Shown one piece after another: positions 1 to 64,000 of a stretch of DNA of 64,000 nt. The stretch lies in the NCBI GenBank assembly GCA_023261815.1, contig JALNKA010000002.1, positions 76,438 through 140,437 on the forward strand. Reading direction: 5' to 3'. Source of the stretch: Candidatus Wolframiiraptor sinensis. Lineage in GTDB: Archaea; Thermoproteota; Nitrososphaeria_A; Caldarchaeales; Wolframiiraptoraceae. The notes beneath the pieces are model-generated. The model was not told the DNA's origin. It saw only the letters and a list, made by a program, of their open reading frames with translations, and ran no database searches. Each line of letters starts with the position of its first letter. The first letter of the stretch is position 1. The position numbers were made by a program, and so were the translations under genes.

Positions 1-998
1 AGGCCTATCTCCGTATAATCCGTCGCAACGCCCGCCATAAGGAACACGAGCGCGTTGCCGAAAGCCCCGGTCTGCCCGTAAATCTCTAGGGCGAGTGGGG
101 CCGTTCCCTCCGAGCACACCTCTATCACGGTCGCGAAGATCAGCGTCGCCAGCAAACCGGGGAGAGTCGGCCCCATATAATTCATGAGGATCTCCCCGGG
201 GACGTAGGCCCGAATCGCGGCGGCGATGAGCATCCCTATAACGATCCACCACAATATCATCCTAGTCAGCTCCCATGAGCCTTTAAGAACGCCGACCAGA
301 TCTCTGAAAACATTTCCAGCGCTGAGATCATACCCGCGCCACCTTGCCCTAATATCGACTAGAATCGAGAAGTTATCCTCGATGTTACCTTGGTGAGCGT
401 TGCACTCCACCAAGCCAGCCCTATCCAGCGCCTGATACAGTAGACCCGTGATTACGGCGATAGCTATCGCGGAGATGAGGAATATCAAGCCTTTAAGCCC
501 AAAGAGCCCGAGCAGCAGTATGGTGATCGGCAGGCTGGCCCACGGCGAGGCCAGTAGAAATGCGATCACGGCGGGTGTTGAAGCCCCCTTCCTATAAAGC
601 TCCATGGATATCGCGAGAATTCCATGGGAGCAGGCGGATGCGAGAAATCCAAGGCCAACCGAGTAGATCACGTTCCTCTTATCGTGCCGGGCGAGAAGTC
701 TCCAGACGTACTCACGCGGAACAAATCGGTCGATCAAGCCGCCCACGAGCAGCCCAACAGTCATCGGCAGCCATATAATCCCCACATAATCGTGGAATGA
801 GGATAATAGGCTCCCCAGAACCGATGCTCCGAATTTGTCTAAGACAATATGGGCCGCGTAGAGGGCGATCAGCCCCAAAGCTACTAGGAGAAGCCTCTCC
901 TCATACCACCTCTTAGATTCACGGGAACAAACATGACAGCACTCACCATCATGCTCGACCCCACAAGCACGACCCAAACTCTCAACCACCCCCAGCAC
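1..998 (-). CDS. Predicted permease, DUF318/COG0701 (ArsP/YraQ-like) family; partial, C-terminus lies beyond window start
   Basis: Minus-strand frame is open from position 1 up to a TAG at 1005-1007. Translation is TM-rich and contains two Cys-Ser repeats (ASACSHG, EVCSEG) typical of two-repeat DUF318 permeases. The N-terminus is Cys/His-rich (CGVEHDGECCHVCS). No in-frame ATG exists; candidate starts are GTG at 996-998 or 987-989. Not in the ORF track because it runs off the window. Confidence 0.55.
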   Translation of the reverse strand, partial: MLGVVESLGRACGVEHDGECCHVCSRESKRWYEERLLLVALGLIALYAAHIVLDKFGASVLGSLLSSFHDYVGIIWLPMTVGLLVGGLIDRFVPREYVWRLLARHDKRNVIYSVGLGFLASACSHGILAISMELYRKGASTPAVIAFLLASPWASLPITILLLGLFGLKGLIFLISAIAIAVITGLLYQALDRAGLVECNAHQGNIEDNFSILVDIRARWRGYDLSAGNVFRDLVGVLKGSWELTRMILWWIVIGMLIAAAIRAYVPGEILMNYMGPTLPGLLATLIFATVIEVCSEGTAPLALEIYGQTGAFGNALVFLMAGVATDYTEIG

Positions 999-1113
999 GG
1001 GCAGCTATACCCGCGAGAATCCCCATCAAATAACACCCCACCAAATATAACTTTGTTATCTACATAATAAACCTTGATGGGAATGCTTAAATTATGACAA
1101 TGTTATTTTACAC

Positions 1114-1874
1114 ATGATGCTTAACTTGAGCGATAGGGTGGCTATAGTGACCGGCGCAGGCCAGGGGATAGGCAGGGAGGTCTTCCTGCAGCTTGCTCAA
1201 GCCGGCGCAAAGGTGGTTTTGATCGATGTTAGTGATAAGGTTTTCGATGTTTTGAGGGAGATTAGGGGTTTTGGCGGAGATGGTCTGGCCATTAAATGCG
1301 ATGTATCGCGTTGGGAGGATGTTCAGGCGGCGGTGAATCAGGTACTGGATAAATTCGGGAGGATTGATATACTCGTCAATAATGCGGGCATTTATCCGTT
1401 TAAGCCGTTTACGGAGATGGGCGAGCAGGATTGGGATAAGGTTCTAGACGTAAATCTCAAGGGAGTATTCAATTTCACGAGGGCCGTTCTGCCGAGGATG
1501 ATTGAGCAGAGAAGGGGTAAGATAAGGGTAAGATAATAAACATATCCTCAATCGCTGGATCTGTCGTGGGCTTTCCGAACCTGGTCCACTACTCGGCTAG
1601 CAAGGCGGGGATAATTGGGTTCACGAGGGCGCTGGCCCTCGAGACAGCTCAATACGGCATAACCGTGAATGCGATATCCCCAGGTCCTATCGAGACGCCA
1701 GGCATAGGGGTTCTAAGCAAGGAGGCCTACGAGCAGGTGAGGCGAGCTATTCCCCTAGGGAGATTTGGGAAGCCGGAGGAGGTCGCCTACTTAGTGCTCT
1801 TTCTGGCGAGCGATAAATCGGACTTCATAACCGGGCAAAATATAGTGATAGATGGCGGCTACACAATACAGTAG
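1114..1874 (+). pseudogene. Short-chain dehydrogenase/reductase (FabG-like SDR) disrupted by an 11-bp tandem duplication
   Basis: ORF 1114-1536 carries the TGAGQGIG Rossmann motif and NNAG. ORF 1566-1874 carries the YSASK catalytic motif and PG. A perfect direct repeat gggtaagataa x2 at 1515-1536 shifts the frame. Deleting one copy restores the canonical RRGKIINISSIAGS. Confidence 0.8.
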
Positions 1875-1935
1875 AAGCGCCCCCAGCCTCCTCCAATATT
1901 TTTATGCACGGCATTTGTGGGCGCCGTGAAACTGA

Positions 1936-2898
1936 TTAGCCTTCCTCTTCTATAGCTATGGGCACTTCCAGCTCGAAGCTCCTGTATCCCCTCGTGATCA
2001 TCAGCTTGATTCTGCCCTTGTCCATTGATTCCTCCAAAATTTTTCTGAGATCGCTGATGCTGCGGATGGCGTGGCCGTTTGCCCCGGTTATTACATCCCC
2101 CTCCCTGATGCCGTAGATGTGCGCTGGGCTTCCCTCGAAAACCCTGACGACCAGAAGCCCCTCGGAGACCCTTAAGGATAAATATCTGGCAATATGCTCT
2201 CTCAGCGGCATCGTTATCACGCCGATCCAGGGCCTTAATGCTCTGCCATATCTGGAGACCATCTCGATGAATCTCTTTATCGTGTTTATCGGTATAGCGA
2301 AGCCGATTCCCTGGGCGTATGGTATCATGGCCGTAGTCATGCCTATGACCTCGCCCCTCATGTTGAGGAGCGGCCCGCCGCTATTGCCGGGATTTATCGC
2401 CGCGCCCGTCTGGATCAAGTCCTCCAAGATGAAGCCGTCGCCCTCGATAGTTCTCCCGACGGCGCTCACGATGCCGAGGCTAACATTCGGCCCGGGAAGC
2501 CCGAGAGGACTCCCAATAGCTAAAACCAGCTCTCCAACTTTGACTTCATCGGAGTCGCCGAGCTTCAGAGGCTTGAGATCCGCACCTGGAACTCTCAGGA
2601 GTGCGACATCACGGGATGGCGATCTAGCCTCAATTCTTCCCTCAAGCCTCCTACCGCCGATCAACACCTCTATAGACCCGCTCTCGGAGACCACGTGATT
2701 ATTGGTCACGAGATGCCCGTCGTGGGAGATGGCGAAAGCCGATCCTACGCCTCTCACGGGGACAGGCCTGAGGAAGGCATCCACCCTTATCCCAGTCGCT
2801 ATAACGCTCACAACGCTATTCCACGCCCCCTCGACCAAGTTGCTTATCTCTTTTGAGATCTGCTCCAGCAGCTCTCCAGACTGAAAACCACACCTCAT
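1936..2898 (-). CDS. htrA: HtrA/DegP-family serine protease with C-terminal PDZ domain
   Basis: Trypsin-like catalytic triad context (H..D..GNSGGPL) followed by a PDZ-like region; 320 aa. Confidence 0.9.
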   Translation of the reverse strand: MRCGFQSGELLEQISKEISNLVEGAWNSVVSVIATGIRVDAFLRPVPVRGVGSAFAISHDGHLVTNNHVVSESGSIEVLIGGRRLEGRIEARSPSRDVALLRVPGADLKPLKLGDSDEVKVGELVLAIGSPLGLPGPNVSLGIVSAVGRTIEGDGFILEDLIQTGAAINPGNSGGPLLNMRGEVIGMTTAMIPYAQGIGFAIPINTIKRFIEMVSRYGRALRPWIGVITMPLREHIARYLSLRVSEGLLVVRVFEGSPAHIYGIREGDVITGANGHAIRSISDLRKILEESMDKGRIKLMITRGYRSFELEVPIAIEEEG

Positions 2899-2926
2899 AC
2901 CGATATGAGGTTAGGTGCCGTGAGTT

Positions 2927-2963
2927 AAAAATGATTTGCGGGCCGGCAATCATCTGCCCGGCC
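2927..2963 (-). terminator. GC-rich hairpin (GGCCGG/CCGGCC, 11-nt loop) followed by a T5 tract on the minus-strand transcript, just after the HTH gene stop
   Basis: Inverted repeat 2941-2946/2958-2963. On the minus strand it is followed by cattttt (complement of 2927-2933). Confidence 0.35.
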
Positions 2964-2968
2964 GATCA

Positions 2969-3373
2969 TCAGATGCTCGATGCTACTTGTTTGGCGAATA
3001 TTGTTGGGCATACATTGCAGCGCGAGACATCAATCCTGGGATCAAGCCTCTTGTGATAGGAGCAGAAATACTTCATGGATAGAATGTAGGAGGTTATCTC
3101 GATAATCTTTTCATGAATTTTGTCTTCGTCAAGCTCGCCCATGAATATTTTTGCGGCGAGATCTTCGATCATCCGCGTTACATCGCTGAATCTGGTAAGC
3201 TTCATGCCAGCCCCTCTCTCCGACCTGATATACCTCGTGATTGCCGAGCGTGATAGGCCGAGCTTTCTAGCGGCCTCAGCCTCCATCATCCCCATCTTGA
3301 CAAGCTCTCTTGCCAAGTGCCGCCTCACGGAGGGCACCAGATACCTCGCGACCAGCTCAAATACGTCCCTCAT
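2969..3373 (-). CDS. Transcriptional regulator with a sigma-70 region-4-like HTH (DUF134/COG2522-like) and a C-terminal Cys/His cluster
   Basis: HTH segment EAEAARKLGLSRSAITRYI. C-terminal CSYH...C-N-V-C suggests a metal or redox site. Sits 2 nt downstream of the DUF438 gene on the same strand. Confidence 0.6.
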   Translation of the reverse strand: MRDVFELVARYLVPSVRRHLARELVKMGMMEAEAARKLGLSRSAITRYIRSERGAGMKLTRFSDVTRMIEDLAAKIFMGELDEDKIHEKIIEITSYILSMKYFCSYHKRLDPRIDVSRCNVCPTIFAKQVASSI

Positions 3374-3375
3374 GG

Positions 3376-4698
3376 CTATAGCACTATGATCTTCTTCCTT
3401 ATTTCTTCTGGATTGTTTATCACATCTGTGAAGTCCTCGACTATCTCGACCGTTCCGAGGAGCTCGCCTTCTTCATTTTTCACTCCGACTATCAGGACCC
3501 TTACTATCCTGTCGCCGATCCTCGTCCAGAACTCCCTGTAATCGGCCTTCCCCATCTTTATCTCGTCAACGACCTTCCTGACGGCGCCCTCGAGCCTCGG
3601 CGGATGACAGTACTCGAGTCTCCTCCCGATTATCGTCTTCGCCCTCACGAAGCGCTGGTGGAATACGCTCTCGGTGAAGAACTTGATCCTATCATCCTTA
3701 TTGGCATATGTGATCTCGATTGGAAGTGCTCTGAAGAGTGCTTTAACTTCCTCGGGGCTTAGGAACCCTGTCCCGAGATCCAGATCTCCTTCCGAGCGGA
3801 TTTCATAGGTGTCGGGCTGAAGGCTCTGCGAGAGGGCCATGATCCTGAACTCCTGCGGGAGCTTCTCGACCTGCTCCGGCGATATCCCGGCCTTCAGTTG
3901 ATGGGGCAGGATGGGCTCCGCCTCGCTTCTCCACCTCTCATCAACCTCAACTAGGTATCCGAGGTCCTCGGCTATCTCGGCTACCGCTGCCCACTCGCCC
4001 TCCGTTAGCAGGGCCCAGACGGCCGGAAAGAGTATCTTGTTCTCCCTGAAGACTAGGTCTGAGGTTTCATGGGCTATCTCGAGAGCTCTATTAGCCACCT
4101 CATTCACTCGAGATCTATTGAACTCGGTCTCCAACTTGCCGATCGCGTCTAGGAGGCCTCGAAGCTTCACCCTCACTTGGTCCTCTCTACCCCACATCAC
4201 CCTCGGAACAGCCACTATCCCCCTCCGCTCAAGATACGGGAACAACAGCATCTGGATCTTGCGATAGTGAAGCCTGATCTTCGCCAGCTCGAGAGCGGCT
4301 TGCTTCAAGCCCGCAAGAGCGCCTCTAGCCTCTTCATCGCTTCCAGCTTGCAGGATGGCGAAGGCATGTAGGCTCAGGGCATCCGCTTGCCTCACTATCC
4401 ACTCATTCTCCCTAATGAGAAGGTCGAGCGGGTGTCCCCTCGGAACTCCTTCGAGCTCCCTTGATCTGAGATGCTCCCTAAATAACTCGACATGAAGATC
4501 GCACAGCCTCAGTATCTCATCTATCTTAATGCCCTCTCTAACTAGCTGCTGCTCGATCAGTGGTATCTCGAAAGGAGATACCTGAGAAAGGACATCGCCG
4601 AACTCTCTTTTCAGCTTCTCAACACTCTCGCCAGCATGCAAAGCCTTCAAAATTCTCTTAATGGCCTCAATCTTATCAGGCGCGGATTTTGTTGACAC
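3376..4698 (-). CDS. DUF1858-hemerythrin-like(HHE)-DUF438 protein with C-terminal PAS domain (putative O2/NO/redox or metal sensor)
   Basis: N-terminal DUF1858-like helix bundle, His/Glu-rich hemerythrin-like segments, a central DUF438 region and a C-terminal PAS-like fold. This is the typical Pfam DUF438 protein architecture. Confidence 0.6.
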   Translation of the reverse strand: MSTKSAPDKIEAIKRILKALHAGESVEKLKREFGDVLSQVSPFEIPLIEQQLVREGIKIDEILRLCDLHVELFREHLRSRELEGVPRGHPLDLLIRENEWIVRQADALSLHAFAILQAGSDEEARGALAGLKQAALELAKIRLHYRKIQMLLFPYLERRGIVAVPRVMWGREDQVRVKLRGLLDAIGKLETEFNRSRVNEVANRALEIAHETSDLVFRENKILFPAVWALLTEGEWAAVAEIAEDLGYLVEVDERWRSEAEPILPHQLKAGISPEQVEKLPQEFRIMALSQSLQPDTYEIRSEGDLDLGTGFLSPEEVKALFRALPIEITYANKDDRIKFFTESVFHQRFVRAKTIIGRRLEYCHPPRLEGAVRKVVDEIKMGKADYREFWTRIGDRIVRVLIVGVKNEEGELLGTVEIVEDFTDVINNPEEIRKKIIVL

Positions 4699-4950
4699 GC
4701 GTCAACACCTCATACAATTTCTCTTCTTACTTGCTAATAAACCTTATCTCGCGAAAAAGCCCTGCATAAGGCATCACACCGCAAAGAGACGATAAACAAA
4801 TGTCTTGGATGATGTTGGGGTGCGGCGGGTCTGCCGGGGGAAATCATGTTTGGCGCCTCACATCCCTTCCATGAGAAGCGGAGATATTCGCATTTTATTG
4901 CTGAGGGATGTGGATGATGATCCTCGCCTGAAGTTTCTCGCGTTGCACGT

Positions 4951-5847
4951 TTAACGCGGGTAGACTTCCACGCCATTCGCGGGGTTTCGGCACTCCTTCT
5001 CGAACTCCTCCATCAGCCTTAGGGTTATTTTTCCGGCTCTACCATCCCCTATGATTCTTCCAGCAATCTTTGTTACCGGGAGGATCTCGGCTCCTGTTCC
5101 GGTCACGAATACCTCATCCGCCGTTATCAGCTCGAAGGGCGTTATCTCCCTTTCCTCGACCTGATATCCGAGCTTTCGGGCGAGCTTCATGGTGAAGGCC
5201 CTAGTTATCCCGGGCAGCATTCCAGTGGTCGGCGGCGGGGTTGCTATCACGCCGTTCTTGACCATGAATATATTCGTTGATGTTGTCTCGGCGACGAAGC
5301 CCCTCTCATCGAGCATGACCGCGTCATCGGCTCCTGCGCTTATCGCCTCGAGCTTCGCCAGAATGCTGTTCAAGTAGTTCAGGGATTTTATCTGATGCGT
5401 CGTCGCGTCAACCCTATCCCTCCTGACGGATGAGATTATCAGGGAGATCCCCCTCATCTTCGCCTCCCTGCTGTATAGTGTTAGAGCCGGCTCCGTGATG
5501 ATTATGACATTCGGGTTACTGCACTTCCTTGGATCTAGGCCGAGGTCTCCGATCCCGCGTGTAACCACGAGCCTTATGTATGCATCGCGCAGGCCATTTC
5601 TCCTCAGGGTCTCGACGACCGCCTCCACCATCTCATCTTTCGTCAATGGTATCTCGAGCATTATCGCCTTCGCCGAGTCGTATAGCCTATCGATGTGCTC
5701 TCTGAGCATGAAGACTACCCCATCGTATTCTCTTATCCCCTCGAAGACCCCGTCTCCGTAGAGGAATCCGTGATCGTAGACCGAGATCATGGCCCTGCTC
5801 TTGGGGTAATATTCCCCGTTAATGTAGACGAGAAGCTCGCCGCTCAT
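4951..5847 (-). CDS. ilvE: Branched-chain amino acid aminotransferase (fold type IV PLP enzyme)
   Basis: Class IV aminotransferase hallmarks (VFEGIR, TRG..DLGL, ETTSTNIF, VTGTGAE). Confidence 0.9.
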   Translation of the reverse strand: MSGELLVYINGEYYPKSRAMISVYDHGFLYGDGVFEGIREYDGVVFMLREHIDRLYDSAKAIMLEIPLTKDEMVEAVVETLRRNGLRDAYIRLVVTRGIGDLGLDPRKCSNPNVIIITEPALTLYSREAKMRGISLIISSVRRDRVDATTHQIKSLNYLNSILAKLEAISAGADDAVMLDERGFVAETTSTNIFMVKNGVIATPPPTTGMLPGITRAFTMKLARKLGYQVEEREITPFELITADEVFVTGTGAEILPVTKIAGRIIGDGRAGKITLRLMEEFEKECRNPANGVEVYPR

Positions 5848-5953
5848 GGCTTCTCTCAGCTTATAGTTTCCAGAAGATAAAAGTTCCGGCTGGGGGAGAG
5901 CGCCTCAGCTAAACAATTATAGCGGGTGGGGCGATTGAGATTCCGGGATCCTG

Positions 5954-6388
5954 ATGGTGGAGGAGCACTACGCGCTCGACCCGGTTGATCTCAAGATAAT
6001 AGAACTCCTGAGGAGGGATGGGAGAATGCCCTTCGTGGAGCTGGGGAAGAGGATCGGCTTATCCGAGGCGGCGGTTAGGCGGAGGGTGAAGATGCTCCAA
6101 GAGCGTGGGATACTCAGGAAGTTCACGATAGAGGTTGATGAGGGCTTTCAGGTGAGCGCGGTTATCTTCCTCCAGTTCGAGTCGAGCAGACTTCCGGGAG
6201 AGATAGTCGAGAAGATAGCGAAGGTGCCGGGCGTCCGGACGATCTACGAGCTGACCGGGAGATTCGACGCCATAGTGATAATCTCGGCATCCAAGATCTC
6301 GGAGCTTAATGAAAGAATAGACAGGATAAGAGCAATAGAGGGCGTGAGGAGCACGGAGACGGCGGTGGTTCTAAGGATCATAAGCTAG
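5954..6388 (+). CDS. lrp: Lrp/AsnC family transcriptional regulator
   Basis: N-terminal HTH (DLKIIELLRRDGRMPFVELGKRIGLSEAAVRRRV) plus a C-terminal RAM domain. Divergent from ilvE. Confidence 0.9.
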   Translation: MVEEHYALDPVDLKIIELLRRDGRMPFVELGKRIGLSEAAVRRRVKMLQERGILRKFTIEVDEGFQVSAVIFLQFESSRLPGEIVEKIAKVPGVRTIYELTGRFDAIVIISASKISELNERIDRIRAIEGVRSTETAVVLRIIS

Positions 6389-6561
6389 GGAGATAACGCT
6401 ATAAACCGCCTCGGGCGGAATCTTCCCGGAGAAGGATCGCATGGTAATATACGAGGAGCGCTGGGATCTCGGCAGGCTCGTGACATTCGTCCCGAACAAG
6501 AGGACGCCGATCTACAACTGGTTTTTTCTTTAAGGAAGGCTTCTCCCGGGAATTCGTCCAC

Positions 6562-7578
6562 ATGATGCTCCGGGAGTTCGATGCCGGTCCGGGCTCAATT
6601 ATCCTAGACCCGTTCCTAGGCTCGGGCACAACCCTACTGGCTTGCAAAGAGCTCGGCGTGGACGGCGTGGGCATCGACGTGGCCCCGCTCGCAGTCTTCG
6701 TGAGCAAAGTCAAGATAGCGGACTATGATCTGGAGGAGCTTAAGAGGGCCGCGAGCTGGCTCCTAAGCCAGCCATTCCAGAGGCCGGATCTCTCGGGCGT
6801 GAGCGGTTTCGTCAAGCAGTTCTTCCTAAAGCCATCGCTCGAGGACATAATCTTCTTCAGGGAGAAGATTCGCGAGATCGAGAACCCCCTCGTCAGGAAC
6901 TTCTTCACTCTGGCCCTCATGAACGCGGCGATGAAGGTTTCTCTCGCCTACAAGGATGGAGCGGTTTTAAAAGTGGTGAGGGATAAGCCTGTCCCACCCT
7001 TCAGGAAGTTCTTCAAGAGAATGGTCAAGAAGATGATAGGAGATTTGACGAGGCTGAGCTTCAAGCCATGCAGGCTGGAGGTGCATCTCGGCGACGCGAG
7101 GAAGATGGACTTCCTAGAAGATGAGATGTTCGACGCGATAATAACCTCGCCGCCATACCTCAACAAGATCGAGTACACGAAAGTTTACAGGATCGAGTAC
7201 GAGCTCTTTTTCGGCGACGTGAAGATAGATCCCATCAGGTCCTATCTCGGGCTGAATCCGAAGAACGTCGTGGACCAGTTTCCGGAGCTGAATCTTCCGG
7301 AGATCGCGAAAGCATACTTCCACGATATGAGGCTCTGCCTCGAGGAGATGTTCAGGGTCCTGAAGCCCGGCGGCAGGGTCGCGCTGGTCGTCGCCGGAGG
7401 AGCCTTCCCGGATAGGGTTGTCGAGTCGGATAAGCTCATCATGAAGCTCGCCGAGATCGTCGGGTTCGAGCCGGAGAGGCTGATCGCCGTGAACAAGAGG
7501 GTTGCGACAACACGGAGGGTGATAAAAATCGGAGAAGCGAGGGAGAGCATACTGATATTCTCGAAGCCGGCCCCCTAG
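6562..7578 (+). CDS. SAM-dependent methyltransferase, N6-adenine/N4-cytosine DNA MTase-like (DPFLGSGTT and SPPY motifs); possibly truncated or frameshifted at the N-terminus
   Basis: Motif I-like DPFLGSGTT near the N-terminus and motif IV-like SPPY about 170 aa later. An upstream ORF from ATG 6441 joins this frame if the T6 run at 6522-6527 is read as T5. No restriction-enzyme partner is evident. Confidence 0.6.
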   Translation: MMLREFDAGPGSIILDPFLGSGTTLLACKELGVDGVGIDVAPLAVFVSKVKIADYDLEELKRAASWLLSQPFQRPDLSGVSGFVKQFFLKPSLEDIIFFREKIREIENPLVRNFFTLALMNAAMKVSLAYKDGAVLKVVRDKPVPPFRKFFKRMVKKMIGDLTRLSFKPCRLEVHLGDARKMDFLEDEMFDAIITSPPYLNKIEYTKVYRIEYELFFGDVKIDPIRSYLGLNPKNVVDQFPELNLPEIAKAYFHDMRLCLEEMFRVLKPGGRVALVVAGGAFPDRVVESDKLIMKLAEIVGFEPERLIAVNKRVATTRRVIKIGEARESILIFSKPAP

Positions 7579-7621
7579 GATTCGGCAATTATCATATTCC
7601 TGCGCATAATCCTTAAGCGGC

Positions 7622-8521
7622 ATGCGGATAGTGAGCTACGACTTCGGCGATGAGCAGGATTACGGCTTCCTTCTTCCAGGAAATAGCGTGATACCGAGAT
7701 ACTTTGTCGAGGGAGTTCTCGGCGTGAGCTTACCGAGGGATGTTAAGGCGTTTCTGCCGGACAGGGAGCTAGTGGAGCTCATAAAGTCGATCATAGACAA
7801 GATTCCCGTGGAGGCGATATCATTGGAGGAGCTTCATCTGGGCCCGCCGATACCAAACCCAGGCAAGATAATCTGCCTCGGCTTGAATTATCTCGACCAC
7901 GCGGAGGAGGCGGGCCTCGAGCCACCCGAGGGAATGCCCATATTCATGAAGCCCGCGACAGCGCTCACGGGGCCATTCGACCCCATCATAAAGCCGAGGC
8001 GCGTCGAGAAGCTGGACTACGAGGTTGAGCTCGCAGTGGTGATCGCCAGCAGATGCAGAGACATCGAGCCCGAGGAGGCATACGAGAACATTTTCGGCTA
8101 CATGATCATGAACGATGTATCGGCTAGAGACATACAGTTCAGGGATGGCCAGTGGACTCGCGGGAAGATCATGGATACGTTCGCGCCGACCGGCCCATGC
8201 CTGGTTTCCAAGGAGGAGGTGGAAGACCCCCACAACCTCAGGATGCTCACGATCGTTAATGGAGAGATAAGGCAGAACTCCTCCACGTCCAAAATGATAA
8301 GGAAGATACCAGAGATAGTCTCGATCCTGAGCCAGGGAATGACCTTCGAGCCGGGGGACATAATAGCTACGGGGACGCCGGCGGGCGTCGGGATATTCCA
8401 TAAGCCGGAGCCTAAGCTCCTACAACCAGGAGACGCCGTCGAGATGTGGATCGAGAAGATCGGAACTATGAGAAACCACGTGATCTCGGCTGAATGGGCT
8501 TCACACCTTCCACGCAACTAA
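7622..8521 (+). CDS. Fumarylacetoacetate hydrolase (FAH) family protein (HpcE/2-keto-4-pentenoate hydratase-like)
   Basis: FAH-fold signature region (KIICLGLNY...MKP..ALTGP...YEVELAVVI...GTPAGVG). Confidence 0.85.
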   Translation: MRIVSYDFGDEQDYGFLLPGNSVIPRYFVEGVLGVSLPRDVKAFLPDRELVELIKSIIDKIPVEAISLEELHLGPPIPNPGKIICLGLNYLDHAEEAGLEPPEGMPIFMKPATALTGPFDPIIKPRRVEKLDYEVELAVVIASRCRDIEPEEAYENIFGYMIMNDVSARDIQFRDGQWTRGKIMDTFAPTGPCLVSKEEVEDPHNLRMLTIVNGEIRQNSSTSKMIRKIPEIVSILSQGMTFEPGDIIATGTPAGVGIFHKPEPKLLQPGDAVEMWIEKIGTMRNHVISAEWASHLPRN

Positions 8522-8576
8522 TTAGGAGGGAAAAACTATAAGCTCGGAGGAGCCGCGTTTCTAGGCGACTCCTGGG

Positions 8577-9728
8577 ATGAGCTCCCGAAGATTTGACGTG
8601 ATAGTTGTTGGCGGGGGGCCTGCTGGCGTTGCGGCGGCGAAGGCTTCAGCTAAAACCGGCGCAAAGACGCTTCTACTGGAGAGGAATCCGGCGATAATGG
8701 CCGTGAAGCCATGCGGTCAAGCCGTCAGCGCGCACACTTTCGAGACCGCCGGGGTTAAGCCGACGTCATCCATGATATTGAATCGCGTGAGCGCAAGGGT
8801 GTATGCGCCGAATGGCAGGAGCGTTAAGATCCCCGAGACCGGATACCTGATAAACAAGACCCTGCTTCTCCAAGAGATCGCGGCCCAGGCAGCGGAATAT
8901 GGAGCCGAGATTCACGTAAATGAGCCATTTATCAGCTTTGCTAGAAGAGGGGATATTTTGATCGTGAAGACGCCCAAAGCCGAATACGAGTGCTCGGCAT
9001 TGATAGGCGCGGATGGATACAATTCTAGGGTCGCGAGAACCCTCGGCGTCAATGAGAGATCAGAGCCGATTCCGACGCTCCAGTACCTCATGGCCGGATC
9101 GAGACTCGAGAGCATTGACGAGATCAGGATCTATGTCGGGAATGAAATAGCTCCTCGAGGATATGCCTGGCTTTTCCCCTTCAGCGATAGAATAGCTGAG
9201 ATTGGCCTCGGGGTTAGAGGCGCGCCCCTCAAGCCATACATGGATAGAGTTCTCAGGATGCTAAAAAGCGAGCTCGGGTCAGCCCAGGTGATAGATAATC
9301 GCGGCGCGCCCGTTCCCGTCGGCGGCGTGATAAGCAAATACATCTTCGATCACGTGATCTTAATCGGCGATGCCGCGGGAATGGTCATACCGATGACCGG
9401 CGGGGGAATACACTCCTCGATAGCCGCGGGGATTGCCGCCGGAGAAGTGGTGGGGGAAGCCTCTCAGGAAGGAGAGGCATCGGAGAAGAGGCTCAGGAGT
9501 TTTGACGAGAAGTATAGGCCGTGGCTTGAGAGGATAAGAAGGAGCCTCCGAGTGCTGAGAGTCATCGAGGGATTAAGCGACGAGGATCTAAACGAGCTCG
9601 CAGAGATACTCGATGACGAGGATATAGTGGATCTCGCGAACGGCCTTAACGTGGGGAGGGTTGCGAGGAAGCTCCTAAGCCACCCGAGGCTCGCCGTGAA
9701 GCTGGCGAGGCAGCTTCTCAGCATCTAG
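8577..9728 (+). CDS. Geranylgeranyl reductase family FAD-dependent oxidoreductase (digeranylgeranylglycerophospholipid reductase-like)
   Basis: DVIVVGGGPAG dinucleotide-binding motif, a KPCGQAV GGR-type motif and GDAAG. Confidence 0.85.
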   Translation: MSSRRFDVIVVGGGPAGVAAAKASAKTGAKTLLLERNPAIMAVKPCGQAVSAHTFETAGVKPTSSMILNRVSARVYAPNGRSVKIPETGYLINKTLLLQEIAAQAAEYGAEIHVNEPFISFARRGDILIVKTPKAEYECSALIGADGYNSRVARTLGVNERSEPIPTLQYLMAGSRLESIDEIRIYVGNEIAPRGYAWLFPFSDRIAEIGLGVRGAPLKPYMDRVLRMLKSELGSAQVIDNRGAPVPVGGVISKYIFDHVILIGDAAGMVIPMTGGGIHSSIAAGIAAGEVVGEASQEGEASEKRLRSFDEKYRPWLERIRRSLRVLRVIEGLSDEDLNELAEILDDEDIVDLANGLNVGRVARKLLSHPRLAVKLARQLLSI

Positions 9729-10825
9729 CGGCGCACCCCGAATATGGATGATGCTTGAAAATCCATGTCGCCCATCCTCGAGAAGTAGAAGCACCCGATT
9801 CTCGATGTCGCGAGAATTACTAGAAGATCGAGGAGAGGAGAGCTTATTTTCCCGATCAGCCTCCGGAGGAGCGCTATTCTCTTAAGCTCTCCGATGATCC
9901 AGGCGGCCTCGGCGAGGGACTTCTCCGGCGATTCGCCTCTGAGGCTCATCGCGATGGCAGATGCGATCTTCGCCGCGATTAGCCCGCCCATTACAACCCC
10001 GCCGCCCGTCGTCGCCTTCACGTGGCCCGCGGCATCACCGACCGGAATAAACCTCGTCGGAAACAGCCTCGTGCTATCAATGGGATAGCCCGTGTAAATT
10101 ACGTGAGAAGATGAATTGAGGCGGCGCGCGCTCGGAAACTCTTCTCTCAGAAATCTATCCAGTAGCTTTCTCAATCCGGGAATCCTGGACGCGATGCCGA
10201 GCTTGCCCAGATGATCATTGATGGGTATTAGGTAGGCGAAGAAGTCCGGGAGATAATCCTTCAGGTATATGTACGCGAATCTCGGGTCGAGCCCGTGATC
10301 TTCCACGATGAGCTGGATTATCGGGATCCATCTCCTCGACTCGGCTCCGGCTCCCAGAAATCTTCTCATTAAGGCCGCTCCAGCTCCCTCGGCATCCACC
10401 ACCCAACATGCTCGATAAACTCCCTCGCTTGTGATTATTCGAAAGCATTCTCCATCTCTCTCGACATTCCTTACTCTGGCCCCGCGGATTATCTCGGCTC
10501 CAGCTCTCTCAGCCTGCCTCGCGATCTCCGCGTCAAAAAGCCTCCTGCTAACGACCGCCGCCATGGGCCTGCCGGCATCAAGAACTCTCCAGAAACCCGT
10601 GGAGCTCTTTATCGCCGCCCCTCTCACGACATTCTGCAGATATACTCCATTAGCCGGGAGCATCAGCCTCTCGAGTCCTGAGAGGCTTATGAGGCCCGCG
10701 CATCTCTCCGGCTCACCTATTTCCACGTGCTCCTCGAACACCATCACCTCGGCGCCCGCCCTCGCCGCCTCCCGAGCAGCTATCAAGCCCGCTGGCCCTC
10801 CCCCGACCACGGCCATCTCAATCAT
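9725..10825 (-). CDS. Geranylgeranyl reductase family FAD-dependent oxidoreductase, second paralog
   Basis: MAVVGGGPAG, RCAGLIS and GDAAG motifs. Convergent with the first GGR and overlaps it by 4 nt. Confidence 0.85.
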   Translation of the reverse strand: MIEMAVVGGGPAGLIAAREAARAGAEVMVFEEHVEIGEPERCAGLISLSGLERLMLPANGVYLQNVVRGAAIKSSTGFWRVLDAGRPMAAVVSRRLFDAEIARQAERAGAEIIRGARVRNVERDGECFRIITSEGVYRACWVVDAEGAGAALMRRFLGAGAESRRWIPIIQLIVEDHGLDPRFAYIYLKDYLPDFFAYLIPINDHLGKLGIASRIPGLRKLLDRFLREEFPSARRLNSSSHVIYTGYPIDSTRLFPTRFIPVGDAAGHVKATTGGGVVMGGLIAAKIASAIAMSLRGESPEKSLAEAAWIIGELKRIALLRRLIGKISSPLLDLLVILATSRIGCFYFSRMGDMDFQASSIFGVRR

Positions 10826-11156
10826 TTTTCAGAACCTCTCGTCGGGATACCATTTTATGGGCCTTACTCATGTCTGTTGTGATTATTGAGTCATCCCTCT
10901 GTCTCTACCTCGCATGGATACTCTATCCTCTATCCTAAGATCCTTTCCTGGCTCGACTATTATCCCCTGGAAGTATTTTAGGTAGGGAGATATAATCCAG
11001 TAGAACTCCAATATTTCTAACCCCTCATAATACTCGCCACTCTAACATCACCAATCCCGCATCCATAACATAAAAACGTTCATTTACCCCCCATGTTCAC
11101 TTTCATCATACTCCCAAACTCTTAAGCCTCTGTGAGAATATTTTTCCTGCGATGCG

Positions 11157-11447
11157 GTGATGATTAGAATGATTTTCATCAACATGACGTGGAACTCCAA
11201 ACCGCGTACATGCTACGATCCAGATGGAGTTAGGCTCTTTGAGGTAAATGATCTCAGGAGGCTCATAAAGGAATATGACGAAGTTTACCTTGGTGGTTCG
11301 CTCTTTCCGAATGCGATACCTCAGCTGAGGGCGCTGATAGACAATGGCGCAAACTCATCTTACTTTAACAGGTCGTGGACGTGGAAAAGATGGTGTAATA
11401 AGTATGCTGATGCACTAAGGAGCGTATTAAAAAAAGAGATTGCTTAG
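11157..11447 (+). CDS. Hypothetical protein (orphan small ORF inside an AT-rich island)
   Basis: 96-aa ORF with no recognisable motifs. Local GC is clearly below the window average. Confidence 0.3.
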   Translation: MMIRMIFINMTWNSKPRTCYDPDGVRLFEVNDLRRLIKEYDEVYLGGSLFPNAIPQLRALIDNGANSSYFNRSWTWKRWCNKYADALRSVLKKEIA

Positions 11448-11819
11448 AAATTCTGAAGGCTTGCAATCAATTTGCGATGCAGTCAATGCTGATGGAGGAG
11501 GTAGGATAAAGGCCCTGATGAGACCTGTAGTCGATATTTTAGGGCTCCCCTCGTAGGAGTGATGGATACCATAGTGCAGGCGAAGGGCCGTCCAAAATGC
11601 TTCCTCCATCCCATCATTCTCCTTTCCTTTAACCTGTTACTCATTCCAGTTAGAACCGTCTAGGGACGATTCATTCAAAGCTACTCCTTGGGCTCATAAG
11701 GGGGAGAATATATAGGCACAGGTATAGGTATATTATGTAGACAAATGATTTAGGGTGAGATCGTAGGCAAGAAAAAGGAAAATATCGCGTTGATCCAGAG
11801 TTTAACGCTATCCTGAGAG

Positions 11820-12113
11820 GTGGGCGTGGAGGCTTTGAAGCTGGCTCGCGCGCACGTGATAATAACCGGGAAGGTTCAAGGGGTTTTTTACCGGGTTAGC
11901 GCGAAAAAAACCGCGGATAAGTTCGGCGTGAAGGGCTGGATAAGGAACCTGCCGGATGGCAGGGTCGAGGCGGTTTTTGAGGGCGAAGAAGACGCCGTGA
12001 AGCGCATGATATCATGGTGCTGGGTCGGGCCCCCGGGAGCAAAAGTGATAAGCATAGACGTCGAGTGGGAGGAGTATCTCGGCGAATACAAGGACTTCCG
12101 CATACTCTACTAG
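11820..12113 (+). CDS. acyP: Acylphosphatase
   Basis: Classic VQGVFYR and GWIRN..DGRVE motifs; 97 aa; GTG start. Confidence 0.9.
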   Translation: MGVEALKLARAHVIITGKVQGVFYRVSAKKTADKFGVKGWIRNLPDGRVEAVFEGEEDAVKRMISWCWVGPPGAKVISIDVEWEEYLGEYKDFRILY

Positions 12114-12185
12114 AGAGCTGGAGCGGATTCGAGCACCTCCGGTGCTCAAGCTTAATATATCGGGCTCAATTTCAGCCTCCTGAGA

Positions 12186-12914
12186 ATGCTAGCGAGAAAG
12201 CAGTCGTTAAAGGCCGCGGAGATTGCTCTCTCAACAGCCCTAGTCCTAGCGGCCACAATCATGGTGAATGTCTACGTTCCCGCGACCAGGGGGTACTTCA
12301 ACCTCGGCGAAACCATGATCTACCTTGTCGCGCTCCTCTTTAACCCGTTCACCGCGGCGTTCGCGGGAGGAGTGGGCTCCGCCTTAGCGGACATAATACT
12401 GGGTTACACGATCTACGCGCCGGCAACTCTCGTTATTAAGGCGGTGGAGGGGGCAGTGGCATCAGCGCTGTTTCGCAGGCTGAGGGTTGGAGGGAGGGTT
12501 GGAGGGCGAGCTCTCCTGGCCCTCTCCACGGGCACAGTCCTCGCGTACTCACTCCTGATCCTGATAATCGGTTACACGATCTTCGTCGGTGAGGTGGAGT
12601 TGACGCTCTCCGAGTTCCTGAGGCTCAGGGGCTTCATAGACCCCGTCATATGGACTTTCATCGCATCGGCCTTAATCGCGACGCCGATCTACGTGCTCGT
12701 CAGGAAGAGGGGCGAGATAGGGCTCATCCTGCTATCACTGCTCTTCGCGGGATCGATAATGATTCTGGGATACTATCTCTACGAGCAGCTTATTCTGGGA
12801 TACTATGCCTTGGCTGAGGTTCCAGTAAACCTAGGGCAGGTAATATTGGGCATCGCCGTCGCAATACCAACGTATATGCTGGTGAGAAGGCACATCCAAC
12901 GATCCGCGGAATAG
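12186..12914 (+). CDS. Polytopic membrane protein, ECF-transporter S-component-like (uncharacterised)
   Basis: About 6 predicted TM helices and Gly/Ala-rich helices. No diagnostic motif recognised. Confidence 0.4.
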   Translation: MLARKQSLKAAEIALSTALVLAATIMVNVYVPATRGYFNLGETMIYLVALLFNPFTAAFAGGVGSALADIILGYTIYAPATLVIKAVEGAVASALFRRLRVGGRVGGRALLALSTGTVLAYSLLILIIGYTIFVGEVELTLSEFLRLRGFIDPVIWTFIASALIATPIYVLVRKRGEIGLILLSLLFAGSIMILGYYLYEQLILGYYALAEVPVNLGQVILGIAVAIPTYMLVRRHIQRSAE

Positions 12915-12955
12915 TTATAAGATCCGCGACCCCATCCTTCTTCGGAGTGGTCTAG

Positions 12956-15903
<2,948 letters not shown>

Positions 15904-16008
15904 AGATAAAAGTGGTGATCAATGATTAGACAAAATTTTTCCGCCGAGCCCGGGGGAGGATAATACTTAAAGCTAGCGCCACAGAAAATAGTCTTCCGGT
16001 GTCCATTT

Positions 16009-17463
16009 ATGCCGCAGGTTCCACTGGAGCGTGTGGATGAGGTTGTCTGGAGGATTCCGAAGCATAGGCCGGATATGCGCGTCCCAGTTCTAGTTTTCGC
16101 CTCAGAGGATCTGCTGGAGAAGATGATGCAGGATAGGACGCTCATCCAGGCGGCTAACGTGGCCACGTTGCCCGGGATACTGAAGCACGCGGTGGTTCTG
16201 CCGGATGCCCACGAGGGCTACGGCTTCCCCATAGGAGGAGTTGGAGCAACAGACTACGAGGATGGAGTCATCTCCCCGGGGGGAGTCGGCTATGACATAA
16301 ACTGCGGGGTCAGGCTGATGGTCACCAACTTGGATGAGAAGGATGTTAGGCCGAGAATCCAGGAGCTGGTAAACACGATATTCAGGAATGTCCCCTCAGG
16401 ACTCGGATCTAGGAGAAGAGACTTCCAGGTTACTAGAAGCGAGCTCGATAGAATAGCGGTTGAGGGCGCGAGATATGTCATCGAGAAGTTCGGGCTGGGA
16501 TGGCCCGAGGACCTAAAGCACATCGAGGAGGAGGGTTGCTTGGAGGGAGCTGACCCGAGCTACGTGAGCGCGGCGGCGAGGGAGCGAGGCCTGCCCCAGA
16601 TAGGCACGCTGGGAAGCGGCAACCACTTCCTAGAAATCCAAGTAGTCGATAAGATATTCGATGAGAGAGCTGCCAAGCAGATGGGCATAACCCATAAGGG
16701 GCAGGTGACAGTCCTCGTCCACACGGGGAGCAGGGGCTATGGCCACCAGATCTGCAGCGACTATCTCAGGGTCATGGAGAGGGCCGCGCACAAGTATGGG
16801 ATAAGGCTCCCGGATAGGGAGCTCGCATGCGCGCCGGCTAATAGCAAGGAGGCCGAGAGCTATCTGAAGGCATTCGCCTGCGCCGTTAACTTCGCCTTTG
16901 CGAATAGGCAGGCGATAAGCCACTGGATTAGGCAGAGCTTCGCGGAGGTGTTCAGGCAGCCGGCCGAGGCCATGGGACTCCAGCTCATCTACGATGTTGC
17001 TCATAACATCGTCAAGCTCGAGGAGCACGTGATCGACGGCGCGAGGAGGAAGGTCTGGGTTCACAGGAAGGGCGCAACGAGAAGCTTTCCAGCCGGCCAC
17101 CCGCTCGTCCCAGAGGACTACAAGGATATCGGGCAGCCCGTTCTTCTTCCCGGATCGATGGGCACAGCCAGCTGGGTTCTTCTCGGAAGCCCGAAGGCCA
17201 TGGAGATGACCTTCGGCAGCACGGCTCATGGCGCTGGCAGGACCGCGAGCAGGGCTGAGGCGAAGAGAAGGCTCACCGCAAGCCAGGTCATAGACGCCCT
17301 CAGCAGGAAGGGGATATACATCAAGAGCGATAGCATGGAGACCGTAGTCGAGGAGGCCGACCAAGCATACAAGAACGTTGACATAGTCGCTGAGGTGAGC
17401 CATCGAGCCGGCATAGGAACCAAGGTCGCAAGACTGATACCGATGGGCGTCGTGAAGGGCTAG
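16009..17463 (+). CDS. rtcB: RNA-splicing ligase RtcB (tRNA ligase)
   Basis: GGVGYDINCGVRL, NHFLE, HTGSRG.GH and HNxxxE motifs; 484 aa, no intein. Confidence 0.95.
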   Translation: MPQVPLERVDEVVWRIPKHRPDMRVPVLVFASEDLLEKMMQDRTLIQAANVATLPGILKHAVVLPDAHEGYGFPIGGVGATDYEDGVISPGGVGYDINCGVRLMVTNLDEKDVRPRIQELVNTIFRNVPSGLGSRRRDFQVTRSELDRIAVEGARYVIEKFGLGWPEDLKHIEEEGCLEGADPSYVSAAARERGLPQIGTLGSGNHFLEIQVVDKIFDERAAKQMGITHKGQVTVLVHTGSRGYGHQICSDYLRVMERAAHKYGIRLPDRELACAPANSKEAESYLKAFACAVNFAFANRQAISHWIRQSFAEVFRQPAEAMGLQLIYDVAHNIVKLEEHVIDGARRKVWVHRKGATRSFPAGHPLVPEDYKDIGQPVLLPGSMGTASWVLLGSPKAMEMTFGSTAHGAGRTASRAEAKRRLTASQVIDALSRKGIYIKSDSMETVVEEADQAYKNVDIVAEVSHRAGIGTKVARLIPMGVVKG

Positions 17464-17466
17464 AGC

Positions 17467-17703
17467 ATGCTCGGCAAGGAGATCCTCAGCCCCCTCATGC
17501 TCCTCGGAATAATGCTGATGATGGTTGGAGCGATTTTGCTAATCCTCCCGCTGATCGCGAGAATGGGGATAAGGCTCGAGGAAGTCCACCCGCTAATACT
17601 CCTCGGAAAGAGATTTGATGGAGTTTATATCGGGACGTCTCCGCTGCTGATAATAATCATGGCCGCGCTATACATCGCGTTCCTTCTTCTGAGGCGGGGC
17701 TAA
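17467..17703 (+). CDS. Small membrane protein (2 TM), hypothetical
   Basis: 78-aa hydrophobic ORF immediately after rtcB. Confidence 0.35.
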   Translation: MLGKEILSPLMLLGIMLMMVGAILLILPLIARMGIRLEEVHPLILLGKRFDGVYIGTSPLLIIIMAALYIAFLLLRRG

Positions 17704-18341
17704 ACAAGCCTCCTAACCCTCATGAGATAGTTCAGGACCTGGTCATCGCTCAGCTGGGAGAAATCGTAGTAGAACTGGCCTATCGCGAAGAATGGGGTCG
17801 GGGTCTCGAGACACCTCACATCATCCACCTCTCTCGAGAGCTTTGGAAGAGTCTCCGGGGGAGCTACGGGCACGGCGATGACGAGCCTTCTTGGCTCAAG
17901 CTTCCTGAGAAATCTCGCGGTTGCTATAATCGTGGCGCCAGTTGCCACACCATCATCAACGAGGATCACGATGTAATCCTTGAGCGCTGGCAAAGGCTTG
18001 CCGCCTCGATATAGCTCGATTCTCCGCCTCACCTCCCTGAGCTCCCTCTCTCCCTCGCTTCTTATCCAGTCAAGGCTGACTCCCACGAGCCTGGCGACCT
18101 CCTCATCCACGTATATCGTCCCGTCCTCCGCGACCGCTCCGACCGCGAGCTCGGGATCCATCGGCGCCCCAATCTTCCTCGGCACGGTGACCTCCAGCGG
18201 AGAATCTAGCCTCATTGCTAGGACGTATCCGACCTCAACCCCTCCCCTCGGAATAGCTATTATGGCTAGTCTCTCGCCACGATAATTGGATAGAAGCTCG
18301 GCCAGCTTCTCGCCCGCATCAAGCCTATCCCTGAAGATCAT
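17700..18341 (-). CDS. Predicted phosphoribosyltransferase (COG1926-like, type I PRTase fold)
   Basis: PRPP-binding motif VILVDDGVATGAT. Confidence 0.8.
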   Translation of the reverse strand: MIFRDRLDAGEKLAELLSNYRGERLAIIAIPRGGVEVGYVLAMRLDSPLEVTVPRKIGAPMDPELAVGAVAEDGTIYVDEEVARLVGVSLDWIRSEGERELREVRRRIELYRGGKPLPALKDYIVILVDDGVATGATIIATARFLRKLEPRRLVIAVPVAPPETLPKLSREVDDVRCLETPTPFFAIGQFYYDFSQLSDDQVLNYLMRVRRLV

Positions 18342-18425
18342 CTCCGAGATCGAGATGCGTGGGATAGCTTATCAAGTTTCTCCGCGCCCTCGGCAATACT
18401 TATTAACCGCGGGCTGCCCGCCTCC

Positions 18426-18641
18426 ATGGAAATGTCCTCTCAGCAGGAGTCCGCTGCTAGCATCATCTACCAGTGCGTCTGGTGCGGGAAGAAGTTCGAG
18501 AAGAGAATGCTCTCGAAGATAGCCGAGACTAGGTGCCCATATTGCGGGTTCAACGTGATAATGAAGGCGAGGTCGCCGACGGCGAAGCTGATAGTATCCT
18601 CGAAGCTGACGGAGGAGCAGAGGCTCCTGACCGAAGACTAG
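18426..18641 (+). CDS. rpoP: DNA-directed RNA polymerase subunit P (Rpb12/RPC10 homolog)
   Basis: [10 protein letters not shown]...[16 protein letters not shown] matches the archaeal RpoP Zn-ribbon (CxxCG...RCPYCG..I..K.R). The ORF is longer than the typical 45-50 aa at both ends, so the start is uncertain. Confidence 0.75.
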
Positions 18642-19024
18642 CCCTTAATCCCCCTCATCTCATTAATCTTCTTAACGACCTCATCCATGAAGTCCTTGGC
18701 ATCTCCTGGCTCTATTATCGAGACGGAGCTGGCGCTAACTTGAAGGCCCGCGGCCTCCCCCAGCTCCCTCTTAGAAGCGACGAAAGTATAGGGTATCTTG
18801 CGCTCATCGCATAATGTCGGCAGGAATGCGACTATCTCCGGGGGATCCACGTCCATGGCTATCACGACGAACTTCGCCTGACCTCGCTCGATCGACTTGA
18901 TGACCTCATTCACGCCCTTCCTGATCTTGCCCGTCTCCCTGGCGAGCCTCACTACCTCGAGAGTCGCCTTCATCAGCTCCTCAGGAACCTCGAACGTTAC
19001 ATAACTGGGCTTCGGATTAGGCAT
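18638..19024 (-). CDS. rpl7ae: 50S ribosomal protein L7Ae (also a box C/D and H/ACA sRNP component)
   Basis: [42 protein letters not shown] signature. Confidence 0.95.
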
Positions 19025-19111
19025 ACGCCCTCATCTCCCCAGCACTTCATGAGAGCCCAAGCTAAAAACTTTCCCCCAGGCCCTCGATGATCGGAGAACG
19101 TTATAAGATGG

Positions 19112-20851
19112 ATGCTTCAAGTCGCTGTGAAGATGAGCCTGGATGAGATGGCCCTGAAGTGGGCGCTGAAGAACGCCGTCGAGCATGATGGAAAGGCGAT
19201 GGTCGGTCCCGTCATCGCGAAGATGCTCGGCGAGAGGCCGGAGCTCAAGACAAACATCGGGAGCGTTAGAAGAGCCGCTGAAGCAGCCGTCGAGAAGGTT
19301 AACTCGATGAGTCTCGAGGAGCAGCGAGCACTGCTCGCGCGGATAGCGCCGGAGCTCCTTGAAGCTAAGCGCGTTGAGAAGAAGAGGCTTCCGCCCTTAC
19401 CTGGAGCTGAGCCGGGCAAGGTCATCACTAGGCTGCCTCCGGAGCCGAGCGGATACATGCATATAGGCCACGCGATGAGCGGCCTCCTAAACTATCTCTA
19501 TGCGAGGATGTATGGTGGCGTGATCTGGCTGAGATTCGAGGACACGGATCCCCGGAAGGTCAAGCCGGAATACTATGAGAGCTTCAGGAAGGGGTATAAG
19601 TGGCTTGGGATAGAGTGGGATCACGAGAAGAATAACAGCGACGACATGGAGTTATTCTACAGGTACGCGGAGCAGCTCATCAAGTCCGGTAAAGCATACG
19701 TATGCACGTGCCCCGCTGAGAAGATCAGGAGGCTTAGGGCGCTAGGCGAGGAGTGCGAGCACAGATCCCATGGAGCTGATGAGAACCTGCATCTGTGGAA
19801 TGAGATGCTCGCTGGAGGATTCGGCGAGGGCGAGGCGATACTGAGGCTGGTCGGGGACATGAAGCACGCGAATACCACGATGAGAGATCCGGCTTTATTC
19901 AGGATAATAGAGCATGAGCATCCACTCACCGGAGACCGGTATAGGGTCTGGCCCCTCTACGACTTCGCGGTCTCGATCGAGGACTACCTTTGCGGGGTTA
20001 CGCACGTCCTTAGGACAAGCGAATTCGCCCTGAGAGACGAGCTCCAGAACTACATCAGGAGCCTGCTCGGCATAAGCCGCCACCCGATATACATCGAGTA
20101 CTCGAGGTTCGAGTTCCAGGGCACGCCGGTCTCGAAGAGGAGGCTTAGAGCGGTACTCGAGGCCGGCCTCGCGAGAAGCTGGGATGACCCGCGGTTTCCA
20201 ACCATCGAGGGGATCAGGAGAAGGGGGATACTCCCGGAGGCGATAAGGGAGTTCACGATAACGCAGACGGGCTTCTCTTACGCGAAGCGGGAGTACGACT
20301 GGTCGCTCCTCTTCGCGATAAATAGGAGGATCTTGGACCCTGTTGCGAGAAGGCTCTTCTTCGCGCCTAACCCCGTTAAGCTCCTCATTGATGGAGCGCC
20401 CGAGATATCCGTGGAGGCGCCATATCATCCATCGAATATGGATCTCGGATCGAGGAACCTCAGGGCCGGCGGCGAGCTCTACATATCGGGAATCGATGCT
20501 GAGAGGATGAGACCCGGCGACGTTTACAGGCTGAAATACCTCATGAACTTCAAAGTCCTAGAAGTTAGCGGGAATATTATCCGAGCGGAGTTCATGGGCA
20601 GGGAGCCGATAAGGGATGTGCAGATAATCCAGTGGGTTCCCGCGGGCGAGTGCGTCGAGGTCGAGGTCCTAGTCCCCGGCGTGCTATACGTCAATGACGA
20701 GATAAATCAGGAAAGCTTGAGGATCGTGAGGGGCCTCGGAGAAAGGGCCGTCGAGACGGTGAGGCTCGATGAGATAGTTCAGTTCGAGAGATTCGGCTTC
20801 TGCAGAAGGGACTCGGCGAGCGAGCTGAGATTCATCTTCGCCCACGACTAG
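19112..20851 (+). CDS. gltX: Glutamyl-tRNA synthetase (archaeal/eukaryotic type, class I)
   Basis: HIGH-type motif PEPSGYMHIGHA and the GluRS/GlnRS catalytic core. An alternative ATG lies at 19133. Confidence 0.9.
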   Translation: MLQVAVKMSLDEMALKWALKNAVEHDGKAMVGPVIAKMLGERPELKTNIGSVRRAAEAAVEKVNSMSLEEQRALLARIAPELLEAKRVEKKRLPPLPGAEPGKVITRLPPEPSGYMHIGHAMSGLLNYLYARMYGGVIWLRFEDTDPRKVKPEYYESFRKGYKWLGIEWDHEKNNSDDMELFYRYAEQLIKSGKAYVCTCPAEKIRRLRALGEECEHRSHGADENLHLWNEMLAGGFGEGEAILRLVGDMKHANTTMRDPALFRIIEHEHPLTGDRYRVWPLYDFAVSIEDYLCGVTHVLRTSEFALRDELQNYIRSLLGISRHPIYIEYSRFEFQGTPVSKRRLRAVLEAGLARSWDDPRFPTIEGIRRRGILPEAIREFTITQTGFSYAKREYDWSLLFAINRRILDPVARRLFFAPNPVKLLIDGAPEISVEAPYHPSNMDLGSRNLRAGGELYISGIDAERMRPGDVYRLKYLMNFKVLEVSGNIIRAEFMGREPIRDVQIIQWVPAGECVEVEVLVPGVLYVNDEINQESLRIVRGLGERAVETVRLDEIVQFERFGFCRRDSASELRFIFAHD

Positions 20852-21929
20852 CCTTTCGAGCTCTTTGCGAAGCCCACTCGCTGAGAGGCCCCAAGAGAAC
20901 ATACCTGCATCTCTTAAGATCCGATATTGTTTTCGAGCCTGTTAGAAGCATCGCGACCCTTAGCTCCTCCGCCACGCGCGCGATCATCTTCTCAACATGC
21001 TCGGGCCCGGCTAGAGCTGGCTTGAGGAGCGGGCGGGCCATGCCGACGAAGTCAGCTCCAATGGCCATGGCCTTAGCGGCTTGAAGACCATTCCTTATTC
21101 CTCCCGACGCTATTAAATCCAGCCCCCTGACCCTGGAGACCTCGAGTATGGAGGCGGCGGTCGGTATGCCCCATTCTGAGTATAGCTCCGCAATTAGGGC
21201 TTTGGCTGCGTTTAAGCCCTTAACCCTCTCGGCTTCTATCTTGGCCCAGTTGGTCCCGCCCGCGCCGGCGACATCCACGGCCTTAACACCGGCCTTGGCG
21301 AGCCTCTCAGCGACCTCGCGCGAGACGCCGAACCCAACCTCCTTCACGATCACCGGAACATCCAGCTTCTCGCACAGCAACTCGATCGCGCGGAGTATCC
21401 CTTTGAAGCTCCTAGAGCCCTCGGGCTGAATAATTTCCTGGAGAACATTCAGGTGTATCGCGAGAGCATCGGCCTCGATCATCTCCACAGCCCTCTCCGC
21501 GTAGCCGACGCCGTGCTTCGCGAGCTCCACACCGCTAAGGTTTCCGATTAGAAAGCATCGGGGAGCAATCTTCCTCACGATATCATAAGTCTCCGCGAGC
21601 GCTGGGTTCTCGATTCCCGCGCGCTGGCTTCCAACGCCCATCGGTATATTGAGCTTCTCAGCGGCCTCGGCCAGGTTCCTGTTGATCTCGTAAGCCTCCC
21701 GAGCCCCGCCGGTCATACCCTCAATCAGGATGGGGTAGGAGAATTTCCTGCCGAGAAGTCTTGCCTCGAGAGAGATCTCATCCCAGCTTAGCTCTGGCAG
21801 AGCATTATGGATGAGCTCGACGTGCTCGAGCCAGGTCGTCTTCTCAGAGAAATCAGCCTCATCGCCTAAGTCCAGGCACAGGCTGATATGATCCCTCTTC
21901 CTCTCCTCAATCCCTCCCATGTGTCTCAA
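20832..21929 (-). CDS. fni: Isopentenyl-diphosphate delta-isomerase, type 2 (FMN-dependent)
   Basis: TIM-barrel IDI-2 pattern (RK.DHI..CL, GMTGG, ASGGIRNG). Confidence 0.9.
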   Translation of the reverse strand: MRHMGGIEERKRDHISLCLDLGDEADFSEKTTWLEHVELIHNALPELSWDEISLEARLLGRKFSYPILIEGMTGGAREAYEINRNLAEAAEKLNIPMGVGSQRAGIENPALAETYDIVRKIAPRCFLIGNLSGVELAKHGVGYAERAVEMIEADALAIHLNVLQEIIQPEGSRSFKGILRAIELLCEKLDVPVIVKEVGFGVSREVAERLAKAGVKAVDVAGAGGTNWAKIEAERVKGLNAAKALIAELYSEWGIPTAASILEVSRVRGLDLIASGGIRNGLQAAKAMAIGADFVGMARPLLKPALAGPEHVEKMIARVAEELRVAMLLTGSKTISDLKRCRYVLLGPLSEWASQRARKASRGRR

Positions 21930-21981
21930 GCCAGTAAACGAAATGATATATAGCTGATGCTGACGATATATTTGCCCGGCC

Positions 21982-22830
21982 TTGGCTAGGAGGAGGCCCG
22001 CGGTCTCAGGAATGTTCTATCCATCGGCGCGAGAAAGCCTGCTAAGGGAGATAGAATCCTGCTTCCTGCATATGCTCGGGCCTGGAGCGCTCCCGAGGAG
22101 AGTTAAGGGGGATAAGAGGCCGAGCGCCCTGATCTCGCCCCATGCCGGCTACATGTACTCAGGGCCCGTCGCCGCTCACGCTTATGCGCAGCTGGATGAA
22201 TGCAGGGTTGAGACGGCCATATTACTCGGCCCAAATCACTATGGTGTTGGAACTCCTGTCTCCATCTTCCCGGAGGGCGTCTGGGCGACGCCGCTCGGCG
22301 AGATCCCGATCGACACCGAGCTGGCCATGGAGCTATCAAGGATATCCGACGTCTTCTCCTTGGACGAGATATCCCATGAGCACGAGCACTCGATAGAGGT
22401 TCAGCTGCCATTCCTCCAATACGTTGTCGGCGGCTTCAAGCTGGTCCCAATATGCATGCTAGACCAGAGCATCGAGACTGCCATGAGGGTTGGCGAGGCG
22501 ATAGCAGAGATCCTCAGGAGGAGGAATGATGTCGCCCTGATAGCATCAAGTGACATGACGCATTATGAGCCCCATGAGCGCGCGTGCAGAAAGGATTCCA
22601 TAGCGCTGGAGAAGATAAGAAGCCTGGACGTCGAGGGCCTCTACGAGGCAATTCTCGAGCACGATATATCCATGTGCGGATATGGGCCTGTGGCCGCGGT
22701 GCTCCACGCCTGCAGGAGAATTGGTGCCCATCAAGCCGAGGTCCTGAAATATGCCACGAGCGGCGACATATCCGGCGACTACAGCTCCGTCGTCGGCTAC
22801 GCGGCCGTCAAGATAGGGCTTCCAGAGTAG
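21982..22830 (+). CDS. MEMO1 family protein (AmmeMemoRadiSam system protein B-like)
   Basis: Memo signature (ISPHAGY.YSG, EHS.E.QLPF); 282 aa. Confidence 0.85.
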   Translation: MARRRPAVSGMFYPSARESLLREIESCFLHMLGPGALPRRVKGDKRPSALISPHAGYMYSGPVAAHAYAQLDECRVETAILLGPNHYGVGTPVSIFPEGVWATPLGEIPIDTELAMELSRISDVFSLDEISHEHEHSIEVQLPFLQYVVGGFKLVPICMLDQSIETAMRVGEAIAEILRRRNDVALIASSDMTHYEPHERACRKDSIALEKIRSLDVEGLYEAILEHDISMCGYGPVAAVLHACRRIGAHQAEVLKYATSGDISGDYSSVVGYAAVKIGLPE

Positions 22831-22883
22831 CCCGGGAAAAGGGTTAAGAGGAGAGCCTTTACCTCGTCTGGAAGAGGCTGGCG

Positions 22884-23105
22884 ATGAGCAAGAGGGTTGA
22901 GAAGATCGAGGAGCCCGTCCCAGCGGTCGTCGAGCAGATAGTGGGCAGGACCGGCGTAACCGGCGAGGTTACCCAGGTCAGAGTCAGGATACTCGAGGGA
23001 AGGGATGCTGGTAGGGTCATCTCGAGGAACGTCAAGGGTCCGGTGAGGATCGGAGACATCATAATGCTCTTGGACACTGAGAGGGAAGCTGAGAAGATAA
23101 GGTAA
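22884..23105 (+). CDS. rps28e: 30S ribosomal protein S28e
   Basis: A.V..I.GRTG.TGEVTQV.V..L.GRD.GR...RNV.GP.R.GD-type S28e sequence. Confidence 0.9.
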
Positions 23106-23111
23106 GGCGGG

Positions 23112-23318
23112 GTGGCTGCCATGCCGACGAGGCATAAATGCGCCTTCTGCGGGAGAGAGTTCCTCCACGGCAAGGGCATGCTATACGTGAGGAATGATGG
23201 GTCGCAGCTCTGGTTCTGCTCTAGGAAATGCAGGATCAGCATGATAGACCTGAGGAGGGATCCGCGCAAATTCAAGTGGACGGAGAAGTACGCGCCCGAG
23301 ACCATCAGGGCCAGGTGA
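23112..23318 (+). CDS. rpl24e: 50S ribosomal protein L24e
   Basis: C.FCG....G.G..YVR.DG....FCS.KC L24e zinc-binding motif. Confidence 0.9.
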   Translation: MAAMPTRHKCAFCGREFLHGKGMLYVRNDGSQLWFCSRKCRISMIDLRRDPRKFKWTEKYAPETIRAR

Positions 23319-23368
23319 GGCGCTCCCTAGAGATCATCCATATATTGCCGCTCATCAAGCCACAGGAT

Positions 23369-23806
23369 ATGAGCGAGAGAAGCGAGATCGAGAGAACATT
23401 CGTAATGCTCAAGCCCAGCTGCATCCAAAGGGGGTTGATGGGCGAAGTCATCTCCAGATTCGAGAGAAAGGGATTCAGGATACTCCAGATAAAGATCCTG
23501 AAGATGCCCAGGGAGAAGGCGGAGGAGCTATACAGGGTTCATGAGGGCAAGCCCTTCTACCAAAGCCTGATAAACGCGATATCCGGAAAGACCGTGGCCC
23601 TGATGGTTCTCGAGGGCAGGAGGGCGATAAGCGTCGTCAGGAAGATTATAGGCGCAACCGATCCAGCGCAAGCGGAGGCAGGCACAATCCGCGGAGACCT
23701 CGCAATAGACCTAACCGACAACCTGATCCACGCCTCGGATAGCCCCGAATCATATGAGCGCGAGCACAGGATATTCTTCAGCGAGGAGGAGCTAGAGACA
23801 GCATGA
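23369..23806 (+). CDS. ndk: Nucleoside diphosphate kinase
   Basis: ERTFVMLKP...RGL.GE.ISRFE.KGF plus the catalytic His region. The track ORF starts at 23228 as a spurious 5' extension overlapping rpl24e; the in-frame ATG at 23369 gives a canonical NDK N-terminus. Confidence 0.9.
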   Translation: MSERSEIERTFVMLKPSCIQRGLMGEVISRFERKGFRILQIKILKMPREKAEELYRVHEGKPFYQSLINAISGKTVALMVLEGRRAISVVRKIIGATDPAQAEAGTIRGDLAIDLTDNLIHASDSPESYEREHRIFFSEEELETA

Positions 23807-23864
23807 TCGCCTCGGCCAAAGCATAAATGTTAAGAGCTGGAGGCTCCAGACCTGTAAAAGGAGG

Positions 23865-25097
23865 TTGTCGACCATTAAGCCGCTTCCAGCTCAGCCTGAG
23901 GTGAATATCGGGACGTTGGGCCACGTCGATAATGGTAAGAGCACGATAGTTCAAGCGATAACGGGCATTTGGCCGGCGAGGCACTCGGAGGAGCTGAAGA
24001 GGGGGATTACGATCAAAATAGGATACGCTGATGCCGCGATTTACCGTTGCCCCAGCTGCGAGGAGCCCCACAACTACACGACGCGGGAGAAGTGCCCGAG
24101 ATGCGGCTCGAATACTGAGTTCGTCAGGGCCATCTCCTTCATAGACTGCCCGGGCCATCACTCCCTCATGATTACCATGCTATCCGGCGCAGCGCTCTTC
24201 GACGGGGCGATATTCGTCGCCGATGTCAGGCATAAGTTCCCGCAGCCACAGGATCGAGAGCATCTTCAAGCAGCGCTAATACTCGGCGTCAAAAACGTGA
24301 TATTCGCCCAGAACAAGATTGATGTCTCGACTAGGGAGAGGGCTCTGGAGAACTACGAGGAGATCAGGAGCTACATTAAGAAGACAATCGTTGAGAATGC
24401 GCCGATAATCCCGGTCTCGGGCCAACATGAGATCGGAATAGACGTGCTTCTCTGGGCCATGGAGAAGTTCATACCAACGCCTCCCAAAGAACTGGATAAG
24501 CCATTCCGCATGCCAATCCTCAGGTCATTCGACATCAACCCGCCCGGGACACCGGCGCAGAAGCTGAAAGGCGGTGTAATAGGGGGCTCAATAATCAGGG
24601 GCGTCATCAGGGTTGGCGACGAGATAGAGATCGCACCGGGCCCGATAATCGATGGAAAGTGTGAGCCAATTATTACGGAGGTGGTGAACATCAAAGCCGG
24701 TGGAAGAAATGTCGAGGAGGCCAGGAGCGGCGGGCTGACGGGGATAGAGACAAAACTCGATCCAGCCCTGACGAAAGCCGACGGTATGACGGGTAACATG
24801 GCTGGAAAGCCTGGAACACTTCCACCCGTAAGAAGCCACTTGGAGATAGAGTACAAGCTCTTCGAGAAGGTGGTTGGATTGAGCGAGGATGTCGCGGTGG
24901 CTCCCATAAGGGAGGGCGAGAACATCGTGATAAACATCTACTCTGCGGTCACGAGTGGGGTCGTCAAAAGGCGGACGAGCGATAAGATGGAGCTGGCCCT
25001 GAGGAGGCCGATCGTGGCCGATGACGGCGACAAGGTCGCGATATCCAGAATAATGGGGTCAGCATGGAGGTTAATAGGGTACGGGAAGATAGTCTAG
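23865..25097 (+). CDS. eif2g: Translation initiation factor aIF-2 gamma subunit
   Basis: GTPase G1 GHVDNGKST, a Zn-ribbon insertion (CPSC...CPRCG), NKID and the domain II/III pattern, in the canonical position between ndk and PIN-rpoE. The switch II region is unusual (DCPGHH). Confidence 0.85.
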   Translation: MSTIKPLPAQPEVNIGTLGHVDNGKSTIVQAITGIWPARHSEELKRGITIKIGYADAAIYRCPSCEEPHNYTTREKCPRCGSNTEFVRAISFIDCPGHHSLMITMLSGAALFDGAIFVADVRHKFPQPQDREHLQAALILGVKNVIFAQNKIDVSTRERALENYEEIRSYIKKTIVENAPIIPVSGQHEIGIDVLLWAMEKFIPTPPKELDKPFRMPILRSFDINPPGTPAQKLKGGVIGGSIIRGVIRVGDEIEIAPGPIIDGKCEPIITEVVNIKAGGRNVEEARSGGLTGIETKLDPALTKADGMTGNMAGKPGTLPPVRSHLEIEYKLFEKVVGLSEDVAVAPIREGENIVINIYSAVTSGVVKRRTSDKMELALRRPIVADDGDKVAISRIMGSAWRLIGYGKIV

Positions 25098-25099
25098 CG

Positions 25100-25486
25100 A
25101 TGAAGGTCTTGGTTGATGCAAGCTTTCTGATGCTATGCGCGGAAGTAGGGAGAGACTTCATGCAGATGGCAGAGGAGGCGATCGGAGAGCCCATAGAGCC
25201 TTATGTGACCGAGGAGGTGCTCAATGAGCTGAAGAGCATCGCTGGGAGGGGTGGTAGGAGGGGGCGGCTCGCGGCGCTCGCGCTCAAAATAGCCGGCGGG
25301 ATGAGCCTCATCCGGGGAGGGGGAGGCGTGCCGGCGGATATGAGACTCCTCCAGGAAGCCGCGCGGCTCAAGGCCGCCATAGCCACGGCGGATCTAAGCC
25401 TGATAAGAAGGGCTAGATCCCTGGGAATACCGGTAATAAGCATCGGATCGGATATGAGGATAGTTTTCGAGGGGGTTAGGCTCTAG
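25100..25486 (+). CDS. PIN-domain protein (conserved neighbour of aIF2-gamma/rpoE in archaea)
   Basis: MKVLVDASFLM N-terminus and a PIN-like acidic residue spacing. Start chosen at the ATG at 25100 rather than the track start at 25064. Confidence 0.55.
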   Translation: MKVLVDASFLMLCAEVGRDFMQMAEEAIGEPIEPYVTEEVLNELKSIAGRGGRRGRLAALALKIAGGMSLIRGGGGVPADMRLLQEAARLKAAIATADLSLIRRARSLGIPVISIGSDMRIVFEGVRL

Positions 25487-25553
25487 GCTGAAGAGCAATC
25501 CTTAAATCCGGAGCAAATATCTAAATTTCGCTAGTTTTTGAAGGGTTAGGAAA

Positions 25554-26141
25554 ATGTTCTACCTCGTGGAGATAGAGGATGTTGTTGCGGTTCCTCCGAG
25601 GGATTTCGGCAAACCGCTTAAGAAGGTGGTATTGGAGAGGGTTAAGGAGGCTTATGAGGGAAAGATCCTAGAAGATCTCGGATACGTCGTCATGGTCGTG
25701 GATGTTGACGCCGACCCGATCGGAGTGCTTCTTCCCAGAGATGGCGCGACATATCACAGGGCTAGGGCGAAGCTTCTCTGCTTCCATCCGAGGATACAGG
25801 AGGTCGGCGAAGGAGAAGTTGTCGAGATCACCGAGTTCGGCGCATTCATCAGGGTCGGCCCGCTTGACGCGCTCCTACACATCTCACAGATAATGGATGA
25901 CTACATAACATACGATGAGAGGCATTCAGTTCTCATGGGCAAGAAGAGCGGTAATAAGCTCGAAGTAGGAGATGATGTAAGATTCAGAGTCGTCGCCGTA
26001 TCATTAACGCATGGAACTACGGGCAAGATCGGGGTAACGACGAGGCAGCCGTATCTCGGGAAGCTGGATTGGATTAAGAAGAGCTTGGAGAAGCTCGCGC
26101 CTGAGCCGAAGAAGGCGAAAGCCGTGGCGGGTGAGGAGTAG
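25554..26141 (+). CDS. rpoE: DNA-directed RNA polymerase subunit E (Rpb7 homolog)
   Basis: N-terminal Rpb7-like fold followed by an S1 domain (GEVV.G.VT....FGAF..). Confidence 0.9.
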   Translation: MFYLVEIEDVVAVPPRDFGKPLKKVVLERVKEAYEGKILEDLGYVVMVVDVDADPIGVLLPRDGATYHRARAKLLCFHPRIQEVGEGEVVEITEFGAFIRVGPLDALLHISQIMDDYITYDERHSVLMGKKSGNKLEVGDDVRFRVVAVSLTHGTTGKIGVTTRQPYLGKLDWIKKSLEKLAPEPKKAKAVAGEE

Positions 26142-26336
26142 TTGCCCGCGGCGCTTAGAGCATGCAGGGACTGCAAGCACATAACGGCCTCGAAGGATAG
26201 ATGCGAGAACTGCGGCTCAACGAATCTCACGCAAGCATTCTCCGGGATGATAATAATCCTGGATGAGGAGAGGTCCGAGATAGCGCGTGAGCTCGGGATA
26301 AGGAAGAAGGGGGCCTATGCGATCCGAGTCGCCTAA
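26142..26336 (+). CDS. spt4: Transcription elongation factor Spt4 (RpoE'')
   Basis: ACRDC.......C.NCGS Zn-ribbon and 64 aa, immediately after rpoE; TTG start. Confidence 0.85.
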   Translation: MPAALRACRDCKHITASKDRCENCGSTNLTQAFSGMIIILDEERSEIARELGIRKKGAYAIRVA

Positions 26337-26886
26337 GTGGCCTCCAAAGCATAAGCTGATCTTCCCAGAGAGCGTCAAGAAGCTTCTCAAGGAGCCGGCG
26401 GGCAAGCTCATATCCGGAGACCCGGATCAGGTGATAGAGGAGGTTAAGCGGCTGATCGAGGCGGATAATCCGCCGCTCGTCATCGCGGTTGGAGATTATA
26501 CCTCAGCGAAGCTGAGGGAGCACGCGGCGCGCGTGAACGTATACGTCGTTGACGGGAGGATCGAGAGAAGGCCGTCCGCAGTGTTCGATGCAACCGGGTT
26601 GAGGATAATCGAGTGCGTGAATGAGCCCGGGACCATAAGCCCGGAAGCTGCTTCAAGGCTTCACGAGCTTCTAGCGAGGCCCGGCATCAGAGACGTCGTT
26701 CTTCTCGTGAGGGGCGAGGAAGACCTCCTCACCCTAGCGGCCATAATCTCCGCGCCCGAGGGCTCAGCCATAATCTACGGCCAGCCGGGAGCTGGAAGCG
26801 TTTACGTGAAAGTGGATAAGAATATGAAAGAGAGGGCTCTTGAGATACTCGAGCTCGCGGAGTCCAGCGCCTCATCGGAGGGATGA
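26317..26886 (+). CDS. GTP-dependent dephospho-CoA kinase (DUF359 family)
   Basis: IAVGDYTS...VDGRIERR core typical of DUF359. Overlaps spt4 by 20 nt. Confidence 0.75.
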   Translation: MRSESPKWPPKHKLIFPESVKKLLKEPAGKLISGDPDQVIEEVKRLIEADNPPLVIAVGDYTSAKLREHAARVNVYVVDGRIERRPSAVFDATGLRIIECVNEPGTISPEAASRLHELLARPGIRDVVLLVRGEEDLLTLAAIISAPEGSAIIYGQPGAGSVYVKVDKNMKERALEILELAESSASSEG

Positions 26887-26943
26887 AGTTTATTTAGTGC
26901 TCGCTTATCCTGAAAAGCGCCCTTCAAGTCGGAGGGAGGCGGC

Positions 26944-27225
26944 TTGCCCCGAAGATACCTCAGGACCAGGAGCAGGAAGAGGAAGTATGTGAGGACTCCG
27001 GGCGGCAGGGTTGTGATCCATTACGTCGAGGAGAAGAGGAGTCATCATCACTGCGCTAGATGCGGCGGCATAATCCACGGCATACCGAGGGAGAAGGACT
27101 TTAAGCTTGCTCATAGCGAGAGAACCGTCGAGAGATATTACGGCGGAGTCCTATGCCAGAACTGCTTGGAGGAGCTGATCAGAGTGCAGGTCGCGAGGGA
27201 GTGGGAGGCTATTACTCGAGCCTGA
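26944..27225 (+). CDS. rpl34e: 50S ribosomal protein L34e
   Basis: R.SR.KR...RTPGGR.V.HY..K....C..CG..L.G L34e signature; TTG start. Confidence 0.85.
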   Translation: MPRRYLRTRSRKRKYVRTPGGRVVIHYVEEKRSHHHCARCGGIIHGIPREKDFKLAHSERTVERYYGGVLCQNCLEELIRVQVAREWEAITRA

Positions 27226-27784
27226 AAAACTCCTTAACCGCTGTGAGCGCTATCCTGAAAACGGACTCCTCATCCAAGTTGCTCGTGTCGAGGATCAAGT
27301 GGAATGGCTCGAAATCTCTTCCAAGCGCTATGCCATAAATCCTCTGATAAAGCTCGGAGCTCTCTCTATCTCTCTTCTCGAGAATCCTTAACGCCTCTTC
27401 AAACGATACCCCGCTGCGCCTTGATACCCTTCTAGCCCTGACCTCGAGATTCGCCTTGAGCCATATGTTGAAGCCGCCCTTGTATAGCCATGGTAAAACC
27501 CAGCTATCGATGACAACATTGCCCTTCTCAGCGAGCTCTATGAGCTGCTGATCGACCTCCCTGTCGAAGTCCGGGTTCCTCATCCTCTCCTCCAGAAACC
27601 TCAGTCCATCACCTGTCTCCCACCACTCCACTCCACCCGGCCTATATCCCCTCTTTATCGCTAAGAGCTTCAATCCATCTCCGCCGGATATGTAGCTGAG
27701 CCCCAGCGCCTCTGCGAGCTTTCTCCCGAGAGTGCTCTTCCCGGATCCCGCGAACCCGCTAATGCAGACCACGATCTTCCGCAT
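27212..27784 (-). CDS. cmk: Cytidylate kinase (archaeal type)
   Basis: P-loop MRKIVVCISGFAGSGKST. Start set at the internal ATG (27784); the track ORF extends to 27883. Confidence 0.85.
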   Translation of the reverse strand: MRKIVVCISGFAGSGKSTLGRKLAEALGLSYISGGDGLKLLAIKRGYRPGGVEWWETGDGLRFLEERMRNPDFDREVDQQLIELAEKGNVVIDSWVLPWLYKGGFNIWLKANLEVRARRVSRRSGVSFEEALRILEKRDRESSELYQRIYGIALGRDFEPFHLILDTSNLDEESVFRIALTAVKEFFRLE

Positions 27785-27824
27785 CGGAAAATGTCCTCCA
27801 GTCGGCATTAAATAAACCAAACCA

Positions 27825-29033
27825 TCATGGAACGCGGAGCAGCGGCTCCCTGCTGAACTCCTTGGCCTCCGAGAGCTGCTCAAGCCTCTTCAAGACCTTC
27901 TCGCGGATCTCGACGGGCTTCGCCTTCTCCCTAATGATCTTACCATTCTTTATCAGAGGCTTGAGTAGGGGCTCGACCTTCTCGCCGCATACGGGGCATC
28001 TCTCGAGCACAGCGTTGAATGGCGTTATAGTATCATGGAGCTTCCCGCACCTGTAAACTTGCTTTCTGCCCGGAAGCTTCCCCTTCTTAGAGAAAGGCTT
28101 CCCATCTACCTCGACCAGGTCCAGGGCTAGGTCTATTGATGGTGGGAATGCTATCGAGGTTCCGACCCCGAAGCCGTCTGCGATGTCGGCGAGCTCCCGA
28201 ACCTGCTCCTCATCCAGCCCACCGCTCACGAAGATCTTCACGTGCTTGTAGCCCGCTATGTCGAGAGCCCACCTCGCCTCCTCGACGATCCTTCTCATGC
28301 TGCCCCTCCTAGAGCCCGGGGTATCGAATCTGACACCGTAGAGCTTTTCGCCGAGAGCCTCAGCGGCCATTAGAGCCTCGAAGCGCTCATCTGAGAGCGT
28401 ATCGCACAACGCTATTCTGGGCACATCTGGCGGCATCACTTTGTCGAAGGCCCTCCAAGCATCGGGCTGGTTACCGAATACCAGTATGAGGGCATGAGGC
28501 ATCGTGCCGACTGGCTTAACGCCCGCGAGCTCCGCTCCCAAGATGTTCGAGACGGCGTCGCATCCGCCTATCAGCGCGTAGACATCCGCCATGGGAGCTA
28601 TTGCCGGGTGAATGGATCTTATTCCGAAGAAGAGCAGGGTCTTGCCGTTAGCGGCGATCTTCAGCCTTGCTGACTTGGTCGCTATACTCGTAGCATGCCT
28701 GAGTATGCCCAGCAGGCTCGACTCATATACTCCATACTCGACATATCTGCCATCTATCGCCATTATGGGCTCATAGACCCTGAAAAACTCGCCCTCCTCG
28801 ACAGCGTAAACATCAACATTTCTTCCCTCGAGAAGTGTCGCGGCCTCGCTTATGCCCGCAGCTATCGCCCAATCATAGCCCCTCGGAAAGCTGTATGCGT
28901 GGATCTCCGCATAAGCTCTGACATACGCTTTACCCGATTTCTCCAAAACCTCCTTCGTTCTCGCGAAATAGACATCGGTGACCTTGCCCGCCAGAATCTC
29001 CTCCTCGGAGGCCACATAGAGCTTCCTATCCAT
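27825..29033 (-). CDS. pncB: Nicotinate phosphoribosyltransferase-like (archaeal NAPRTase family) with C-terminal Zn-ribbon
   Basis: Type II PRTase barrel pattern (MPHALILVFG, VRFDTPGSRRG, SGGLD) and a C-terminal CxxC...CPVCG. Confidence 0.75.
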   Translation of the reverse strand: MDRKLYVASEEEILAGKVTDVYFARTKEVLEKSGKAYVRAYAEIHAYSFPRGYDWAIAAGISEAATLLEGRNVDVYAVEEGEFFRVYEPIMAIDGRYVEYGVYESSLLGILRHATSIATKSARLKIAANGKTLLFFGIRSIHPAIAPMADVYALIGGCDAVSNILGAELAGVKPVGTMPHALILVFGNQPDAWRAFDKVMPPDVPRIALCDTLSDERFEALMAAEALGEKLYGVRFDTPGSRRGSMRRIVEEARWALDIAGYKHVKIFVSGGLDEEQVRELADIADGFGVGTSIAFPPSIDLALDLVEVDGKPFSKKGKLPGRKQVYRCGKLHDTITPFNAVLERCPVCGEKVEPLLKPLIKNGKIIREKAKPVEIREKVLKRLEQLSEAKEFSREPLLRVP

Positions 29034-29036
29034 GCG

Positions 29037-29645
29037 CTACACCCCGAACTTGAGCCTATCAGATGATGTCAGCTCAGCCTTAAGAATCGCGCTCATAAAT
29101 CTTAAAGATGAGATATGATCGAACTCGTGGATCGTGAACACCGCATCAACGGGGACTATGAGCTTATAGCTCCTCATCGCGGCGCCGATAGCCGTACATA
29201 AAACGCACACGTTTCCCAGCAGCCCCGTCAGAATGAGAGTCCCGATATTCTTAGATCTGAGAATGTGGTCGAGAGGAGTCGAGTAGAAGGCATCGTAGCT
29301 TGGCTTCCTGATCGTTATCTCGCCCTCAGCGGGCTTGAGCTCATCAACTATCTCGGCGCCCCACGTTCCCTCAACAGCGTGCTCTCCCCAGATCTTGAAC
29401 TCCGGATCATCCCTAATATGCCAGTCTTGAGTATAGATCACGGTCGCGCCGGCTCTTCTCGCGGATAATAGAATGCTCTTGATAGGCTGGATGATCTTCT
29501 CGGCGCCTCGAGCATAAAGCCTTCCAGATGGGCTCGCGAAGTCGTTCTGAACATCAATTATCAAGAGCGCGGACTCCGCGGGCTTGACCACGACATCCTT
29601 AACCTCGAGCTTCTCGGGTAGCTTCAGGATCTCGGGAAAGCTCAC
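29037..29645 (-). CDS. pncA: Isochorismatase-family hydrolase, nicotinamidase-like
   Basis: ALLIIDVQNDF...catalytic Cys in LTGL.GNVCV; adjacent to the NAPRTase gene. Confidence 0.8.
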   Translation of the reverse strand: MSFPEILKLPEKLEVKDVVVKPAESALLIIDVQNDFASPSGRLYARGAEKIIQPIKSILLSARRAGATVIYTQDWHIRDDPEFKIWGEHAVEGTWGAEIVDELKPAEGEITIRKPSYDAFYSTPLDHILRSKNIGTLILTGLLGNVCVLCTAIGAAMRSYKLIVPVDAVFTIHEFDHISSLRFMSAILKAELTSSDRLKFGV

Positions 29646-29759
29646 AGCAAGCCCTCAGCCATATGCACGGCCGTAAAATTAACCTTTACGGGAAGATCAG
29701 CTAAGAGATCATGCCTCCGAGAAGAGCCCTTATATTGAGGGCGGAGGGGCAACCTCATA

Positions 29760-29945
29760 ATGAGCAGAGGTGAAGAAATTGTTCTGCCGCTCTGCACGTC
29801 GTGCAGGAAGCCCATCGAGCCCCATGAGTATGCTGTTAAATTTCCCTGCCCCAATTGCGGTAAGGTGATCATCTGGAGGTGCAGGCTATGCAGGGAGCTC
29901 GCGAAGCCCTATACGTGCCCCTCCTGCGGCTTCACAGGCCCATGA
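29760..29945 (+). CDS. COG2888-type Zn-ribbon protein (conserved neighbour of aEF-1beta)
   Basis: Four CxxC pairs ending in [11 protein letters not shown]; 61 aa. Confidence 0.7.
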
Positions 29946-29957
29946 GGTGATCCACGC

Positions 29958-30224
29958 ATGGCTAAGGTGGCCATTATAGTTGAGATAATGCCGGAGGACC
30001 CGGACATGGACTTGGATCAGCTGGTTGAGAGGATAAGAAGCGGCCTCCCCCAAGAATTCGAGCTGAAGCATGTAGAGGTCAAGCCCGTGGCCTTCGGCCT
30101 CAAGCTGCTAAGAGCGATGTTCGTGCTACCCGATAGAGAGGGCTCATCCGAGATTCTCGAGAAAGCTCTAAGCCAGGTGGAAGGCATCCAGGAAGTAAAT
30201 ATCGTGGCCTCAACGAGAATATAG
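29958..30224 (+). CDS. ef1b: Elongation factor 1-beta (aEF-1B)
   Basis: 88 aa with VEVKPVAFGLK...V.S sequence typical of aEF1B. Confidence 0.9.
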   Translation: MAKVAIIVEIMPEDPDMDLDQLVERIRSGLPQEFELKHVEVKPVAFGLKLLRAMFVLPDREGSSEILEKALSQVEGIQEVNIVASTRI

Positions 30225-30287
30225 CTGCTTGATCATGGCGTTTGTGACTTAAATAGTGGCTGAGCATCTATGGATAATGCGGAATAG

Positions 30288-32462
30288 ATGAGTCCACGCG
30301 AGCTGCGCTTAAGAGTTGTCGAGGCGCGTCAAAGGGATGTAGGATATGGGATAGCGAGGATCGACCGGGAAGTTGGAGCAGCGGCGGGATTTCAGACAGG
30401 AGACATCGTCGAGATCGTCGGTAGAAAGGTTACAGCCGCCACCCTATGGCTCGGCTACATGGAAGATGAGAAGGACGCGATTAGAATAGACGGCTATATC
30501 AGGAATAACGCTGGGGTATCATTGAATGAGTGGGTGACGATACGCGAGGCAAAGGTTGCCGAGGCACAGCTCGTCGTCCTCGCCCCCGTAAATTCCTCGA
30601 TAAAGCCGGATGAGAACTTTACGAGGCTCGTTAAGAGCAGGCTGATAGAGTACCCGATCGTTCAGAAGAACGTAATTCCCGTGATGTTCTTCGGGAACCT
30701 ATTCACTTTCGCAGTTCTCCAGACCAAGCCCCAGGGAATCGTCAAGATAACGCCGAGAACCAGGCTCATAATACACTCGAAGGCGATGCAGGAGAAGGTT
30801 TTGAAGACGACTGTGACCTACGAGGACATAGGCGGGCTGCATGAGCAGATACAGAGGATAAGGGAGATGATAGAGCTCCCACTCCGCTACCCGGAGCTCT
30901 TCCAGAAGCTCGGGATAGAGCCGCCGAAGGGCGTCCTCCTCTATGGTCCGCCTGGGTGCGGAAAAACCCTCCTCGCAAAGGCGGTAGCGACGGAGGCCGA
31001 GGCGAACTTCATCCTCGTGAACGGCCCGGAGATTATGAACAAGTATTATGGTGAGAGCGAGGCGAGGTTGAGGGAGATATTCAGGAAGGCTGAGGAGAGC
31101 GCGCCATCCATAATATTCATAGACGAGATTGACGCGATTGCGCCCAAGAGGAGCGAGGTCACGGGAGAGGTTGAAAAGAGGGTTGTAGCCCAGCTCCTCG
31201 CCTTGATGGACGGCCTCGAGAGCAGGGGCCAGGTCATAGTCATAGGTGCCACGAATAGGCCCAACGCCCTCGACCCGGCTCTCAGGAGACCTGGAAGATT
31301 TGACCGCGAGATCGAGATAGGGATACCCGACAGGAATGCGAGGAGGGAGATTCTCCAGATCCATACTCGAGGCATGCCGCTCGCTGAGGACGTTGATCTC
31401 GATAAGCTCGCCGAGATGACCAAAGGCTACACCGGAGCTGATCTCGCGGCGCTGTGCAGGGAGGCCGCGATGAAGGCCATCAGGAGGATTCTGCCAAGCA
31501 TAGACTTCTCCGAGGAGCGGATACCGCCGGAGATACTGGATAAGCTCGTGGTGACGATGAAGGATTTCATGGACGCGTTCAAGGAGATAACGCCGACTGC
31601 GCTCAGGGAGATAGAGATCGAGATCCCGAATGTCCGCTGGGAGGATATCGGCGGGCTCGAGGATGTTAAGCGCCAGCTCGTAGAGGCGATCGAGTGGCCG
31701 CTCAAATACCCGGAGAAGTTCGAGAGGATGGGCATAAAGCCGCCGAAGGGCGTCCTCCTCTATGGTCCGCCGGGATGCGGCAAGACAATGCTCGCGAAGG
31801 CCGTCGCGACGGAGGCCGAGGCAAACTTCATCTCTGTCAAGGGCCCCGAGATCTTCAACAAGTGGGTTGGAGAATCGGAGAAAGCCGTCAGAGAGATATT
31901 TAGGAAGGCTAGGCAGGCCGCTCCATGCATAATATTCTTCGACGAGATAGAGTCCGTCGTGATGAGGAAGGATCTTGTGGAGGATTCATCGGGCGTCTCA
32001 AGCAGGGTGACGAGCCAGATACTCGCGGAGATGGATGGGATCGAAGAACTGACGGACGTGATAGTCATAGGCGCGACGAATAGGCCGGACCTTCTAGACC
32101 CAGCAATACTGAGACCCGGGAGATTCGATAAGCTGATCTACGTGCCTCCCCCAGAAGAGAAGTCGAGGTACCAGATCCTCAAGATATATACAAAGAGGAT
32201 GCCTCTCGCCCCGGATGTCTCGCTCAGGGATCTGGCGATGAGGACCGAGATGTATAGCGGCGCAGACTTGGCAGCCCTCTGCAGGGAAGCCGCGATGAAC
32301 GCGCTGAGAAGAAGCCTTGATGCAGAATACGTCACGAGGCAGGACTTCGAGCAGGCCCTAGAGGTGATTAAGCCCAGCATAACACCGCAGCTCCTGAAAG
32401 AGTATGAGAGGATGAGCGAGATGATCAGATACAGGAAGGAGCAGCTGACGATGATAGGCTGA
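30288..32462 (+). CDS. cdc48: CDC48/VCP-like AAA+ ATPase, paralog 2
   Basis: Same architecture and length (724 aa) as paralog 1. D1 is about 85% identical at protein level while the N-domain is divergent. Confidence 0.95.
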
Positions 32463-32469
32463 TGAGAGC

Positions 32470-32742
32470 ATGTCCGGAAGAGAGCACGGCAGGAAACTCA
32501 CTAGGCCCGGAAGCGAGATCTACTCGAGGATAATAGAGGTTTTGGAGAAGCTCGGTGGAAAGGCGATGGAGCTGAACCTGCTGGATGAGCTTAGAAAGAG
32601 GGGCTTCGATGTAAGCCTACCAGAGCTGAGAAACATGTTGATGAAGCTCGAGATAAGGGATAAGGTTAGAGTTTTCAGCCTCGACGAGGAGAGACGTGTC
32701 GTCGAGCTTCTCGTAAGGCTCAGGAGCGCTGATAAGAGCTAA
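32470..32742 (+). CDS. Small winged-helix-like protein, hypothetical
   Basis: 90-aa ORF lying 8 nt after the cdc48-2 stop; helical/wHTH-like pattern. Confidence 0.35.
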   Translation: MSGREHGRKLTRPGSEIYSRIIEVLEKLGGKAMELNLLDELRKRGFDVSLPELRNMLMKLEIRDKVRVFSLDEERRVVELLVRLRSADKS

Positions 32743-33773
32743 AACCACTGGTCGAGGCTCGTAACCCCCCGCGTCCTCCTCATTGACTCCTCTAGCTCCT
32801 TCAAGGCCTTCTCAATCCTCTCCTCCGAGAAATCATGCTCATCGCAGAGCATCCTCTTAACCCCCTCATGATCAATCTCCCTCCACTCGATTCTGTAATC
32901 CTCCGTGACTTCCGGGCTCAGGAAGATGCGCCTGATCTCGGCCGGCTCGATCTCCAGGGTCTTTCCAAGAGCCCTTAAGGCCTTTTCGGCGGAGCCATGC
33001 GTCTTGATGAGCTTTAGCGCGGTCTTGGGCCCGACACCCTTAACACCATCGCAGTAATCCGTCCCGACGAGTATCGCGACGTCTATCAGCTGCTCTCTGG
33101 TTATCTCAAGCCCCTGAAGCAGCTTATCTAGGTGCACAAGCTCCGGCTCGACTTCCACGTACTCTTTCCTGCCGGGAAGCTTTCTCCGCCCGACGATCGA
33201 GAGGTTTCTGACGAGTCTTGGAGAGCCGAAGAGGAGCGAGTCAAAGTCCTGCGAGCCCGAGGCGTAAGCATCTCCCCTCATCGCGATATATGCCGCCTGG
33301 GCTTCACCCTCGCTTGGAGCCTGCACGACGGGTATGCCCATCAGGCTCAAGAGTCTCTTCGAGCTCTCGACTATGAACTCGTTGAGGGTCGCGGCTTGCT
33401 TCGCGTATTTCTGGGCCTCCTCGATCCTGCCCTCGGCGAGAGCCTGCTCGTAGAGCCTTTGAGCCTCCTGCCTCCGCTCACTCCTCTCCTCAACAGTCGC
33501 CTTCTTCAGCTCCGGAGGCTTCCCATCATATACGAAGATGGGCTTTATCCCCAGCTTCAGAAGATTTATCGTCCTGAAGAATAATCCGCTCAAATGGCTC
33601 GTGATCCTCCCATGCCTATCCATTAGCGGCCTCCCATCCTGCCCCCTGATAATCGTGATGAACTGGTAGAGCGCGTTATATGCGTCGAGTGCTATCGCCT
33701 TCCCCCCCAGGGACTCGAGGCTGATAGTCTCGACCGCGTTATCCGGGATTATCTCCCTTATCTTAACCCCCAT
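32739..33773 (-). CDS. fen: Flap endonuclease 1 (FEN-1)
   Basis: XPG N and I regions (GKAIALDAYNALYQF, SEGEAQAAY, GTDYC), H3TH, and a C-terminal PIP-like SLDQWF. Confidence 0.95.
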   Translation of the reverse strand: MGVKIREIIPDNAVETISLESLGGKAIALDAYNALYQFITIIRGQDGRPLMDRHGRITSHLSGLFFRTINLLKLGIKPIFVYDGKPPELKKATVEERSERRQEAQRLYEQALAEGRIEEAQKYAKQAATLNEFIVESSKRLLSLMGIPVVQAPSEGEAQAAYIAMRGDAYASGSQDFDSLLFGSPRLVRNLSIVGRRKLPGRKEYVEVEPELVHLDKLLQGLEITREQLIDVAILVGTDYCDGVKGVGPKTALKLIKTHGSAEKALRALGKTLEIEPAEIRRIFLSPEVTEDYRIEWREIDHEGVKRMLCDEHDFSEERIEKALKELEESMRRTRGVTSLDQWF

Positions 33774-34870
33774 CCCAGTCCTCCGGGAGAGAGTCTGTTC
33801 TTGAAGCCGTATAAAGGTTGGGATGCTTTTCTGAGATCTAGGGCGAAGATGCTCCTTCTCGGAGCGACCTCCATAACCTCCCTACCAGCCTCAACTTCCA
33901 CCATGTGGCCTAGCTCCGCAGCCCTATTCTCCACGAGCCTCGAGAGATCCTCGAGCGACCCGGAGACCGCGTAGAGGTGTATGATTCCGCCGCGCCTGCA
34001 TGCTCTAAGCCCGACGTCAAGAAACTCGAGAGAACGATATGGCAGATCCATTATGATGCGGTCAAACTCCTCGCGAACATTCTCCAAGATCTTCCTAGCA
34101 TCGCCGAGCATCGGCGTCACCCGATCCTCGACATTATTCAGCTTCATGTTCTCGAGGAGATATCTGTAGGCATCCGGGTTGATCTCGATCGCGACGACCC
34201 TCGCGGATGGCTGGATCCTTGCTATGAGTATCGAGAATGGGCCTACGCCCGCGAACATGTCGAGCACGCTCTCGCCCGGCAAGACCTGCCGAGCCACCCT
34301 GAGCCGCTCACCGGATAGCCTCGGGCTGAAGAATGCCTTCCTCAGATCGAGCTTGTAAACGCATCCATGTTCTCTGTGGATTGTCTCAGTATCGCCTGAT
34401 CCCGCGATGATCTCAACGTGCCTGATCCTGTAGTCTCCAGTAGTCTCGCCCTTAGCTAGGACTACTTTAGCCCTTGGGTGAATTCTCAGTAGAGCCTCGC
34501 CAATCTCACGAGCATAATCCCTGAGCTCTTCACATAAATCGACAAGTATCAGATTTCCGATGATGTCGTATGATGAGGGGAGCTTGTCGAGGAGATGGCC
34601 TGGAAGCCTCCTGCTCAAGGCCTCTCTCAGGGTCCTGGGCTTTCTTTCTCTCACCTCGAATGTCGCCCGGGTGAGCTCTCCGCCGAGTTCCTCCACTATG
34701 CCGCGAACCCCCTCTAGTTCCTTCAGCGGGAAAAAGACGAATCCATCCTCCTCGAATGGCTTCAGCGAATTGTCCAGCGCGCCGAGCGCTATGAGCCTTC
34801 TCCTGAGCTCCTCGGCCCTACTCCTCGCTATCTTGGCCGCGCTCCTGGAAACCCTCGTGAAGCTACTCAA
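33758..34870 (-). CDS. trm5: tRNA (guanine37-N1)-methyltransferase Trm5 family (Trm5/Taw22-like)
   Basis: Class I MTase motif DMFAGVGPFSI and a Met-10+-like domain. Confidence 0.8.
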   Translation of the reverse strand: MSSFTRVSRSAAKIARSRAEELRRRLIALGALDNSLKPFEEDGFVFFPLKELEGVRGIVEELGGELTRATFEVRERKPRTLREALSRRLPGHLLDKLPSSYDIIGNLILVDLCEELRDYAREIGEALLRIHPRAKVVLAKGETTGDYRIRHVEIIAGSGDTETIHREHGCVYKLDLRKAFFSPRLSGERLRVARQVLPGESVLDMFAGVGPFSILIARIQPSARVVAIEINPDAYRYLLENMKLNNVEDRVTPMLGDARKILENVREEFDRIIMDLPYRSLEFLDVGLRACRRGGIIHLYAVSGSLEDLSRLVENRAAELGHMVEVEAGREVMEVAPRRSIFALDLRKASQPLYGFKNRLSPGGLGWGLR

Positions 34871-34873
34871 GGC

Positions 34874-36235
34874 CTATTCTTCTCCTTCCCCGAGCGCCTT
34901 CCTCAGAAGCTTCTCGACCTTCTCCACGACCTCGATCGCGTCTTTGCCGAAGATCGTTATCATGGGCTCTTTGCCCCAATCGCCCTCATGATAAACGAGG
35001 TCCGGAACCCTTCCGCCAGCACTCTTAATCGCCTCCTCGATGCCCCATGGTATCGTGCCGCCCTCAGCCCTTTTAACCTCCTCAGGCTCCAGCCTCCTAT
35101 CATAGAATCCGATGATCCAGCCAAGCCTACTCGCCGCCTCGATAAACCTCGGATCATATCTTATGTTCATCGCGGCTCTTATCTCTGGGTCGTGCTCCAG
35201 CACCTTCAGAACCGCTCTCGCCACATGCCATGAAGCCGAGAACCATGGATGATCCGATGCTCTCGGGCCATCGGGGTGCTTCACGATTCTCCCGGGGACT
35301 CCGGCCACCTCGTCGAGGCTCCTCGCGCCCGGTATCGCCATGCATAGATTCATCTGGCACTCGGGAATGGCCTTTGCGATGATCTCGCTCCGCTCAATCC
35401 TCCCAACAGCCCTCCTCATAACCTCCAATACCCTGAACCTCTCAGCATCCCTCAGAAGCCTTCCAACAGGGTTTACGGGCCCGCTCCCTCCCCCAACCTG
35501 AAAGCCATATCTGATCGCATCGGTGACGAATATCTTCGCGCGCTCGACAGCCTCAAATATGCTCTTCTTCTTGGCAAGCTCCGCGGCGATCGCTGAGGCG
35601 AACGTGCAGCCTGTGCCGTGAGTCGTCCGCGTCTCGATCCTCTCGGCCTCATAGACCCTGAATTCTCCATCGAAATAAAGGATGTCAACAGCTCTCGGGT
35701 CTTCCACATGGCCTCCCTTAACCACGACACCTCTCGCGCCGAGCTCCGAGATCATCTTGGCAGCCCTCTTCTGGGACTCCAAATCCCTAATCCTGATGCC
35801 GGATAATGCCTCGGCCTCAAGCGCGTTCGGCGTGACGACGTATGCGCGTGGCAACAACTCCTCTATCAAGGCCTTGACCGCGCTCTCCTCCAAGAGCCGG
35901 GCGCCGCTTTTAGCTATCATCACGGGATCGACGACGATTGGCGCGCTTATCCGCCTCAGCTCCGATGCGACCGCCTCAATTATCTCAGATGTATGCAGCA
36001 TCCCGGTCTTCACGGCGTCGACGCCGATATCTCTGACCACGACCCTTATCTGCTCCCTGATGAGCTCCACGGGCAGATCATATATCATTGTGACCTCCAT
36101 GGTGTTCTGCGCGGTTATCGAGGTTATCGCGCTCATCCCGTGAACCCCGAGGGCTGCGAATGTCTTGAGATCGGCCTGGATCCCCGCGCCGCCGCCCGAG
36201 TCCGAGCCCGCGATAGTCAGTGCTCGCGGTATCAT
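34874..36235 (-). CDS. thiDN: Bifunctional HMP/HMP-P kinase ThiD fused to a ThiN thiamine-phosphate synthase domain (archaeal ThiDN)
   Basis: N-terminal ThiD ribokinase-like fold ([30 protein letters not shown]) plus a C-terminal ThiN domain of about 180 aa. Confidence 0.85.
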
Positions 36236-36268
36236 CGAGACAAGCGCCGTTAGCCGAGGTTATAAGCT

Positions 36269-36811
36269 TTAGAGATTCACGATGATGTCCATATGCTCCT
36301 TGATTCTCGAGAGGCCTCTTCTCTCGCGCATGGTTATCCCGGAGCCCTTATCATCCTCAAGCACCTCGCCCTCATAAGCCGTGGCCGCGAAGGTCTCGCA
36401 GAGATCGAGCAGGCGCAATATGTCATCTGGATCGCCCGCATGAAGATGGATCGTCAAGTCATTGATCAGGAGGATTCTCGAGGGTGCTCGGACATAATCC
36501 TCGAGAAGCTTCCTCGCCTCGAGCAGATTTATCTCCGCGTATCTGAGAACCTCCTCATGGCTCCTGCCGAGAAGTCTCGGAGGATGAATCCTTCCCGGCC
36601 TCATGTATCTCAGCATCTTGACCTCGGGATAATATGATTCCACGAGCCTGCCGATGTCGCTGTAGCCCGGCGCGAGATCTATTACCGTGACATCGCCCCC
36701 AAGATCCCTATCCACCAAGAACTTGAGGAAGCTCGCCAGAAGCCTCGTCTTACCGGCGCCGACCTCGCCGCATATTAGAACCCGCCTATCGAGGAGCTTC
36801 TCAAAGTTCAT
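36269..36811 (-). CDS. P-loop NTPase, uncharacterised (Walker A GEVGAGKT)
   Basis: [14 protein letters not shown] Walker A and a Walker B-like LLINDLT; 180 aa; adjacent to thiDN. Confidence 0.5.
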
Positions 36812-36887
36812 AGTCTCTCATCCAGGGACTTGGATGAAGATAATATTTATAACTGTGTTTTGATGAAAATCGCCCGGAGAGCTTGTC

Positions 36888-37481
36888 GTGGGCGCTTCAT
36901 CCACCAAGAAGACCTCGCTCTTCATAATGCTCACGGCGCTCGGCATAATAATAGCGCCACTGCTCTGGTTCCCCTTCTTCACCACGAAGGCTTATCCGGG
37001 CCAGCACATGATAAATGCTCTTGCCGGAGTGCTGCTTGGGCCATGGTGGGCGGCTGCCGCTGCCGCACTAATAGGAGTCATACGAAACGCTCTCGGGCTC
37101 GGAACGATATACGCGTTCCCCGGAGGAGTTCCCGGAGGAATTATCGTTGGGCTCGCATATCTCATAACGCGCAGAGCTCGGAAGCGCTCAGTGAGATATC
37201 TCGCCGCCCTCGCTGAGCCGATTGGAACAGTGCTCATAGGCGGAACATTATCCCTGGCGGTGATAGCGCCGTTAATAGGGGATCAGCGGCTTGCCGCTGC
37301 GATAGGTCAGTATGGTTTCTACCAGTTCCTCCCGATATTCTGGTCGGGCTGGGCCATAAGCTCGATCCCGGGCTCGATCGCCAGCTACCTCATATTACTG
37401 GCATTGGATAAGCTCGGCGTTATGAGCCAGCTTCTCGGACTTCAAGCCTCCGCTCAGGCCAGACGAAGAGATCGCTCGTGA
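36888..37481 (+). CDS. thiW: ECF-type S component ThiW-like (putative thiamine-precursor transporter)
   Basis: YPGQHMINALAGVLLGPWW pattern reminiscent of ThiW; small polytopic membrane protein next to thiDN. Confidence 0.5.
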   Translation: MGASSTKKTSLFIMLTALGIIIAPLLWFPFFTTKAYPGQHMINALAGVLLGPWWAAAAAALIGVIRNALGLGTIYAFPGGVPGGIIVGLAYLITRRARKRSVRYLAALAEPIGTVLIGGTLSLAVIAPLIGDQRLAAAIGQYGFYQFLPIFWSGWAISSIPGSIASYLILLALDKLGVMSQLLGLQASAQARRRDRS

Positions 37482-37869
37482 GGAAGTTCGTCAGAGTCCC
37501 GACGCCTATCGCCAGTATGTATGATATCTCGACCATTATGCCGAGGAGGTGCGCGAAGAGATAATGCGAGACCAGCGTCGCGAAGAACCCCAATAACCTC
37601 GACGCGTGGAAAAAGAGTATTCTTAGATGGAGCTTCAAGGTTCTCCTGTGCTTGAATGTCCAGAGATCGTTCCAGATGAAGTTGCTGATTATGGCCGCCT
37701 CAACGCCTATGGCGAGCGCGAGGATATCGCTCAATCCGGCGGCATAGCACGCATACGAGACCGCGTAATTGACGACCACGCCGCTGGCCCCAACAATCCC
37801 GAACTTCAGGAAGATCGTCGAGAAGATCTTCCTTCTAATCCAGCTCAAGAGCTTCTTGAACGCATTCAT
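37420..37869 (-). CDS. GtrA-family membrane protein
   Basis: FGIVGASGVVVNYAVSY N-terminus; 4 TM, about 150 aa. The 3' end overlaps the thiW-like ORF convergently. Confidence 0.7.
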   Translation of the reverse strand: MNAFKKLLSWIRRKIFSTIFLKFGIVGASGVVVNYAVSYACYAAGLSDILALAIGVEAAIISNFIWNDLWTFKHRRTLKLHLRILFFHASRLLGFFATLVSHYLFAHLLGIMVEISYILAIGVGTLTNFLTSDLFVWPERRLEVREAGS

Positions 37870-37875
37870 GGCTTT

Positions 37876-38727
37876 TCAGAGCCTCTCCTTCAGGTATAGC
37901 TCCTTCAGCTTAGCCATGTTCGTGGCAAAGTTTCCCCGCGAATCCACCGGCGTCTCAAGTATAAGTGGAAGGGGCCTGATCAACGGGTGATGGAAGAGCT
38001 CGAAGAACCCCCTCTCGCCGATCCTCCCCATACCGAGGTGCTCGTGCCGATCTATCCCGCTCCCCAAGTCGCCCTTCGAGTCGTTCACATGAATCACCTT
38101 GAGCTTCTCGAGTCCTATTATCTGATCGAACTCCTTCAGGGTTTCATCTATCGCCTCACGCGTCCTGAGATCGTATCCGGCGGCGAAGGCGTGGCATGTG
38201 TCGAGGCAGACTCCAACTCTACTCTCATCCTCCATCAAGTCGAGTATGCTTCTTATGTTCTCGAACCTCGATCCAACGCTATTTCTCTGGCCCGCCATGT
38301 TCTCCAGCAGGAGCATGACGTCGTTATCCACCTCGGAGAGGGCAGTGTTCACGGCCTCAGCCGCCTGCCTTATCCCGACTTCAACCCCCTTGCCCATATG
38401 ACTCCCAATATGAACCACGAGATGCTGGAGGCCAAGCTCTCCCGACCTCCTAAGCTCCTGAATCAGGGATTTCGTCGACCTCTTATGAGCGGTCTTATCC
38501 GGCGAGGAGATGTTCGGGAGATAAGGCATGTGCGCAACGACCACTTTGAACCCCTTCTCCTCTAGCTTCCTCCTAAATTCCTCAATCTCCTTCTTCGTGA
38601 GGGGCTTAGCCTCCCAGCCCCTCGGATTCCTCGTGAAGATCTGGAAGGTCGTGCACCCGAGCTCAACAGCCCTGTCAACGGCCTTATCGATGGATCCCGA
38701 GATTGAGACATGAGCTCCCAGAAGCAT
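37876..38727 (-). CDS. nfo: Endonuclease IV (AP endonuclease family 2)
   Basis: GAHVS..GS, HMPYL.N, LLENMAGQ, HVNDSK and HEHLG motifs. Confidence 0.95.
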   Translation of the reverse strand: MLLGAHVSISGSIDKAVDRAVELGCTTFQIFTRNPRGWEAKPLTKKEIEEFRRKLEEKGFKVVVAHMPYLPNISSPDKTAHKRSTKSLIQELRRSGELGLQHLVVHIGSHMGKGVEVGIRQAAEAVNTALSEVDNDVMLLLENMAGQRNSVGSRFENIRSILDLMEDESRVGVCLDTCHAFAAGYDLRTREAIDETLKEFDQIIGLEKLKVIHVNDSKGDLGSGIDRHEHLGMGRIGERGFFELFHHPLIRPLPLILETPVDSRGNFATNMAKLKELYLKERL

Positions 38728-38774
38728 CCACTAGGAGGACCCTAATCCAGCCTTAAATCTTTACGAATGCGCTT

Positions 38775-38993
38775 TTAATCGGCCTCGGAAGCCCTCTTGA
38801 ACCCCATGCTGCCGCCCCGCTTCAGCCTCAGGAGAAACTCTCTAGCCTTCTCCAAGTCCGCGCTCGAGAAGAGTATTGAGTCCGGCTCAAGAGCCCAGGA
38901 GACCCCGCAGCCGAAGCACCTCACAGACCTCGACGCCGCCGTCAACTGGAGAAAGCCGCATTTAGGGCACCTAACAACCTTATAGACCCTCAA
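38775..38993 (-). CDS. C4 Zn-ribbon small protein, hypothetical
   Basis: CPKCG...CFGCG; 72 aa. Confidence 0.4.
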   Translation of the reverse strand: MRVYKVVRCPKCGFLQLTAASRSVRCFGCGVSWALEPDSILFSSADLEKAREFLLRLKRGGSMGFKRASEAD

Positions 38994-39070
38994 CCCGATG
39001 AAAAGCCTCAGAAGACGCGTATATCAACCATCACCGCGAATTGGTTAGCGGGATAGCGCCATGCGTCGAA

Positions 39071-39080
39071 TTATATTTAA
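39071..39080 (+). promoter_or_regulatory. Putative archaeal TATA box for the tRNA gene
   Basis: ttatatttaa lies about 35 nt upstream of the tRNA 5' end. Confidence 0.35.
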
Positions 39081-39109
39081 GATAAACCACTGTGTATATT
39101 ATGTTTTGA

Positions 39110-39242
39110 AGCCCGGTCGTCTAGCGGCCAATCCAGCTGGTCAGATCGCGGGGTCATGGATCCCGGGCTTTGGATCATGGCCGCTTGGAGGGTCGTGGGA
39201 AGAGACCCGGGGACCTGGGTTCGAATCCCAGCCGGGCTACCA
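39110..39242 (+). tRNA. tRNA-Gln (anticodon TTG) with a canonical 31-nt anticodon-loop intron and a further 27 nt of non-canonical intron(s) in the D-arm region
   Basis: Acceptor AGCCCGG/CCGGGCT with discriminator A and encoded CCA. T-arm CTGGG-TTCGAAT-CCCAG. Anticodon stem CCGGG/CCCGG with loop CTTTGGA. The gene is 133 nt against an expected 76 nt. Confidence 0.65.
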
Positions 39243-39270
39243 TCTCTCCAATTTCCTCTCTTCACGAATC

Positions 39271-39280
39271 CTTTTTATTC
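39271..39280 (+). terminator. Oligo-T tract downstream of the tRNA
   Basis: ctttttattc lies about 30 nt after the tRNA 3' end. Confidence 0.25.
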
Positions 39281-39315
39281 GGAAGTGCTTTCGGCATGTC
39301 TGATGATGGCTTGAG

Positions 39316-39714
39316 ATGCGCATAGAGGATGAGATCAGGAGCATGAGGAAAAGAGACGATGATCTGAGTAAGCTGAAGCTAGACGTCATAAGGGTTCTCG
39401 CGATCTTCAACGGCGTCTCATGGATGACGGAGATAATTCCCGATATACTGAAGCTTCGCGGCGGCATTCCGGACTACGCGCTCCGAGAAGAGCTCTTAGA
39501 CGAGGCCATCCGCGACCTCGAGTCCGATGAAGTAATCCTCGTCGAGCCGAGATCCAGGGGGATGCCATTCTCGAGAGAGGTCCATGAGGATAAGCTGATT
39601 AGGCTTAGGGATCTATCCGCTGCCAGAAAGGCGCTCGCCGGAGAAATGGTTTATCTGAGCTACCTGCGCGGGCAGATGGAGGCGATAAGGCGCGCCTTGG
39701 AGAGCCGCGAGTGA
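39316..39714 (+). CDS. Hypothetical protein, possible winged-helix DNA-binding protein
   Basis: 132-aa ORF between the tRNA and rpl12; no diagnostic motif. Confidence 0.35.
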   Translation: MRIEDEIRSMRKRDDDLSKLKLDVIRVLAIFNGVSWMTEIIPDILKLRGGIPDYALREELLDEAIRDLESDEVILVEPRSRGMPFSREVHEDKLIRLRDLSAARKALAGEMVYLSYLRGQMEAIRRALESRE

Positions 39715-39773
39715 GCACGGCCCGCTCGGGTAAAATTTAAGAAGAGGCTTAACCGTGATTCGGCCGAATAGTC

Positions 39774-40088
39774 ATGGAGTACATTTACGCCGCCTTGCTC
39801 CTGCACAGGGCCGGTCAGCAGATCACCGAGGAGAATGTGAAGAAGGTTCTCTCCGCCGCCGGAGTAAACCCGGATGAGGCGAGGATTAAGGCCCTCGTAG
39901 CAGCCCTCTCGGAGATCAATATAGATGAGGTGTTGAAGAGCGCGATAGCGATGCCGCTCGCGCCAGTAGCCGCCGCTCCAGCAGCAGCACCATCAGAAGA
40001 GAAGAAGCCGGAGGCGAAGGAGGAGAAGAAAGAGGAGGAGAAGTCCGAGGAGGAGGCCTTGGCAGGGCTGAGCGCGCTCTTCGGCTGA
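39774..40088 (+). CDS. rpl12: 50S ribosomal protein L12 (P1 stalk protein)
   Basis: N-terminal [11 protein letters not shown], an Ala/Pro hinge, and an acidic KEE-rich tail ending in GLSALFG. Confidence 0.95.
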
Positions 40089-40167
40089 GATCCGCGGCCT
40101 CGGCAAAACCCTTTATTACAACCTTTTATCGGGAGAAAGGCTTGGAGCGAAAGTTACGATGCTCTAG

Positions 40168-42939
40168 GTGAGAGGCTTGAGGTTCGGGCCCGAGGAATAT
40201 TCTCTAAACTTCCTGAGGGAGCGCGGCTATGCTAGGAAGCGCTGTATTAGCTGCGGCGAGCACTTCTGGACCCTCAACCCAGATAGGGTGGTTTGCGGCG
40301 AGTCTCCATGCGAGCCCTATCGATTTGTCGGCAAGAGCTTGACCAGGCGGAGAATGAGCCTCCGCGAGGTTCGAGAAGCATTTCTCAATTTCTTTGAAAG
40401 GAGGGGTCACGCGGTAATCGCGCCATACCCGGTCGTGGCCCGATGGAGATCCGACATATTCCTAACAGACGCGAGCATAGTCGATTTCCAGCCATTCGTC
40501 ACGTCGGGCATAGCTCCTCCGCCAGCGAACCCCCTGGTCATAAGCCAGCCATGCATAAGGCTCGTCGACATAGATAAGGTTGGGCTGACGTTCGGCAGGC
40601 ACCTCACGATCTTCGAGATGGGAGGCGCTCACGCCTTCAACTACCCCGACAAGGAGGTTTACTGGAAGGAGGAGACAGTTCAATACTATCACGAGTTCGC
40701 GCAGGAGGTATTCGGCATACCAGAGGAGGAGATAATCTACAAGGAGGGCGTGTGGGCTGGCGGGGGCAACGCTGGGCCATGCTTCGAGGCGATTTCATAT
40801 GGGCTCGAGGTCGCGACCCTCGTCTTCATGCAATACAAGACCGCTGATGGAGATCTCGTGAAGCTCCCGATAAGGACTGTTGACACGGGTTATGGCATGG
40901 AGCGGTTCACATGGCTTACTCAGGGGACGCCGAGCTGCTTCGACGCGATCTATGGGAAGCTTTACCCGAGGCTCAAGGAAATAATCGAGATCCCAGAGGT
41001 TGATGGAGAGCTCCTGATCAGATATTCGCCCTACACGGCTCTCGTAGTGCCGAAGGCAGGGATGACGATCGCGGAGGCGAGGAGGAGGATCTCCGAGGCC
41101 TCGGGAATCCCTCTTGAGACGATAATGAGCGAGATCGCGCCGCTCGAGAAGATCTACGCCTCGCTAGATTTCACTAAGTCGATAGCATTCATAATGAGCG
41201 AGGGCGTCGTCCCATCGAATGTGAGGGTCGGATACTTGGCGAGGCTCCTCATCAGGAAGGCTTATAGGCTTCTCAAGGATCTCGGATACGAGGACAAGCT
41301 CATAGACCTGATAAACCTCCAGATAGACTACTGGGGCGAGGACTTCCCGCACCTGAGGGCGATGAGGGACGAGACTATAGACATAATCGAGCATGAGGTG
41401 AGGAAGTTCGAGGACACGATAGCGAAGGGCGTGAGCTACATCGAGAGGGAGCTCGCGGAGATGAGGAGGAGCGGCGCAGCCGAGGTTCCCACAGAGTTCC
41501 TCATCAAGGCATACGATGAGAGGGGGATAACGCCGGACATCGTGAAGCCCGTGGCGGAGAAGCTCGGAATGGAGCTCAGGATCCCGGAGAACTTCTACGA
41601 GCTGGTGGCATCCAGGCACTTGAGGGAGGAGCCGGTGAAGGCAGCAGATGAGGCGCTGAGGATGCTCGAGGAGGAGTTCAGAGATCTCCCGTCAACTGAG
41701 AAGCTATATTACAAGGATCCGAGCATGCTCGAGTTCGAGGCGAGGGTTCTAAGGGTTCGCGGAAATAACGTCGTCCTAGATAGGACATGCTTCTATCCCG
41801 AGGGCGGGGGAGCGGTATCAGATCAAGGAACGTTGAGGCACTCCGGAGGAGAATGCAGGGTGCTCGATGCCCAGATTCTCGAGGGCGGCGTCATAGTCCA
41901 TAAGATTGATGGGCCTCCGCCGGCTGAGGGCGAGCTCGTCAAGGGCTTCGTTGATCGGGCGCGCAGGTTCTCGCTCATGAGGCATCACACGGCGACGCAC
42001 ATAATCTTGGGCGCCGCTAGGAGGGTTCTCGGGAAGCATGCATGGCAGGCTGGAGCTAGGAAGGAGCCCGAGCTCGCGAGGCTTGACATAAGCCATCATA
42101 GGAGGCTTAGCGCCGAGGAGATCACGCGGATAGAGGAGGAGGCCAACAGGATAGTGGCCGCCAGAATACCCGTCAGGATAATGGAGATGGATAGGAATGA
42201 GGCCGAGAGAAGATACGGGTTCCAGCTTTATCAGGGTGGCGAGGTGCCGTCGGCGACTATAAGGGTCGTGGAGATACCGGGATGGGATGCCGAGGCATGC
42301 GGAGGTCTCCACGTCGAGAACACGGAGGACGTGGGCCTGATAAAGATAATCAGGACTGAGAGGATACAGGATGGCGTTGAGAGGCTCGTATTCGCGGCCG
42401 GGCCGGCGGCCCTACGATACATCCAGCAGAACTGGATCCTGACATTGAGGATCGCGGAGAAGCTCGGAGCACCCGTCGAGGCAGTTGAGAAAGTGCTGGA
42501 TGAGACGCTATCGGAATTGAAGAGGCTCAGATCTTCCGTTAGAAGGCTTCTCTCAGCGGCCGCGGAGCTGAGATATCGCGAGCTGAAGGAGAAGCCCATG
42601 AACCTGAGCGGCATAAAGATCTATACTGCGCGTGAGCTCGAGGATGATAGAGACTATGTACTCATGATCTCGGATAAGCTCCTAGAGGGCGATGAGCCCG
42701 CGTGCTTTATCGCGGCATATGGCGGTGAGAAGCCCCACCTCCTGATTACGGCGAATGAGGCGGCGGTGAGATCCGGGGTTCACGCTGGAAAGCTCGCGTC
42801 AATTATAGCCGGGGAGCTCGGCGGGAAGGGAGGGGGAAGAGATAGGCTCGGGCAAGGAGGCCTCGGCAAAGATGTCTCTGAGGCGAGATTGGTCGAGGTA
42901 TCAGCGAGAGCTTTGCGCCAGCAGCTGAATAAGTCTTAG
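40168..42939 (+). CDS. alaS: Alanyl-tRNA synthetase
   Basis: Archaeal AlaS N-terminus (EY..NFLRERGY.RKRC..CGEHFWT), editing-domain HxxxH motifs and a C-terminal DHHA1-like region; 923 aa. Confidence 0.95.
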   Translation: MRGLRFGPEEYSLNFLRERGYARKRCISCGEHFWTLNPDRVVCGESPCEPYRFVGKSLTRRRMSLREVREAFLNFFERRGHAVIAPYPVVARWRSDIFLTDASIVDFQPFVTSGIAPPPANPLVISQPCIRLVDIDKVGLTFGRHLTIFEMGGAHAFNYPDKEVYWKEETVQYYHEFAQEVFGIPEEEIIYKEGVWAGGGNAGPCFEAISYGLEVATLVFMQYKTADGDLVKLPIRTVDTGYGMERFTWLTQGTPSCFDAIYGKLYPRLKEIIEIPEVDGELLIRYSPYTALVVPKAGMTIAEARRRISEASGIPLETIMSEIAPLEKIYASLDFTKSIAFIMSEGVVPSNVRVGYLARLLIRKAYRLLKDLGYEDKLIDLINLQIDYWGEDFPHLRAMRDETIDIIEHEVRKFEDTIAKGVSYIERELAEMRRSGAAEVPTEFLIKAYDERGITPDIVKPVAEKLGMELRIPENFYELVASRHLREEPVKAADEALRMLEEEFRDLPSTEKLYYKDPSMLEFEARVLRVRGNNVVLDRTCFYPEGGGAVSDQGTLRHSGGECRVLDAQILEGGVIVHKIDGPPPAEGELVKGFVDRARRFSLMRHHTATHIILGAARRVLGKHAWQAGARKEPELARLDISHHRRLSAEEITRIEEEANRIVAARIPVRIMEMDRNEAERRYGFQLYQGGEVPSATIRVVEIPGWDAEACGGLHVENTEDVGLIKIIRTERIQDGVERLVFAAGPAALRYIQQNWILTLRIAEKLGAPVEAVEKVLDETLSELKRLRSSVRRLLSAAAELRYRELKEKPMNLSGIKIYTARELEDDRDYVLMISDKLLEGDEPACFIAAYGGEKPHLLITANEAAVRSGVHAGKLASIIAGELGGKGGGRDRLGQGGLGKDVSEARLVEVSARALRQQLNKS

Positions 42940-42951
42940 AAATTGAAATTT

Positions 42952-43824
42952 TTACTCGAGCTTTGCGGCCGCCTTGAGCGCCTGAGCTCTTCTCTCCGCG
43001 AGCATTATTATATCTCTGATAATCTCCTTGGACGGAATCTCGGCCTCTATTGCCAGTGCTCTGGCCTCTAGCGCGCCCTTCACGAGGAGCGGGATCACGG
43101 TCTCCCTCGTAACGTAGCTTATCTCCATCGCTAGCCCGAGCGCCCGGAGGTGGGCCGACTTAACCTCCTCGGCGATCTTCTCGAGATCCAGCTCGAGCTG
43201 CTCTCTTGTGAGCAGGACTCCATCCTCGAAGGCCTTCTCGATGCTTATCCCCTTGAGAACGGCCTTGATGTCGAGTTTTGCCAGGAGGGAGGCGAGCTCC
43301 GGTGAGATCACATCGCCCTTCCTTGCGACGACGGTATCCCTGGCTATCCAGATCTGGCCGCCATCGATCCTCGTCGGGATCTTAAGCTTTCCGAACTCGC
43401 TTAGAATCGGACCTGGCGGAAGCCCGGTATTCATCTCCGGAACGACCACGTCGAAGTCCGCCTTCTCGCCTGCTCTAGCATGCATAGGTATCCTATTCTT
43501 ATCCAGAATTATCTTGAGCTTGAAGGCGCTGGTATTCGAGAAGATGAAGCCCGCAGGCTCCTTGATGTCCTCGACCAGGGCTTTGAGCTCCGGCCTGCCA
43601 GCTTTCTCAGCCGCCTTGATGAAGAGATTCTTCTTTGCGATCTTTATCACGGCGATCCCCCGAAGCTTCCTCCTCATCTCATGGAGCAAGTTTGCTCTCA
43701 GGCCGACGAGCCTGAATATCGCAACGATCCTATTAGATGCTAGGAGCTGGGCCAGCTCCTCGACTATCCTGACTTTTCGCTCTGGAACTCTTCGAGCCCT
43801 CTTGACAACGGCTTCGGACGACAA
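42952..43824 (-). CDS. rpl10: 50S ribosomal protein L10 (P0)
   Basis: L10/P0 N-terminal domain plus a C-terminal Ala-rich hinge (AAAKLE). Confidence 0.9.
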   Translation of the reverse strand: MSSEAVVKRARRVPERKVRIVEELAQLLASNRIVAIFRLVGLRANLLHEMRRKLRGIAVIKIAKKNLFIKAAEKAGRPELKALVEDIKEPAGFIFSNTSAFKLKIILDKNRIPMHARAGEKADFDVVVPEMNTGLPPGPILSEFGKLKIPTRIDGGQIWIARDTVVARKGDVISPELASLLAKLDIKAVLKGISIEKAFEDGVLLTREQLELDLEKIAEEVKSAHLRALGLAMEISYVTRETVIPLLVKGALEARALAIEAEIPSKEIIRDIIMLAERRAQALKAAAKLE

Positions 43825-43865
43825 GACCCCCTCACCGGCTTTAAGCCTAGATTTAACCCCTATTT

Positions 43866-44534
43866 CTAGGATTCCTCCAGCTCGACCTTGATGGGTTCGC
43901 CCATAGTCCTCTTGATGTAGATCGACTGTATGTTTCTGAATCTCCTCTCAAGCCTCTCAGCGATCTTTGAGATGACGGCTGCCGCGTTCTCGGCCAGCGA
44001 TTTCGAGTCCATGTCCTCCGTCCCGATCAAGCACATGGCCTGCGGATTCTTTCTCACGTTGATTACAACACTCCTCTTCAAGCTTCTGACGAGATCCGCT
44101 AGATCAACTCCTTGTGGAATCGGATGAGGCCTCTTGCCCCGCCCGCCCAGAGCTGCTCCGAGAGCCTTCGCCGCGAGCCCCATCATCGCCGGCTCAACCA
44201 AGAAAAAGTCATACTGCGATGCAATTTTCTTGGCCAGCCTCTTATTACCCACAAGAGCCTCGAGCTCATCCTTACCGATTATCCTATCGATCTCCGGGAT
44301 CTTCTTCGCCTCCGTCGCCAAAGCGGGGCCAGCGATGAGGCAGATCTTAGCCGGCTTGCCTCCCCTACCATGAGGAAGCTCGACCACCTCGTAGATCCTG
44401 TTCTCAGGCTTCTTCAAATCTATGTCCTGCAAATTCACTATCAGCTCGATCGATTGCTTGAAGTTCCTAGGCTTGCCGGCTTGCCTCGCCTTCTCCATCA
44501 CCTTGACAAGTGGCTCTTCGAGTGTTCTAAGCAT
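43866..44534 (-). CDS. rpl1: 50S ribosomal protein L1
   Basis: L1 family pattern (NFKQSIEL.VNL.DID...). Confidence 0.9.
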   Translation of the reverse strand: MLRTLEEPLVKVMEKARQAGKPRNFKQSIELIVNLQDIDLKKPENRIYEVVELPHGRGGKPAKICLIAGPALATEAKKIPEIDRIIGKDELEALVGNKRLAKKIASQYDFFLVEPAMMGLAAKALGAALGGRGKRPHPIPQGVDLADLVRSLKRSVVINVRKNPQAMCLIGTEDMDSKSLAENAAAVISKIAERLERRFRNIQSIYIKRTMGEPIKVELEES

Positions 44535-44613
44535 TTCCCAGCTAACGGCTGGGCTGGAGGATTTAAGGATATAGTTGCTCTTCGGCTAGGAGGGTGAGAT
44601 CCTCTGCCGCAGC

Positions 44614-45108
44614 TCAGGATTCCTCATACTTCCTGATGAGGTCGTCGTATGCGCCGGCATCAACCTCTTTGAGCACTTCTTTAGCCCTCTTTCCACCGAC
44701 AGTTATCCCCATGCTAAGGCATGTGCCTAGAACCTGCTTGACTGCCGCCTTCAGGGTCTTAGCGCGCATGCCCGGCATCTTGATCTTCGCTATCTTGACT
44801 ATCTGCTCCATGCTGAGGTCTGCGACGAAGTCGCGATTCGGCTGCGATGAGCCCTTCTCGATGCCGGCCTCCTTGACTAGGAGAGCGGCTGTTGTGGGAA
44901 TTCCAACCTTAACCTCAAACGTCTTTGTATCCGTGTTCACCACAACCTCGACGGGAACTCTCATGCCCTTGAACTCCGCGGTTCTCCTATTAATCTCCTC
45001 AACGATTTGAAGCACGTTTACTCCAAGCGGGCCCAGAGCAGGGCCTATCGGCGGCCCAGCCGTGGCCTCGCCGCCCGGAATGAGGAACTTCAAGGTCTTC
45101 TCGGGCAT
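44614..45108 (-). CDS. rpl11: 50S ribosomal protein L11
   Basis: PPIGPALGPLGVN motif. Confidence 0.95.
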   Translation of the reverse strand: MPEKTLKFLIPGGEATAGPPIGPALGPLGVNVLQIVEEINRRTAEFKGMRVPVEVVVNTDTKTFEVKVGIPTTAALLVKEAGIEKGSSQPNRDFVADLSMEQIVKIAKIKMPGMRAKTLKAAVKQVLGTCLSMGITVGGKRAKEVLKEVDAGAYDDLIRKYEES

Positions 45109-45114
45109 CTCCCT

Positions 45115-45606
45115 CTAAACCTCCTTCTCCTTTATCACTCTAACCTGGTCCGCTGGCACCGAGATCGGGATGACGAACGCGGCGTCAGCGGGCTCTATAG
45201 TCACCTCATTTTTAGGTTTATCTATCCTGATTATCTTGCCGCTTATTCCCTGAAGCGGTCCGGAGATTATCTCCACGATATCTCCAACCGAGAGCATTTC
45301 TATGGTCGGCTTCTCGACCAAGTGGATCACGATCTCCTCCTTCTTAACGGGCAGTATCGACCCCGTCTTCACGTGCTTTATCCCCTGCACGAGCACCGAG
45401 ATCTTATCCCTGCTCTCGGCTTCTACGAAGATGTATCCCTTGATATCCGGCAGTATGATGATCGAGTATACCCCCTGCTGCTCGGGGGACGTGATCCTGG
45501 ATTCAAGTATCCTGGCAACATTCCTCTCCTGGCCTGCCGTGACCTTTACCACGAAGAACTTTGACGATTTGCGCTGAACCTCGGAGTGTCCTTCCATCTC
45601 CCTCAC
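45115..45606 (-). CDS. spt5: Transcription elongation factor Spt5 (NusG homolog) with KOW domain
   Basis: NGN domain (FFVVKVTAGQERNVA) plus KOW (GDIVEIISGPLQG.SGKI). Confidence 0.9.
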   Translation of the reverse strand: MREMEGHSEVQRKSSKFFVVKVTAGQERNVARILESRITSPEQQGVYSIIILPDIKGYIFVEAESRDKISVLVQGIKHVKTGSILPVKKEEIVIHLVEKPTIEMLSVGDIVEIISGPLQGISGKIIRIDKPKNEVTIEPADAAFVIPISVPADQVRVIKEKEV

Positions 45607-45800
45607 GCACCCTGAATTACTAGAGCTAGAAACTTGATCACGAATGTTATGAGCCCTATCGCCGCAACCCCTATCGCCACGATCTTCATGGCTTGCGTGA
45701 ACTCCCCCCTAGTAGGCTTTCTAGCTAGCTTGATCGTGGTGGCCGCGGATCTGAGAAAGCCCCTAAGCCCCATCCCGTCGAAACCCGAGCAATCCATCAT
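45603..45800 (-). CDS. secE: Protein translocase subunit SecE (Sec61-gamma)
   Basis: About 60 aa with a single C-terminal TM (VAIGVAAIGLITFVIKFL), in the conserved secE-spt5-L11 position. The true start may be the internal Met at 45773. Confidence 0.8.
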   Translation of the reverse strand: MMDCSGFDGMGLRGFLRSAATTIKLARKPTRGEFTQAMKIVAIGVAAIGLITFVIKFLALVIQGA

Positions 45801-45857
45801 ATATGTTTAGCCTCAGCCCTCAATGCTTTTAATCCGGGAATATTCATCCCTCGTGGA

Positions 45858-47603
45858 ATGGATTCTCACAAGGGATCCTTAGATCTGGAGTCTGTTCTGG
45901 AGAGCGTTGCCTCGCCCATGAGGCTGAGGATCTTGAAGGCTCTAGCGGGCCGGAAGCTGAGCTACACGGAGCTCGTGAAGGCCGTTGGGCTCAATAGGGA
46001 TAGGGATGCCGGCAAATTCTCCTACCACCTCAAGAAGCTTCTCGCCGTTGGGCTCGTGGAGGTAGAAGCACCTACGGGGAAATACGTGCTATCGAGCAGG
46101 GGGGCCAGGATCCTGAGCGCCTTAGAATCCATTGAGGAGGAGCTGAGGGATAAGAGCCGGATGATGGTGAGAAGGAGCAATCAGATAGTCGAGCCATTTG
46201 ATAGAAGCAAGATAGCCGAGGCCCTGATAAGGGAGGGAAAGCTCCCGCCGAAGCTAGCGAGCGAGATAGCTGCAGTTGCCGAGAGGAAGCTCCTCGACCT
46301 CAGGATAGAATACCTTTCAGCCCCCCTAATCCGCGAGCTCGTCAACGCCATCCTCTTGGATATGGGCTTGGAAAAATATAGGCATAGGCTCACGAGGATA
46401 GGCATGCCCCTACATGACGCCGAGGCGCTTTTCAGAAGAGCCTTGGAGAGCGGGGACTGGATGCTTTTCACCCAAGAAACATCCGGCGCCATAATGAGGG
46501 AGTACCTGCTATTGGGATTTCTCCCGAGAAGCATCTCGGACATGCACCTCAGCGGAAAGATCGACATATATCCGATATCCGGCTGGCTCTCATGCTTATT
46601 CTCGAAGGCGATTAAACTCGATTCGGAGGAGCTGGTTAAATCCGCGATGAAGTTATGTTCCTCAATATTCCACATCAAGCACGAGATAAGGCTCCTGGGA
46701 TCTGAGGCCGGCGTCAAGCAGCTCATCTCATCGCTGCCGGACAAGCTACCCGGGAGGCGGATAATATCCACCGAGGCCTTTGACGATATTATGAGGTTTC
46801 TTCAGGAGATCTCGAGAGACACAAGATCCAGCATCGGGGTAATATTCGACTGCGGAAAGCATGATATCCGGGATATAGCTTCGGTGAGCAGGCAGTTGTG
46901 GAAGCTCGGAATCCCGCACGCATACGCGCTATCCGGTGAAACTTATTTCACAGGGTTCCGCCTAGATGAAGATTGCCGGGCGATCCACTCCATAATCACG
47001 TTGAATGCGCTTAGAGCCGCCATGGAGGGCGATGGCGACCTGGAGGGGATGATCTCGAATCTCAGAGGATGGCTGAAGAGCATTTTACCAATCATCAGGA
47101 GGGGATTAATGCTTGCGGGGAGATTTCATGGCGAGAGCAAGCCCTGCTCCATGATCGCATTGAGCGGCTTGATCGAGGCCGCGAAGCTTATGGCGAGGGG
47201 CAAGTCGGCGACAATAGAGGAGGCTGTGGAGCTGGAGCTCGCCGCGCTGAGGGAGCTGTCAAAGCTCATGCAGCAGGCGAATGACGTGATGCTCGTTGGC
47301 AGATGCCCCATCTCAGCCGCGAAGCGATTCTTCCACCTAGACTCGCAGAGACACGACAATGAGTTATTGAGGAACCTCACACGCGGAGCCAAAGCATACA
47401 GCTTGACCCCGATTCCTGAACTGAGCGAGTTCAGGAGCCTGGATTCATGGATTGAGCCCGCCAAGCAGATGGTACAGAATCTTAATGGCGGGTTCTGCCT
47501 GTGGATGAGGCTGAGCAGGCTTCCGAGAACCCTGAGTGAGGCGATATACATTGCCGAGGAATTAAGGAAATACAATAAGCATGGCGTAATAGTAGTCACA
47601 TGA
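45858..47603 (+). CDS. Winged-HTH (ArsR-like) + ATP-cone fusion protein with an uncharacterised ~370-aa C-terminal domain
   Basis: Residues 1-100 show an ArsR-type wHTH (MRLRILKAL..LSYTELVKAVGL..GKFSYHLKKLLAVGLVE). Residues 100-190 show an ATP-cone pattern (MMVRRSNQIVEPFDRSKIAEAL...SAPLIRELVNAILLDMGLEKYRHR). The rest has no recognised motif and no glycyl-radical or Zn site. Confidence 0.6.
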   Translation: MDSHKGSLDLESVLESVASPMRLRILKALAGRKLSYTELVKAVGLNRDRDAGKFSYHLKKLLAVGLVEVEAPTGKYVLSSRGARILSALESIEEELRDKSRMMVRRSNQIVEPFDRSKIAEALIREGKLPPKLASEIAAVAERKLLDLRIEYLSAPLIRELVNAILLDMGLEKYRHRLTRIGMPLHDAEALFRRALESGDWMLFTQETSGAIMREYLLLGFLPRSISDMHLSGKIDIYPISGWLSCLFSKAIKLDSEELVKSAMKLCSSIFHIKHEIRLLGSEAGVKQLISSLPDKLPGRRIISTEAFDDIMRFLQEISRDTRSSIGVIFDCGKHDIRDIASVSRQLWKLGIPHAYALSGETYFTGFRLDEDCRAIHSIITLNALRAAMEGDGDLEGMISNLRGWLKSILPIIRRGLMLAGRFHGESKPCSMIALSGLIEAAKLMARGKSATIEEAVELELAALRELSKLMQQANDVMLVGRCPISAAKRFFHLDSQRHDNELLRNLTRGAKAYSLTPIPELSEFRSLDSWIEPAKQMVQNLNGGFCLWMRLSRLPRTLSEAIYIAEELRKYNKHGVIVVT

Positions 47604-47607
47604 GTGG

Positions 47608-47973
47608 TTAATGCCTCCTTGACTTGAGTAGGAGTATTGCTTTTGCGAGGTCGCCATTGGCCTCTATCAGGGCGCTTCTCGCCTCCTCCTCGCTGACGCC
47701 GGCCTGAGCCGCCACGAGAATCACGTCCTCGCTCGACGGCTCATACCTTTCCTCAACTCTTCCCTCCTCCGATATCTCGCCGCCAATTATCTGGAAGACG
47801 CTTTCGTTCTCGAGCTTCATCTCCAGGACGTTGGCATCTTGGATCGTGATAATCTTATCTTCGAGCTCGATTATGATCTTGCTGGCCCTGCCGAGCTCCT
47901 TAACATCCAAGCCCAGGCTGCCAAGCATCTTCGCCTGCAGGCGCCTCAACTGCCTCGGGGAGACGCGCTTCAT
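47608..47973 (-). CDS. nac: Nascent polypeptide-associated complex protein (aNAC) with UBA domain
   Basis: NAC domain (MLGSLGLDVKEL...VFQIIG) and a C-terminal UBA-like segment (SEEEARSALIEANGDLAKAIL). Confidence 0.9.
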   Translation of the reverse strand: MKRVSPRQLRRLQAKMLGSLGLDVKELGRASKIIIELEDKIITIQDANVLEMKLENESVFQIIGGEISEEGRVEERYEPSSEDVILVAAQAGVSEEEARSALIEANGDLAKAILLLKSRRH

Positions 47974-48074
47974 CGCTCACGAGTAAGCTGAACCTCAAGG
48001 AATTTAAGATTACTTTTCGATAAAGCCCATGCTCGGGAAAGTTCTCCCAGCAGGCTGATTTATTGCCGAGCCTC

Positions 48075-48560
48075 CTAGTCTTTCCTTACTCTCCTTATCT
48101 TGATGACCGCGCCCGCCCTAAGCTCCCTCATGATCCGCGATGAGGTAATGGCTCTTCCGACGGCTATGAGCTTCCCATCGCCTGACTCCACCAGAACCTC
48201 CTCCCCCGGCCTTATCCCCTCAGAGCAGTACTCGATATCAGCCGCTAGAGGGTTCATGCCCCTGCTCACGCGCTCTACACCCGATTCCCGCAACACCACC
48301 CTCGGCGCCCTCTCCCCAAGAATCTCCTTAAGCCTCTCAGCACCCTTGAGGCTTAGAGCTATCATGTTATCCGGGTACCTGATGGTCGCGATAATCTCAT
48401 CATCTAACCGGACGTAGCGCGGTCTCCCAGTCCTCTTCGATAGCTCGACGACGCATCCTTCGGGGAAGAGCCTCTCACCCACTCCCCTCCCAAACTGATA
48501 GTCGGCCATATCGCGGACTATTCGGAGAAGCAGGTCACCTGATGACCCTGAAGCACTCAT
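48075..48560 (-). CDS. PUA-domain RNA-binding protein (Nip7-like)
   Basis: C-terminal PUA-like segment (GEEVLVESGDGKLIAVGRA...AVIKIRRV); 161 aa; overlaps the hflX 3' end. Confidence 0.55.
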   Translation of the reverse strand: MSASGSSGDLLLRIVRDMADYQFGRGVGERLFPEGCVVELSKRTGRPRYVRLDDEIIATIRYPDNMIALSLKGAERLKEILGERAPRVVLRESGVERVSRGMNPLAADIEYCSEGIRPGEEVLVESGDGKLIAVGRAITSSRIMRELRAGAVIKIRRVRKD

Positions 48561-49806
48561 TATTGAACTTCCTCCTTATCTTCTCGGCCAGCTGAATGGG
48601 CATCTCGGCCCTAAGCCTGATAAACTCATTCTCGTAGTTAAGGAGATCCACCTTGGAGCTCCTGAATATCTCGTTGAGGATCTTGGCCGTCTCATCGTTG
48701 TAGGGAAGCGTGGTCTCGACCTTGATGAAGCCTCTCAGGAGCTCGGAGACCTTTTTCTGAAGCTCATCTAGGCCCCAACCGTATTTCGCGGATATGACGA
48801 CGCGCGGCAGGTCTAGGTCCAGCTCGCTGATTCTCAGCTCGATCTCATCGCGGTCGAGGAGATCGGCCTTATTCAGCACTAGGAGCACTGGGACCTCGTG
48901 CGCCCCGATATTGTAAAGCGTCTGGAGCGATGTCGTGATCTTCTCCCTCAGCTTCTCCACGGGGTCCGATGCGTCGGCAACGAGCAGTATCAGGTCTGAG
49001 AGTGCTATCTCCCTGAGGGTCGCGTAGAATGCTTCCACGAGCAGGGTTGGGAGGTTCTTGATGAATCCGACGGTGTCGGAGAGGAAGACGGGCTTCCCCG
49101 CGATCCGGACGATTCTCGTGGTGGGCGTGAGCGTTGTGAAGAGCTTGGAATCCACGAGAACATTCTCCATCGTAAGCGCGTTAAAGAGCGTGGACTTCCC
49201 CGCATTCGTGTAGCCGGCGAGAGATATCAGCGGCAGGCCCCGCTTCCTCCTCTCCAACCTGATGAGATCCATGTGCTTCTTGAGGCTCTCGAGCTTCCTC
49301 GCTATCGAGACCATCCTCCTGTGAATCTCATCGTAGTAGATGTCCGCCTCATATGCTCCTAGTCCATGGAATCCAGGCTGCTCGCCCTTCTTCGCCAGCC
49401 TCACCTTCTCCTTCGCCCTAGAGAGCTCATATTTCAGCTCCGCCAGCTTTATCTGGAGCTTGGCCTCAAGGCTGCTAGCGTGAAGGCTGAATATCTCGAG
49501 GATCAGCTTTGTTCTCGTCAATATCGGGACCTTGAGCTCCTTGGCGAGATTGTATTCTTGGACGGGCTTCAGCTCATTCTCGAAGACCACCTTCTCTATT
49601 CCAAGCATCTCGACGGCTCTCTTCAGCTCCTCGACCTTCCCCGGGCCGATGTGGTACTCGGGGTGAGGGGGCCTAACCTGCTTCAGCTCATAAACCACCT
49701 CATAGCCCGCGGTTCTACAGAGCTCCTTAAGCTCGCTAAGATTATCATCCTCGCCTCTATCAACTCGATGAACTATTGCAACCCTCAAAGCTCCGCCTTC
49801 AAGCAT
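48535..49806 (-). CDS. hflX: GTPase HflX
   Basis: HflX N-domain and G domain (GYTNAGKSTLFNALT, DTVGF, NKAD). Confidence 0.9.
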   Translation of the reverse strand: MLEGGALRVAIVHRVDRGEDDNLSELKELCRTAGYEVVYELKQVRPPHPEYHIGPGKVEELKRAVEMLGIEKVVFENELKPVQEYNLAKELKVPILTRTKLILEIFSLHASSLEAKLQIKLAELKYELSRAKEKVRLAKKGEQPGFHGLGAYEADIYYDEIHRRMVSIARKLESLKKHMDLIRLERRKRGLPLISLAGYTNAGKSTLFNALTMENVLVDSKLFTTLTPTTRIVRIAGKPVFLSDTVGFIKNLPTLLVEAFYATLREIALSDLILLVADASDPVEKLREKITTSLQTLYNIGAHEVPVLLVLNKADLLDRDEIELRISELDLDLPRVVISAKYGWGLDELQKKVSELLRGFIKVETTLPYNDETAKILNEIFRSSKVDLLNYENEFIRLRAEMPIQLAEKIRRKFNNECFRVIR

Positions 49807-49841
49807 TATCCCCGCAAGCCGGCCTTAAAACCTTGATCCTC

Positions 49842-50195
49842 CTAAAGCTCCCGCTGCCTCTTCTTGATGAGGTCTCCGAGGCTCACTCCGCCGGAGGCTC
49901 CGGGCTTAGCTAGATACCTCCTGAGCTCCGAGGATGGCTCCTCTTCAGCCGGCACCAGAAGCCTTATCTTCAGGAACCTCTCGAGCTTTCTCGCGAGCTC
50001 TATTGATGGCCTGAGCTCGCCGTGCTCGATCTTCTTTATCACGGTCGCCTTCTCGCCTATCTGGCTGGCCAGCTCCTCCTGTGTCAAGCCCATTCGAGAC
50101 CTAGCTTCCTTAACAAGCTCACCATAATTCTCGACGAGCTCGAGGTCCTCGCCTGGCAAAGATCCACCGAGCCGTCTAGCTCTCCCCATATTCAA
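49842..50195 (-). CDS. HTH XRE-family DNA-binding protein (MBF1-like)
   Basis: cro/C1-type HTH (MGLTQEELASQIGEKATVIKKIEHGELRPSIELARKLERFL). Confidence 0.55.
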   Translation of the reverse strand: MNMGRARRLGGSLPGEDLELVENYGELVKEARSRMGLTQEELASQIGEKATVIKKIEHGELRPSIELARKLERFLKIRLLVPAEEEPSSELRRYLAKPGASGGVSLGDLIKKRQREL

Positions 50196-50280
50196 GCTAT
50201 GGTGTCATCGATTCGCTAATAAGTCTAGCCCAAATAATGGATTATGTTAATAAGGGAGGTCGTGGCGGGTCTCGGGCAGG

Positions 50281-50793
50281 ATGGGCGATCCGAAGAGACC
50301 TAGGAAGCAGTATGAGACTCCGAGTCATCCCTGGAAGGCAGATAGGCTGGCCGCCGAGCTACAACTCGTCGGAGAATATGGCTTAAGAAATAAGAGAGAG
50401 CTATGGAGAGCTCAGACGATATTGAGGAAGATCAGGGCCCATGCTAGGAGGCTATTCGGCTTAACCGGCGAGGAGCGGGCCAAAGAAGAGCGCATCCTCA
50501 TGGGAAGGCTTTACAGGATGGGGCTCGTCGACGAGAATGCTACGGCCGACGACGTCCTAAAGCTGACCGTGAGAGACATTCTTGAGAGAAGGCTTCAGAC
50601 AGTGATCTACAAGCTCGGGTTCGCGAGGACGATCTACCAGGCGAGGCAGCTTATCGTCCACGGCCACGTCTATGTTGGCGACAGGAAGGTGCGATCGCCC
50701 AGCTACCATGTGATGAGGGGCGAGGAGAGGCTTATCAGGGTCGCTCTACCAGTAGCCGCGCAAGCGAGCCAAGAGAAAGGTGAGGAGCGATAG
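50281..50793 (+). CDS. rps4: 30S ribosomal protein S4 (uS4)
   Basis: MGDPKRPRKQYETPSHPW N-terminus plus an S4 RNA-binding domain. Confidence 0.9.
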   Translation: MGDPKRPRKQYETPSHPWKADRLAAELQLVGEYGLRNKRELWRAQTILRKIRAHARRLFGLTGEERAKEERILMGRLYRMGLVDENATADDVLKLTVRDILERRLQTVIYKLGFARTIYQARQLIVHGHVYVGDRKVRSPSYHVMRGEERLIRVALPVAAQASQEKGEER

Positions 50794-50806
50794 CATCCAC
50801 CCTCGC

Positions 50807-51274
50807 TCAAGACCTCGCAATGTAGATCAGGTGCGGTAGAGCCTGGAGGAAGTTCTCTAGCGCGAGCCTCACCGCCGCCGGTGATCCGGGCAGACACATT
50901 ATGGCCTTTCCACGAGCTACTCCCATCACGGCTCTGCTAAGGATAGCAGCCGCGCCTATCTCCTGGAAGCTGAGCCAGCGGAAGAGCTCGCCAAAGCCCT
51001 CCACCTCCTTCTCGAAGAACGGCTTAACAGCCTCTATCGTCACATCTTTACTCGAGAAGCCGGTTCCGCCGATGAAGATTATCGCGTCCAAGCCCTCGCT
51101 CTCCAAAAGCTTCTCTAGAACTGTCCTCACGGCGCTGATATCGTCGTCCACGAGCTCCCTGACCGCGACCACGTGGCCGACCCCGCTTATCATTGCGGCC
51201 GCGAGGCCCTGCGACTCATCCGTGTAAGGCTTGCCCTCGCGCATCGCGGCATATCTCGAGCTGCTGACAGTCAC
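50807..51274 (-). CDS. moaB: Molybdenum cofactor biosynthesis protein MoaB/MogA family
   Basis: IIFIGGTGFSSKDVTIEA and GSP.A motifs. Confidence 0.85.
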   Translation of the reverse strand: MTVSSSRYAAMREGKPYTDESQGLAAAMISGVGHVVAVRELVDDDISAVRTVLEKLLESEGLDAIIFIGGTGFSSKDVTIEAVKPFFEKEVEGFGELFRWLSFQEIGAAAILSRAVMGVARGKAIMCLPGSPAAVRLALENFLQALPHLIYIARS

Positions 51275-51337
51275 TAGGGCGAATCTTAGAGTTCTGGGCG
51301 CGCGGCTCTCGTGCTCATGAACAGGCGAGGCCAGGAT

Positions 51338-51781
51338 TCACCCCTCCTTAATCTTCTCCACGACCTTTATCGACGAGATCTCGGTGGATGGATACTGCCC
51401 CGACTCATCCTTTTCATACCTCTTGACGACGTCCCATATGTTGAGGAGGGCTATTGAGGCGGCGGTCAAGGCCTCCATCTCGACGCCGGTCTTCTCGTGC
51501 GCGAGGACCCTAACAACAACCTCAACGCCATCATCCATCACGTTAAGGTTCACGTCAACGTGCTCCAGCTTTAGCGGGTGGCATAGGGGGAGCAGAAGCG
51601 GGGTGAGCTTCGCGGCATTTATCCCAGCGAGCCTCGCGACCTGGAGCGGGTCACCCTTCTCCAAGTCCCCGGACCTGATTCTTCGAATCGTCTCGGGCTT
51701 GAGCCTGATAAACCCCCTTGCAACCGCCTCTCTCCTAACAACATCCTTCCCCGATATGTCCACCTGCCTTATCTCCGCCAT
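51338..51781 (-). CDS. moaC: Cyclic pyranopterin monophosphate synthase MoaC
   Basis: MoaC pattern (RLK.ET...I..G.L.KGD.L..A...GI.AAK.T..L.PLCH, GVEMEALTA). Confidence 0.9.
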   Translation of the reverse strand: MAEIRQVDISGKDVVRREAVARGFIRLKPETIRRIRSGDLEKGDPLQVARLAGINAAKLTPLLLPLCHPLKLEHVDVNLNVMDDGVEVVVRVLAHEKTGVEMEALTAASIALLNIWDVVKRYEKDESGQYPSTEISSIKVVEKIKEG

Positions 51782-51837
51782 ATCTGGTCCGAGCGATGAT
51801 GGCCGCGCCGGGTTAATTACCCTTCCGCGCAGAGGCG

Positions 51838-52377
51838 ATGGAAATACTCTTAAAGAATCTAGTAGATCCTCATCCGATGAAGATACTTTACGCTCCCTGG
51901 AGAATCGCCTACATAAAGTGGTTCTCTAAGAAGGAGAGAGAGTGCTTTCTCTGCGATGCCTCACGCGAGGAGGATGATGCGAGGAGCCTCATCGTCTACA
52001 GGGGCCGCTCATGCTTTGTGATCCTCAACAAGTACCCCTACAATAATGGCCACCTGATGATAGCGCCATGCAAGCATGCAGGGAAAATCTCGGATCTCGG
52101 GGATGATGAGTTGCTCGAGCTCATTGAGCTCCTCAAGCTCTCTATTGCAGCATTGGAGGCGGAGTATAAGCCCGATGGATTCAATGTTGGGCTGAATCTG
52201 GGGAGGGCCGCGGGAGCCGGGCTCGAGGAGCACATCCACCTCCACGTTGTACCGAGATGGTTTGGAGACACGAACTTCATGCCCGTTCTGGCAGACACGA
52301 AGGTGGTTCCCGAGTCTCTGGAGGAGAGCTGGAGAAAGCTCAGAGACCGGTTTCGGAGCCTGAAGCCCTCATCCTGA
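51838..52377 (+). CDS. HIT (histidine triad) family hydrolase
   Basis: HIHLHVVPR histidine triad; 179 aa. Confidence 0.85.
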   Translation: MEILLKNLVDPHPMKILYAPWRIAYIKWFSKKERECFLCDASREEDDARSLIVYRGRSCFVILNKYPYNNGHLMIAPCKHAGKISDLGDDELLELIELLKLSIAALEAEYKPDGFNVGLNLGRAAGAGLEEHIHLHVVPRWFGDTNFMPVLADTKVVPESLEESWRKLRDRFRSLKPSS

Positions 52378-53431
52378 CCGCGTCATAGTGGGGCGAGGAT
52401 GGATTGGCTATGAGCGAGACCCTGCTCGGCCTATCCTCCGCGAGATACTCGTATCCCAGAGCATCGGCGAGCTTCATGGCGAAAGGCCTAATTTCGTCAA
52501 GAGATGGCATCGCCTCTCTCCCCATTCTCATCTGGGACTCGCCGACGTGCATGTAGCCTTTACACTCGATGAAATCTGGCTCAGCAATCCTAATGAGCTC
52601 CGCATATTTTTCGGGATGTTCAATGGTGTAGCCGTTGATCATTATGAGCCTCACGACCTTCACGGATTCTTGAAACTCATTCATGGCTTCAAGGCTCCTC
52701 ATCAGCCTCTCCCAGCTATCCGCGATCAATGGTCTGCAGACCCTCCTATGAGTCTCTGGATCAGGTCCGTAAAGGCTGATGTACAGGTTTGTTGGCTCGG
52801 CGCTCTGCTCCATGAGCTCTCTAAGCCTCTCGGGGTTAGTGCCATTCGTAACTAGGAAGGCGGTCATACTCCTGGATTTGATCAGCTTTATCAGGTCGGC
52901 GAGATAAGGATACATTGTCGGCTCGCCGTCGAGGGAGATCGCGACGTGCCGCGGCTCCAATGCCTCCTGGAAAAGCTTCCTATCAACGATCGGATTACCC
53001 TTGAAACCGGAAAGGAGCTGCCTCTGCTCGCGAATCAAGTCATCGAGTATGTCCTCCGGCCTATCCCACTCCTCCCTAATGCCCGTTACGCGGTTTATCG
53101 TGTGATGCCTCCAGCAGAAGATGCACATCATGTTGCAATACTGGAGCGCTGGGGTCATCTGAAGGCATCTATGGCTTCGAATGCCATACCACGTCTTATA
53201 GCAGTTCTTGCCACCCCTTAAGACGCTCCTCGTCCAGTGGCATATCTTGACGGCTGAGTGCCTTCCCACGATCCTGTAACCTACTCTCCTCAGCCTCGCG
53301 AGCTCAGCCTTCACGATCTCAACAGGCTCCGCGGGCATGGATCCCGGTAATCCCGCCACCGCATTCACGAGTAGGCTCAGAACTTCATAAATATGTTCCA
53401 GAGCCGGTGATCCGGGCGTGCTGGAGAGCAA
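52340..53431 (-). CDS. taw1: Radical SAM 4-demethylwyosine synthase (TYW1/Taw1)
   Basis: KICHWTRSVLRGG.NCYK..YGI.SHRCLQMTP and the CNMMCIFCWR radical-SAM cluster. Confidence 0.85.
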   Translation of the reverse strand: MLSSTPGSPALEHIYEVLSLLVNAVAGLPGSMPAEPVEIVKAELARLRRVGYRIVGRHSAVKICHWTRSVLRGGKNCYKTWYGIRSHRCLQMTPALQYCNMMCIFCWRHHTINRVTGIREEWDRPEDILDDLIREQRQLLSGFKGNPIVDRKLFQEALEPRHVAISLDGEPTMYPYLADLIKLIKSRSMTAFLVTNGTNPERLRELMEQSAEPTNLYISLYGPDPETHRRVCRPLIADSWERLMRSLEAMNEFQESVKVVRLIMINGYTIEHPEKYAELIRIAEPDFIECKGYMHVGESQMRMGREAMPSLDEIRPFAMKLADALGYEYLAEDRPSRVSLIANPSSPHYDAVRMRASGSETGL

Positions 53432-53463
53432 AATATATGAGCGGCGAGCCCCATGTGCGAGCT

Positions 53464-54249
53464 ATGTCCAGCCTGAAGAGGAAGCTCAGAAGCGGGGAGA
53501 TAGCTCTCGGGACTTGGATAACGATAAACCATCCGGATATCGTTGATGCTTTATCAGAGCTCCCGCTAGACTGGCTCGTCTTCGATATGGAGCACGCGCC
53601 CCTCGAGATATCGGATGCCGAGATTCTGCTCATGCCCCTCAGGGGATCAGACATCTCGCCTATAATCAGGGTTCCATGGAATGATATGGTGATCATAAAA
53701 CGGGCACTGGACATAGGGGCCGAGGGAATACTTGTCCCGTGGATCAATAGCCGGGAGGAGGCTGAGAAAGCTGTCAGCTACGCATCCTACCCTCCGAGGG
53801 GGCTTAGGGGCGTCGGGCCTAGGAGGGCCGTGAGATACGGCCAGAGAAGTTTCCTAGACTATTACGAGAACTTCGAGAAGAATGAGCGGATAATTATAGT
53901 GCAGGTAGAGACTAGGAAAGCGCTGGAGAACTTGGATGAGATCCTCTCGACGCCGGGAATAGACGTGGCATACGTGGGCCCTATGGATCTATCGGTCAGC
54001 CTCGGAATACCCATGAGATTCAGCGACGCGAGGTTCCAGGATGCTCTGAAGAATGTTAGGGATGCTTGCGAGAGGCACGGCGTTACGCCCGGGATACACG
54101 CGTTCAGCCCGGAGCAAGCTCAAGAATTCATCTCCCAGGGCTTCAGGTTCGTCGCATTAATGTCCGATCTCGGGCTCATGAGAAGAAGTCTCGCCAGCGC
54201 GCTCGCAATGTTAGGTAGGATGAAGGAGGAGGTTAAAGTCGGATACTGA
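53464..54249 (+). CDS. HpcH/HpaI aldolase family protein
   Basis: HpcH/HpaI TIM-barrel pattern (GTWITINHPDIVDAL...DMEHAP...IRVP, VQVET). Start chosen at the ATG at 53464; the track ORF starts at 53407. Confidence 0.8.
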   Translation: MSSLKRKLRSGEIALGTWITINHPDIVDALSELPLDWLVFDMEHAPLEISDAEILLMPLRGSDISPIIRVPWNDMVIIKRALDIGAEGILVPWINSREEAEKAVSYASYPPRGLRGVGPRRAVRYGQRSFLDYYENFEKNERIIIVQVETRKALENLDEILSTPGIDVAYVGPMDLSVSLGIPMRFSDARFQDALKNVRDACERHGVTPGIHAFSPEQAQEFISQGFRFVALMSDLGLMRRSLASALAMLGRMKEEVKVGY

Positions 54250-54265
54250 GTCTCGGACAGCCCCC

Positions 54266-55279
54266 TTAATCCAGTTTCCCCTCCTTGATCGCCTTCAGCA
54301 ATTTTCTCTCGACCTTGACTAAATCGCTTGACCCGAAGATTTCCTTGAGCCTATTCATCAGTATCATCCCAGAGTATTTCTCCTCGGCAAACTCTCTCGC
54401 GAACTCGCCGCTCCAGATTTCATCAGCCTCGCTTTCAACAATTTCCCTAATCACGTCATAATATCTCCTTATCCTAGTTAGCTGGCCGTATTGGCTGGTC
54501 CTAGAATGATGCTTCAGCTGCTCTATTAAGCCCTCCTCGGCCATGGCCCTGGCCTGCTCGGCGAGCTCTCCCGAAGCGTAAAGCTCTAGAATCGTGGCCT
54601 CGGGTGATGCCCCGTAAATTTTAGTCGCGACCTCGAAGTAGGCTATGATAGAGGCTATGAGAAGCGGGATATACGTGTGCTCGCTCAGAAGATCCAAGAA
54701 CGCCTCCTCTTCGAAGGATGACTTGAGCGCGGCTCCTCCAGGAAGCCCTATCGCCCCGATGCCCTTCGCGAGGGCCAGAGCATAATCCCATGCCCTCCCG
54801 GATGCATTTTGCGCGACGCCAAGCAGGACAGGGTATCCGAGCCCCAGCCTGTGCCTCTCGAGGATTCCCCAGGCGAACATCCTCGGAGCCACCATCACGA
54901 CATCGGCGCTTGGCGCCGGCTTGATCAGCCCATATGCTATGTTGTAGCCGCTCGCGAAATCCAGTATAAAGAAGCTCTTCCTCCTCAACTCCTCATCGAT
55001 CTCGCTGTAATAGACTTCGGGGGCAACCTCATCCGGAACCAGCAGCAGCGCGGCGTCGGCTCTTCTAACCGCCTCCCTTATCTCGTAAACCTTGAAGCCG
55101 TCGCTCTCAGCTCTCCTCCAATACTCATCCCTCACATTGCCGACTATAACGTTCAAGCCATTCTCTCTGAGGATTTTCGCCTGAACGCTACCCTGATTAC
55201 CATACCCGATGACGGCTATCGTTAGATCCCTGAGCAAGCTCAGGTCTCCATCAAAGAGCAACTCGGCCACATCGATCAC
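54266..55279 (-). CDS. ilvC: Ketol-acid reductoisomerase (class I)
   Basis: IAVIGYGNQG NADPH-binding motif and the KARI C-terminal knotted domain. Confidence 0.9.
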   Translation of the reverse strand: MIDVAELLFDGDLSLLRDLTIAVIGYGNQGSVQAKILRENGLNVIVGNVRDEYWRRAESDGFKVYEIREAVRRADAALLLVPDEVAPEVYYSEIDEELRRKSFFILDFASGYNIAYGLIKPAPSADVVMVAPRMFAWGILERHRLGLGYPVLLGVAQNASGRAWDYALALAKGIGAIGLPGGAALKSSFEEEAFLDLLSEHTYIPLLIASIIAYFEVATKIYGASPEATILELYASGELAEQARAMAEEGLIEQLKHHSRTSQYGQLTRIRRYYDVIREIVESEADEIWSGEFAREFAEEKYSGMILMNRLKEIFGSSDLVKVERKLLKAIKEGKLD

Positions 55280-55280
55280 C

Positions 55281-56288
55281 TCAGAGAATCTTCACCTCAC
55301 TCAGCGGCCTGACTTTCATGACCTCTGGGTTGAACAGGTTCTCGGGCTTCTCCCCTCTAAGGACCTTTATTATGCCGGTTGCGGTGAGCTCGGCCATCTT
55401 ACTCCTAGTCTCATGAGAGGCGCTTCCGATGTGCGGCGTGAGGACGACGTTCTCAAGCTTCAGGAGCGGGTCATCGGGATCTATCGGCTCCTTCTCGAAG
55501 ACATCAAGCCCGGCGCCGGCGATCCAACCCTCCTTCAAAGCCCTGAAAAGCGCCCTTTGATCGATCACCGGGCCGCGAGAGGTGTTAACGAGGATCGCGG
55601 TCCTCTTCATGAGCCTGAGCTCCCTCTCGCCGATGAGTCTCCTCGTCTCAGGCGTTAATGGAACGTGGATCGAAACGTAGTCCGATTCCCTCAGGAGTCT
55701 CTCTAGCGGAGCATACTCCACGCCGAGCTCCTCCTCAACCTCCCTCATCCTGACGACATCATAATAGAGGACCTTCATGTTGAAGCCCTTAGCCCTTCTT
55801 GCTACAGCCTGCCCAATTCTCCCGAGGCCTATTATCCCGAGAACCTTCCCATAGACATCATATCCGAGCATCATCGTGGGCGCCCACGGGATCTTCCAAT
55901 CACCCCTCCTTATGCAGGAATCCCCTTCAACGATTCTTCTGGCAGCCGCGAGTAGGAGCGCCCACGTGTGATCCGCCACGGTCTCCGTCAAAACACCGGG
56001 AGTATAAACGACGTATATCCCCTTCTCAGTCGCGTAATCGACATCTATGTGATCGACGCCGACGCTCATCGTCCCGATTACCCTGAGCTTTTCAGCCCTA
56101 TCGATCAACTCCCTATCAATGGTCTCGCTCAGCGTGCAATAGATGGCATCAGCATCTTCGATCATCTTGAGAAGCTCATCTCTAGTCGGCGGAGGAGCCT
56201 CATCCCTATATACGACCTCGCAATACTCCCTCAGAATCTTCACCCCTATCTCCGGAATCCTGCGAGTAATATACACCCTCGGTCTCAT
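55281..56288 (-). CDS. gyaR: D-isomer-specific 2-hydroxyacid dehydrogenase (glyoxylate/hydroxypyruvate reductase-like)
   Basis: GIIGLGRIGQAVARRA NAD-binding motif and a catalytic R...E...H pattern. Confidence 0.9.
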   Translation of the reverse strand: MRPRVYITRRIPEIGVKILREYCEVVYRDEAPPPTRDELLKMIEDADAIYCTLSETIDRELIDRAEKLRVIGTMSVGVDHIDVDYATEKGIYVVYTPGVLTETVADHTWALLLAAARRIVEGDSCIRRGDWKIPWAPTMMLGYDVYGKVLGIIGLGRIGQAVARRAKGFNMKVLYYDVVRMREVEEELGVEYAPLERLLRESDYVSIHVPLTPETRRLIGERELRLMKRTAILVNTSRGPVIDQRALFRALKEGWIAGAGLDVFEKEPIDPDDPLLKLENVVLTPHIGSASHETRSKMAELTATGIIKVLRGEKPENLFNPEVMKVRPLSEVKIL

Positions 56289-56323
56289 TGTATGCCACCT
56301 TCAATAACTCGCGGATATAAGCG

Positions 56324-57142
56324 TTAACCCCAGAGATCCAGAATTTCTTCGAGGATCTTCCTGCTCGAGGCCGCGATGACGCCGTATTTCCCGGTATCCA
56401 GTAATGATGGATTGTCCTTGCCGAGGATCTTGTAAGCGCCTCCAGCCCACTTCAATAAGTGCACGGACGCGGCGAAATCCATGAGCTTAAGATCCCTTGA
56501 GAAGCATGCGAAGGCATCAGCTCTTCCCTCCAAGATATACGCTATCTCAAGGCTGGCCGCGGCGAAGAACCTAGTATTCTTAGCTCTCCTAATCAGCCTA
56601 ATGCTCAGCTTCGTCGGATCATAAGAATCCTCAGAATCCTTCGTTAAGCTTGCTAGATCTAGGAATACCAACGCGTCCGAGAGTCCGAGTCTTCTCCTGA
56701 TGCGTGGAGATTCACCGTTTACGCTAACCCCATCCTCATCTCCTAGATAAATTTTCTCGGAGAAATGGTCTATCACGCCAGCTACGATGGCGTCCGATAA
56801 GTATGGCCCCTTGGCGAGCAGGATCGCGGATGCACAAAAAGGAAGCCCATTAGCGACATTATTGCTACCATCAACGGGATCGATCAGCGCATAAATCTCC
56901 GGATCGCGGCACTGGATCTCTCCAACTTCCTCGGAGATTATGTAAGCATTTTCAAGAGACGATTTCAGATGGCCTATAATCGCCTCCTCTGTTATTAGAT
57001 CAAATTGATGTGAATGATCCCCGAAGCTCCCTCGCCCCTTCACTCTGGTTAAGCCTCTGGCGATGCAATTCATTAGAGCATCATGGCCCCTTAGAAGTGC
57101 CTCTCGAATGATATTCTTAAGCACTGAGCGCGGAGGGCTCAT
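56324..57142 (-). CDS. Inositol monophosphatase / fructose-1,6-bisphosphatase family protein
   Basis: IDPVDGSNN metal-binding motif; 272 aa. Confidence 0.8.
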   Translation of the reverse strand: MSPPRSVLKNIIREALLRGHDALMNCIARGLTRVKGRGSFGDHSHQFDLITEEAIIGHLKSSLENAYIISEEVGEIQCRDPEIYALIDPVDGSNNVANGLPFCASAILLAKGPYLSDAIVAGVIDHFSEKIYLGDEDGVSVNGESPRIRRRLGLSDALVFLDLASLTKDSEDSYDPTKLSIRLIRRAKNTRFFAAASLEIAYILEGRADAFACFSRDLKLMDFAASVHLLKWAGGAYKILGKDNPSLLDTGKYGVIAASSRKILEEILDLWG

Positions 57143-58296
57143 GAGCGTGCTCCTCCAAAGGCGTCCCTGACCATTTGCTCCACATCCTCTCTGCTCAGAG
57201 GGGCCGCGTAGTTCTCAACATTCCTTCTATAGGATAATCCTTCTTCGACGATTCTCTCCAGCTCCGATTCCGGGATCCCGGCTTCAAGTAGATTCATTGG
57301 AAGCCCGGCATAGTTGCGCAGCTCATCCAGCCTTCGCACGAGAGCCCTTGAACACTTCGCCGCATCATCGGATGATATTCCAAGCCCTTGGCATAATGAG
57401 ATCAATCTTTCGGGAAGCCTCTCCGCGGAGTATCTTATGAGCTGTGGTAGGAAAAGAGCATTAGCTAGGCCATGGGGAACGCCATATTTCTCGGTTAGAT
57501 AGTATCCGAGCCCATGAACCACGACTGTTCCGGATAGGTTTATCGCCAAACCCGCGACCATGCTAGCATAGAATAACTTCTCCCTGCAAAGAGGATCACC
57601 ATCATAAGCTCGCGCAAAATTCTCGAGTATCATTTTCAACGCCTCCGCCGAGAACATGTAAGTTGGCTCATTCGACTTGATGTGAAAATATGATTCAATG
57701 GCGTGCGAAAGGGCGTCCATGGCCGTATGGGCTAGGACCTCGCGCGGTAGATAGCTCAGAACCTCGGAATCGAGTATGGCCGCGATGGGGACCAAGTTAT
57801 CACCCAAAACTACATTCTTCCTATACTCATAACTGATGACGGCGTACTTCGTTACCTCACTCCCTGTGCCGCATGTTGTTGGAATAGCGATCACGGGCGA
57901 GACATCGTGCTTGACCTCAACCGGATAAAAGTAGTCCCTTATGCTTTTACCGCTCATCGCTACGACGGCTACGCCTTTAGCGGTATCCAAGGCGCTTCCA
58001 CCTCCAAATCCAACCACAAAATCCACCTCACGCTCTGCCGCGATTCTTCCAGCCTCATCCACGATGCTCGCGGATGGATTGGGCTCAACTCTATCGAAAA
58101 CTATAACCTCTTTCACGCCAGCGGATTCGAGAAGTCCCTTGAGCTTATCCAGATACCCCGAGCTTCTCGCGAATCTTTTACCGGTAATCAGCATACACCT
58201 GCCACTTAAACCCAGATCGGATATTATCTCCGGAATCTTCTCAATCCCTCCTCTTTCAAAGAGTAGCTTTCTCGGAAATGCTCCGGAGAAATTCAT
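57139..58296 (-). CDS. Iron-containing (group III) alcohol dehydrogenase family protein
   Basis: GFGGGSALDTAKG and the HxxxH metal-site pattern; 385 aa. Confidence 0.85.
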   Translation of the reverse strand: MNFSGAFPRKLLFERGGIEKIPEIISDLGLSGRCMLITGKRFARSSGYLDKLKGLLESAGVKEVIVFDRVEPNPSASIVDEAGRIAAEREVDFVVGFGGGSALDTAKGVAVVAMSGKSIRDYFYPVEVKHDVSPVIAIPTTCGTGSEVTKYAVISYEYRKNVVLGDNLVPIAAILDSEVLSYLPREVLAHTAMDALSHAIESYFHIKSNEPTYMFSAEALKMILENFARAYDGDPLCREKLFYASMVAGLAINLSGTVVVHGLGYYLTEKYGVPHGLANALFLPQLIRYSAERLPERLISLCQGLGISSDDAAKCSRALVRRLDELRNYAGLPMNLLEAGIPESELERIVEEGLSYRRNVENYAAPLSREDVEQMVRDAFGGARS

Positions 58297-58349
58297 GAAT
58301 CAATCTGGCCCAGGATTTTTGATACCGCTATTTCTACATTTCGCATTTT

Positions 58350-59219
58350 TCACCGAGGCCCAGAGTGTCTCAGGACCATATCGCCCACTCCAACTCCTAA
58401 AACCTCGGCAATAACAGGGCATTTAACGATCAGTAAAAAGAAAGACCCGGCCTCATCCTCGAAAATCTCGAAGTTCGCCTGACCCTTAAAGATCACGAGA
58501 TCATGTTTCTCAATCCACTCTTTAACCTCATCGCTTCTGAAGCTTGGCGCGCTTCCGCTTCCATCACCTATTAGCATGAAAGAGGAGTTCCAGATATTAT
58601 CGATGCCGATTTCCTTCGCGTCCTTCAGAGTGACGTCATTTACGAGCGGTTTTTCCTTAACCACTAATCTCACTTCCTCAAATGGCATTCCCCTAACCTC
58701 TATCATGGTCTCGATTAGAAGTCTATCAAATACTGCTTCACCAGCGTTGTCGAGAAAGTAGAGTAATGAGCTTGATTTCATAACAGCCCTTCTAAAAATC
58801 TCGTAATCTTTTATTACGAGATCTTCGGAAGCCTTCCTAAATGGTTGCTCTAGATCGACCTTATCATAGGGGCCGAAGTCTATGAGGTTCCCTGCTATGG
58901 CGAGCCTCACAGCAGCCTCCAGCGGATCAGCAGCGCTCCTCACACTCGCCTTCAAATCCGCATAATGCTTCAAAACAGCCGAATTGCTCTTCCTCTTAAT
59001 CTCCTCATATGGGTCCTTGACCCTGGTTACCTCCTCAATGACCCGCTGGGCGATGTAAGATAAGTCAATGGGCGCTTCATCCCAAGTAATGTTGCTGAGC
59101 CTGCGAGCCAGCTCGCACACCGCTAAGCGTTGAAGCCTGAGATTTTGCGTCGCAAGCTTCACCATTCTAACTCCTGTTGAAAGCGTGCATGGAAGGCACT
59201 CCAGCCTAATCCTGAGCAT
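58350..59219 (-). CDS. DUF89 family protein (ARMT1-like damage-control phosphatase family)
   Basis: N-terminal CLPCTLS and the DNAGE..FD pattern. Confidence 0.75.
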   Translation of the reverse strand: MLRIRLECLPCTLSTGVRMVKLATQNLRLQRLAVCELARRLSNITWDEAPIDLSYIAQRVIEEVTRVKDPYEEIKRKSNSAVLKHYADLKASVRSAADPLEAAVRLAIAGNLIDFGPYDKVDLEQPFRKASEDLVIKDYEIFRRAVMKSSSLLYFLDNAGEAVFDRLLIETMIEVRGMPFEEVRLVVKEKPLVNDVTLKDAKEIGIDNIWNSSFMLIGDGSGSAPSFRSDEVKEWIEKHDLVIFKGQANFEIFEDEAGSFFLLIVKCPVIAEVLGVGVGDMVLRHSGPR

Positions 59220-59230
59220 TTGACCACCCC

Positions 59231-59545
59231 CTACCTCCTCCTAATCGCCTTTTTCTCTAACGCCCTCCTAGACCTCTCATAAAGCTTGGGCCAAGCCTTA
59301 GCAATCTCCCTTTCAACAACCCTAGCCAGAAATTCACTTATACTAAACCTGGGCACAGCGCTCTTCCAGTAGTTCAGGACGCAGCTAGCAACTGGGGAAT
59401 AGAAAGCAAGCCTGGGCTGATCCATGGCCCTCTCCACAGCCTCCCTGAAAAGCCTCTCATCAACCTTCTCAAGCCTCCCTGAACGCCTCCTCCCCCCAGC
59501 CTTTCTCCCAGCCTCCTCACGCTCACTCTCACGCTCGACACTCAA
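59231..59545 (-). CDS. Small basic protein, possible ribbon-helix-helix DNA-binding protein
   Basis: Arg/Glu-rich N-terminus; the C-terminal RFSISEFLARVVEREIAK resembles an RHH strand-helix. Confidence 0.3.
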   Translation of the reverse strand: MSVERESEREEAGRKAGGRRRSGRLEKVDERLFREAVERAMDQPRLAFYSPVASCVLNYWKSAVPRFSISEFLARVVEREIAKAWPKLYERSRRALEKKAIRRR

Positions 59546-60032
59546 AACCTTTCACCACAATAAGATTTACCATCAAACATTTAACATAAAAATTTTACTT
59601 TAAACAACATTAATCCCGAAAAATATACAATCCCAAATGAATGGAAATAATTCAGCCCACACCAATCCCATAACAATGGGATTAGCCGCCACAACCAACC
59701 ACAAAATACGCCTAACCCCCCACTTCATCTTATAAAGGAAGGCATTCACGCAACGAGGATCGGTTCCAAATCGGCTGGGGGTCGTACGGTTGTAACAGTA
59801 ATTCCGGTTAAATGGGATTATAACCGATGTCGCGCTATGCGCGCCTATTTTGCTCATCGAATTAAGTTTACCATTTATGGTTAAAGATTTTTCTTAAACG
59901 GTAAACCTTTTCTAATTTTGCATCATCTTCAATTTACTATGTCTTGCATGCGATGTCTGGGGGGTTGGCGAGGGGTCTGTGGAGGTTTGCCTGGGTTGAG
60001 TTTTTCTGGGCTTTGGAGGGGGTTATTGGGCA

Positions 60033-60044
60033 TAATATATTAAG
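60033..60044 (+). promoter_or_regulatory. Putative TATA box for the EF-2 gene
   Basis: ataatatattaa lies about 40 nt upstream of the ATG at 60080. Confidence 0.3.
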
Positions 60045-60079
60045 GAGCTTTTGTGGGTGTGCGTTAGGAGAGGGCGCTT

Positions 60080-62263
60080 ATGCCGAGGGTTAAGAGGATT
60101 AGCGAGGTCTTGGAGATCCTTAGACAGAAGGATTGCATCCGGAACATAGGTACTATTGCTCATGTTGATCATGGTAAGACCACGACTACGGATAGCCTGC
60201 TCGCTGCCGCCGGCCTTCTCTCGCCCACGCTCGCCGGCAAGGCTCTCGCCCTCGATTACTTGGAGGAGGAGCAGCAGAGGCAGATGACCATCAAGGCTGC
60301 CAACATCTCCCTCTACTATGAGATGGACGGCAAGCCGTATATCATCAACATGATCGATACTCCGGGCCACGTTGATTTCAGCGGCAGGGTTACCCGGGCT
60401 CTCAGGGCTATTGACGGCGCGATAGTTGTCGTCGATGCCGTTGAGGGCGTCATGACTCAGACGGAGACCGTTGTCAGGCAGGCTCTCGAGGAGAGGGTCA
60501 GGCCAGTCCTCTACATAAATAAGATTGATAGGCTGATAAAGGAGCTTAGATTGACGCCGGAGAAAATTCAGGAGACCTTGGCGAGGATAGTGACCGAGGT
60601 TAATAGGCTCATCGAGATGTATGCCGAGCCGGAGTACCGGGAGAAGTGGAAGGTTAGCTTCCAGAATGGGACTGTTGCTATTGGGAGCGCTAAGGATAGG
60701 TGGGGATTCACGGTCCCCCAGGCGCAGAAGAAGGGGATAAAGTTCAGCGACGTCATGAAGGCCTTCCAGAACAACGACATCGCATGGCTTCAGGAAAACG
60801 CGCCACTTCACGAGGCGATACTGGAGATGGTCATCAATCATCATCCGCCGCCGCATGTCGCGCAGAAATATAGGATCCCGAAGATCTGGAAGGGCGATAT
60901 AGATAGCGATGTTGGACAGGCGATGCTCAACTGCGACGAGAATGGTCCTCCTGTGATGATCGTCACGGATGTCAAGGTGGATCCTCAGGCAGGCGTAGTC
61001 GCCACCGGGAGGCTTTTCAGCGGGACAGTCAAGGAGGGCGATATGATCAAGATCGTCGGCAGGAATATCGCGAAGAGGATCCAGCAGGTAGCGGTCTACA
61101 TGGGCCCGAACAGGGAGATTGTTGGAAGCTTGCCAGCTGGAAATATCCCGGCGCTCCTGGGAATAGATGAGGCGAGGGCGGGAGAGACGCTCTCGATAGT
61201 CGATATGGTGCCATTCGAGTCCCTGAGATATGTATCCGAGCCTGTTGTTACGATCTCTGTTGAGCCGAAGAATAGCAGGGATTTGCCAAAGCTCGTGGAC
61301 TTCCTGAATAAGCTCTCGATTGAGGATCCGACGCTCGTTACGACCGTAAGGCCCGAGACCGGGGAGTACCTAATAAGCGGCATGGGAACTCTCCACCTCG
61401 AGATAGCTCTCACGTGGATAGCTAAGGCGGGCATAGAGGTGATCGCTAGCAAGCCCATAATACTCTACAGGGAGACGGTCTCGAAGAGGGGCAGAGCTTT
61501 TGAGGGCAAATCGCCCAACAAGCATAACAGGATCTACCTACAGGTGGAGCCGCTGGAGCCCGAGATAATCGAGCTCATCAGAAAGGGCGAGATCTTCGAT
61601 GAGATGGATCGAAAGCAGGTGGCTAAGATCCTGAGAGATTATGGCTGGGATGCTGATATGGCTAGAAACGTCTGGTGCATAGATCCCAGAGGCAACATCC
61701 TCGTGGACATGACTAAGGGAATCCAGTACTTGCACGAGTCCAAGGCCCTTATAATCGCCGGCTTTCAGGACGTGATGGAGCGGGGTCCGCTGGCCGAGGA
61801 GCCGATGAGAGGCATCAAGGCGATCTTGGTGAACGCGGAGCTTCACGAGGACCCTGTTCATAGGGGTTATGCCCAGATAGTTCCTGCCACGAGGCGATCG
61901 CTTTACGCCAGCATTCTGAGCGCGGACCCGATTCTCCTAGAGCCGGTCCTGAAGATAGAGGTGAAGACGACCTCCGATCTGCTTGGAGCCGTAACCTCCG
62001 TCATATCGAGCAAAAGGGGGAGGATATTGAATGTCGCACAGCAGGAATACATAACCGTGGTGACGGGCGAGGTGCCAGCCGCCGAGACGTTCGATCTGAG
62101 CGAGGTGATGAGGAGCGCCACCATGGGCAAGGCCTTCTGGGCGACGGAGTTCTACGCTTGGAAGCCTGTTCCAGCATCCCTAAAAGACAAGATCATACAG
62201 GAGATTAGGAAGAGGAAAGGCCTGCCTCCAAAGATCCCCGAGATCTCGGACTTCGTCGAATAG
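60080..62263 (+). CDS. fusA: Translation elongation factor 2 (aEF-2)
   Basis: G domain (AHVDHGKTT, DTPGHVDF, NKIDR), domains II-V and the diphthamide-region pattern; 727 aa. Confidence 0.95.
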   Translation: MPRVKRISEVLEILRQKDCIRNIGTIAHVDHGKTTTTDSLLAAAGLLSPTLAGKALALDYLEEEQQRQMTIKAANISLYYEMDGKPYIINMIDTPGHVDFSGRVTRALRAIDGAIVVVDAVEGVMTQTETVVRQALEERVRPVLYINKIDRLIKELRLTPEKIQETLARIVTEVNRLIEMYAEPEYREKWKVSFQNGTVAIGSAKDRWGFTVPQAQKKGIKFSDVMKAFQNNDIAWLQENAPLHEAILEMVINHHPPPHVAQKYRIPKIWKGDIDSDVGQAMLNCDENGPPVMIVTDVKVDPQAGVVATGRLFSGTVKEGDMIKIVGRNIAKRIQQVAVYMGPNREIVGSLPAGNIPALLGIDEARAGETLSIVDMVPFESLRYVSEPVVTISVEPKNSRDLPKLVDFLNKLSIEDPTLVTTVRPETGEYLISGMGTLHLEIALTWIAKAGIEVIASKPIILYRETVSKRGRAFEGKSPNKHNRIYLQVEPLEPEIIELIRKGEIFDEMDRKQVAKILRDYGWDADMARNVWCIDPRGNILVDMTKGIQYLHESKALIIAGFQDVMERGPLAEEPMRGIKAILVNAELHEDPVHRGYAQIVPATRRSLYASILSADPILLEPVLKIEVKTTSDLLGAVTSVISSKRGRILNVAQQEYITVVTGEVPAAETFDLSEVMRSATMGKAFWATEFYAWKPVPASLKDKIIQEIRKRKGLPPKIPEISDFVE

Positions 62264-62335
62264 TCCTAGAAGCACTTTCACCCAACCCCCCAAAATATAT
62301 CCTATAGGCCGCGGCAGAAATTCTCCGGAGAAGGG

Positions 62336-62875
62336 GTGCTGGAGAGGTCGCCCGGTGGCCGCGAGATCAGGCTGATCTGCAAACTTCAGCCAGGCAGCCG
62401 GAGAGTAGATGCTCTCATGAGAGCTCTAGAGGCCGCCGGCTACACCATTGAGGGAAATAGCATTTTGAGGGGCTCGCTTAAAGCCGAGTTCAAGGCGGCC
62501 AGCCTCTCGGGCGATGAGGCGATTATCCTCGTTAAGTCTGCGGAGGCCTATGATCTCAAGGACCTCCTAAGCCTCCTCGCCAGGGAGTGCTGGTACATTG
62601 ACGTTTACTACCACTTGAGGGGTGGGGATGCTTGGGCGGCCGCTAAGAGCCTCAAGATGCAGCTTCCAGGTGATGGCGTTTACAGGTCGAGCGTGAAGCT
62701 TTCAGGCGTGGAGCTTAGGGTTGATGCCTACCCGGGGCACGGTGCTTTGACGATCTCCTATAGAGCTGGCTGGAGGGAGGTTAATTCGGGCGCTGTCACG
62801 AGAATTCATGAGAAAATTCTCGGAGCGGGGGGCGGGAGAAGCATATTCAGCAGGCTTATGGGGTGGGTTAAATGA
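62336..62875 (+). CDS. Hypothetical protein, translationally coupled to crenactin (candidate arcadin-like partner)
   Basis: 179-aa ORF whose TGA stop (62873-62875) overlaps the crenactin ATG (62872-62874) in an ATGA arrangement. No recognisable motif. Confidence 0.4.
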   Translation: MLERSPGGREIRLICKLQPGSRRVDALMRALEAAGYTIEGNSILRGSLKAEFKAASLSGDEAIILVKSAEAYDLKDLLSLLARECWYIDVYYHLRGGDAWAAAKSLKMQLPGDGVYRSSVKLSGVELRVDAYPGHGALTISYRAGWREVNSGAVTRIHEKILGAGGGRSIFSRLMGWVK

Positions 62876-64000
62876 GCGAGGAGTATAAGCGGGAGCACGT
62901 CTTCGGGCTGGATTATGGGACGAGCGACTTCAAGTTCGGGCCCATAGTACTGGGAGAGACGCCTGAGATCGTCGAGAACAGGGGCTACTTCATCGATAGA
63001 AGCTCCCTCATGTCGAGGATAATGGGCGTTAATAGGGAGATCGTCGTGGGCAGGGATATTCCGAGGTTCCTAGAGTCCCGCGAGGACCTGGTGGAGCGGA
63101 TGGTCTACCCGATGCGGAACGGCGTCATAGCGAAGGACGATGAGCGGGCGTGGAAAGTCATAAAGGAGCTCACAAAGTACGCTTTAGAAAGCTTCGCCCC
63201 TCCCGACGAGGAGTTCGAGGGCTTCTACGTCGTCGCGAGCATCTCAGTCGTCTCGCCGAGATACATGTACGAGAGGCTCTTCGAGATCTTCCGAGAGCTC
63301 AATCGCGAGAGGGTGCTGGTTAAGGCCGCTACCATAATTCCTCAGCCTCTGGCGGTCGCGATCGCTCAAAAGACCCCGACATGCACGGTGGTCGAGTCCG
63401 GCCACGGGAACACCCAGATATGCCCGATCTCCATGTATCCCGTGAGGAATGCTGTTATAGCCTTGAATAGGGGTGGAGCGGCCGCGAACGTGCTCACGAT
63501 GGAGATACTAAAGGATGCGGGCTATGGCGACCTAGCCAAGGAGGAGAGCTTCGTGAGGCTCGTCAAGGAGAAAATAGGGCTCATTCCGAGGAACCTGGAT
63601 GAGGCGATCAGATACGCGAGGAGCAATCCAGAGAAGATCAAGGTCTCGCTGAAGATCCCGGGGACGAGGATAAAATTAGTCTTAGATGACATGGCGTGGA
63701 CCAGGTTCCTGATAGGCGAGTTCGTCTTCAATCCGGGCCACGAGATCTTCCAGAGTTACTTCACGCGTGGAATGCCGAAGCCCAGCGATGTAAAGCTCGG
63801 GGACACATACTTTTATGGCATGATGGATATGGCGGAGGCGGTAATAGCATCGATCGAGAAGTGCTCTATCGAGCTTCAGCCCCACCTATACTCCAGAATA
63901 CTCCTATCGGGCGGCAACTTCAGCTGGAACATCCCCGAGGGTCTCGAGACCGTGGCCGTTAGAGCCGATGAGAAGTTGAAGCAGCTCCTCCTGGAGAAGG
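62872..64000 (+). CDS. Crenactin (archaeal actin homolog), partial; continues beyond window end
   Basis: Actin-fold phosphate-1 motif GLDYGTSDFKFG, an ESGHG-like connect region and LSGGN phosphate-2. The frame is open to position 64000. Not in the ORF track because no stop occurs in the window. Confidence 0.8.
   Translation, partial: MSEEYKREHVFGLDYGTSDFKFGPIVLGETPEIVENRGYFIDRSSLMSRIMGVNREIVVGRDIPRFLESREDLVERMVYPMRNGVIAKDDERAWKVIKELTKYALESFAPPDEEFEGFYVVASISVVSPRYMYERLFEIFRELNRERVLVKAATIIPQPLAVAIAQKTPTCTVVESGHGNTQICPISMYPVRNAVIALNRGGAAANVLTMEILKDAGYGDLAKEESFVRLVKEKIGLIPRNLDEAIRYARSNPEKIKVSLKIPGTRIKLVLDDMAWTRFLIGEFVFNPGHEIFQSYFTRGMPKPSDVKLGDTYFYGMMDMAEAVIASIEKCSIELQPHLYSRILLSGGNFSWNIPEGLETVAVRADEKLKQLLLEK

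Follow-up and report, generated by a model that had tools for sequence, protein, structure and literature searches.

A gene for a 440-aa DUF438/hemerythrin-like/PAS_10 protein and a gene for a 134-aa helix-turn-helix (HTH) protein, which are neighbours in the 64-kb stretch of archaeal DNA analyzed here (hereafter the window), form a module that is kept in about 70 thermophilic archaeal species, and a conserved 14-bp palindrome that is exclusively associated with the family of the 134-aa protein lies at the promoter of the first gene. We hypothesize, giving the idea roughly even credence, that the two genes constitute an autorepressed oxidant- or metal-responsive operon, conserved across thermophilic archaea, in which the 440-aa protein supplies the signal; the two proteins are therefore called sensor and regulator below.

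To our knowledge, few regulators involved in O2, peroxide or iron-stress sensing have been studied in strictly anaerobic hyperthermophilic archaea (i.e., MsvR, SurR, OxsR and RosR), and we know of no studies of these types in Desulfurococcales, Brockarchaeota, Korarchaeota, Aigarchaeota or Bathyarchaeia. A literature search found no published functional study of the archaeal sensor-regulator module. The candidate circuit is complete as read from the sequence and consists of a DUF438/PAS_10 input protein, a DNA-binding output protein with no solved structure equivalent to its overall fold, and a 14-bp candidate operator. Each of these elements is open to simple biochemistry, the operator sequence enables regulon prediction in any genome carrying the pair, and a cytoplasmic HtrA-type archaeal protease is linked to a specific regulator family.

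Organization and conservation of the gene pair

The gene order on the minus strand of the window is sensor, regulator and htrA, and the features of the locus are as follows:

4735..4741, minus strand: TATA-like box TTTATTA, putatively that of the sensor-regulator operon (read from the letters)
4706..4710, minus strand: AGGTG, a presumed Shine-Dalgarno-like element directly before the palindrome (read from the letters)
4692..4705, no strand: candidate operator, a 14-bp palindrome (minus-strand TTGACGCGTGTCAA)
3376..4698, minus strand: sensor gene, 440 aa, presumed signal-input partner (ORF list; GTG start at 4698-4696)
2969..3373, minus strand: regulator gene, 134 aa (ORF list, profile searches, family alignment)
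2941..2963, minus strand: GC-rich inverted repeat GGCCGGG...GCCGGCC, a possible weak terminator or protein site
2925..2932, minus strand: ATTTTTAA, T-run of a putative terminator and/or TATA-like box of htrA (read from the letters)
1936..2898, minus strand: htrA, 320 aa, Trypsin_2 and PDZ serine protease (ORF list, profile searches)

The 2-nt spacing between the sensor stop and the regulator start that had been reported from the sequence alone can be read directly in the window (TAG, then "cc", then the regulator ATG), and htrA does lie downstream on the same strand as the pair. As both proteins have hundreds of homologues, the sensor and regulator ORFs are not due to chance. An Rfam scan of the window matched no RNA families.

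Pair loci were gathered from the sensor-side alignment, while loci without a sensor were taken from a regulator alignment that covered Bathyarchaeia only. In 68 of 80 species-level archaeal genomes the regulator was the next gene, on the same strand as the sensor and at a gap of -4 to +4 nt. The stop-to-start gap fell in this range in 71 loci, with 2 nt as the commonest value, which would fit translational coupling of the pair. The pair occurred in Thermoproteota, Brockarchaeota, Aigarchaeota, Korarchaeota, Bathyarchaeia and Thermoplasmata MAGs, and the genes flanking it differ among genomes while the pair itself stays adjacent. The 440-aa family occurred without the regulator in approx. 8 of the 80 genomes, and no recurrent substitute partner was found downstream of these sensor genes. 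The sequence-only reading had proposed that the pair is one functional module and had named beforehand two findings that would speak against it, i.e., missing domain homology and a neighbourhood that is not conserved among related genomes; as the domain homologies are real (see below) and the two genes are same-strand neighbours across several phyla, this proposal held up.

Domain composition of the 440-aa protein

The three domains proposed for the 440-aa protein, hemerythrin, DUF438 and PAS, were all recovered with Pfam scores above their gathering cut-offs. Their order is DUF438 - hemerythrin - conserved linker - PAS_10, with DUF438 at the N-terminus, which corrects the order DUF1858-hemerythrin-DUF438-PAS that had been read from the sequence. 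DUF1858 (PF08984) itself had to be dropped, as it gave no profile match with the whole protein (E ≤ 0.01) or, even at E ≤ 10, with the separate domains. DUF438 (PF04282; residues 13-78, 86.2 bits) contains the motif L65-C66-D67-L68-H69, which is invariant in the homologue alignment. A structural model of this domain (pLDDT 75) had no significant Foldseek match in the PDB, and a suspected kinship of DUF438 to DUF1858 or ScdA_N received no support from Foldseek or from domain profiles at E ≤ 10. PAS_10 (PF13596; residues 319-424, 68.8 bits) matches PDB 2qkp (E = 2e-17) and has an invariant C364-H365-P-P-R motif; many charged residues are invariant in the linker and PAS_10 (R352, R359, R368, E370, R400, E418, E421 and D422).

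The hemerythrin region (PF01814; residues 89-227) scored 33.5 bits within the whole protein (cut-off 25.3) and 37.6 bits as an isolated domain. Classical hemerythrins use five His and two carboxylates as di-iron ligands. Both the sequence of the 440-aa protein and the homologue alignment show that the full set (H...HxxxE...H...HxxxE) is incomplete; invariant residues are limited to H89, H144, E172/D173 and E219 (17-30 homologues), the helix-2 carboxylate position is occupied by Ile148/Gln149 and the helix-3 His position by Glu172, and the position four residues ahead of E219 is not a His. Iron or O2 binding by the 440-aa protein is therefore only putative. Residues 85-424 match PDB 3cax, i.e., P. 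furiosus PF0695 (E = 2e-68; profile E = 2e-93), which is a four-helix bundle (PMC3143127), and this homology predicts the same fold for the hemerythrin-like region. Helix 2 reads HYRKIQ in the window protein versus HYNREE in PF0695, and helix 3 reads GREDQ versus TKHDE. Membership of the 440-aa protein in the RIC/YtfE/ScdA group was rejected, as its domains gave no match to ScdA_N and the ligand set is incomplete; no PDB sequence match to YtfE was found. A classical two-component system was also rejected, as profile searches found neither histidine-kinase (HisKA/HATPase_c) nor receiver (REC) domains in the 440-aa or the 134-aa protein.

Median identity to the window proteins was 57% for the 440-aa protein versus 39% for the regulator, and no fused output domains were present on the 440-aa protein among the homologues listed. 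Given this higher conservation and the lack of a fused output domain, a role as enzyme or effector fits as well as a role as sensor. The occurrence of the DUF438/PAS_10 family correlates with growth temperature (PMC6219164).

An involvement of the module in redox or metal responses is suggested indirectly by the company it keeps. In 35 of 80 loci, genes for rubrerythrin, flavodiiron protein, peroxiredoxin, nitroreductase, DJ-1, Cu-ATPase, ZIP or HtrA lie nearby, and the one relative that has been studied, P. gingivalis PG_0686, is induced by oxidative stress and contains iron, with a mutant that is H2O2-sensitive and in which rubrerythrin is strongly down-regulated (PMC10101095). The earlier idea of a redox- or metal-responsive pair thus gained support from neighbours and a relative, all of it indirect.

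The 134-aa regulator

The cysteine cluster noticed near the C-terminus of the 134-aa protein (C104-S-Y-H107...C119-N-V-C122) is present, and each of its four ligand positions (C104, H107, C119, C122) is at least 90% conserved among 95 family representatives. A Bathyarchaeia clade has Cys in place of His107 (Cys4 instead of Cys3His); as such a swap is typical of a metal ligand, Cys3His is regarded as a putative metal site. Assignment of the HTH to the sigma-70 region-4 or DUF134 class, on the other hand, was not borne out. Neither DUF134 nor Sigma70_r4 matched the window protein in profile searches, and across the family DUF134 (6/95) and Sigma70_r4_2 (34/95) gave weak matches that were all below cut-offs. 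HTH_3 (PF01381) matched 80 of the 95 members at E ≤ 0.01 (best 8.7e-10), with a sub-threshold score on the window regulator (20.9 bits; cut-off 23). Judging from these profiles, the HTH appears to be Xre/Cro-like, not DUF134 or sigma-70 region 4. The AlphaFold2 model of the protein (pLDDT 96) had no significant whole-protein match in the PDB (Foldseek; best E = 0.6, TM ≤ 0.33), the top, non-significant matches being Xre-type folds, and neither profile searches nor Foldseek matched the family to Rrf2.

A conserved palindrome at the sensor promoter

The consensus palindrome is TTGACACGTGTCAA, with the core TGAC-N4-GTCA. The window copy at 4692-4705 has one mismatch to this consensus and represents the single occurrence of the core in the 64-kb window; its positions 8-10 are the GTG start codon of the sensor gene. 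Allowing up to 3 mismatches in the region from -150 to +10 of the sensor start, the palindrome was found at the sensor promoter in 60 of 74 loci, and in 50 of these 60 carriers it was located at exactly -7 from the start codon, which then occupies positions 8-10. Flanking DNA (717,284 positions) contained no matches with up to 2 mismatches and 7 with 3 mismatches. The only other match in the window (40880, 3 mismatches) lies inside a 923-aa ORF and was taken as chance.

In a matrix of 49 sites, the left arm TGAC, which is non-coding, was kept in 44-49 sites and codon 2 of the sensor was TCA in 48-49 sites. As Ser has six codons, the near-invariance of TCA indicates constraint at the DNA level. 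Presence of the palindrome was associated with adjacency of the regulator (56/6 versus 2/6; P = 1.7e-4, Fisher test; the loci are phylogenetically related and P is indicative), and sensor genes without the regulator were also without the palindrome and showed varied Ser codons. The TATA-like box TTTATTA of the window locus precedes the palindrome by 29 nt and the GTG start by 36 nt; a TTTATWA box occurs at the equivalent distance in most of 83 aligned upstream regions, and GGTG stands directly ahead of the palindrome in most loci (PWM positions -3 to 0). In at least 8 sensor loci the palindrome is located upstream of the TATA box and outside the transcript. Overall, these data suggest that the palindrome is likely to be the operator of the pair, to which the regulator would bind.

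The sequence-only reading had also envisaged control of a wider stress regulon. What was found is a candidate operator at the operon's own promoter only; no palindrome with up to 2 mismatches precedes neighbouring stress genes in the locus flanks, so that these genes were rejected as operator carriers, and a scan of the window found none before its htrA. A regulon beyond the operon itself is thus conjecture.

Sensor-less regulators and htrA

Regulator genes without a sensor in Bathyarchaeia carry one to three copies of the TGAC-N4-GTCA core upstream of the regulator gene (71 of 77 loci), compared to 7 copies elsewhere in 436,689 nt. In all Bathyarchaeia loci the core precedes the TATA box and is not part of the mRNA. 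The next gene after the sensor-less regulator is htrA in 43 of 79 loci, and in 55 of 79 a divergently transcribed TrmB-like gene (approx. 330 aa, putative HTH) starts from the intergenic region that carries the core. Adjacency of regulator and HtrA also occurs in the lineage of the window and in a Desulfurococcus MAG (L058).

The window HtrA matched Trypsin_2 (120 bits) and PDZ_6 (39.8 bits) in the profile search, and TIGR02037 with E = 1e-76, yet below the cut-off of that model. Its His, Asp and Ser motifs are readable (TNNHVV, SRDVALL and GNSGGP), and together with the PDZ domain these triad motifs point to an HtrA/DegP-type serine protease; no N-terminal signal or TM segment is visible in the 320 residues. 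Located 26 nt before the htrA ATG, ATTTTTAA stands where the TATA box of a leaderless transcript would be expected, and in Wolframiiraptor relatives TTTTTATA is found about as far from the htrA ATG; htrA thus appears to have its own TATA-like box. A scan with sigma-70 promoter and intrinsic-terminator models, which are not applicable to archaea, noted a further inverted repeat over the htrA ATG.

Of the terminator-like hairpin described between regulator and htrA, the inverted repeat (2941-2963, 5 nt past the regulator stop) and a T5 run 8 nt further exist, but shuffled versions of the intergenic RNA fold just as well (z = 0.25), and the hairpin was rejected as a significant RNA structure; the repeat is kept only in near-identical relatives. 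The suggestion that the pair controls htrA agrees with the recurrent synteny of regulator and HtrA; no palindrome precedes the htrA of the window, which appears to have a TATA-like box of its own. Control of htrA by the regulator family is thus suggested by synteny only.

Proposed mechanism and alternative explanations

We propose that the 134-aa protein, a presumed Xre/Cro-type factor with a C-terminal helical module and a putative Cys3His metal site (Cys4 in Bathyarchaeia), would bind TTGACACGTGTCAA as a dimer. Since this palindrome sits just past the TATA box and covers the start codon of the sensor gene, a bound regulator would keep its own operon from being transcribed. The 440-aa protein, presumably made from the same transcript, would act as the signal-input partner; O2, peroxide, NO or an iron/redox imbalance would alter its non-canonical iron site or PAS_10 pocket, the signal would reach the regulator by contact with the 440-aa protein or via the regulator's metal site, and the operator would then be released. 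The htrA gene, as a presumed ancestral partner, may belong to the same stress response, its transcript arising by read-through, from a promoter of its own, or both. In this scheme we infer DNA binding by the regulator, repression rather than activation, the identity of the signal, and the flow of information from the 440-aa protein to the regulator.

Only tentatively do we consider a more far-reaching version, a phylum-spanning oxidant/iron-stress master switch of anaerobic thermophilic archaea. Here a non-canonical hemerythrin-PAS iron protein would directly control a Cys3His metallo-regulator of new fold, either through contact or through transfer or removal of iron or NO at the regulator's metal site, with the operator placed in the module's own start codon and the regulator family, alone or together with a sensor, governing an HtrA-centred protein-quality and redox defence.

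The main rival explanation, possible though rather unlikely, is that the regulator is instead a one-component sensor, in which a redox-active zinc-thiolate site or an Fe-S cluster formed by its own Cys3His/Cys4 residues would detect the oxidant and control binding to the palindrome, while the 440-aa protein would be regulated cargo, e.g., an iron-centre repair, scavenging or detoxifying protein, with HtrA as the cargo in Bathyarchaeia operons. As sensor-less paralogues keep both the metal motif and the operator core, the regulator may sense alone, and these paralogues stand ahead of an effector gene (htrA in 43/79). The restriction of the operator to the operon's own promoter, the enzyme-like conservation of the 440-aa protein (57% versus 39%), the occurrence of its family without the regulator, for which P. 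furiosus PF0695 can also be cited, and the stress induction of the homologue PG_0686 favor this explanation as well. On the other hand, a near-universal 0-4 nt coupling in different phyla is seen more typically between physically interacting partners than between a repressor and its cargo, the great majority of PAS domains serve as signal-input modules, and profile searches recognized no catalytic domain in the 440-aa protein.

Quite improbable is the alternative that the 440-aa protein is an enzyme that answers oxidants by producing a small-molecule messenger, with the HTH protein as messenger receptor. Recombinant PG_0686 is reported to make c-di-GMP from GTP without a GGDEF motif, and c-di-GMP is lower in the PG_0686 mutant (PMC10101095); the many invariant charged residues of PAS_10 and the linker (e.g., R352, E370, D422) would also suit an enzyme of this kind. 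However, the claim comes from one unconventional study of a bacterial protein whose C-terminus differs (DUF1858), profile and PDB sequence searches of the 440-aa protein detected no fold of the nucleotide-cyclase type, and what is conserved in the regulator is a motif of metal ligands rather than a nucleotide pocket. In addition, we know of no description of c-di-GMP signalling in archaea, which we count against this explanation.

That the palindrome is not the regulator's operator but an RNA hairpin masking the start codon, or the site of another factor, is very improbable, even though it spans the start codon in 50 loci and a TrmB-like putative HTH gene diverges from 55 of the 79 Bathyarchaeia loci, since a 14-mer without spacer forms a stem of 5 bp at most, weak at thermophilic temperatures, its arms are invariant without covariation in the 49-site matrix, it lies outside the mRNA in at least 8 sensor loci and all Bathyarchaeia loci, the HTH-CHCC regulator is the one protein that both types of locus share, and sensor genes without the regulator lack it and vary their Ser codons.

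Comparison with known systems

The autorepressed sensor-regulator operon that we propose has partial counterparts among known systems. Like the window protein, PG_0686 combines a hemerythrin-like domain, a linker (coiled in PG_0686) and PAS_10 and has no classic five-His motif, and it influences stress genes including rubrerythrin (PMC10101095). Compared by description, PG_0686 differs in being bacterial, 517 aa long and ending in DUF1858; its description mentions no neighbouring HTH-CHCC regulator, and the output reported for it is c-di-GMP synthesis instead of a partner transcription factor. PF0695 is homologous to the window protein over the four-helix bundle, linker and PAS_10, but is without the N-terminal DUF438 and has more canonical ligands (HYNREE, TKHDE); its structure, 3cax, is a structural-genomics entry with no function assigned.

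Rrf2-family IscR has a Cys3His [2Fe-2S] cluster, NsrR is likewise an Fe-S protein, and YtfE/RIC is a di-iron repair protein. By analogy, the window pair may resemble these systems in placing a Cys3+His (or Cys4) redox- or NO-labile centre alongside a hemerythrin-like iron protein within one stress response, but there is no sequence or fold homology between them. The N-terminal HTH of the regulator appears to resemble that of Xre/Cro autorepressors (restriction-modification C-proteins, HigA antitoxins and P22 c2), which give the top, non-significant Foldseek matches and act as dimers on short palindromes at their own promoters; they contain nothing equivalent to its helical C-terminal module of 70 residues, which carries the CHCC site.

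SurR is a Cys-dependent archaeal redox-responsive transcription factor. MsvR (PMC3729527) and OxsR (PMC9426492) are Cys-dependent redox regulators in anaerobic or halophilic archaea. The regulator described here would share with these three a Cys-dependent role in DNA binding under oxidative stress, and they too are often autoregulated, with palindromes near the TATA box or TSS. Their folds, however, are unrelated to that of the window regulator (V4R/ArsR-like, TrmB-type winged helix), the MsvR motif TTCG-N7-9-CGAA differs from the window palindrome, and none of them has a dedicated hemerythrin-PAS partner.

Desulfovibrio DcrH, Vibrio Bhr-DGC and human FBXL5 use a four-helix-bundle iron domain as O2, iron or redox input. 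In these proteins the input has a full di-iron ligand set and is fused to the output (MCP, GGDEF and F-box, respectively), whereas in the window pair the ligand set is reduced and the output would be a separate, coupled DNA-binding protein.

Gene order and conservation of the sensor-regulator pair

The sensor gene, the regulator gene and htrA are three consecutive ORFs on the minus strand of the window:

3376..4698, minus strand: sensor gene, 440 aa, GTG start
2969..3373, minus strand: regulator gene, 134 aa, ATG start
1936..2898, minus strand: htrA, 320 aa

The sensor stop codon (TAG) is followed by "cc" and then by the regulator ATG (i.e., a 2-nt gap), and the regulator-htrA spacer is 70 nt long. 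An identical 134-aa regulator is encoded, with unchanged gene order, on contigs of several MAGs labelled "Nitrososphaerota archaeon" at NCBI (e.g., GCA_038892755.1 and GCA_023252705.1); by sensor identity, the nearest named genomes are those of Candidatus Wolframiiraptor gerlachensis (82%) and Ca. W. allenii (81%).

Screening one genome from each GTDB species with the sensor alignment yielded 80 loci from 80 species, in which ORFs were called and then searched with a regulator-family HMM. The pairing proposed in the sequence-only reading was borne out in these relatives, as the regulator was located directly downstream of the sensor, on the same strand, in 68 of the 80 loci. In 2 further loci (L057 and L094; related loci are numbered L001-L180) the regulator was split by a frameshift, and a contig edge ended 2 of the 80 sensor loci. 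The distance from sensor stop to regulator start was between -4 and +4 nt in 71 loci, most commonly 2 nt, and close relatives with regulators 70-77% identical had both genes with unchanged spacing. The neighbourhood beyond the pair differed completely between lineages. Median identity to the window proteins in 66 distant pairs was 57% for the sensor vs 39% for the regulator, making the sensor the more conserved of the two.

Several other genes near the pair were also noted. A short-chain dehydrogenase gene (1114-1874, plus strand) is present as two ORFs (140 aa and 102 aa) both here and in the identical MAG contigs L007-L010, and forms one intact ORF of 248-249 aa in L011 and L012 (96% related) and in the Wolframiiraptor relatives; the split gene represents either a frameshifted pseudogene or an assembly error common to these contigs. 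No ORFs are listed at 1-998 because the window begins within an ArsP_1-type permease gene (minus strand), as judged by synteny with L007. A class IV aminotransferase gene (4951-5847, minus strand), divergent from an Lrp/AsnC-family regulator gene (5954-6388, plus strand), forms with it a typical amino-acid-responsive pair unconnected with the sensor-regulator finding. A 338-aa N6/N4 DNA methyltransferase (6562-7578, plus strand; N6_N4_Mtase in the precomputed L007 annotation) has no obvious restriction-enzyme gene adjoining it.

Domains and conserved residues of the two proteins

The 440-aa protein had been described as DUF1858-hemerythrin-DUF438-PAS. Pfam searches identified the following domains:

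Residues 13-78: DUF438, 86 bits, above the gathering score
Residues 89-227: Hemerythrin/HHE, 33.5 bits (cut-off 25.3)
Residues 319-424: PAS_10, 68.8 bits, above the gathering score

While hemerythrin, DUF438 and PAS (as PAS_10) all passed their gathering scores, DUF1858 had no match even at E ≤ 10 on isolated domains, and the proposed architecture was wrong in both content and order, which is DUF438, hemerythrin, PAS_10. No NCBIfam model matched the 440-aa protein. P. furiosus PF0695 (PDB 3cax; solved, uncharacterised) matched residues 85-424 (E = 2e-68), S. mutans 2qkp matched the PAS_10 part, and homologues with 55-65% identity were found in many thermophilic archaeal lineages. AlphaFold2 modelled the DUF438 domain as four helices (pLDDT 75), and a PDB structure search with this model found no informative neighbour.

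In an alignment of 17 diverse sensor members, C66, D67 and H69 (DUF438), H89, E97, H144, E157, E172, D173 and E219 (bundle) and C364-H365-P-P-R (PAS_10) were invariant, as were many charged residues of the linker and PAS_10. The bundle was compared with PF0695 and with the canonical hemerythrin pattern H...HxxxE...H...HxxxE (summarised in PMC10101095). Helix 2 reads HYRKIQ in the sensor vs HYNREE in PF0695, helix 3 reads GREDQ vs TKHDE, and helix 4 of the sensor has no His ahead of E219. The domain is hemerythrin-like by fold and profile, with a putative metal site that is non-canonical.

The regulator alone showed only a sub-threshold HTH_3 match in Pfam and matched nothing among PDB sequences. 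When 1.84 billion representatives were searched with a profile, 706 clusters were recovered at E ≤ 1e-3, of which 103 passed E ≤ 1e-10, nearly all of them full-length proteins of about 120-140 aa. Among 95 representatives, P14 and Y48 were invariant and L24, L38, R53, C104, H107, C119 and C122 were at least 90% conserved; HTH_3 matched 80 of these 95, and the DUF134 assignment anticipated earlier failed, with weak matches in just 6. The C-terminal half of the family falls outside every Pfam and NCBIfam model. The AlphaFold2 model is all-helical and very confident (pLDDT 96); Foldseek against the PDB returned nothing significant (best E 0.6), with alignments limited to the HTH parts of Xre, HigA and C-protein. 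In the Bathyarchaeia regulators (A7, a Bathyarchaeia-only alignment) His107 is replaced by Cys and a further CxxC (C92, C95) is present, as would be expected of metal ligands. An N-terminal P-C-E motif is also conserved in A7, and this motif and the extra CxxC may form a second metal or disulfide site.

A candidate operator at the sensor start codon

When the sensor upstream regions were printed, a 14-bp perfect palindrome, TTGACACGTGTCAA, was seen. With up to 3 mismatches allowed, 60 of 74 loci had it between -150 and +10 relative to the sensor start, and in 50 of these it began exactly 7 nt ahead of the start codon, so that the ATG/GTG start codon represents palindrome positions 8-10. The flanks (717,284 positions) contained 7 matches with 3 mismatches and none with 2 or fewer. 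In a 49-site count matrix, T-G-A-C of the non-coding left arm was found in 44-49 sites, codon 2 was TCA in 48-49 and codon 3 began with A in all 49, whereas TCG, TCC and TCA all occur in sensor genes lacking the palindrome. As codon 2 is nearly fixed with the palindrome and varied without it, the constraint acts on DNA and not on protein. A palindrome copy was also found directly upstream of the TATA box in nine loci (L045, L046, L058, L064, L068, L073, L079, L090 and L091), sometimes in addition to the start-codon copy.

After correction of three start-codon misassignments, regulator and palindrome were both present in 56 loci, the regulator only in 6, the palindrome only in 2 and neither in 6; palindrome presence thus tracks regulator presence (P = 1.7e-4, Fisher; only indicative, as the loci are related). 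Individual exceptions include an Ignisphaera subgroup (L031, L035, L039 and L050) that retains the regulator with a degenerate left half-site (ATAACTCGTGTCAT), and the two loci with frameshifted regulators: the palindrome has 4 mismatches in L057, yet a 2-mismatch palindrome is retained in L094.

4692-4705: window palindrome, TTGACGCGTGTCAA on the coding strand

This element, the sole TGAC-N4-GTCA in the 64-kb window, lies directly after AGGTG, with a TTTATTA box (4735-4741) 29 nt upstream of it. The other palindrome match in the window (40880, 3 mismatches) was rejected, as it falls within a 923-aa ORF. Archaeal repressors classically have their operator just downstream of the TATA box, where it covers the probable start of transcription, and the position of the palindrome therefore suggests autorepression.

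Regulators without a sensor in Bathyarchaeia

Distant Bathyarchaeia regulators (23-28% identity) have no sensor gene. On 7 of 7 looked-up contigs a 311-aa HtrA is encoded 3' of the regulator on the same strand, with an HTH_24 gene in between in 2 (L014 and L099); surrounding genes encode rubrerythrin, thioredoxin, FMN reductase, Cu-ATPase, ferredoxin-thioredoxin reductase, glutaredoxin and NiFe hydrogenase. A metagenome scan with the Bathyarchaeia-only alignment provided 80 more loci (counts are on 79 or 77), none with a sensor gene. HtrA directly followed the regulator in 43 of 79 and was the second gene after it in 3 others; HtrA was itself often followed by a membrane protein (194 aa) and thioredoxin, and a divergent ~330-aa TrmB-like gene was upstream of the regulator in 55 of 79.

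These loci carry ATGACATACGTCAT, with the same TGAC-N4-GTCA core as the sensor loci, usually in two copies, at a spacing of about 21 bp, directly upstream of the regulator TATA box. At least one core copy was found upstream in 71 of 77 loci, as compared to 7 copies elsewhere in 436,689 nt. Being the sole protein common to both locus types, the HTH-CHCC regulator is the best candidate for a protein that would bind the palindrome. The overall layout (L101-L180, L013-L016 and L097-L100) is TrmB-like gene, tandem palindromes, regulator, HtrA, membrane protein and thioredoxin, with NiFe hydrogenase, FMN reductase, rubrerythrin and Cu-ATPase nearby, an apparent redox-defence island.

htrA and its spacer

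Among sensor-carrying genomes, HtrA occurs near the pair in three settings only, i.e., the Wolframiiraptor clade, where an aldehyde dehydrogenase gene is inserted between, the window's lineage, where it adjoins the pair directly, and a Desulfurococcus MAG (L058), where it also does so (44-nt gap). As HtrA adjoins the pair in the window, the window unites two conserved pairings, sensor-regulator and regulator-HtrA. The aldehyde dehydrogenase starts 15-24 nt after the regulator stop in L001, L002, L004, L005 and L017-L019, and is itself split into two ORFs in L001 and L004.

2941-2963: GC-rich inverted repeat in the regulator-htrA spacer
2925-2932: ATTTTTAA, 26 nt ahead of the htrA ATG

The palindrome is absent from this 70-nt spacer. 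The terminator-like hairpin of the sequence-only reading does exist as a GC-rich inverted repeat, but the spacer RNA shows no unusual stability (z 0.25). In Wolframiiraptor relatives, TTTTTATA occupies a comparable position relative to the htrA ATG. We read the spacer as a weak terminator plus htrA's own promoter; accordingly, any direct action of the regulator on htrA in the window is hypothetical, and read-through into htrA is possible. An 8-bp inverted repeat flagged by the terminator scan, ACCTCATA-tcgg-TATGAGGT (2892-2911, minus strand), lies over the htrA start codon; its arms are conserved in L011 though the spacer is altered, and it could be either a protein site or a means of start-codon masking on read-through transcripts.

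Signal, mechanism and comparison with known systems

The nature of the signal is indicated solely by indirect evidence. At least one neighbour from a metal/redox/stress list was present in 35 of 80 sensor loci (Cu-ATPase 12, ZIP 11, rubrerythrin 10, nitroreductase 8, PadR-TRASH 6, peroxiredoxin 5, DJ-1 5, HtrA 4, flavodiiron-type protein 4, Rieske 3), and the gene directly after the regulator often encodes rubrerythrin, a flavodiiron-type protein or a Cu-ATPase. Brockarchaeota-type loci have a further inverted repeat, TTTTC-GG-GAAA(A), placed directly against the TATA box of just two genes in each locus, sensor and rubrerythrin, which suggests co-regulation of the sensor with peroxide defence. 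The repeat, also written TTCGGRAAA (TTTTC-NN-GAAAA), lies some 40-50 nt ahead of both gene starts (L021, L023, L027-L029, L032, L033, L044 and L088), with rubrerythrin bearing the TTCGGRAAA form in six loci, and suggests a second regulator common to both genes. In archaea as in bacteria, DUF438 becomes commoner as growth temperature rises (PMC6219164).

The best supported mechanism, to which we assign roughly an even chance, is that a regulator dimer would repress its own operon at the palindrome, and that the hemerythrin-PAS protein, produced in step with the regulator, would convey an oxidant, iron or redox signal that lifts repression. The main rival, possible though on the unlikely side, is that the regulator's own Cys3His/Cys4 centre senses and the 440-aa protein is regulated cargo, like HtrA in Bathyarchaeia; the self-sufficiency of the sensor-less paralogues, the confinement of the operator to the operon's own promoter and the enzyme-like conservation of the 440-aa protein all favor it. 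Two further explanations are minor. That the 440-aa protein is a second-messenger enzyme, with a receptor, is improbable; that the palindrome is an RNA element or another factor's site is highly improbable, and the copies upstream of the TATA box count against a purely RNA-level role.

The sole studied relative of the 440-aa protein is P. gingivalis PG_0686 (hemerythrin-PAS10-DUF1858), an oxidative-stress induced, iron-containing protein whose mutant is H2O2-sensitive with rubrerythrin strongly down-regulated, and for which the authors also reported diguanylate-cyclase activity of an unconventional kind (PMC10101095). Pfam/NCBIfam, the solved structures and the open-access literature searched contain no description of the regulator family, the pairing or the operator. 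The parts combined here are a hemerythrin-PAS_10 protein that is non-canonical, an HTH protein with a Cys3His site for which no solved structure matches the whole fold, and a candidate operator embedded in the start codon. Overall, the logic is known in kind, being that of an autoregulated, stress-responsive transcription factor that works with a partner protein, and the parts are a new combination.

Follow-up and report, generated by a model that had tools for sequence, protein, structure and literature searches.

Two predicted introns, one in the D-loop and one in the anticodon loop, in a tRNA-Gln(UUG) gene of the Caldarchaeales

In the 64,000-nucleotide stretch of DNA analysed here (the window), we assign positions 39110-39242 of the plus strand, with high confidence, to a single-locus tRNA-Gln(UUG) gene of the Caldarchaeales (Aigarchaeota) that is built from three exons (39110-31, 39158-73 and 39205-42) and two introns. 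Read from the sequence, the gene is 133 nt long, which is 57 nt above the 76 nt of a tRNA including its CCA. An initial annotation of this DNA had recognised a tRNA-Gln(TTG) gene at these positions with its arms, its discriminator A and its encoded CCA, and had counted the same excess of 57 nt; our analysis agrees on both points. It had also proposed extra intron sequence of 27 nt in the D-arm region; a non-canonical intron is indeed present there, but the excess divides into 31 and 26 nt. The final assignment is as follows (capitals in the gene sequence are exons):

39110-39242, plus strand: whole gene, AGCCCGGTCGTCTAGCGGCCAA tccagctggtcagatcgcggggtcat GGATCCCGGGCTTTGG atcatggccgcttggagggtcgtgggaagag ACCCGGGGACCTGGGTTCGAATCCCAGCCGGGCTACCA
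39110-39131, plus strand: exon 1 (positions 1-21), with acceptor 5' strand AGCCCGG, U8 C9, D-stem 5' strand GTCT and D-loop AGCGGCCAA
39132-39157, plus strand: intron 1, non-canonical, 26 nt long, inserted between A21 and G22 (Sprinzl-style numbering made here) in a relaxed, HBh'-type bulge-helix-bulge (BHB) motif
39158-39173, plus strand: exon 2, with D-stem 3' strand GGAT, C26, anticodon-stem 5' strand CCGGG and loop C32 U33 U34 U35 G36 G37
39174-39204, plus strand: intron 2, canonical, 31 nt long, inserted at 37/38; its BHB motif is strict (hBHBh') and scores highest in the scan
39205-39242, plus strand: exon 3, with A38, anticodon-stem 3' strand CCCGG, the 4-nt variable region GGAC, the T-arm, acceptor 3' strand CCGGGCT, discriminator A and CCA

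The elements of the mature tRNA can be located directly. The acceptor stem joins AGCCCGG (39110-16) to CCGGGCT (39232-38) through seven Watson-Crick pairs, the discriminator A (A73) lies at 39239, and CCA is encoded at 39240-42. The T-arm occupies 39215-31 (CTGGG-TTCGAAT-CCCAG), and the anticodon arm consists of CCGGG (39163-67), the loop CTTTGG (39168-73) with the A that comes after it, and CCCGG (39206-10); the anticodon TTG is at 39170-72. When both introns are removed in silico, ARAGORN reports the 76-mer as tRNA-Gln(ttg), 76 bases, with a full and valid cloverleaf, which is the outcome that the initial annotation had asked of a tRNA predictor. In this cloverleaf the D-stem pairs GUCU with GGAU, the anticodon stem has 5-6 bp and the anticodon loop has 7 nt. 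Once transcribed and matured, a tRNA-Gln of this kind would be charged by way of Glu-tRNA-Gln, with conversion to the Gln form by GatDE.

To place the splice sites we used a BHB scan in which every possible intron is tested for a 4-bp helix H flanked by a pair of 3-nt bulges, one on each strand, that are cut after their second nucleotide; this geometry is taken from the established pairing rule of anticodon introns and is consistent with the review literature (PMC4090602). For intron 2 the scan finds a helix H with all four pairs (CTTT 39168-71 with GAAG 39199-202), bulges GG/A and AG/A (here and below a slash within a motif marks a cut or an exon junction), an outer helix of 7 bp that is the anticodon stem, and an inner helix h' of 8 bp (39175-82 with 39191-98). 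A 4-bp helix, opposite 3-nt bulges and flanking helices together define the strict BHB, and intron 2 has all of them. The intron of 31 nt at 37/38 had been proposed before at 39175-39205; its site and length stand, while the BHB geometry gives 39174-39204. The two sets of boundaries yield an identical product because an A flanks both ends.

The motif around intron 1 has a helix H that is equally complete (GGCC with GGTC, 4/4 pairs in the scan), with bulges AA/T and AT/G:

39126-39129, plus strand: helix H 5' strand of intron 1, GGCC = G18 G19 C20 C20a; the 5' bulge, A A / T, comes next at 39130-32
39152-39155, plus strand: helix H 3' strand of intron 1, GGTC; the 3' bulge, A T / G, comes next at 39156-58

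Its inner helix h' has 2 bp (C33 C34 with G50 G51) and closes the 5' bulge, and the internal hairpin of the intron includes CUGGUCAGA. Outer closure is provided by just one invariant pair, C16:G23, beside the D-stem, and the 3' bulge is poorly defined for this reason. Judged by its sequence, then, the motif is classed as relaxed (HBh'-like) and not strict, and it fits the relaxed HBh' class already described (PMC5829648; PMC4090602). The search for a BHB at the exon-intron junctions, a further check suggested by the initial annotation, returned a motif for both introns as assigned here, strict for the canonical one and relaxed for the one in the D-loop.

The same boundaries for intron 1 are reached by a second, independent route, namely homology to genes that have no intron. 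In 36 intron-less tRNA-Gln genes (73 nt) the order is GTCT-AGCGGNCAA-GGAT-N26-anticodon stem, uninterrupted. Exon 1 of the window equals the first 22 nt of such genes, AGCCCGGTCGTCTAGCGGNCAA, apart from one variable D-loop position (N20), which in the window is C, as it is in several of the intron-less genes. All 36 read ...GTCTAGCGGNCAA/GGAT N26 stem... and so reproduce the junction of 39131 with 39158 exactly (CAA/GGAT), which places the end of exon 1 at A39131 and the start of exon 2 at G39158 and makes the insert a single block of 26 nt. Two orthologues add to this picture: T39154 is replaced by C in L001 and L005, which turns a G·U pair of helix H into G:C, and the base that precedes CCGGG changes in L005 together with position 44 (the 26:44 pair goes from C..G to G..C). 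This latter covariation implies that GGAT-N26-CCGGG is contiguous exon and hence that the gap between the D-stem and the anticodon stem holds no intron. Taken together, these comparisons read the excess of the D-region as one block with one BHB, and the gene as one with two predicted introns, not three.

We then consider how far this arrangement is kept in other genomes. Searching one genome per species for AGCCCGGTNGTCTAGCGG gives 119 loci, from which 84 distinct genes were parsed, and in 63 of the 84 this D-loop site is occupied by an intron of 13-50 nt. In these 63 orthologues helix H of the D-loop intron has all four pairs in 62 and three of four in one, and exon position 20 faces its intron partner as C:G (42), U:A (13) or U:G (8), with no mismatches. 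For a formal covariation count, the alignment was fixed at the junctions that homology defines; this helix is 99.6% paired, with a double change from C:G to U:A in 12 sequences, and the first h' pair is CG in 51 cases and GC in 7. Of all cells, 90.9% are paired, whereas shuffles give 78.7 ± 1.0 and 0/500 of them come up to the real figure. The covariation score of 0.404 compares with 0.196 in the control, and registers shifted by 1-3 columns are at most 60% paired. The BHB helices of the D-loop intron are thus kept by compensatory change while the remainder of the intron drifts, and all controls are exceeded. For the canonical intron, helix H is complete in 55 of 59 orthologues and has three of four pairs in the other 4; here the partner of N34 tracks the anticodon base (C34 or U34), with C:G in 30, U:A in 18, U:G in 8 and C·A in 3.

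Sequence identity divides exons from introns in the same way. In comparison with 12 intron-containing relatives, the exons show 90-100% identity and not a single gap, the introns 59-88% identity and 2-11 gap columns, all indels being intronic; against syntenic orthologues from other species the exons are 97-100% identical. This identity and the ARAGORN call on the spliced sequence go well beyond chance. The gene order nfo - tRNA - 132-aa protein - rpP1 (ribosomal protein P1) - alaS is kept in relatives, more distant ones included. The 132-aa protein, encoded just downstream at 39316-39714, is 100% identical to a protein of a Nitrososphaerota MAG and has homologues from Aigarchaeota; contigs of GCA_023267835.1 and GCA_023252705.1 encode the same protein and have tRNA regions identical to that of the window. 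The nearest named relative by tRNA sequence is Ca. Wolframiiraptor sp. (L095), and we infer that the window belongs to the Wolframiiraptoraceae (a family described in PMC9246946). The initial annotation had taken multiple non-canonical introns as a sign of Thermoproteales or Korarchaeota, a placement that does not survive, as the contig is from a Nitrososphaerota/Caldarchaeales (Aigarchaeota) MAG; non-canonical tRNA introns were already known to be abundant in Aigarchaeota (PMC3082918).

General tools do not recover the gene from the genomic sequence. With default (bacterial) settings ARAGORN calls no genes across the whole window, and Rfam at gathering thresholds has no match in the window, the gathering score of RF00005 not being reached on the genomic sequence; even at E ≤ 10 there is no tRNA match in the window, merely fragments of T-arm assigned to unrelated families. 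Control genes point to the cause: the Rfam tRNA model (RF00005) gives 58.7 bits to an intron-less orthologue (L052), 50.5 bits to a gene with the D-loop intron only (L070, Pyrobaculum) and 44.5 bits to one with the canonical intron only (L059), and misses two genes with two introns (L013 and L009). ARAGORN at default settings and Rfam therefore miss the gene because the two inserts jointly bring the score below threshold, and in a genome annotated with these alone the tRNA-Gln(UUG), which is essential, would seem absent. Two further attempts produced models that we reject. ARAGORN with -i proposes a gene at 39135-39242 whose "intron" has 9 nt and whose acceptor stem is mispaired, wrong because this mode allows introns solely in the anticodon loop. 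A custom covariance model (18 intron-less tRNA-Gln genes, filters off) gives 32 bits at 39160-39239, where the local alignment mis-anchors the acceptor on AUCCCGG of the anticodon stem and leaves the introns unmapped. tRNAscan-SE 2.0 includes BHB models made for such genes (PMC8450103).

How the D-region excess should be divided can be asked of three partitions, and ARAGORN cannot decide among them since it accepts all three spliced products; the comparative data can. The partition that we consider extremely improbable has three introns in all, with two mini-introns in the D-arm (39128-40 and 39149-62, an option of the initial annotation, or 11 nt and 15 nt) beside the canonical one; the D-stem 3' strand would then be AGAT (39143-46). 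From the version of the initial annotation ARAGORN can build a cloverleaf, though with a D-stem of just 3 bp; without GGCCAATCCAG what remains is GTCT-AGCCTGGTC-AGAT, which resembles a typical archaeal D-arm; and three-intron tRNA-Gln genes do occur in relatives (L053, L125 and L102), albeit with the third intron in the T-arm. In intron-less homologues, however, the D-loop AGCGGNCAA runs straight into GGAT-N26-stem, and relatives have, from CAA to GGAT, one undivided insert of 13-50 nt that holds a single BHB. An AGAT-like strand is missing in many of these relatives (L051, for example, reads ...CTGGCCAGAGGACCAA), no BHB with a 4-bp helix H supports the mini-intron boundaries, and the 26:44 covariation of L005 marks GGAT-N26-CCGGG as contiguous exon. 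AGAT is intron sequence, the true strand being GGAT at 39158-61, and the Thermoproteales-type pattern of three inserts each with its own BHB is not what the gene displays, since two inserts suffice. The partition into one D-arm intron of 27 nt (39131-39157), the other option of the initial annotation, we hold to be highly improbable. Its 8-nt D-loop AGCGGCCA has a length that is canonical among tRNAs generally, and ARAGORN accepts the 75-nt product as tRNA-Gln(ttg), 75 bases. Such an intron is one base too long at its 5' boundary and loses the second A of the CAA that precedes GGAT in 36/36 intron-less homologues and in all parsed orthologues; helix H at 39126-29 with 39152-55, combined with the cleavage rule, puts the 5' cut after A39131 and not after A39130, and in the scan no 4-bp helix H accompanies the boundaries 39131-39157.

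There is also the question of whether the locus is a functional gene at all, and we see only the faintest chance that it is a degenerate or disrupted tRNA pseudogene or one whose D-region insert is never removed. What speaks for this is that standard finders are silent and that the predicted minimum-energy fold is not tRNA-like: RNAfold gives the 133-nt precursor -68 kcal/mol, against -55 kcal/mol with both BHBs formed, and the minimum-energy fold pairs 39120-36 with 39170-88, which is neither tRNA nor BHB structure. The objection from fold energy is weak because RNAfold misfolds the mature sequence too, whose minimum-energy fold is likewise not a cloverleaf. The failure of the tools, for its part, recurs on other two-intron orthologues and not on those with zero or one intron. 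Against decay stand the perfectly conserved exons, the BHB helices that covary over dozens of species in several orders, and the synteny of the locus in relatives. Moreover, CAA codons are read by the UUG isoacceptor, which is hence required.

Two other strong BHB-like geometries from the scan can be set aside. One, at 39123-39161, has an outer helix of 12 bp and exists only because the acceptor 5' strand matches the sequence of the anticodon stem; splicing there would lose the whole D-arm. The other, at 39143-39168 (H 4, outer 6, inner 4), would lose the 5' strand of the anticodon stem; of its helices, the inner one is disrupted in L001 and the outer one has a pair fewer in L005, with no compensating change.

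With the gene assigned to three exons and two introns, we can outline how it would be expressed, relying on established archaeal tRNA biology. Two flanking elements are candidates for transcription signals:

39070-39086, plus strand: A/T-rich box ATTATATTTAAGATAAA, a putative TATA/BRE-type promoter lying ~25-40 nt before the mature tRNA starts
39272-39276, plus strand: T5 run, from its sequence a possible archaeal oligo-T terminator, 30 nt past the CCA

Orthologues have a similar box, GTTTAAAA or AAAAATAC, at the same distance upstream. Transcription from the A/T box, ~30 nt upstream, would produce a pre-tRNA of ~133 nt or longer. The heterotetrameric (alpha-beta)2 splicing endonuclease, which is typical of the lineage and has been reported in Aigarchaeota (PMC3082918; PMC5829648), would then be expected to cut 2 nt into each 3-nt bulge of both BHBs. 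At the strict hBHBh' motif at 37/38 this would release the 31-nt intron, and at the relaxed HBh'-like motif, formed by D-loop G18 G19 C20 C20a and GGUC of the intron, it would release the 26-nt intron at 21/22. As G18 and G19 would be locked in helix H until the D-loop intron leaves, the tertiary contact between D-loop and T-loop could form only after splicing. An RtcB-type ligase would join the exons into the 76-nt tRNA, whose 3' CCA is already encoded. We infer from the sequence that both introns are spliced, and the mature junctions are predicted to be ...GGCCAA/GGAUC... and ...UUUGG/ACCCGG... in a tRNA reading ...GCGGCCAA/GGAUCCCGGGCUUUGG/ACCCGGGG... Put as a distinguishing prediction, removal of the two introns assigned here would leave mature GGCCAAGGAUCCCGGG with the two-A junction CCAAGGAU, against CCAGGAU if the D-arm intron had 27 nt.

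Closer inspection of the canonical intron reveals a short element that may bear on the order of splicing. At 39179-84 it contains GGCCGC, sometimes extended in relatives to UUGGCCGC, which is complementary to the D-loop exon sequence GCGGCC(AA) at 39124-31, a stretch that includes the GGCC of helix H of the D-loop intron. GGCCGC is present in the canonical intron of all 13 of 13 species-level relatives that combine a UUG anticodon with a GGCC D-loop, and it is kept across Wolframiiraptoraceae, Pelearchaeum and further relatives while the surrounding intron varies in sequence and length. None of the 31 CUG genes has it, those of the same genomes included, and it is also missing in UUG genes with a GGUC D-loop. 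The predicted duplexes have -15 to -19 kcal/mol, against -7 to -13 with shuffled introns. One reading of this pattern, which we think unlikely and which draws on sequence complementarity, is that the canonical intron acts in cis on the D-loop, either masking the second splice motif until its own removal, which would control the order of splicing, or serving as a folding chaperone. GGCCGC could also be simply inherited sequence. The exon partner of the element never varies. We offer the complementarity as a small, testable lead on splicing order.

In kind, the gene is nothing new, because the literature already has tRNA-Gln genes with two introns, HBh' introns in the D-loop and the enzyme that excises them, and its main practical value is for annotation. 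A close precedent is Candidatus Caldiarchaeum subterraneum, for which a multi-intron tRNA-Gln(CUG) with BHB junctions and a heterotetrameric endonuclease was described (Nunoura et al., 2011, PMC3082918; restated in PMC3293823). It shares with our gene the order and the isotype, the combination of a D-arm with a canonical intron, and BHB junctions, and two genes of a C. subterraneum MAG (L039 and L067) have introns at exactly the same two sites (CAA/.../GGAT and 37/38) with helix H 4/4. The two differ in the anticodon (UUG here, CUG there), in the introns, which have 26 and 31 nt here and 23-26 and 19-20 nt there and differ in sequence, and in GGCCGC, found in the canonical intron here and in none of the 31 CUG genes.

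A relaxed D-loop intron together with a strict intron at 37/38 in one pre-tRNA is also known from Methanopyrus kandleri, whose pre-tRNA-Glu(UUC) has a canonical intron and, at 20b/21, a relaxed HBh' D-loop intron (Kaneta et al., 2018, PMC5829648). An (alpha-beta)2 EndA cuts out both in vitro, the canonical one first (PMC5829648). Isotype and phylum differ from ours, as does the site by one nucleotide, 21/22 here (in the numbering made here) and 20b/21 there, and cleavage was shown biochemically in M. kandleri, whereas for the Caldarchaeales gene it is predicted. The multi-intron tRNAs of Thermoproteales are detected by the BHB models of tRNAscan-SE 2.0 (PMC8450103); an example, covered by the review PMC4090602, is the Pyrobaculum islandicum tRNA-Pro(UGG), which is interrupted at 25/26, 37/38 and 56/57. 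They resemble our gene in having BHB or relaxed BHB motifs at non-canonical positions, which in their case are processed by an (alpha-beta)2 endonuclease, and the three-intron genes among them differ from it in the number of introns (two here) and in lineage (Caldarchaeales here). In tRNA-Gln itself, the Pyrobaculum/Thermoproteus genes L070, L122, L073, L060 and L085 have an intron at the same 21/22 site. This site is common to Caldarchaeales, ammonia-oxidising Nitrososphaeria, Thermoproteales, some Bathyarchaeia, a Brockarchaeota MAG and an Aenigmatarchaeota MAG, a distribution with a modest bearing on whether such introns were inherited vertically from long ago or gained repeatedly.

As a minor point, we asked whether CUGGYCAGA, a motif of the D-loop intron, could be a dispersed or mobile element and rejected this, as 1.9 Mb hold 19 occurrences outside tRNA-Gln against ~14 expected by chance (our own estimate). 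One of the 19 sits in the D-loop intron of a further tRNA-Gln gene (L084).

The D-loop intron of the tRNA-Gln(UUG) gene contains a short core, CUGGYCAGA, that is conserved in D-loop introns of Caldarchaeales and of other Nitrososphaeria and is present in 38 of 63 orthologous D-loop introns. Its match in the window is:

39136-39144: CTGGTCAGA in intron 1

When the D-loop intron is short, the core forms the hairpin of the inner helix (h') of the bulge-helix-bulge (BHB) motif, with CU...AG closing a GGYCAG loop. Because this core is conserved and, at the loci examined, occurs beyond tRNA-Gln only at roughly the frequency expected by chance, the sequence comparison suggests that the D-loop introns of tRNA-Gln are homologous and old.

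The D-loop site CAA|...|GGAT of tRNA-Gln holds an intron in widely separated archaeal lineages, at the following loci:

L013, L014, L056, L064, L099, L101, L117, L121: Nitrososphaerales/Nitrosopumilales
L070, L122, L073, L060, L085: Thermoproteales
L055: Brockarchaeota
L019: Aenigmatarchaeota
L015, L050, L079, L091: Bathyarchaeia

The tRNA-Gln genes of most Bathyarchaeia, and those of Woesearchaeota, have no introns. Either the D-loop intron is ancient or the site is a hotspot of repeated gain.

The canonical intron holds a conserved element of its own, which in the window is:

39179-39184: GGCCGC, complementary to GCGGCC of the D-loop exon at 39124-39129

We find GGCCGC to be invariant in the canonical intron of tRNA-Gln(UUG) in 13 species (that of the window and those of L001, L005, L012, L016, L035, L037, L057, L082, L095, L104, L107 and L128), 5-9 nt past the 5' splice site, while the flanking sequence and the length of the intron differ between them. 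The duplexes of GGCCGC with the D-loop exon have predicted energies of -15 to -19 kcal/mol, compared with -7 to -13 kcal/mol when the introns are shuffled, and the RNAfold minimum-energy fold of the window gene includes this long-range pairing (39120-36 with 39170-88). Among the 31 genes for the CUG isoacceptor, including those that share a genome with a GGCCGC-bearing UUG gene, none has the element.

An additional insert in the T-arm of the tRNA-Gln gene (e.g. GGGAGTTCGAAAATCTTTCGAAAATCTCCC) makes L053 and L125, both from Bathyarchaeia, candidate three-intron genes and L102, from Pyrobaculum sp. WP30, a candidate two-intron gene (D-loop and T-arm). In L020, L089 and L118 (Thermoproteaceae/Pyrobaculum MAGs), GC-rich sequence comes after the tRNA-Gln 5' end AGCCCGGTCGTCTAGCGGNCAA, and a 3' half is not recognisable within 260 nt. 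Each may be a fragment, one half of a split tRNA or a gene with a very long D-loop intron. A complete intron-less tRNA-Gln of archaeal type lies on L032, a contig in a bin labelled Armatimonadota, and this contig may be mis-binned. The 17-base tRNA-Gln pattern was matched by chance, outside any tRNA context, in five bacterial MAG contigs (L023, L026, L027, L028, L112).

Two further features coincide with the tRNA gene in the window:

39061-39303, + strand: 80-aa ORF, same strand as the tRNA gene and covering all of it
39143-39168: well-formed BHB-like geometry (4-bp central helix, 6-bp outer helix ATCCAG:TTGGAT, 4-bp inner helix GATC:GATC)

A gene caller could report the ORF, which is almost certainly spurious. 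As an intron, 39143-39168 would excise the 5' strand of the anticodon stem, and its geometry shows no compensatory maintenance in L001 and L005; it is probably fortuitous but could be an off-target substrate.

Between the tRNA gene and ribosomal protein P1/alaS lies a small protein gene:

39316-39714, + strand: 132-aa protein, no Pfam domain

No more than 29 homologues came out of a database search, and those few with a named source are from Nitrososphaerota/Aigarchaeota. Synteny around this gene is kept at the loci examined. At L006, L007 and L008, which encode a 135-aa homologue, the upstream nfo and tRNA-Gln genes are replaced, and at L007 and L008 an IS605 OrfB/Cas12f1-like TnpB gene lies directly downstream of the small protein, which points to a local rearrangement.

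Follow-up and report, generated by a model that had tools for sequence, protein, structure and literature searches.

In the 64-kb stretch of Wolframiiraptor DNA analyzed here (the window), an ORF that starts with ATG and encodes 581 residues is found exactly where a first-pass annotation, made from the sequence alone, had placed it (Table 1). The gene lies divergently beside secE-spt5-L11-L1-L10, as that annotation had also proposed and Pfam matches bear out, with a spacer of 57 bp. The other large ORFs of the window encode two CDC48 proteins, AlaRS, EF-2, GluRS, RtcB and similar proteins. No gene for a ribonucleotide reductase (RNR) or for NrdG, the radical-SAM activase of class III RNR, was found in the window, and a six-frame search of it for the motifs NPCGE, MGCR and RxxGY gave no match. 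The only protein of the window with a CxxxCxxC (radical-SAM) motif was considered as an NrdG candidate and rejected, being TYW1-like. The Wolframiiraptor paper and its supplements make no mention of RNR.

Table 1. Coordinates in the window of the gene, its domains and motifs, and nearby features.
Feature	Coordinates	Strand	Basis
Whole gene, wHTH + ATP-cone + degenerate NrdD barrel	45858..47603	+	ORF listing; 581 aa + stop codon
ArsR/SmtB-type winged helix-turn-helix (Pfam DUF7347 / HTH_20 / HTH_5), residues 13-95	45894..46142	+	
Putative recognition helix DAGKFSYHLKKL, residues 50-61	46005..46040	+	HMMER alignments to NolR, NmtR
ATP-cone, residues 102-188	46161..46421	+	PF03477, 29.8 bits
Putative nucleotide-binding hairpin VRRSNQIVEPFD inside ATP-cone	46167-46202	+	
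Conserved end-and-linker motif YRHRLTRIGMPLHD of ATP-cone	46377-46418	+	
Trimmed, predicted catalytically dead class III RNR (NrdD)-type alpha/beta barrel, residues 189-581	46422..47600	+	
D236-I-Y-P239 at NrdD HxHD position, motif lost	46563..46574	+	Alignment with canonical NrdDs
FTGFRL, residues 364-369, Cys (finger) loop remnant	46947..46964	+	
AT-rich TATA-like element CTTTTAAT	45826..45833	.	Sequence
Inverted repeat ATCCCTCGTG / CACAAGGGAT flanking start codon	45846..45876	.	10-nt arms, 90% complementary
Synteny anchor outside the protein: NAC/UBA (47608-47973), PUA (48075-48560), HflX (48535-49806), HTH_3 MBF1-like gene (49842-50195)	47608..50195	-	Pfam

The TATA-like element CTTTTAAT is located 28 nt before the ATG of the gene and 30 nt from the divergent ATG of secE and, since it lies between the two, may belong to a promoter that the two genes share or to overlapping ones. 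The orthologs L002-L009 have an equivalent AT-rich element at about -30, and this is the only feature in common: no sequence-conserved operator was found across the orthologs in the gene's own promoter. The inverted repeat ATCCCTCGTG / CACAAGGGAT is no more than a candidate for an operator or an mRNA hairpin, near chance level (by an estimate, chance alone would give about 0.2 repeats of this kind in the region), and its sequence is not conserved across orthologs. A second candidate, GTGTT-N4-AACAC, was rejected as a family operator because it occurs only in three Bathyarchaeia promoters, which are related to one another.

The protein has 77 homologs (22-97% identity), and 64 full-length matches cover at least 92% of the query at 29-97% identity. 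The homology is full-length and collinear, with the layout of winged helix (wHTH), cone and NrdD-derived barrel present in 37/37 aligned members. The domain identities are established by sequence and structure together. The N-terminal domain is of the ArsR type, as had been proposed, with scores above the Pfam gathering cut-offs for HTH_20 (residues 18-70, 39.6 bits against 27), HTH_5/ArsR (31.2 bits against 22) and DUF7347 (residues 13-88, 38.3 bits against 27.6); the NCBIfam ArsR/SmtB model NF033788 gives 30.8 bits, below its cut-off of 55. It shares with the ArsR/SmtB proteins (CzrA, SmtB, CadC, NolR) the wHTH fold and a recognition helix of the S-x-H-L type: DAGKFSYHLKKL aligns with that of NolR and NmtR, and none of 37 sequences departs from A51, G52, F54, Y56, H57 and L58. 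All of the best structural matches of the domain are DNA-binding repressors. Unlike in ArsR/SmtB, four residues (RDRD) are inserted before the recognition helix, and in place of a metal site within the wHTH, which has zero Cys and no metal-sensing site, the sensor is a separate cone-plus-barrel module.

The ATP-cone expected at residues 100-190 is likewise present. PF03477 matches residues 102-174 above its gathering cut-off of 25.8 bits, and in the alignment of 37 family sequences V104, R106, E112, F114, K118 and I119 are invariant, as is the motif V-R-R-x5-E-x-F-x3-K-I. The domain is a candidate ATP/dATP-binding cone, and its hairpin (K/R-R...E.F...KI) is conserved. In NrdD, the class III RNR, such cones are repositioned by ATP and dATP (PMC12662201, PMC11226230). 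The first-pass annotation had taken the cone for an independently fused module, which did not hold up. Residues 90-238, comprising cone and linker, are 33% identical to canonical archaeal NrdD (BLAST E=7e-20), and the two have in common the motifs VRRS(D/N), PLIRELVN, YR..LTR.G.P.(Y/H)D and HLSG. The alignments thus indicate joint descent of cone, linker and barrel from an ATP-cone-bearing archaeal NrdD, the wHTH apparently being the sole addition.

For the remaining residues, about 190-581, single-sequence searches found no match in Pfam, NCBIfam or, by phmmer, the PDB, and a phmmer search with the C-terminal domain among 1.84 billion representative proteins returned only 18 relatives, none with a different architecture. 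The earlier statement that no motif can be assigned here is therefore correct for the single sequence. It fails as a description of a domain of unknown type, as profiles, intermediates and structure, and these only, reveal a reduced NrdD barrel. The model is confident (pLDDT ~85-95) and displays a ten-stranded alpha/beta barrel of the RNR/glycyl-radical-enzyme type. The cone-linker-barrel layout is the same as in the NrdDs of P. copri (8p23) and S. thermophilus (9d3x) and in archaeal glutaredoxin-linked NrdD (L068/L084). The differences from class III NrdD are the extra wHTH at the N-terminus, a barrel about 30% shorter (~390 aa versus ~550 aa in PcNrdD), and the loss of the NxN flap, HxHD, the beta1 Cys, the Cys-loop Cys, the Zn ribbon and the glycyl-radical loop.

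The losses can be followed residue by residue. The NxN flap segment is deleted in all members of the wHTH family, and alignment with canonical NrdDs finds no beta1 Cys in the query. The HxHD motif, which in NrdD binds the substrate triphosphate (PMC11226230), aligns as HIHD in canonical enzymes, HLNN in long forms of the family (described below) and DIYP in short forms such as the query. The position of the thiyl-radical Cys (Cys416 in PcNrdD, Cys400 in StNrdD) is occupied by Phe367, in a column that is F, Y or L in 37/37 short forms; one alignment places C373 there instead, a residue present in only 5/37 family members. The chain stops at the last barrel strand (...HGVIVVT), without the RxxGY that canonical NrdD neighbors in related loci carry as SR[IV][TV]GY. 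No four-Cys Zn ribbon was found, there being zero CxxC in the entire protein. None of its seven Cys is invariant, and no Cys is conserved in the barrel domain. These findings agree with the first-pass annotation, which had noted the lack of RxxGY and CxxC and only scattered Cys, and they support its reading of the protein as something other than a working RNR. By alignment and structural model, the barrel is a trimmed and, to judge from these losses, catalytically dead NrdD. An intact RNR core had been named as the finding that would turn the proposed regulator into an enzyme; the core is not intact, so that this ground for refutation does not arise.

The family is widespread in Thermoproteota, with intact full-length ORFs in 504 metagenome contigs and in the genomes of at least 398 archaeal species. 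Some relatives are annotated by JGI and NCBI as anaerobic ribonucleoside-triphosphate reductase, and the literature searched yielded no description of an HTH-fused NrdD or an HTH-fused cone. The long forms of Bathyarchaeia (P0073, L068, L084; 729-785 aa) share the architecture and are 43-46% identical to the query over residues 13-244. They keep the Zn ribbon and a full-size barrel; the query, lacking both, is the truncated derivative. Long forms too are catalytically incomplete: the Cys-loop Cys is kept in 10/137 censused sequences, but Cys-loop Cys and radical Gly occur together in 0/137 non-redundant family members. Within the family the NRDD profile score declines gradually, with 274 bits as the highest value and no match at the other extreme, and graded intermediates survive, from a full barrel with Cys and Zn through Zn only to neither. 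Three wHTH-fused proteins with an 'RxEGY' tail (L142, L150, L151) were rejected as bifunctional intermediates, having no flap, beta1 Cys or Cys-loop Cys and the Gly of the tail out of register. Against three orthologs, whole-gene dN/dS is 0.10-0.16, with values of 0.12-0.26 for the wHTH, 0.03-0.07 (the lowest) for the cone and 0.11-0.15 for the barrel. Thus all three domains, each of which also has invariant residues, are under purifying selection.

The association with RNR is seen in the long forms. In 18 loci, those with named genomes being Bathyarchaeia, a long-form paralog lies immediately 5' of a canonical nrdD on the same strand, and a glutaredoxin gene (grx) usually precedes nrdD. The canonical NrdDs at these loci have an intact flap, HxHD, CCR and RVTGYY and reach 494-651 bits with the NRDD model of Pfam. 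In the reciprocal test, the paralog was upstream of 3/4 canonical NrdDs on long contigs. With canonical archaeal NrdD as the query, the best 120 matches were all Bathyarchaeota-like and at least 80% identical. In 1.875 Mb, 15 copies of a 16-bp box, [AG]TACA[AG]AATTTTA[AT]AC, are found when up to 1 mismatch is allowed, and 15/15 copies are 6-240 nt past the stop codon of a wHTH-cone-NrdD-like paralog and upstream of grx/nrdD. The long-form paralogs are thus tied in the genome to nrdD, and the box is specific to the spacer between them. The box-carrying genomes are, however, relatives of one another, and the box could be no more than an nrdD promoter element bound by something else. The 64-kb window has no match to it at ≤3 mismatches; three residues of the query's putative recognition helix are different in the box-associated long forms, which have DAGRFAYHLKFL. 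Within ±10 kb of about 45 short-form loci no RNR was found, so the link of the short forms to RNR comes through their long-form paralogs (~44% identity, N-terminal 230 residues). The 18 loci and the spacer-confined box lend independent support to the first-pass proposal of a nucleotide-sensing regulator resembling NrdR.

A second connection is provided by synteny. The NAC/PUA/HflX/HTH_3 block downstream of the gene is kept in about 24 short-form loci, and in Bathyarchaeia the same genes, with varying order and strand, come after the long-form paralog and grx-nrdD-pyrBI; in L084 and L072 the order is long-form paralog-grx-NrdD-pyrB-pyrI-NAC-PUA-HTH_3-HflX. The common block ties the window locus to the long-form nrdD loci. 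Long forms adjoin grx-nrdD or pyrB-pyrI, neighbors that the query lacks. True ATCase adjacency was found in 38 loci, only with long forms and of the Bathyarchaeia type; the orientation being convergent, this may be plain synteny. A supposed PyrB, divergent and upstream in Caldarchaeum/Terraquivivens loci, proved to be ornithine carbamoyltransferase and was rejected.

Among alternatives, a nucleotide-sensing transcription factor with targets other than RNR deserves the most weight, though it is unlikely. Such a protein would act on the divergent secE-spt5-L11-L1-L10 operon, or on other growth-related genes, so that their expression tracks ATP charge. The single central TATA-like element in the 57-bp spacer and the absence of RNR near any short form fit this possibility, as does the divergent spt5/L11/L1 arrangement, which the window has in common with L002-L010, where protein identity falls to as little as 39%. 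The adjacency to secE-spt5 is real at the window locus but is not a trait of the family, being limited to the Wolframiiraptor-like lineage; in other Aigarchaeota, argF, IF-2B or other genes are upstream. The spacer also has no conserved operator, and the ancestral context of the family is nrdD.

Less probable still is a pseudoenzyme partner that tunes the activity or stability of NrdD or another protein in response to ATP/dATP, with the wHTH used to contact proteins or to tether the protein to DNA non-specifically. Regulation of live enzymes by their dead paralogs is a known theme. Long forms do occur in tandem with an active paralog, and heterodimers are conceivable, since NrdD is an obligate dimer (PMC11226230). 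However, the ArsR-type recognition helix is kept with its six invariant residues, and the best structural matches of the wHTH are without exception repressors that bind DNA. Furthermore, the short form, which has lost much of the barrel surface, persists under purifying selection at about 45 loci without nrdD nearby.

A working but unusual class III RNR, perhaps with a new way of radical generation, is very improbable. The fold is that of NrdD, the database names say as much, and the window has no other RNR, but every catalytic element listed above is missing, no Cys is conserved anywhere in a barrel of reduced length, the window encodes no NrdG, and related loci carry a gene for a complete NrdD alongside. 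The declining NRDD scores might suggest a decaying fusion gene kept by chance, a functionless relic, but this is effectively refuted by the dN/dS values, the many intact full-length ORFs, the invariant residues in all three domains and the confident barrel model.

On balance, the gene probably encodes a pseudoenzyme-based, nucleotide-sensing transcription factor analogous to NrdR, for which we infer nucleotide binding, dimerization, DNA binding and a regulon. In the scenario proposed, an ATP-cone-bearing archaeal NrdD was duplicated, and one copy would have acquired a winged helix of the ArsR type at its N-terminus and given up radical chemistry. In the Aigarchaeota (Caldarchaeales) branch, which includes the window, the Zn-ribbon/glycyl-radical domain and some 30% of the barrel would have been lost too, with the DNA-reading helix, the ATP/dATP-binding cone and linker and the compact barrel kept by purifying selection. 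The barrel would dimerize as in NrdD. Occupancy of the cones by ATP or dATP would reposition or re-associate them, as in active NrdDs, and so alter how far apart the two N-terminal wHTH domains lie and how they are oriented. It is proposed that the signal of the cones now reaches the wHTH pair because its former receivers, the flap and the glycyl-radical domain, are gone. The rearrangement would switch DNA binding on or off, making transcription track the (d)ATP pool. The ancestral target would have been the adjacent glutaredoxin-nrdD operon; the target here would most likely be genes for RNR or dNTP metabolism at other sites in the genome, and perhaps also the gene's own promoter, common with secE.

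RNR transcription in bacteria is controlled by NrdR, a Zn-ribbon protein with an ATP-cone. In NrdR, as in the query, a DNA-binding domain is followed by the cone, and the logic of NrdR, in which ATP/dATP sensing leads to control of RNR genes, is proposed for the query by analogy. NrdR binds paired boxes upstream of RNR operons, and relatives of the query have a conserved box upstream of an nrd operon, although the box of the long-form loci is unlike NrdR boxes. In other respects the two differ. The N-terminus of the query is an ArsR-type wHTH instead of a Zn ribbon with two CxxC, and NrdR has about 150-170 aa, whereas the query has 581 and a whole dead NrdD barrel. Unlike that of NrdR, the cone of the query appears to descend from NrdD itself. 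The earlier statement that archaea lack NrdR was too strong, as it is described as rare in archaea (PMC9110341); no archaeal equivalent of the regulator came up in the literature searched. The family as a whole may be the archaeal counterpart of NrdR in a different construction, derived from a dead class III RNR, that reads dNTP pools and sets the transcription of RNR and related genes. It would reuse the cone and perhaps the dimer-interface specificity site (dATP, dTTP, dGTP), and the query would be its most reduced form.

Since the name anaerobic ribonucleoside-triphosphate reductase is wrongly attached to many members, metabolic reconstructions of uncultured archaea may infer a class III RNR that is absent. 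The family now offers a concrete candidate for an archaeal RNR regulator, with a defined 16-bp candidate operator beside nrdD in the box-carrying genomes. If the proposal is true, it would clearly exemplify how an enzyme can become a regulator, a change in which the allosteric sensor was kept and the chemistry discarded.

The first-pass annotation had described the window gene as coding for an ArsR-type winged helix-turn-helix (wHTH) and an ATP-cone, followed by about 370 residues without an assignable motif. The reading frame is present as described, and both N-terminal domains score above the gathering score of the respective Pfam model, the threshold used for the window protein (see table). 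The wHTH is ArsR-like in fold, yet it falls under the NCBIfam ArsR/SmtB cut-off and, unlike ArsR/SmtB metalloregulators, has no metal site. For the C-terminal part, the description holds for single-sequence searches: residues ~190-581 match nothing in Pfam, NCBIfam or PDB, and phmmer against 1.84 billion representative proteins returns only 18 relatives, all of identical architecture, with matches beginning near residue 190. However, homologs and a profile reveal that this domain is the barrel of a class III ribonucleotide reductase (RNR), NrdD. Over 77 homologs, the Pfam NRDD score falls stepwise from 274 bits (homolog P0073) through 219, 99, 74, 56, 38, 27 and 24 to none for the window protein. 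The same model individually matches 24 of the 37 closest relatives (short forms, the window type), and a profile of these 37 sequences finds the solved NrdDs 9d3x (E=2.9e-9) and T. maritima 4coi (E=1.8e-5).

Features of the window gene and its promoter region, and positions of the 16-bp box at related loci (L numbers)
Feature	Location	Strand	Remarks
Window gene	45858-47603	+	581 aa, ATG start
HTH_20	residues 18-70		39.6 bits (cut-off 27)
HTH_5/ArsR	window protein		31.2 bits (cut-off 22)
DUF7347	residues 13-88		38.3 bits (cut-off 27.6)
ATP-cone PF03477	residues 102-174		29.8 bits (cut-off 25.8)
secE/window-gene spacer	45801-45857		57 bp, single AT-rich element
AT-rich TATA-like element	45826-45833		CTTTTAAT, ~28-30 nt from both start codons
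16-bp box	L056:2704-2719
16-bp box	L064:2580-2595
16-bp box	L067:8289-8304
16-bp box	L068:8289-8304
16-bp box	L072:4213-4228
16-bp box	L084:6501-6516
16-bp box	L085:6596-6611
16-bp box	L086:6604-6619
16-bp box	L145:3882
16-bp box	L148:11912
16-bp box	L155:9495
16-bp box	L156:3567
16-bp box	L159:4609
16-bp box	L161:12422
16-bp box	L166:12306

The fate of the catalytic residues was followed using the functional positions published for P. copri and S. thermophilus NrdD (PMC11226230; PMC12662201), with canonical (catalytically complete) NrdDs encoded adjacent to relatives of the window gene as in-family references. The NxN flap, ENAN in canonical NrdD, is deleted in every wHTH-fused protein. The substrate-triphosphate motif H[IV]HD becomes HLNN, HIED or HITN in the long forms of the family and DIYP (residues 236-239) in the window protein. 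The beta1 Cys (RPFC) is Glu, Ser or Asn in long forms and has no counterpart in the window protein. The thiyl-radical Cys, canonically (Q/M)CCR, lies in TGCR in some long forms and is lost in TGFRL (Phe367) of the window protein. Canonical NrdDs have both a Zn ribbon and a glycyl loop, SR[IV][TV]GY; long forms have the Zn ribbon with SRVSAKY or DRFAST, and the window protein, which terminates at the last barrel strand, has neither. Although homologous to NrdD, the window protein shows only one of six features tested as defining NrdD. As the first reading had it, there is no RxxGY and no CxxC, and the Cys are scattered. They number seven, none of them invariant in the 37 family members; C373, aligned with the catalytic Cys in one alignment, is present in just five. 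The Cys-loop Cys and the Gly at the radical position never occur together in 137 non-redundant full-length family members, of which 80 lack everything, 40 keep the Zn ribbon only, 10 Cys and Zn, and 7 Zn and Gly. The core is not an intact RNR but an RNR-derived, dead one, so the objection foreseen in the first-pass annotation, that an intact RNR core would make this an enzyme and not a regulator, does not apply. The three-domain architecture and pseudoenzyme status of the window protein are close to certain.

The earlier picture of a wHTH and ATP-cone fused to an unrelated domain needs correction. Residues 90-238 of the window protein (cone, linker and first barrel helices) are 33% identical to a canonical archaeal NrdD (E=7e-20), and the most conserved motifs of the family, VRRS(D/N)..., PLIRELVN and YR..LTR.G.P.(Y/H)D, are common to that NrdD subtype. 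Because of these matches, cone, linker and barrel are, judging by sequence, co-inherited from an ATP-cone NrdD, the wHTH being the sole addition. A long form is 29% identical to the NrdD encoded beside it over 726 residues (E=3e-80). In the family alignment, invariant residues are found in the recognition helix (A51, G52, F54, Y56, H57, L58), the cone hairpin (V104, R106, E112, F114, K118, I119), the cone end and linker (Y174, R175, L178, R180, G182, P184, D187) and the barrel (E215, R224, G233, W243, E276, N383, R490, G545). Measured against ortholog L082 (97% identity) and orthologs L002 and L003 (~78%), the window gene has a dN/dS of 0.03-0.07 in the cone, 0.105-0.147 in the barrel and 0.12-0.26 in the wHTH. 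The gene is maintained, not decaying.

Relatives occur in at least 398 genomes when each GTDB species is represented by one genome, including Ca. Wolframiiraptor (77-78% identical to the window protein), Caldarchaeum, Terraquivivens, Geocrenenecus, many Bathyarchaeia and a few others; metagenomes contribute 504 more. Short forms (535-608 aa) are of Aigarchaeota type and long forms (729-785 aa) of Bathyarchaeia type. A downstream block of NAC, PUA, HflX and HTH_3 genes, all on the minus strand, is common to all short-form loci. Upstream, secE, spt5, L11, L1 and L10 are divergent from the window gene across the 57-bp spacer, confirming the placement first reported and, with it, the last detail of the original observation. 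This spt5/L11/L1 arrangement is limited to the window and related loci L002-L010, the remaining loci having argF, IF-2B or a different gene upstream. At Caldarchaeum/Terraquivivens-type loci (L015, L019, L020, L025-L027), argF (ornithine carbamoyltransferase, minus strand) divergently adjoins the short form with a spacer of ~80-150 bp. A BLAST cluster had suggested that this gene is pyrB, giving a pyrB association in two configurations, but motifs and NCBIfam identify the carbamoyltransferase. Genuine pyrB-pyrI adjacency is seen at 38 loci and is given little weight because it is confined to long-form Bathyarchaeia-type loci and convergent.

In 18 loci, a canonical NrdD with every catalytic motif (Pfam NRDD 494-651 bits) comes immediately after a long form and is encoded in the same direction; eight of these loci (named genomes, or reached via Bathyarchaeota-like NrdDs) are assignable to Bathyarchaeia and the other ten are metagenome loci without taxonomy. 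A glutaredoxin gene (grx, ~100 aa) usually precedes the NrdD, and NrdG-like radical-SAM genes lie near the pair in L085 and L086. Reciprocally, three of four canonical NrdDs picked on long contigs have a long form upstream. The single sampled NrdD locus without one, L083 (Bathyarchaeota chromosome CP070791), has a run of N (6665-6764) just upstream of nrdD, and its grx appears truncated by the gap. In L084 and L072 the gene order is long form-grx-NrdD-...-pyrB-pyrI-NAC-PUA-HTH_3-HflX. Since the flanking genes are shared, the window locus looks like an ancestral locus of this kind after loss of grx-nrdD-pyrBI, although HflX and HTH_3 are ordered and oriented differently. The Cys-loop region of glutaredoxin-linked canonical NrdDs reads SCYQCCAYCF in L068:8682-10892, L056:3111-5321, L072:4609-6804 and L166:12719-15040, which may be an alignment artefact or mark a separate NrdD subclass using the adjacent redoxin; L064- and L155-type NrdDs have MCCR or QCCR. 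The canonical NrdD frame 3' of the long form at L150:3362-7420 is 1353 aa, nearly twice normal, and may contain an intein or fusion. In three Bathyarchaeia loci, the long-form gene is closely preceded by a gene for tRNA-Pro(CGG) (L056:5-82, L064:1-78 and L067:5655-5732, minus strand).

The spacers between these family members and grx/nrdD are poorly conserved (48% mean column identity), and they share a near-palindromic 16-bp box followed by an AT-rich TATA-like element. With at most one mismatch, [AG]TACA[AG]AATTTTA[AT]AC has 15 matches when both strands of the 1.875 Mb of retrieved sequence are scanned, each of them 6-240 nt past the stop codon of a family member and upstream of grx/nrdD. 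The box is a candidate operator in the relatives. L056 and L068 have a second, upstream CATAC-containing element ~31 nt from it. The 64-kb window has no match at up to three mismatches, which fits with the finding of no RNR gene there; none was found within 10 kb of ~45 short-form loci either. Three positions of the recognition helix distinguish the window protein from box-associated long forms, and no conserved operator was found in the window gene's own promoter. RNR genes as the target of the window protein in this organism are a tentative proposal. The single AT-rich element, from its distance to both start codons, suggests overlapping or shared promoters of secE and the window gene and leaderless transcripts.

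In published structures, NrdD cones undergo large shifts in position or re-associate under the control of ATP and dATP, a signal for which flap and glycyl-radical domain normally serve as readout (PMC12662201; PMC11226230). Both receivers are gone in the wHTH-fused family, and the wHTH is joined to the cone by a short linker (residues 96-113) of low confidence in the structure model. In the most economical reading, the barrel would be retained as a scaffold for dimerisation, the cone would still sense the ATP/dATP ratio, and its movement would now determine how the two wHTHs are arranged and hence DNA binding; nucleotide binding, dimerisation and DNA binding are all predicted. We lean towards a nucleotide-sensing transcription factor. 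Other targets for such a factor are a less likely but live alternative, one candidate being the secE-spt5-ribosomal operon, which shares the central TATA-like element. Less probable still is a pseudoenzyme partner of NrdD that does not bind DNA; such a role would poorly explain why the recognition helix is invariant and why short forms persist without an nrdD close by. Selection and distribution data rule out a functionless relic, and the missing catalytic set rules out, for practical purposes, a working RNR.

Elsewhere in the window, two full-length CDC48/VCP-type double-AAA ATPase paralogs of 724 aa each (12956-15130 and 30288-32462, both plus strand) lie within 17 kb, and a ThiD-like phosphomethylpyrimidine kinase is fused with an archaeal ThiN-type thiamine-phosphate synthase (34874-36235, minus strand). 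A 440-aa protein with DUF438, hemerythrin HHE and PAS_10 domains (3376-4698, minus strand) may sense O2, NO or iron; the closest named relative of the organism, Ca. Wolframiiraptor, is an anaerobe.

NrdR likewise joins a DNA-binding domain to an ATP-cone and the window protein is predicted to work alike, yet the absence of a Zn ribbon places it outside the NrdR family. Archaeal NrdR is described as rare (PMC9110341), and the window protein would be a functional analogue built from the enzyme itself. In the searched literature on RNR phylogeny, ATP-cones and NrdR, an HTH-fused or regulator-type NrdD is nowhere described, an absence that is not proof of novelty. Cone-based nucleotide-sensing regulators and enzyme-derived transcription factors are both known kinds, and the window protein plausibly belongs to both. 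Database labels for the homologs vary (ArsR regulator, ATP-cone protein, hypothetical protein, anaerobic RNR), and P0062, P0064, P0057 and other catalytically dead homologs are called 'anaerobic ribonucleoside-triphosphate reductase', which could mislead metabolic reconstructions. The dNTP-sensing regulator first proposed is supported in part: its 'unknown' domain has turned out to be a dead, trimmed NrdD; the regulator hypothesis itself is credible and directly testable because the family is linked to genuine nrdD operons.

Follow-up and report, generated by a model that had tools for sequence, protein, structure and literature searches.

In structure, few prokaryotic proteins come closer to eukaryotic F-actin than crenactin. 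To our knowledge, arcadin-2 is the only regulator of crenactin that is understood, and we know of nothing on what positions or attaches crenactin filaments. In Thermoproteales, crenactin is encoded in the arcade cluster, in the order arcadin-1 – crenactin – arcadin-2 – arcadin-3 – arcadin-4 (Ettema et al. 2011; Izoré et al. 2016, PMC5173319). Arcadin-2 has been shown experimentally to bind crenactin; arcadin-1 binds it with a Kd of ~15 µM and forms dimers or octamers (PMC5173319). Arcadin-1 may thus be described as a moderate-affinity crenactin binder of unknown function.

A crenactin locus lies at the end of the stretch of DNA analysed here (the window, 64,000 nucleotides of a Candidatus Wolframiiraptor sinensis contig). 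An earlier note on this DNA had pointed to a resemblance between the last open reading frame and crenactin, and the searches confirm it: the ORF at 62872–64000 is crenactin. It aligns with Pyrobaculum calidifontis crenactin (4cj7/5ly3/5mw1) over residues 2–375 with E=1.2e-101, and with the NCBIfam model NF053560 ‘crenactin’ over positions 1–375 of 422 with E=3.5e-156. The score of 520 bits falls under the 630-bit full-length cut-off because some 46 C-terminal residues lie beyond the window. The phosphate-1, phosphate-2 and adenosine motifs of the actin fold (DYGTSDFKFG, ESGHGNTQ and LSGGNFSW) align to those of crenactin, and the orthologues in loci L001–L004 are full-length proteins of 422 aa with 90–92% identity. 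Directly upstream is an orphan gene, here termed X. The features of the locus are as follows, in window positions.

62273–62300, plus strand: promoter-like element CACTTTCACCCAACCCCCCAAAATATAT, made up of a box CACTTTCA (62273–62280) and a TATA-like sequence AAAATATAT (62292–62300), 36 nt before the GTG of X.
62327–62335, plus strand: purine-rich, putatively SD-like GGAGAAGGG just before the GTG of X, conserved as GGAGAAGG/GGGGGAGA/GAGGGAGA in close relatives.
62336–62875, plus strand: X, an orphan ORF of 179 aa from the program-made ORF list, with a GTG start and the stop TGA at 62873–62875.
62357–62587 and 62588–62821, plus strand: the two halves of the globular α/β domain of X (residues ~8–162) predicted by AlphaFold2.
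62822–62872, plus strand: C-terminal tail of X (residues 163–179, GAGGGRSIFSRLMGWVK), delimited by low pLDDT and the tail pattern.
62860–62875, plus strand: coupling junction, with SD-like GGGGTGGG (62860–62867) within the last codons of X and the ATGA stop/start overlap (62872–62875), conserved in relatives.
62872–64000, plus strand: crenactin, the N-terminal 376 of ~422 residues, cut by the window end (PDB 4cj7, NCBIfam NF053560).

In relatives, the gene that follows crenactin, beyond the point at which the window ends, is homologous to arcadin-2: hhalign gives a probability of 97% with E=7.5e-11 over the N-domain, and the product carries the C-terminal crenactin-binding peptide, ...LPSYLxDNPWVEILSRRE. 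The presence of arcadin-2 places X in a cytoskeletal operon. Of the further arcadins that might have been expected downstream, arcadin-2 is thus the one encountered in relatives, whilst tblastn with arcadin-3 and arcadin-4 gave no significant match in either the window or the Caldarchaeales loci, and neither gene occurs within 6 kb downstream in relatives.

The likeness to the arcade cluster is partial. Both have crenactin at the centre, a small gene on the same strand directly upstream and an arcadin-2 homologue directly downstream, with arcadin-2 ending in the crenactin-binding helix NPW(V/I)xIL(S/R)(R/K). They differ in that arcadin-3 and the SMC-like arcadin-4 are missing over the same span, in the host lineage, which is Caldarchaeales (Wolframiiraptor-like) rather than Thermoproteales, and in the upstream gene itself, arcadin-1 in the one and the unrelated X in the other. 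From the order X, crenactin, arcadin-2, the locus can therefore be read as a reduced arcade cluster in which X sits in the slot of arcadin-1.

X is a real, folded and constrained gene. Its dN/dS of 0.17–0.21 indicates purifying selection (compared with 0.05 for crenactin), with the differences falling mostly at third codon positions, and AlphaFold2 models it with confidence (pLDDT 85.7, pTM 0.82). The GTG start is backed by alignment with relatives, where a GTG is conserved after the purine-rich GGAGAAGG, and by conservation of the protein from about residue 10 onwards. The earlier note had found no recognisable motif in the product, and sequence and profile searches, phmmer included, agree: X has no match in Pfam, NCBIfam or the PDB. 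Out of 1.84 billion proteins, 16 representatives at 50% identity make up the family; every one is 130–179 aa in length and named hypothetical, and the family was found in no other archaea within this set. Since the family is so narrow, its distribution is nested inside that of crenactin. Within it, two strands are conserved, RECWYxDVYYHLRG and ALTISYRxGW, and residues E61, C85, Y87, D89, Y91, H93, R95, S141 and R143 are invariant.

A profile of X has a single match in the window and matches 24 further loci; at every one, crenactin is the next gene downstream, on the same strand. The 24 loci belong to Wolframiiraptoraceae (Caldarchaeales/“Aigarchaeota”) and consist of 16–17 genome loci with the same overlap or abutment and 7 further loci. 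The adjacency persists even where identity falls to 24% (P0144, Ca. Geocrenenecus), and whatever gene lies upstream of X. This recurrence before crenactin makes the ORF and its overlap more than a chance arrangement. X is nonetheless absent from the crenactin locus of Terraquivivens, a member of the same family, which implies that crenactin can function without it in some relatives.

The junction between the two genes is conserved as well. X ends ...GGG TGG GTT AAA TGA, and the crenactin ATG at 62872 produces the 4-nt ATGA overlap which the earlier note had described and from which it had proposed co-translation. Of 16 related loci, 14 keep (G/A)GGTGG with A(A/G)ATGAGCGAGGA after it; in the other two, the genes abut as TAG-ATG or are set apart by a 2-nt spacer. 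A conserved overlap together with an embedded SD-like GGTGG supports translational coupling of X to crenactin, as had been proposed. The note had also made its idea of a partner depend on a downstream match to crenactin and on conservation of X beside it in related genomes; as both have been found, the idea stands.

Whether X is an arcadin was the other question raised by the earlier note, and here the answer goes against it. No sequence, profile or fold similarity connects X with arcadin-1 to -4: it is not an arcadin. Homology to arcadin-2, arcadin-3 or arcadin-4 (SMC/Rad50-like) is rejected on hhalign probabilities of 0.1%, 1.1% and 0.1%, respectively, and the tail of X has no NPW motif. The case of arcadin-1 deserves more attention, since X matches it in position and orientation, adjoining the 5' side of crenactin on the same strand as at the Pyrobaculum and Thermoproteus loci, and a statement in PMC9723716, made by secondary citation of Bernander et al. 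2011, credits Caldarchaeales with ‘arcadin-1’. X could on these grounds be a very diverged arcadin-1. However, the Pfam model PF18653 Arcadin_1 matches neither X nor 23 family members at E≤1, hhalign gives probabilities of 0.2% and 1.0%, and an arcadin-1 HMM run over the window and all loci matches the Thermoproteales loci and none of those of Caldarchaeales or Bathyarchaeia. The proteins also differ in size (179 vs 113 aa), pI (9.5 vs 4.5) and predicted architecture, X being a two-lobed α/β protein, (β-α-β4-α)×2, whereas arcadin-1 in 5LY5 has a small β-rich, OB-like core of β-hairpin and barrel with a disordered central insert. Foldseek recovers 5ly5 from an arcadin-1 model at E=8e-10, yet 5ly5 is not among the best 50 matches of X. 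Descent from arcadin-1 is essentially refuted and we hold it to be highly improbable. Any role that X might share with arcadin-1 is carried over by analogy only.

Upstream of X, the intergenic region is divergent across 14 aligned loci except for one conserved block, the element CACTTTCACCCAACCCCCCAAAATATAT. It occurs once per locus, always upstream of X, and is unique in the 64-kb window, where 0.02 occurrences are expected by chance. From what is known of archaeal TATA boxes, we infer that the element at 62273–62300 may act as a promoter. The block has no match in Rfam. A search for a bacterial-type promoter found none, and the sole match resembling an intrinsic terminator is on the minus strand, no more frequent than chance predicts; both results are as expected for an archaeon. 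A variant of the element is retained in Terraquivivens, where the first gene is arcadin-2 and not X.

The conserved box beside the operon TATA box resembles an operator, which, together with the predicted fold, raises the prospect that X binds nucleic acid through a TBP-like saddle. It might then link chromosomes to crenactin filaments in the manner of ParR or AlfB, or regulate its own operon through CACTTTCA–TATA. In the AlphaFold2 model, X consists of two β-α-β(3-4)-α halves, an order of secondary-structure elements equal to that of the duplicated β-α-β4-α of TBP-like proteins, and its weak Foldseek matches are recurrently TBP chains (1vol_B, 1tbp_A, 4rod_B; E ~1e-3) and, equally weak, viral TBP-like proteins (a B263R homologue, TFIID). 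The whole protein is basic across the family, with a pI of 8.5–9.7 (9.5 for X itself). Against this, TM-scores of 0.23–0.25 with an rmsd above 10 Å speak against a real superposition of X on TBP, no internal sequence duplication was detected with hhalign, and X shares no sequence or profile similarity with TBP-like proteins or any other DNA-binding family. Basic character is not shared by every globular core (pI 5.5–9.1), and the charge is borne mainly by the tail. Finally, as the promoter box persists in Terraquivivens, whose locus has no X, X is not needed for that element. Taken together, these points make a nucleic-acid-binding X decidedly unlikely.

Another explanation is that X has a function outside the cytoskeleton, as a small enzyme or ligand-binding protein for instance, and is co-transcribed with crenactin through conserved gene order. 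Adjacency by itself could indeed reflect such conservation: the cluster is embedded in housekeeping synteny, with EF-2 on its upstream side and an MBL-fold hydrolase and dCTP deaminase on its downstream side, and EF-2, X, crenactin, arcadin-2, the hydrolase and the deaminase are syntenic as a whole. The invariant polar and aromatic residues listed above would fit an active site or a binding site for a ligand too, and the weak fold matches of X include enzymes such as AdoMetDC, folate-binding domains and CYTH. The last of these can be rejected, as CYTH/triphosphate-tunnel proteins reach TM-scores of 0.16–0.20, against at most 0.41 for any match, and the N-terminal strand of X reads (I/L)(R/K)LxC(K/R) in place of the ExExK motif. 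More generally, X was never seen away from crenactin in 25 contexts, while EF-2, by contrast, may lie on the other strand or have other genes in between. The conserved start/stop overlap with its embedded SD also argues against passive co-transcription, and absence of the family from all other archaea would be unusual for a housekeeping enzyme. A function outside the cytoskeleton is accordingly viewed as rather unlikely.

X always adjoins crenactin and is unrelated to the known partners, which makes it a probable new accessory protein, specific to this lineage, of the crenactin cytoskeleton. This conclusion rests on synteny, and it is the second of the options put forward in the earlier note, a lineage-specific cytoskeletal partner, that the comparative evidence favours. 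More specifically, X is proposed to be the non-arcadin first gene of an X–crenactin–arcadin-2 operon of Wolframiiraptoraceae and a direct partner of crenactin, with a probability of about 0.55. The three genes would be transcribed from their own conserved TATA-type promoter, X being translationally coupled to crenactin and filling, though non-homologous to any arcadin, the slot held by arcadin-1 in Thermoproteales. Contact with crenactin would most likely be structural and direct: the model of X exposes a strongly conserved polar/aromatic β-sheet face (C85, Y87, D89, Y91, H93, R95, T139, S141, R143 and E61), and it is this face of the two-lobed domain that may dock on crenactin.

The C-terminal tail would then provide the anchor. 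It comprises a Gly-rich, low-confidence linker and a short basic amphipathic helix (pLDDT <50 for residues 165–179), and most family members share the pattern [GS]ΦΦxx[KR]ΦΦ[GR]W x[KR], with a hydrophobic moment of 0.5–0.9 and a net charge of +2 to +6. An arrangement of globular domain, flexible linker and basic amphipathic C-terminal helix of 10–12 residues is also seen in the membrane-targeting helices of MinD and FtsA and in the groove-binding helix of arcadin-2; the hydrophobic moment of the X tail is comparable to those of the FtsA and MinD sequences and of the arcadin-2 peptide, a likeness of sequence features and not of homology. These features suggest either membrane tethering of the complex, as for MinD and FtsA, or insertion of the helix into the hydrophobic groove of crenactin, as for the C-terminal helix of arcadin-2. 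The invariant Trp of the tail cannot, however, be taken purely as a protein motif: the G/R-W codons also serve as the crenactin SD (GGTGG), so that their conservation is explained at least partly by the overlapping signal, and the tail is missing from the Geocrenenecus-like branch. Both observations weaken a tail-based mechanism. Crenactin binding by X and the role of its tail are both inferred.

A broader and more tentative version of the proposal extends to Bathyarchaeia, where probable distant homologues of X (hhalign probability 65%, E=6e-5) occupy the same slot in clusters of the order X-like–crenactin–arcadin-2. A metagenome scan intended to strengthen this link returned near-identical sequences only, so it stays at a probability of 65%. 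Here X would represent a new actin-binding fold, the missing adaptor through which crenactin filaments are tethered to the membrane or nucleated there, in Caldarchaeales and, as a diverged form, in Bathyarchaeia. If so, the position upstream of crenactin would be an ‘adaptor slot’ exchangeable in evolution and taken by unrelated proteins in the several TACK lineages: held by arcadin-1 in Thermoproteales, X in Wolframiiraptoraceae and X-like proteins in Bathyarchaeia. This version is speculative, if conceivable.

For the study of the archaeal cytoskeleton, the locus shows that a second order of archaea, and probably also Bathyarchaeia, keeps a minimal crenactin–arcadin-2 core with a different, unrelated protein tightly coupled to it upstream, which suggests that actin accessory factors were swapped in and out among TACK archaea. 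At 179 aa, well-folding and of thermophile origin, X is a candidate for the biochemistry of crenactin regulation or anchoring, and the three proteins of the locus make a defined system for reconstitution in vitro. This is an incremental and not a paradigm-changing result, unless binding and the anchoring role are confirmed.

Genes in the same position at other crenactin loci were considered as homologues of X and rejected. The 110-aa gene that precedes crenactin in Vulcanisaeta was set aside on hhalign comparison. In Korarchaeia-like loci and ‘Thermoproteota’ MAG loci the upstream gene encodes an MGMT-like protein (PCHRVV motif), at L023 a vWA-like protein, and in Terraquivivens arcadin-2 itself.

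An ORF of 179 aa, here termed X, lies directly 5' of a second ORF that begins at the ATG of their overlap and stays open for 376 codons to the end of the window.

62336-62875, + strand: X, GTG start, 179 aa
62872-62875, + strand: ATGA overlap of X with crenactin, 4 bases; the 3' codons of X read GGG TGG GTT AAA TGA

Residues 2-375 of the second ORF align with Pyrobaculum calidifontis crenactin (4cj7/5ly3/5mw1) with E=1.2e-101, where eukaryotic actins reach only about 1e-10, and the NCBIfam model NF053560 ('crenactin') is matched with E=3.5e-156. The latter score is below the full-length cut-off because some 46 C-terminal crenactin residues fall outside the window; its orthologues in relatives have 422 residues. 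The ORF overlapping the 3' end of X is thus crenactin, as an earlier note had proposed, and the stop/start overlap that it described is present. The part of crenactin inside the window shares 90-92% identity with its counterparts in MAGs named Candidatus Wolframiiraptor or uncultured Nitrososphaeria/'Aigarchaeota', and the relatives of X, always annotated as 'hypothetical protein', come from sources such as Ca. Geocrenenecus dongiae and 'Nitrososphaerota archaeon'. Judged by these identities and names, the window derives from a Wolframiiraptor-like member of Caldarchaeales, not of Thermoproteales.

A word-indexed search returned eleven homologues of X from 5.8 billion proteins; a profile search run exhaustively over 1.84 billion cluster representatives gave 16, of 130-179 aa bar one fragment of 64 aa. 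Of 44 crenactin loci taken from genomes of GTDB species, the profile matches 17, each time at a same-strand ORF directly 5' of crenactin, and this order recurs in seven further contexts, including that of P0144, which at 24% identity to X is the most distant member. Elsewhere in the window and the loci scanned, the X HMM has no match. With dN/dS of 0.17-0.21 and a third-position excess in comparisons with three related loci (L002-L004), against about 0.05 for crenactin, X is constrained, yet its rate of evolution is three to four times that of its neighbour; paired identities for crenactin and X are 90% and ~70%, 75% and ~39%, and 71% and ~32%. X is a real, narrowly distributed and strictly crenactin-linked gene, for which a literature search found no descriptive paper. 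A gene of unrelated function, hitch-hiking on the conserved gene order, might show the same linkage; this is unlikely, and the form of the junction argues for a closer tie.

At the junction, (G/A)GGTGG followed by 5 nt and ATGA is kept in 14 of 16 loci; TAG abuts ATG in one of the others, and a 2-nt spacer separates the genes in the last. GGTGG corresponds to the core of the Shine-Dalgarno consensus of archaea, so that the ribosome-binding site of crenactin is encoded within the final codons of X, and the 'invariant' C-terminal Gly/Arg-Trp of X is dual-coded. This arrangement supports translational coupling of the two genes, lending weight to the co-translation that had been read from the overlap.

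A second conserved feature precedes X, in a spacer whose sequence is divergent except for this block.

62273-62300, 5' of X: CACTTTCA-N11-12-AAAATATAT, ~28 nt
Same element in related loci, among others: L002 5402-5429; L011 5415-5442; L019 about 5215-5245

All aligned loci of Wolframiiraptoraceae have it, whatever the upstream gene, and it occurs once in the window and once per locus. A variant, CACTTTCGacaaaCTCTCcgttTTATAC, is kept in Terraquivivens, where the first gene is arcadin-2 instead of X. No Rfam family matches the region upstream of X. We infer that the element may comprise the TATA-box promoter of the operon and an upstream regulatory box or transcription-factor site, through which expression of the cytoskeleton could be controlled.

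In the arcade cluster of Thermoproteales the position 5' of crenactin is held by arcadin-1, a protein of 111-113 aa with a Pfam family (PF18653) and a solved structure (5LY5). PMC9723716, with reference to Bernander et al., attributes an arcadin-1 to Caldarchaeales, a label that may have been given by position to the upstream gene of Caldiarchaeum. The earlier note had seen no recognisable motif in X, and this holds: neither X nor any of 23 aligned family members has a Pfam match at E≤1, and the X profile finds nothing meaningful among PDB sequences. Its suggestion of an arcadin homologue fails, since hhalign gave probabilities of 0.2-1% against arcadin-1 and 1.1% or less against arcadin-2, -3 and -4 and the ORF 5' of Vulcanisaeta crenactin. 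AlphaFold2 models X (pLDDT 85.7, pTM 0.82) as an α/β protein of order β-α-β-β-β-β-α / β-α-β-β-β-α-α with a disordered C-terminal tail, whereas for arcadin-1, modelled as a control, it gives a long β-hairpin and three strands around a low-confidence insert. With Foldseek the arcadin-1 model recovered 5ly5 (E=8e-10, TM 0.91 on target), followed by weak OB-fold SSB/PriB matches; in the same library 5ly5 is not among the best 50 matches of X. Charge is also opposite (pI 8.5-9.7 for X, 4.5 for arcadin-1), and the genomic slot is the one common feature. By these tests X falls outside the arcadin-1 family, and divergence from arcadin-1 beyond recognition is scarcely credible. The matches that X does find are weak and heterogeneous (TM ≤0.41), comprising DMGDH and LigM folate domains, AdoMetDC, TBP, ACT pairs and CYTH; a viral library gave no helpful match, although TBP-like proteins recur there. 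That X is a TBP-like nucleic-acid-binding adaptor or regulator is unlikely.

Downstream arcadins, which the earlier note had thought possible, are represented in relatives by arcadin-2.

L002 7259-7951, directly 3' of crenactin as in L001-L014, beyond the window end: arcadin-2 homologue

In the closest relatives this ORF of ~230 aa overlaps or abuts the crenactin stop and ends in ...LPSYL(V/R)DNPW(V/I)EILSRRE; arcadin-2 in the Thermoproteales loci compared (P. calidifontis, T. tenax, V. moutnovskia and T. pendens; L045-L048) ends in ...ENEWVKILRSKR, ...NNPWVDVLRKK... and ...DNPWLDFLSRRR.... Vulcanisaeta arcadin-2 detects it by tblastn with E=1e-8 to 1e-18, and hhalign gives a probability of 97% (E=7.5e-11) over a homology that takes in the N-terminal domain. 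The C-terminal peptide, LPSYLxDNPWVEILSRRE, is better conserved than the remainder; that of arcadin-2 binds a hydrophobic groove of crenactin (Izoré et al. 2016, PMC5173319). As an arcadin-2 gene also lies 3' of crenactin in Bathyarchaeia (L015, L016, L038), it is not restricted to Thermoproteales. In the relatives the next genes encode an MBL-fold hydrolase and a dCTP deaminase, and neither arcadin-3 nor the SMC-like arcadin-4 was found there, within 6 kb downstream, or anywhere in the 64 kb of the window. What remains locally is thus a reduced form of the arcade cluster, X – crenactin – arcadin-2, whose first component is non-homologous. In most Wolframiiraptoraceae its upstream neighbour is aEF-2 (60080-62263 in the window), which shares the strand of the cluster in the window and L001-L009 but is reversed in L011, L014, L049 and L058, with a cupin gene between in the last three; since aEF-2 flips, the three genes form a conserved unit. 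In Ca. Terraquivivens ruidianensis (L019) an arcadin-2-like gene (5299-5958) lies 5' rather than 3' of crenactin and no X homologue occurs in the 13-kb locus, a rearranged two-gene version of the cluster in a member of the same archaeal family.

The conserved residues of X cluster in two strands predicted to be neighbours, R-E-C-W-Y-x-D-V-Y-Y-H-L-R-G (83-96) and A-L-T-I-S-Y-R-x-G-W (137-146), together with D60/E61. Alternating positions form a hydrophobic face (W86, V90, Y92, L94, Y142) and a polar/aromatic face (C85, Y87, D89, Y91, H93, R95, T139, S141, R143), which the strand pattern suggests is an exposed functional surface. In most members the tail consists of a G/S-rich linker and, after it, [GS]ΦΦxx[KR]ΦΦ[GR]Wx[KR], with a hydrophobic moment of 0.5-0.9 and a net charge of +2 to +6, values similar to those computed in the same way for the membrane-targeting helices of FtsA and MinD and the groove-binding helix of arcadin-2. 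Of the two roles once offered for X, arcadin or lineage-specific cytoskeletal partner, the latter is favoured: X would be made together with crenactin through coupled translation and bind it directly (probability about 0.55). More tentatively, its tail might hold the complex at the membrane or fill the hydrophobic groove of crenactin. Small and tractable, X is a candidate for a regulator or an anchor of an archaeal actin.

In the same three Bathyarchaeia loci an ORF of 178-241 aa lies 5' of crenactin. It aligns with X by hhalign with a probability of 65% (E=6e-5, 89 columns), pairing CWYxDVYYHLRG with FGYCDLSCSLRGD and YPxxxALTIS with YPRRGMLNLL, and tops the non-family ORFs in an HMM search, with non-significant E-values. 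It is a probable, not a proven, distant homologue of X, and stays so because a metagenome scan added no diversity to the link. An unrelated recurrent occupant of the slot, in Korarchaeia-like and other Thermoproteota MAGs (L025-L027, L032-L036, L043), is an MGMT/Ogt-like gene (PCHRVV motif, ~200 aa), which overlaps the crenactin start in most, ending 7-17 nt inside crenactin or about 30-60 nt before it. In Bathyarchaeia the arcadin-2-like gene is overlapped at its end by a conserved Cys-rich ORF of 88-100 aa (L015 7897-8163, L038 7870-8172); the motif of this ORF, C..C..KFI(K/R)RY..C, is possibly a zinc ribbon, and the ORF may be a fourth cluster member. In L038, a Bathyarchaeota MAG, crenactin is split into 5974-6804 and 6890-7261 (276 and 123 aa), as a result of a frameshift or an assembly error, or because the gene is a pseudogene.
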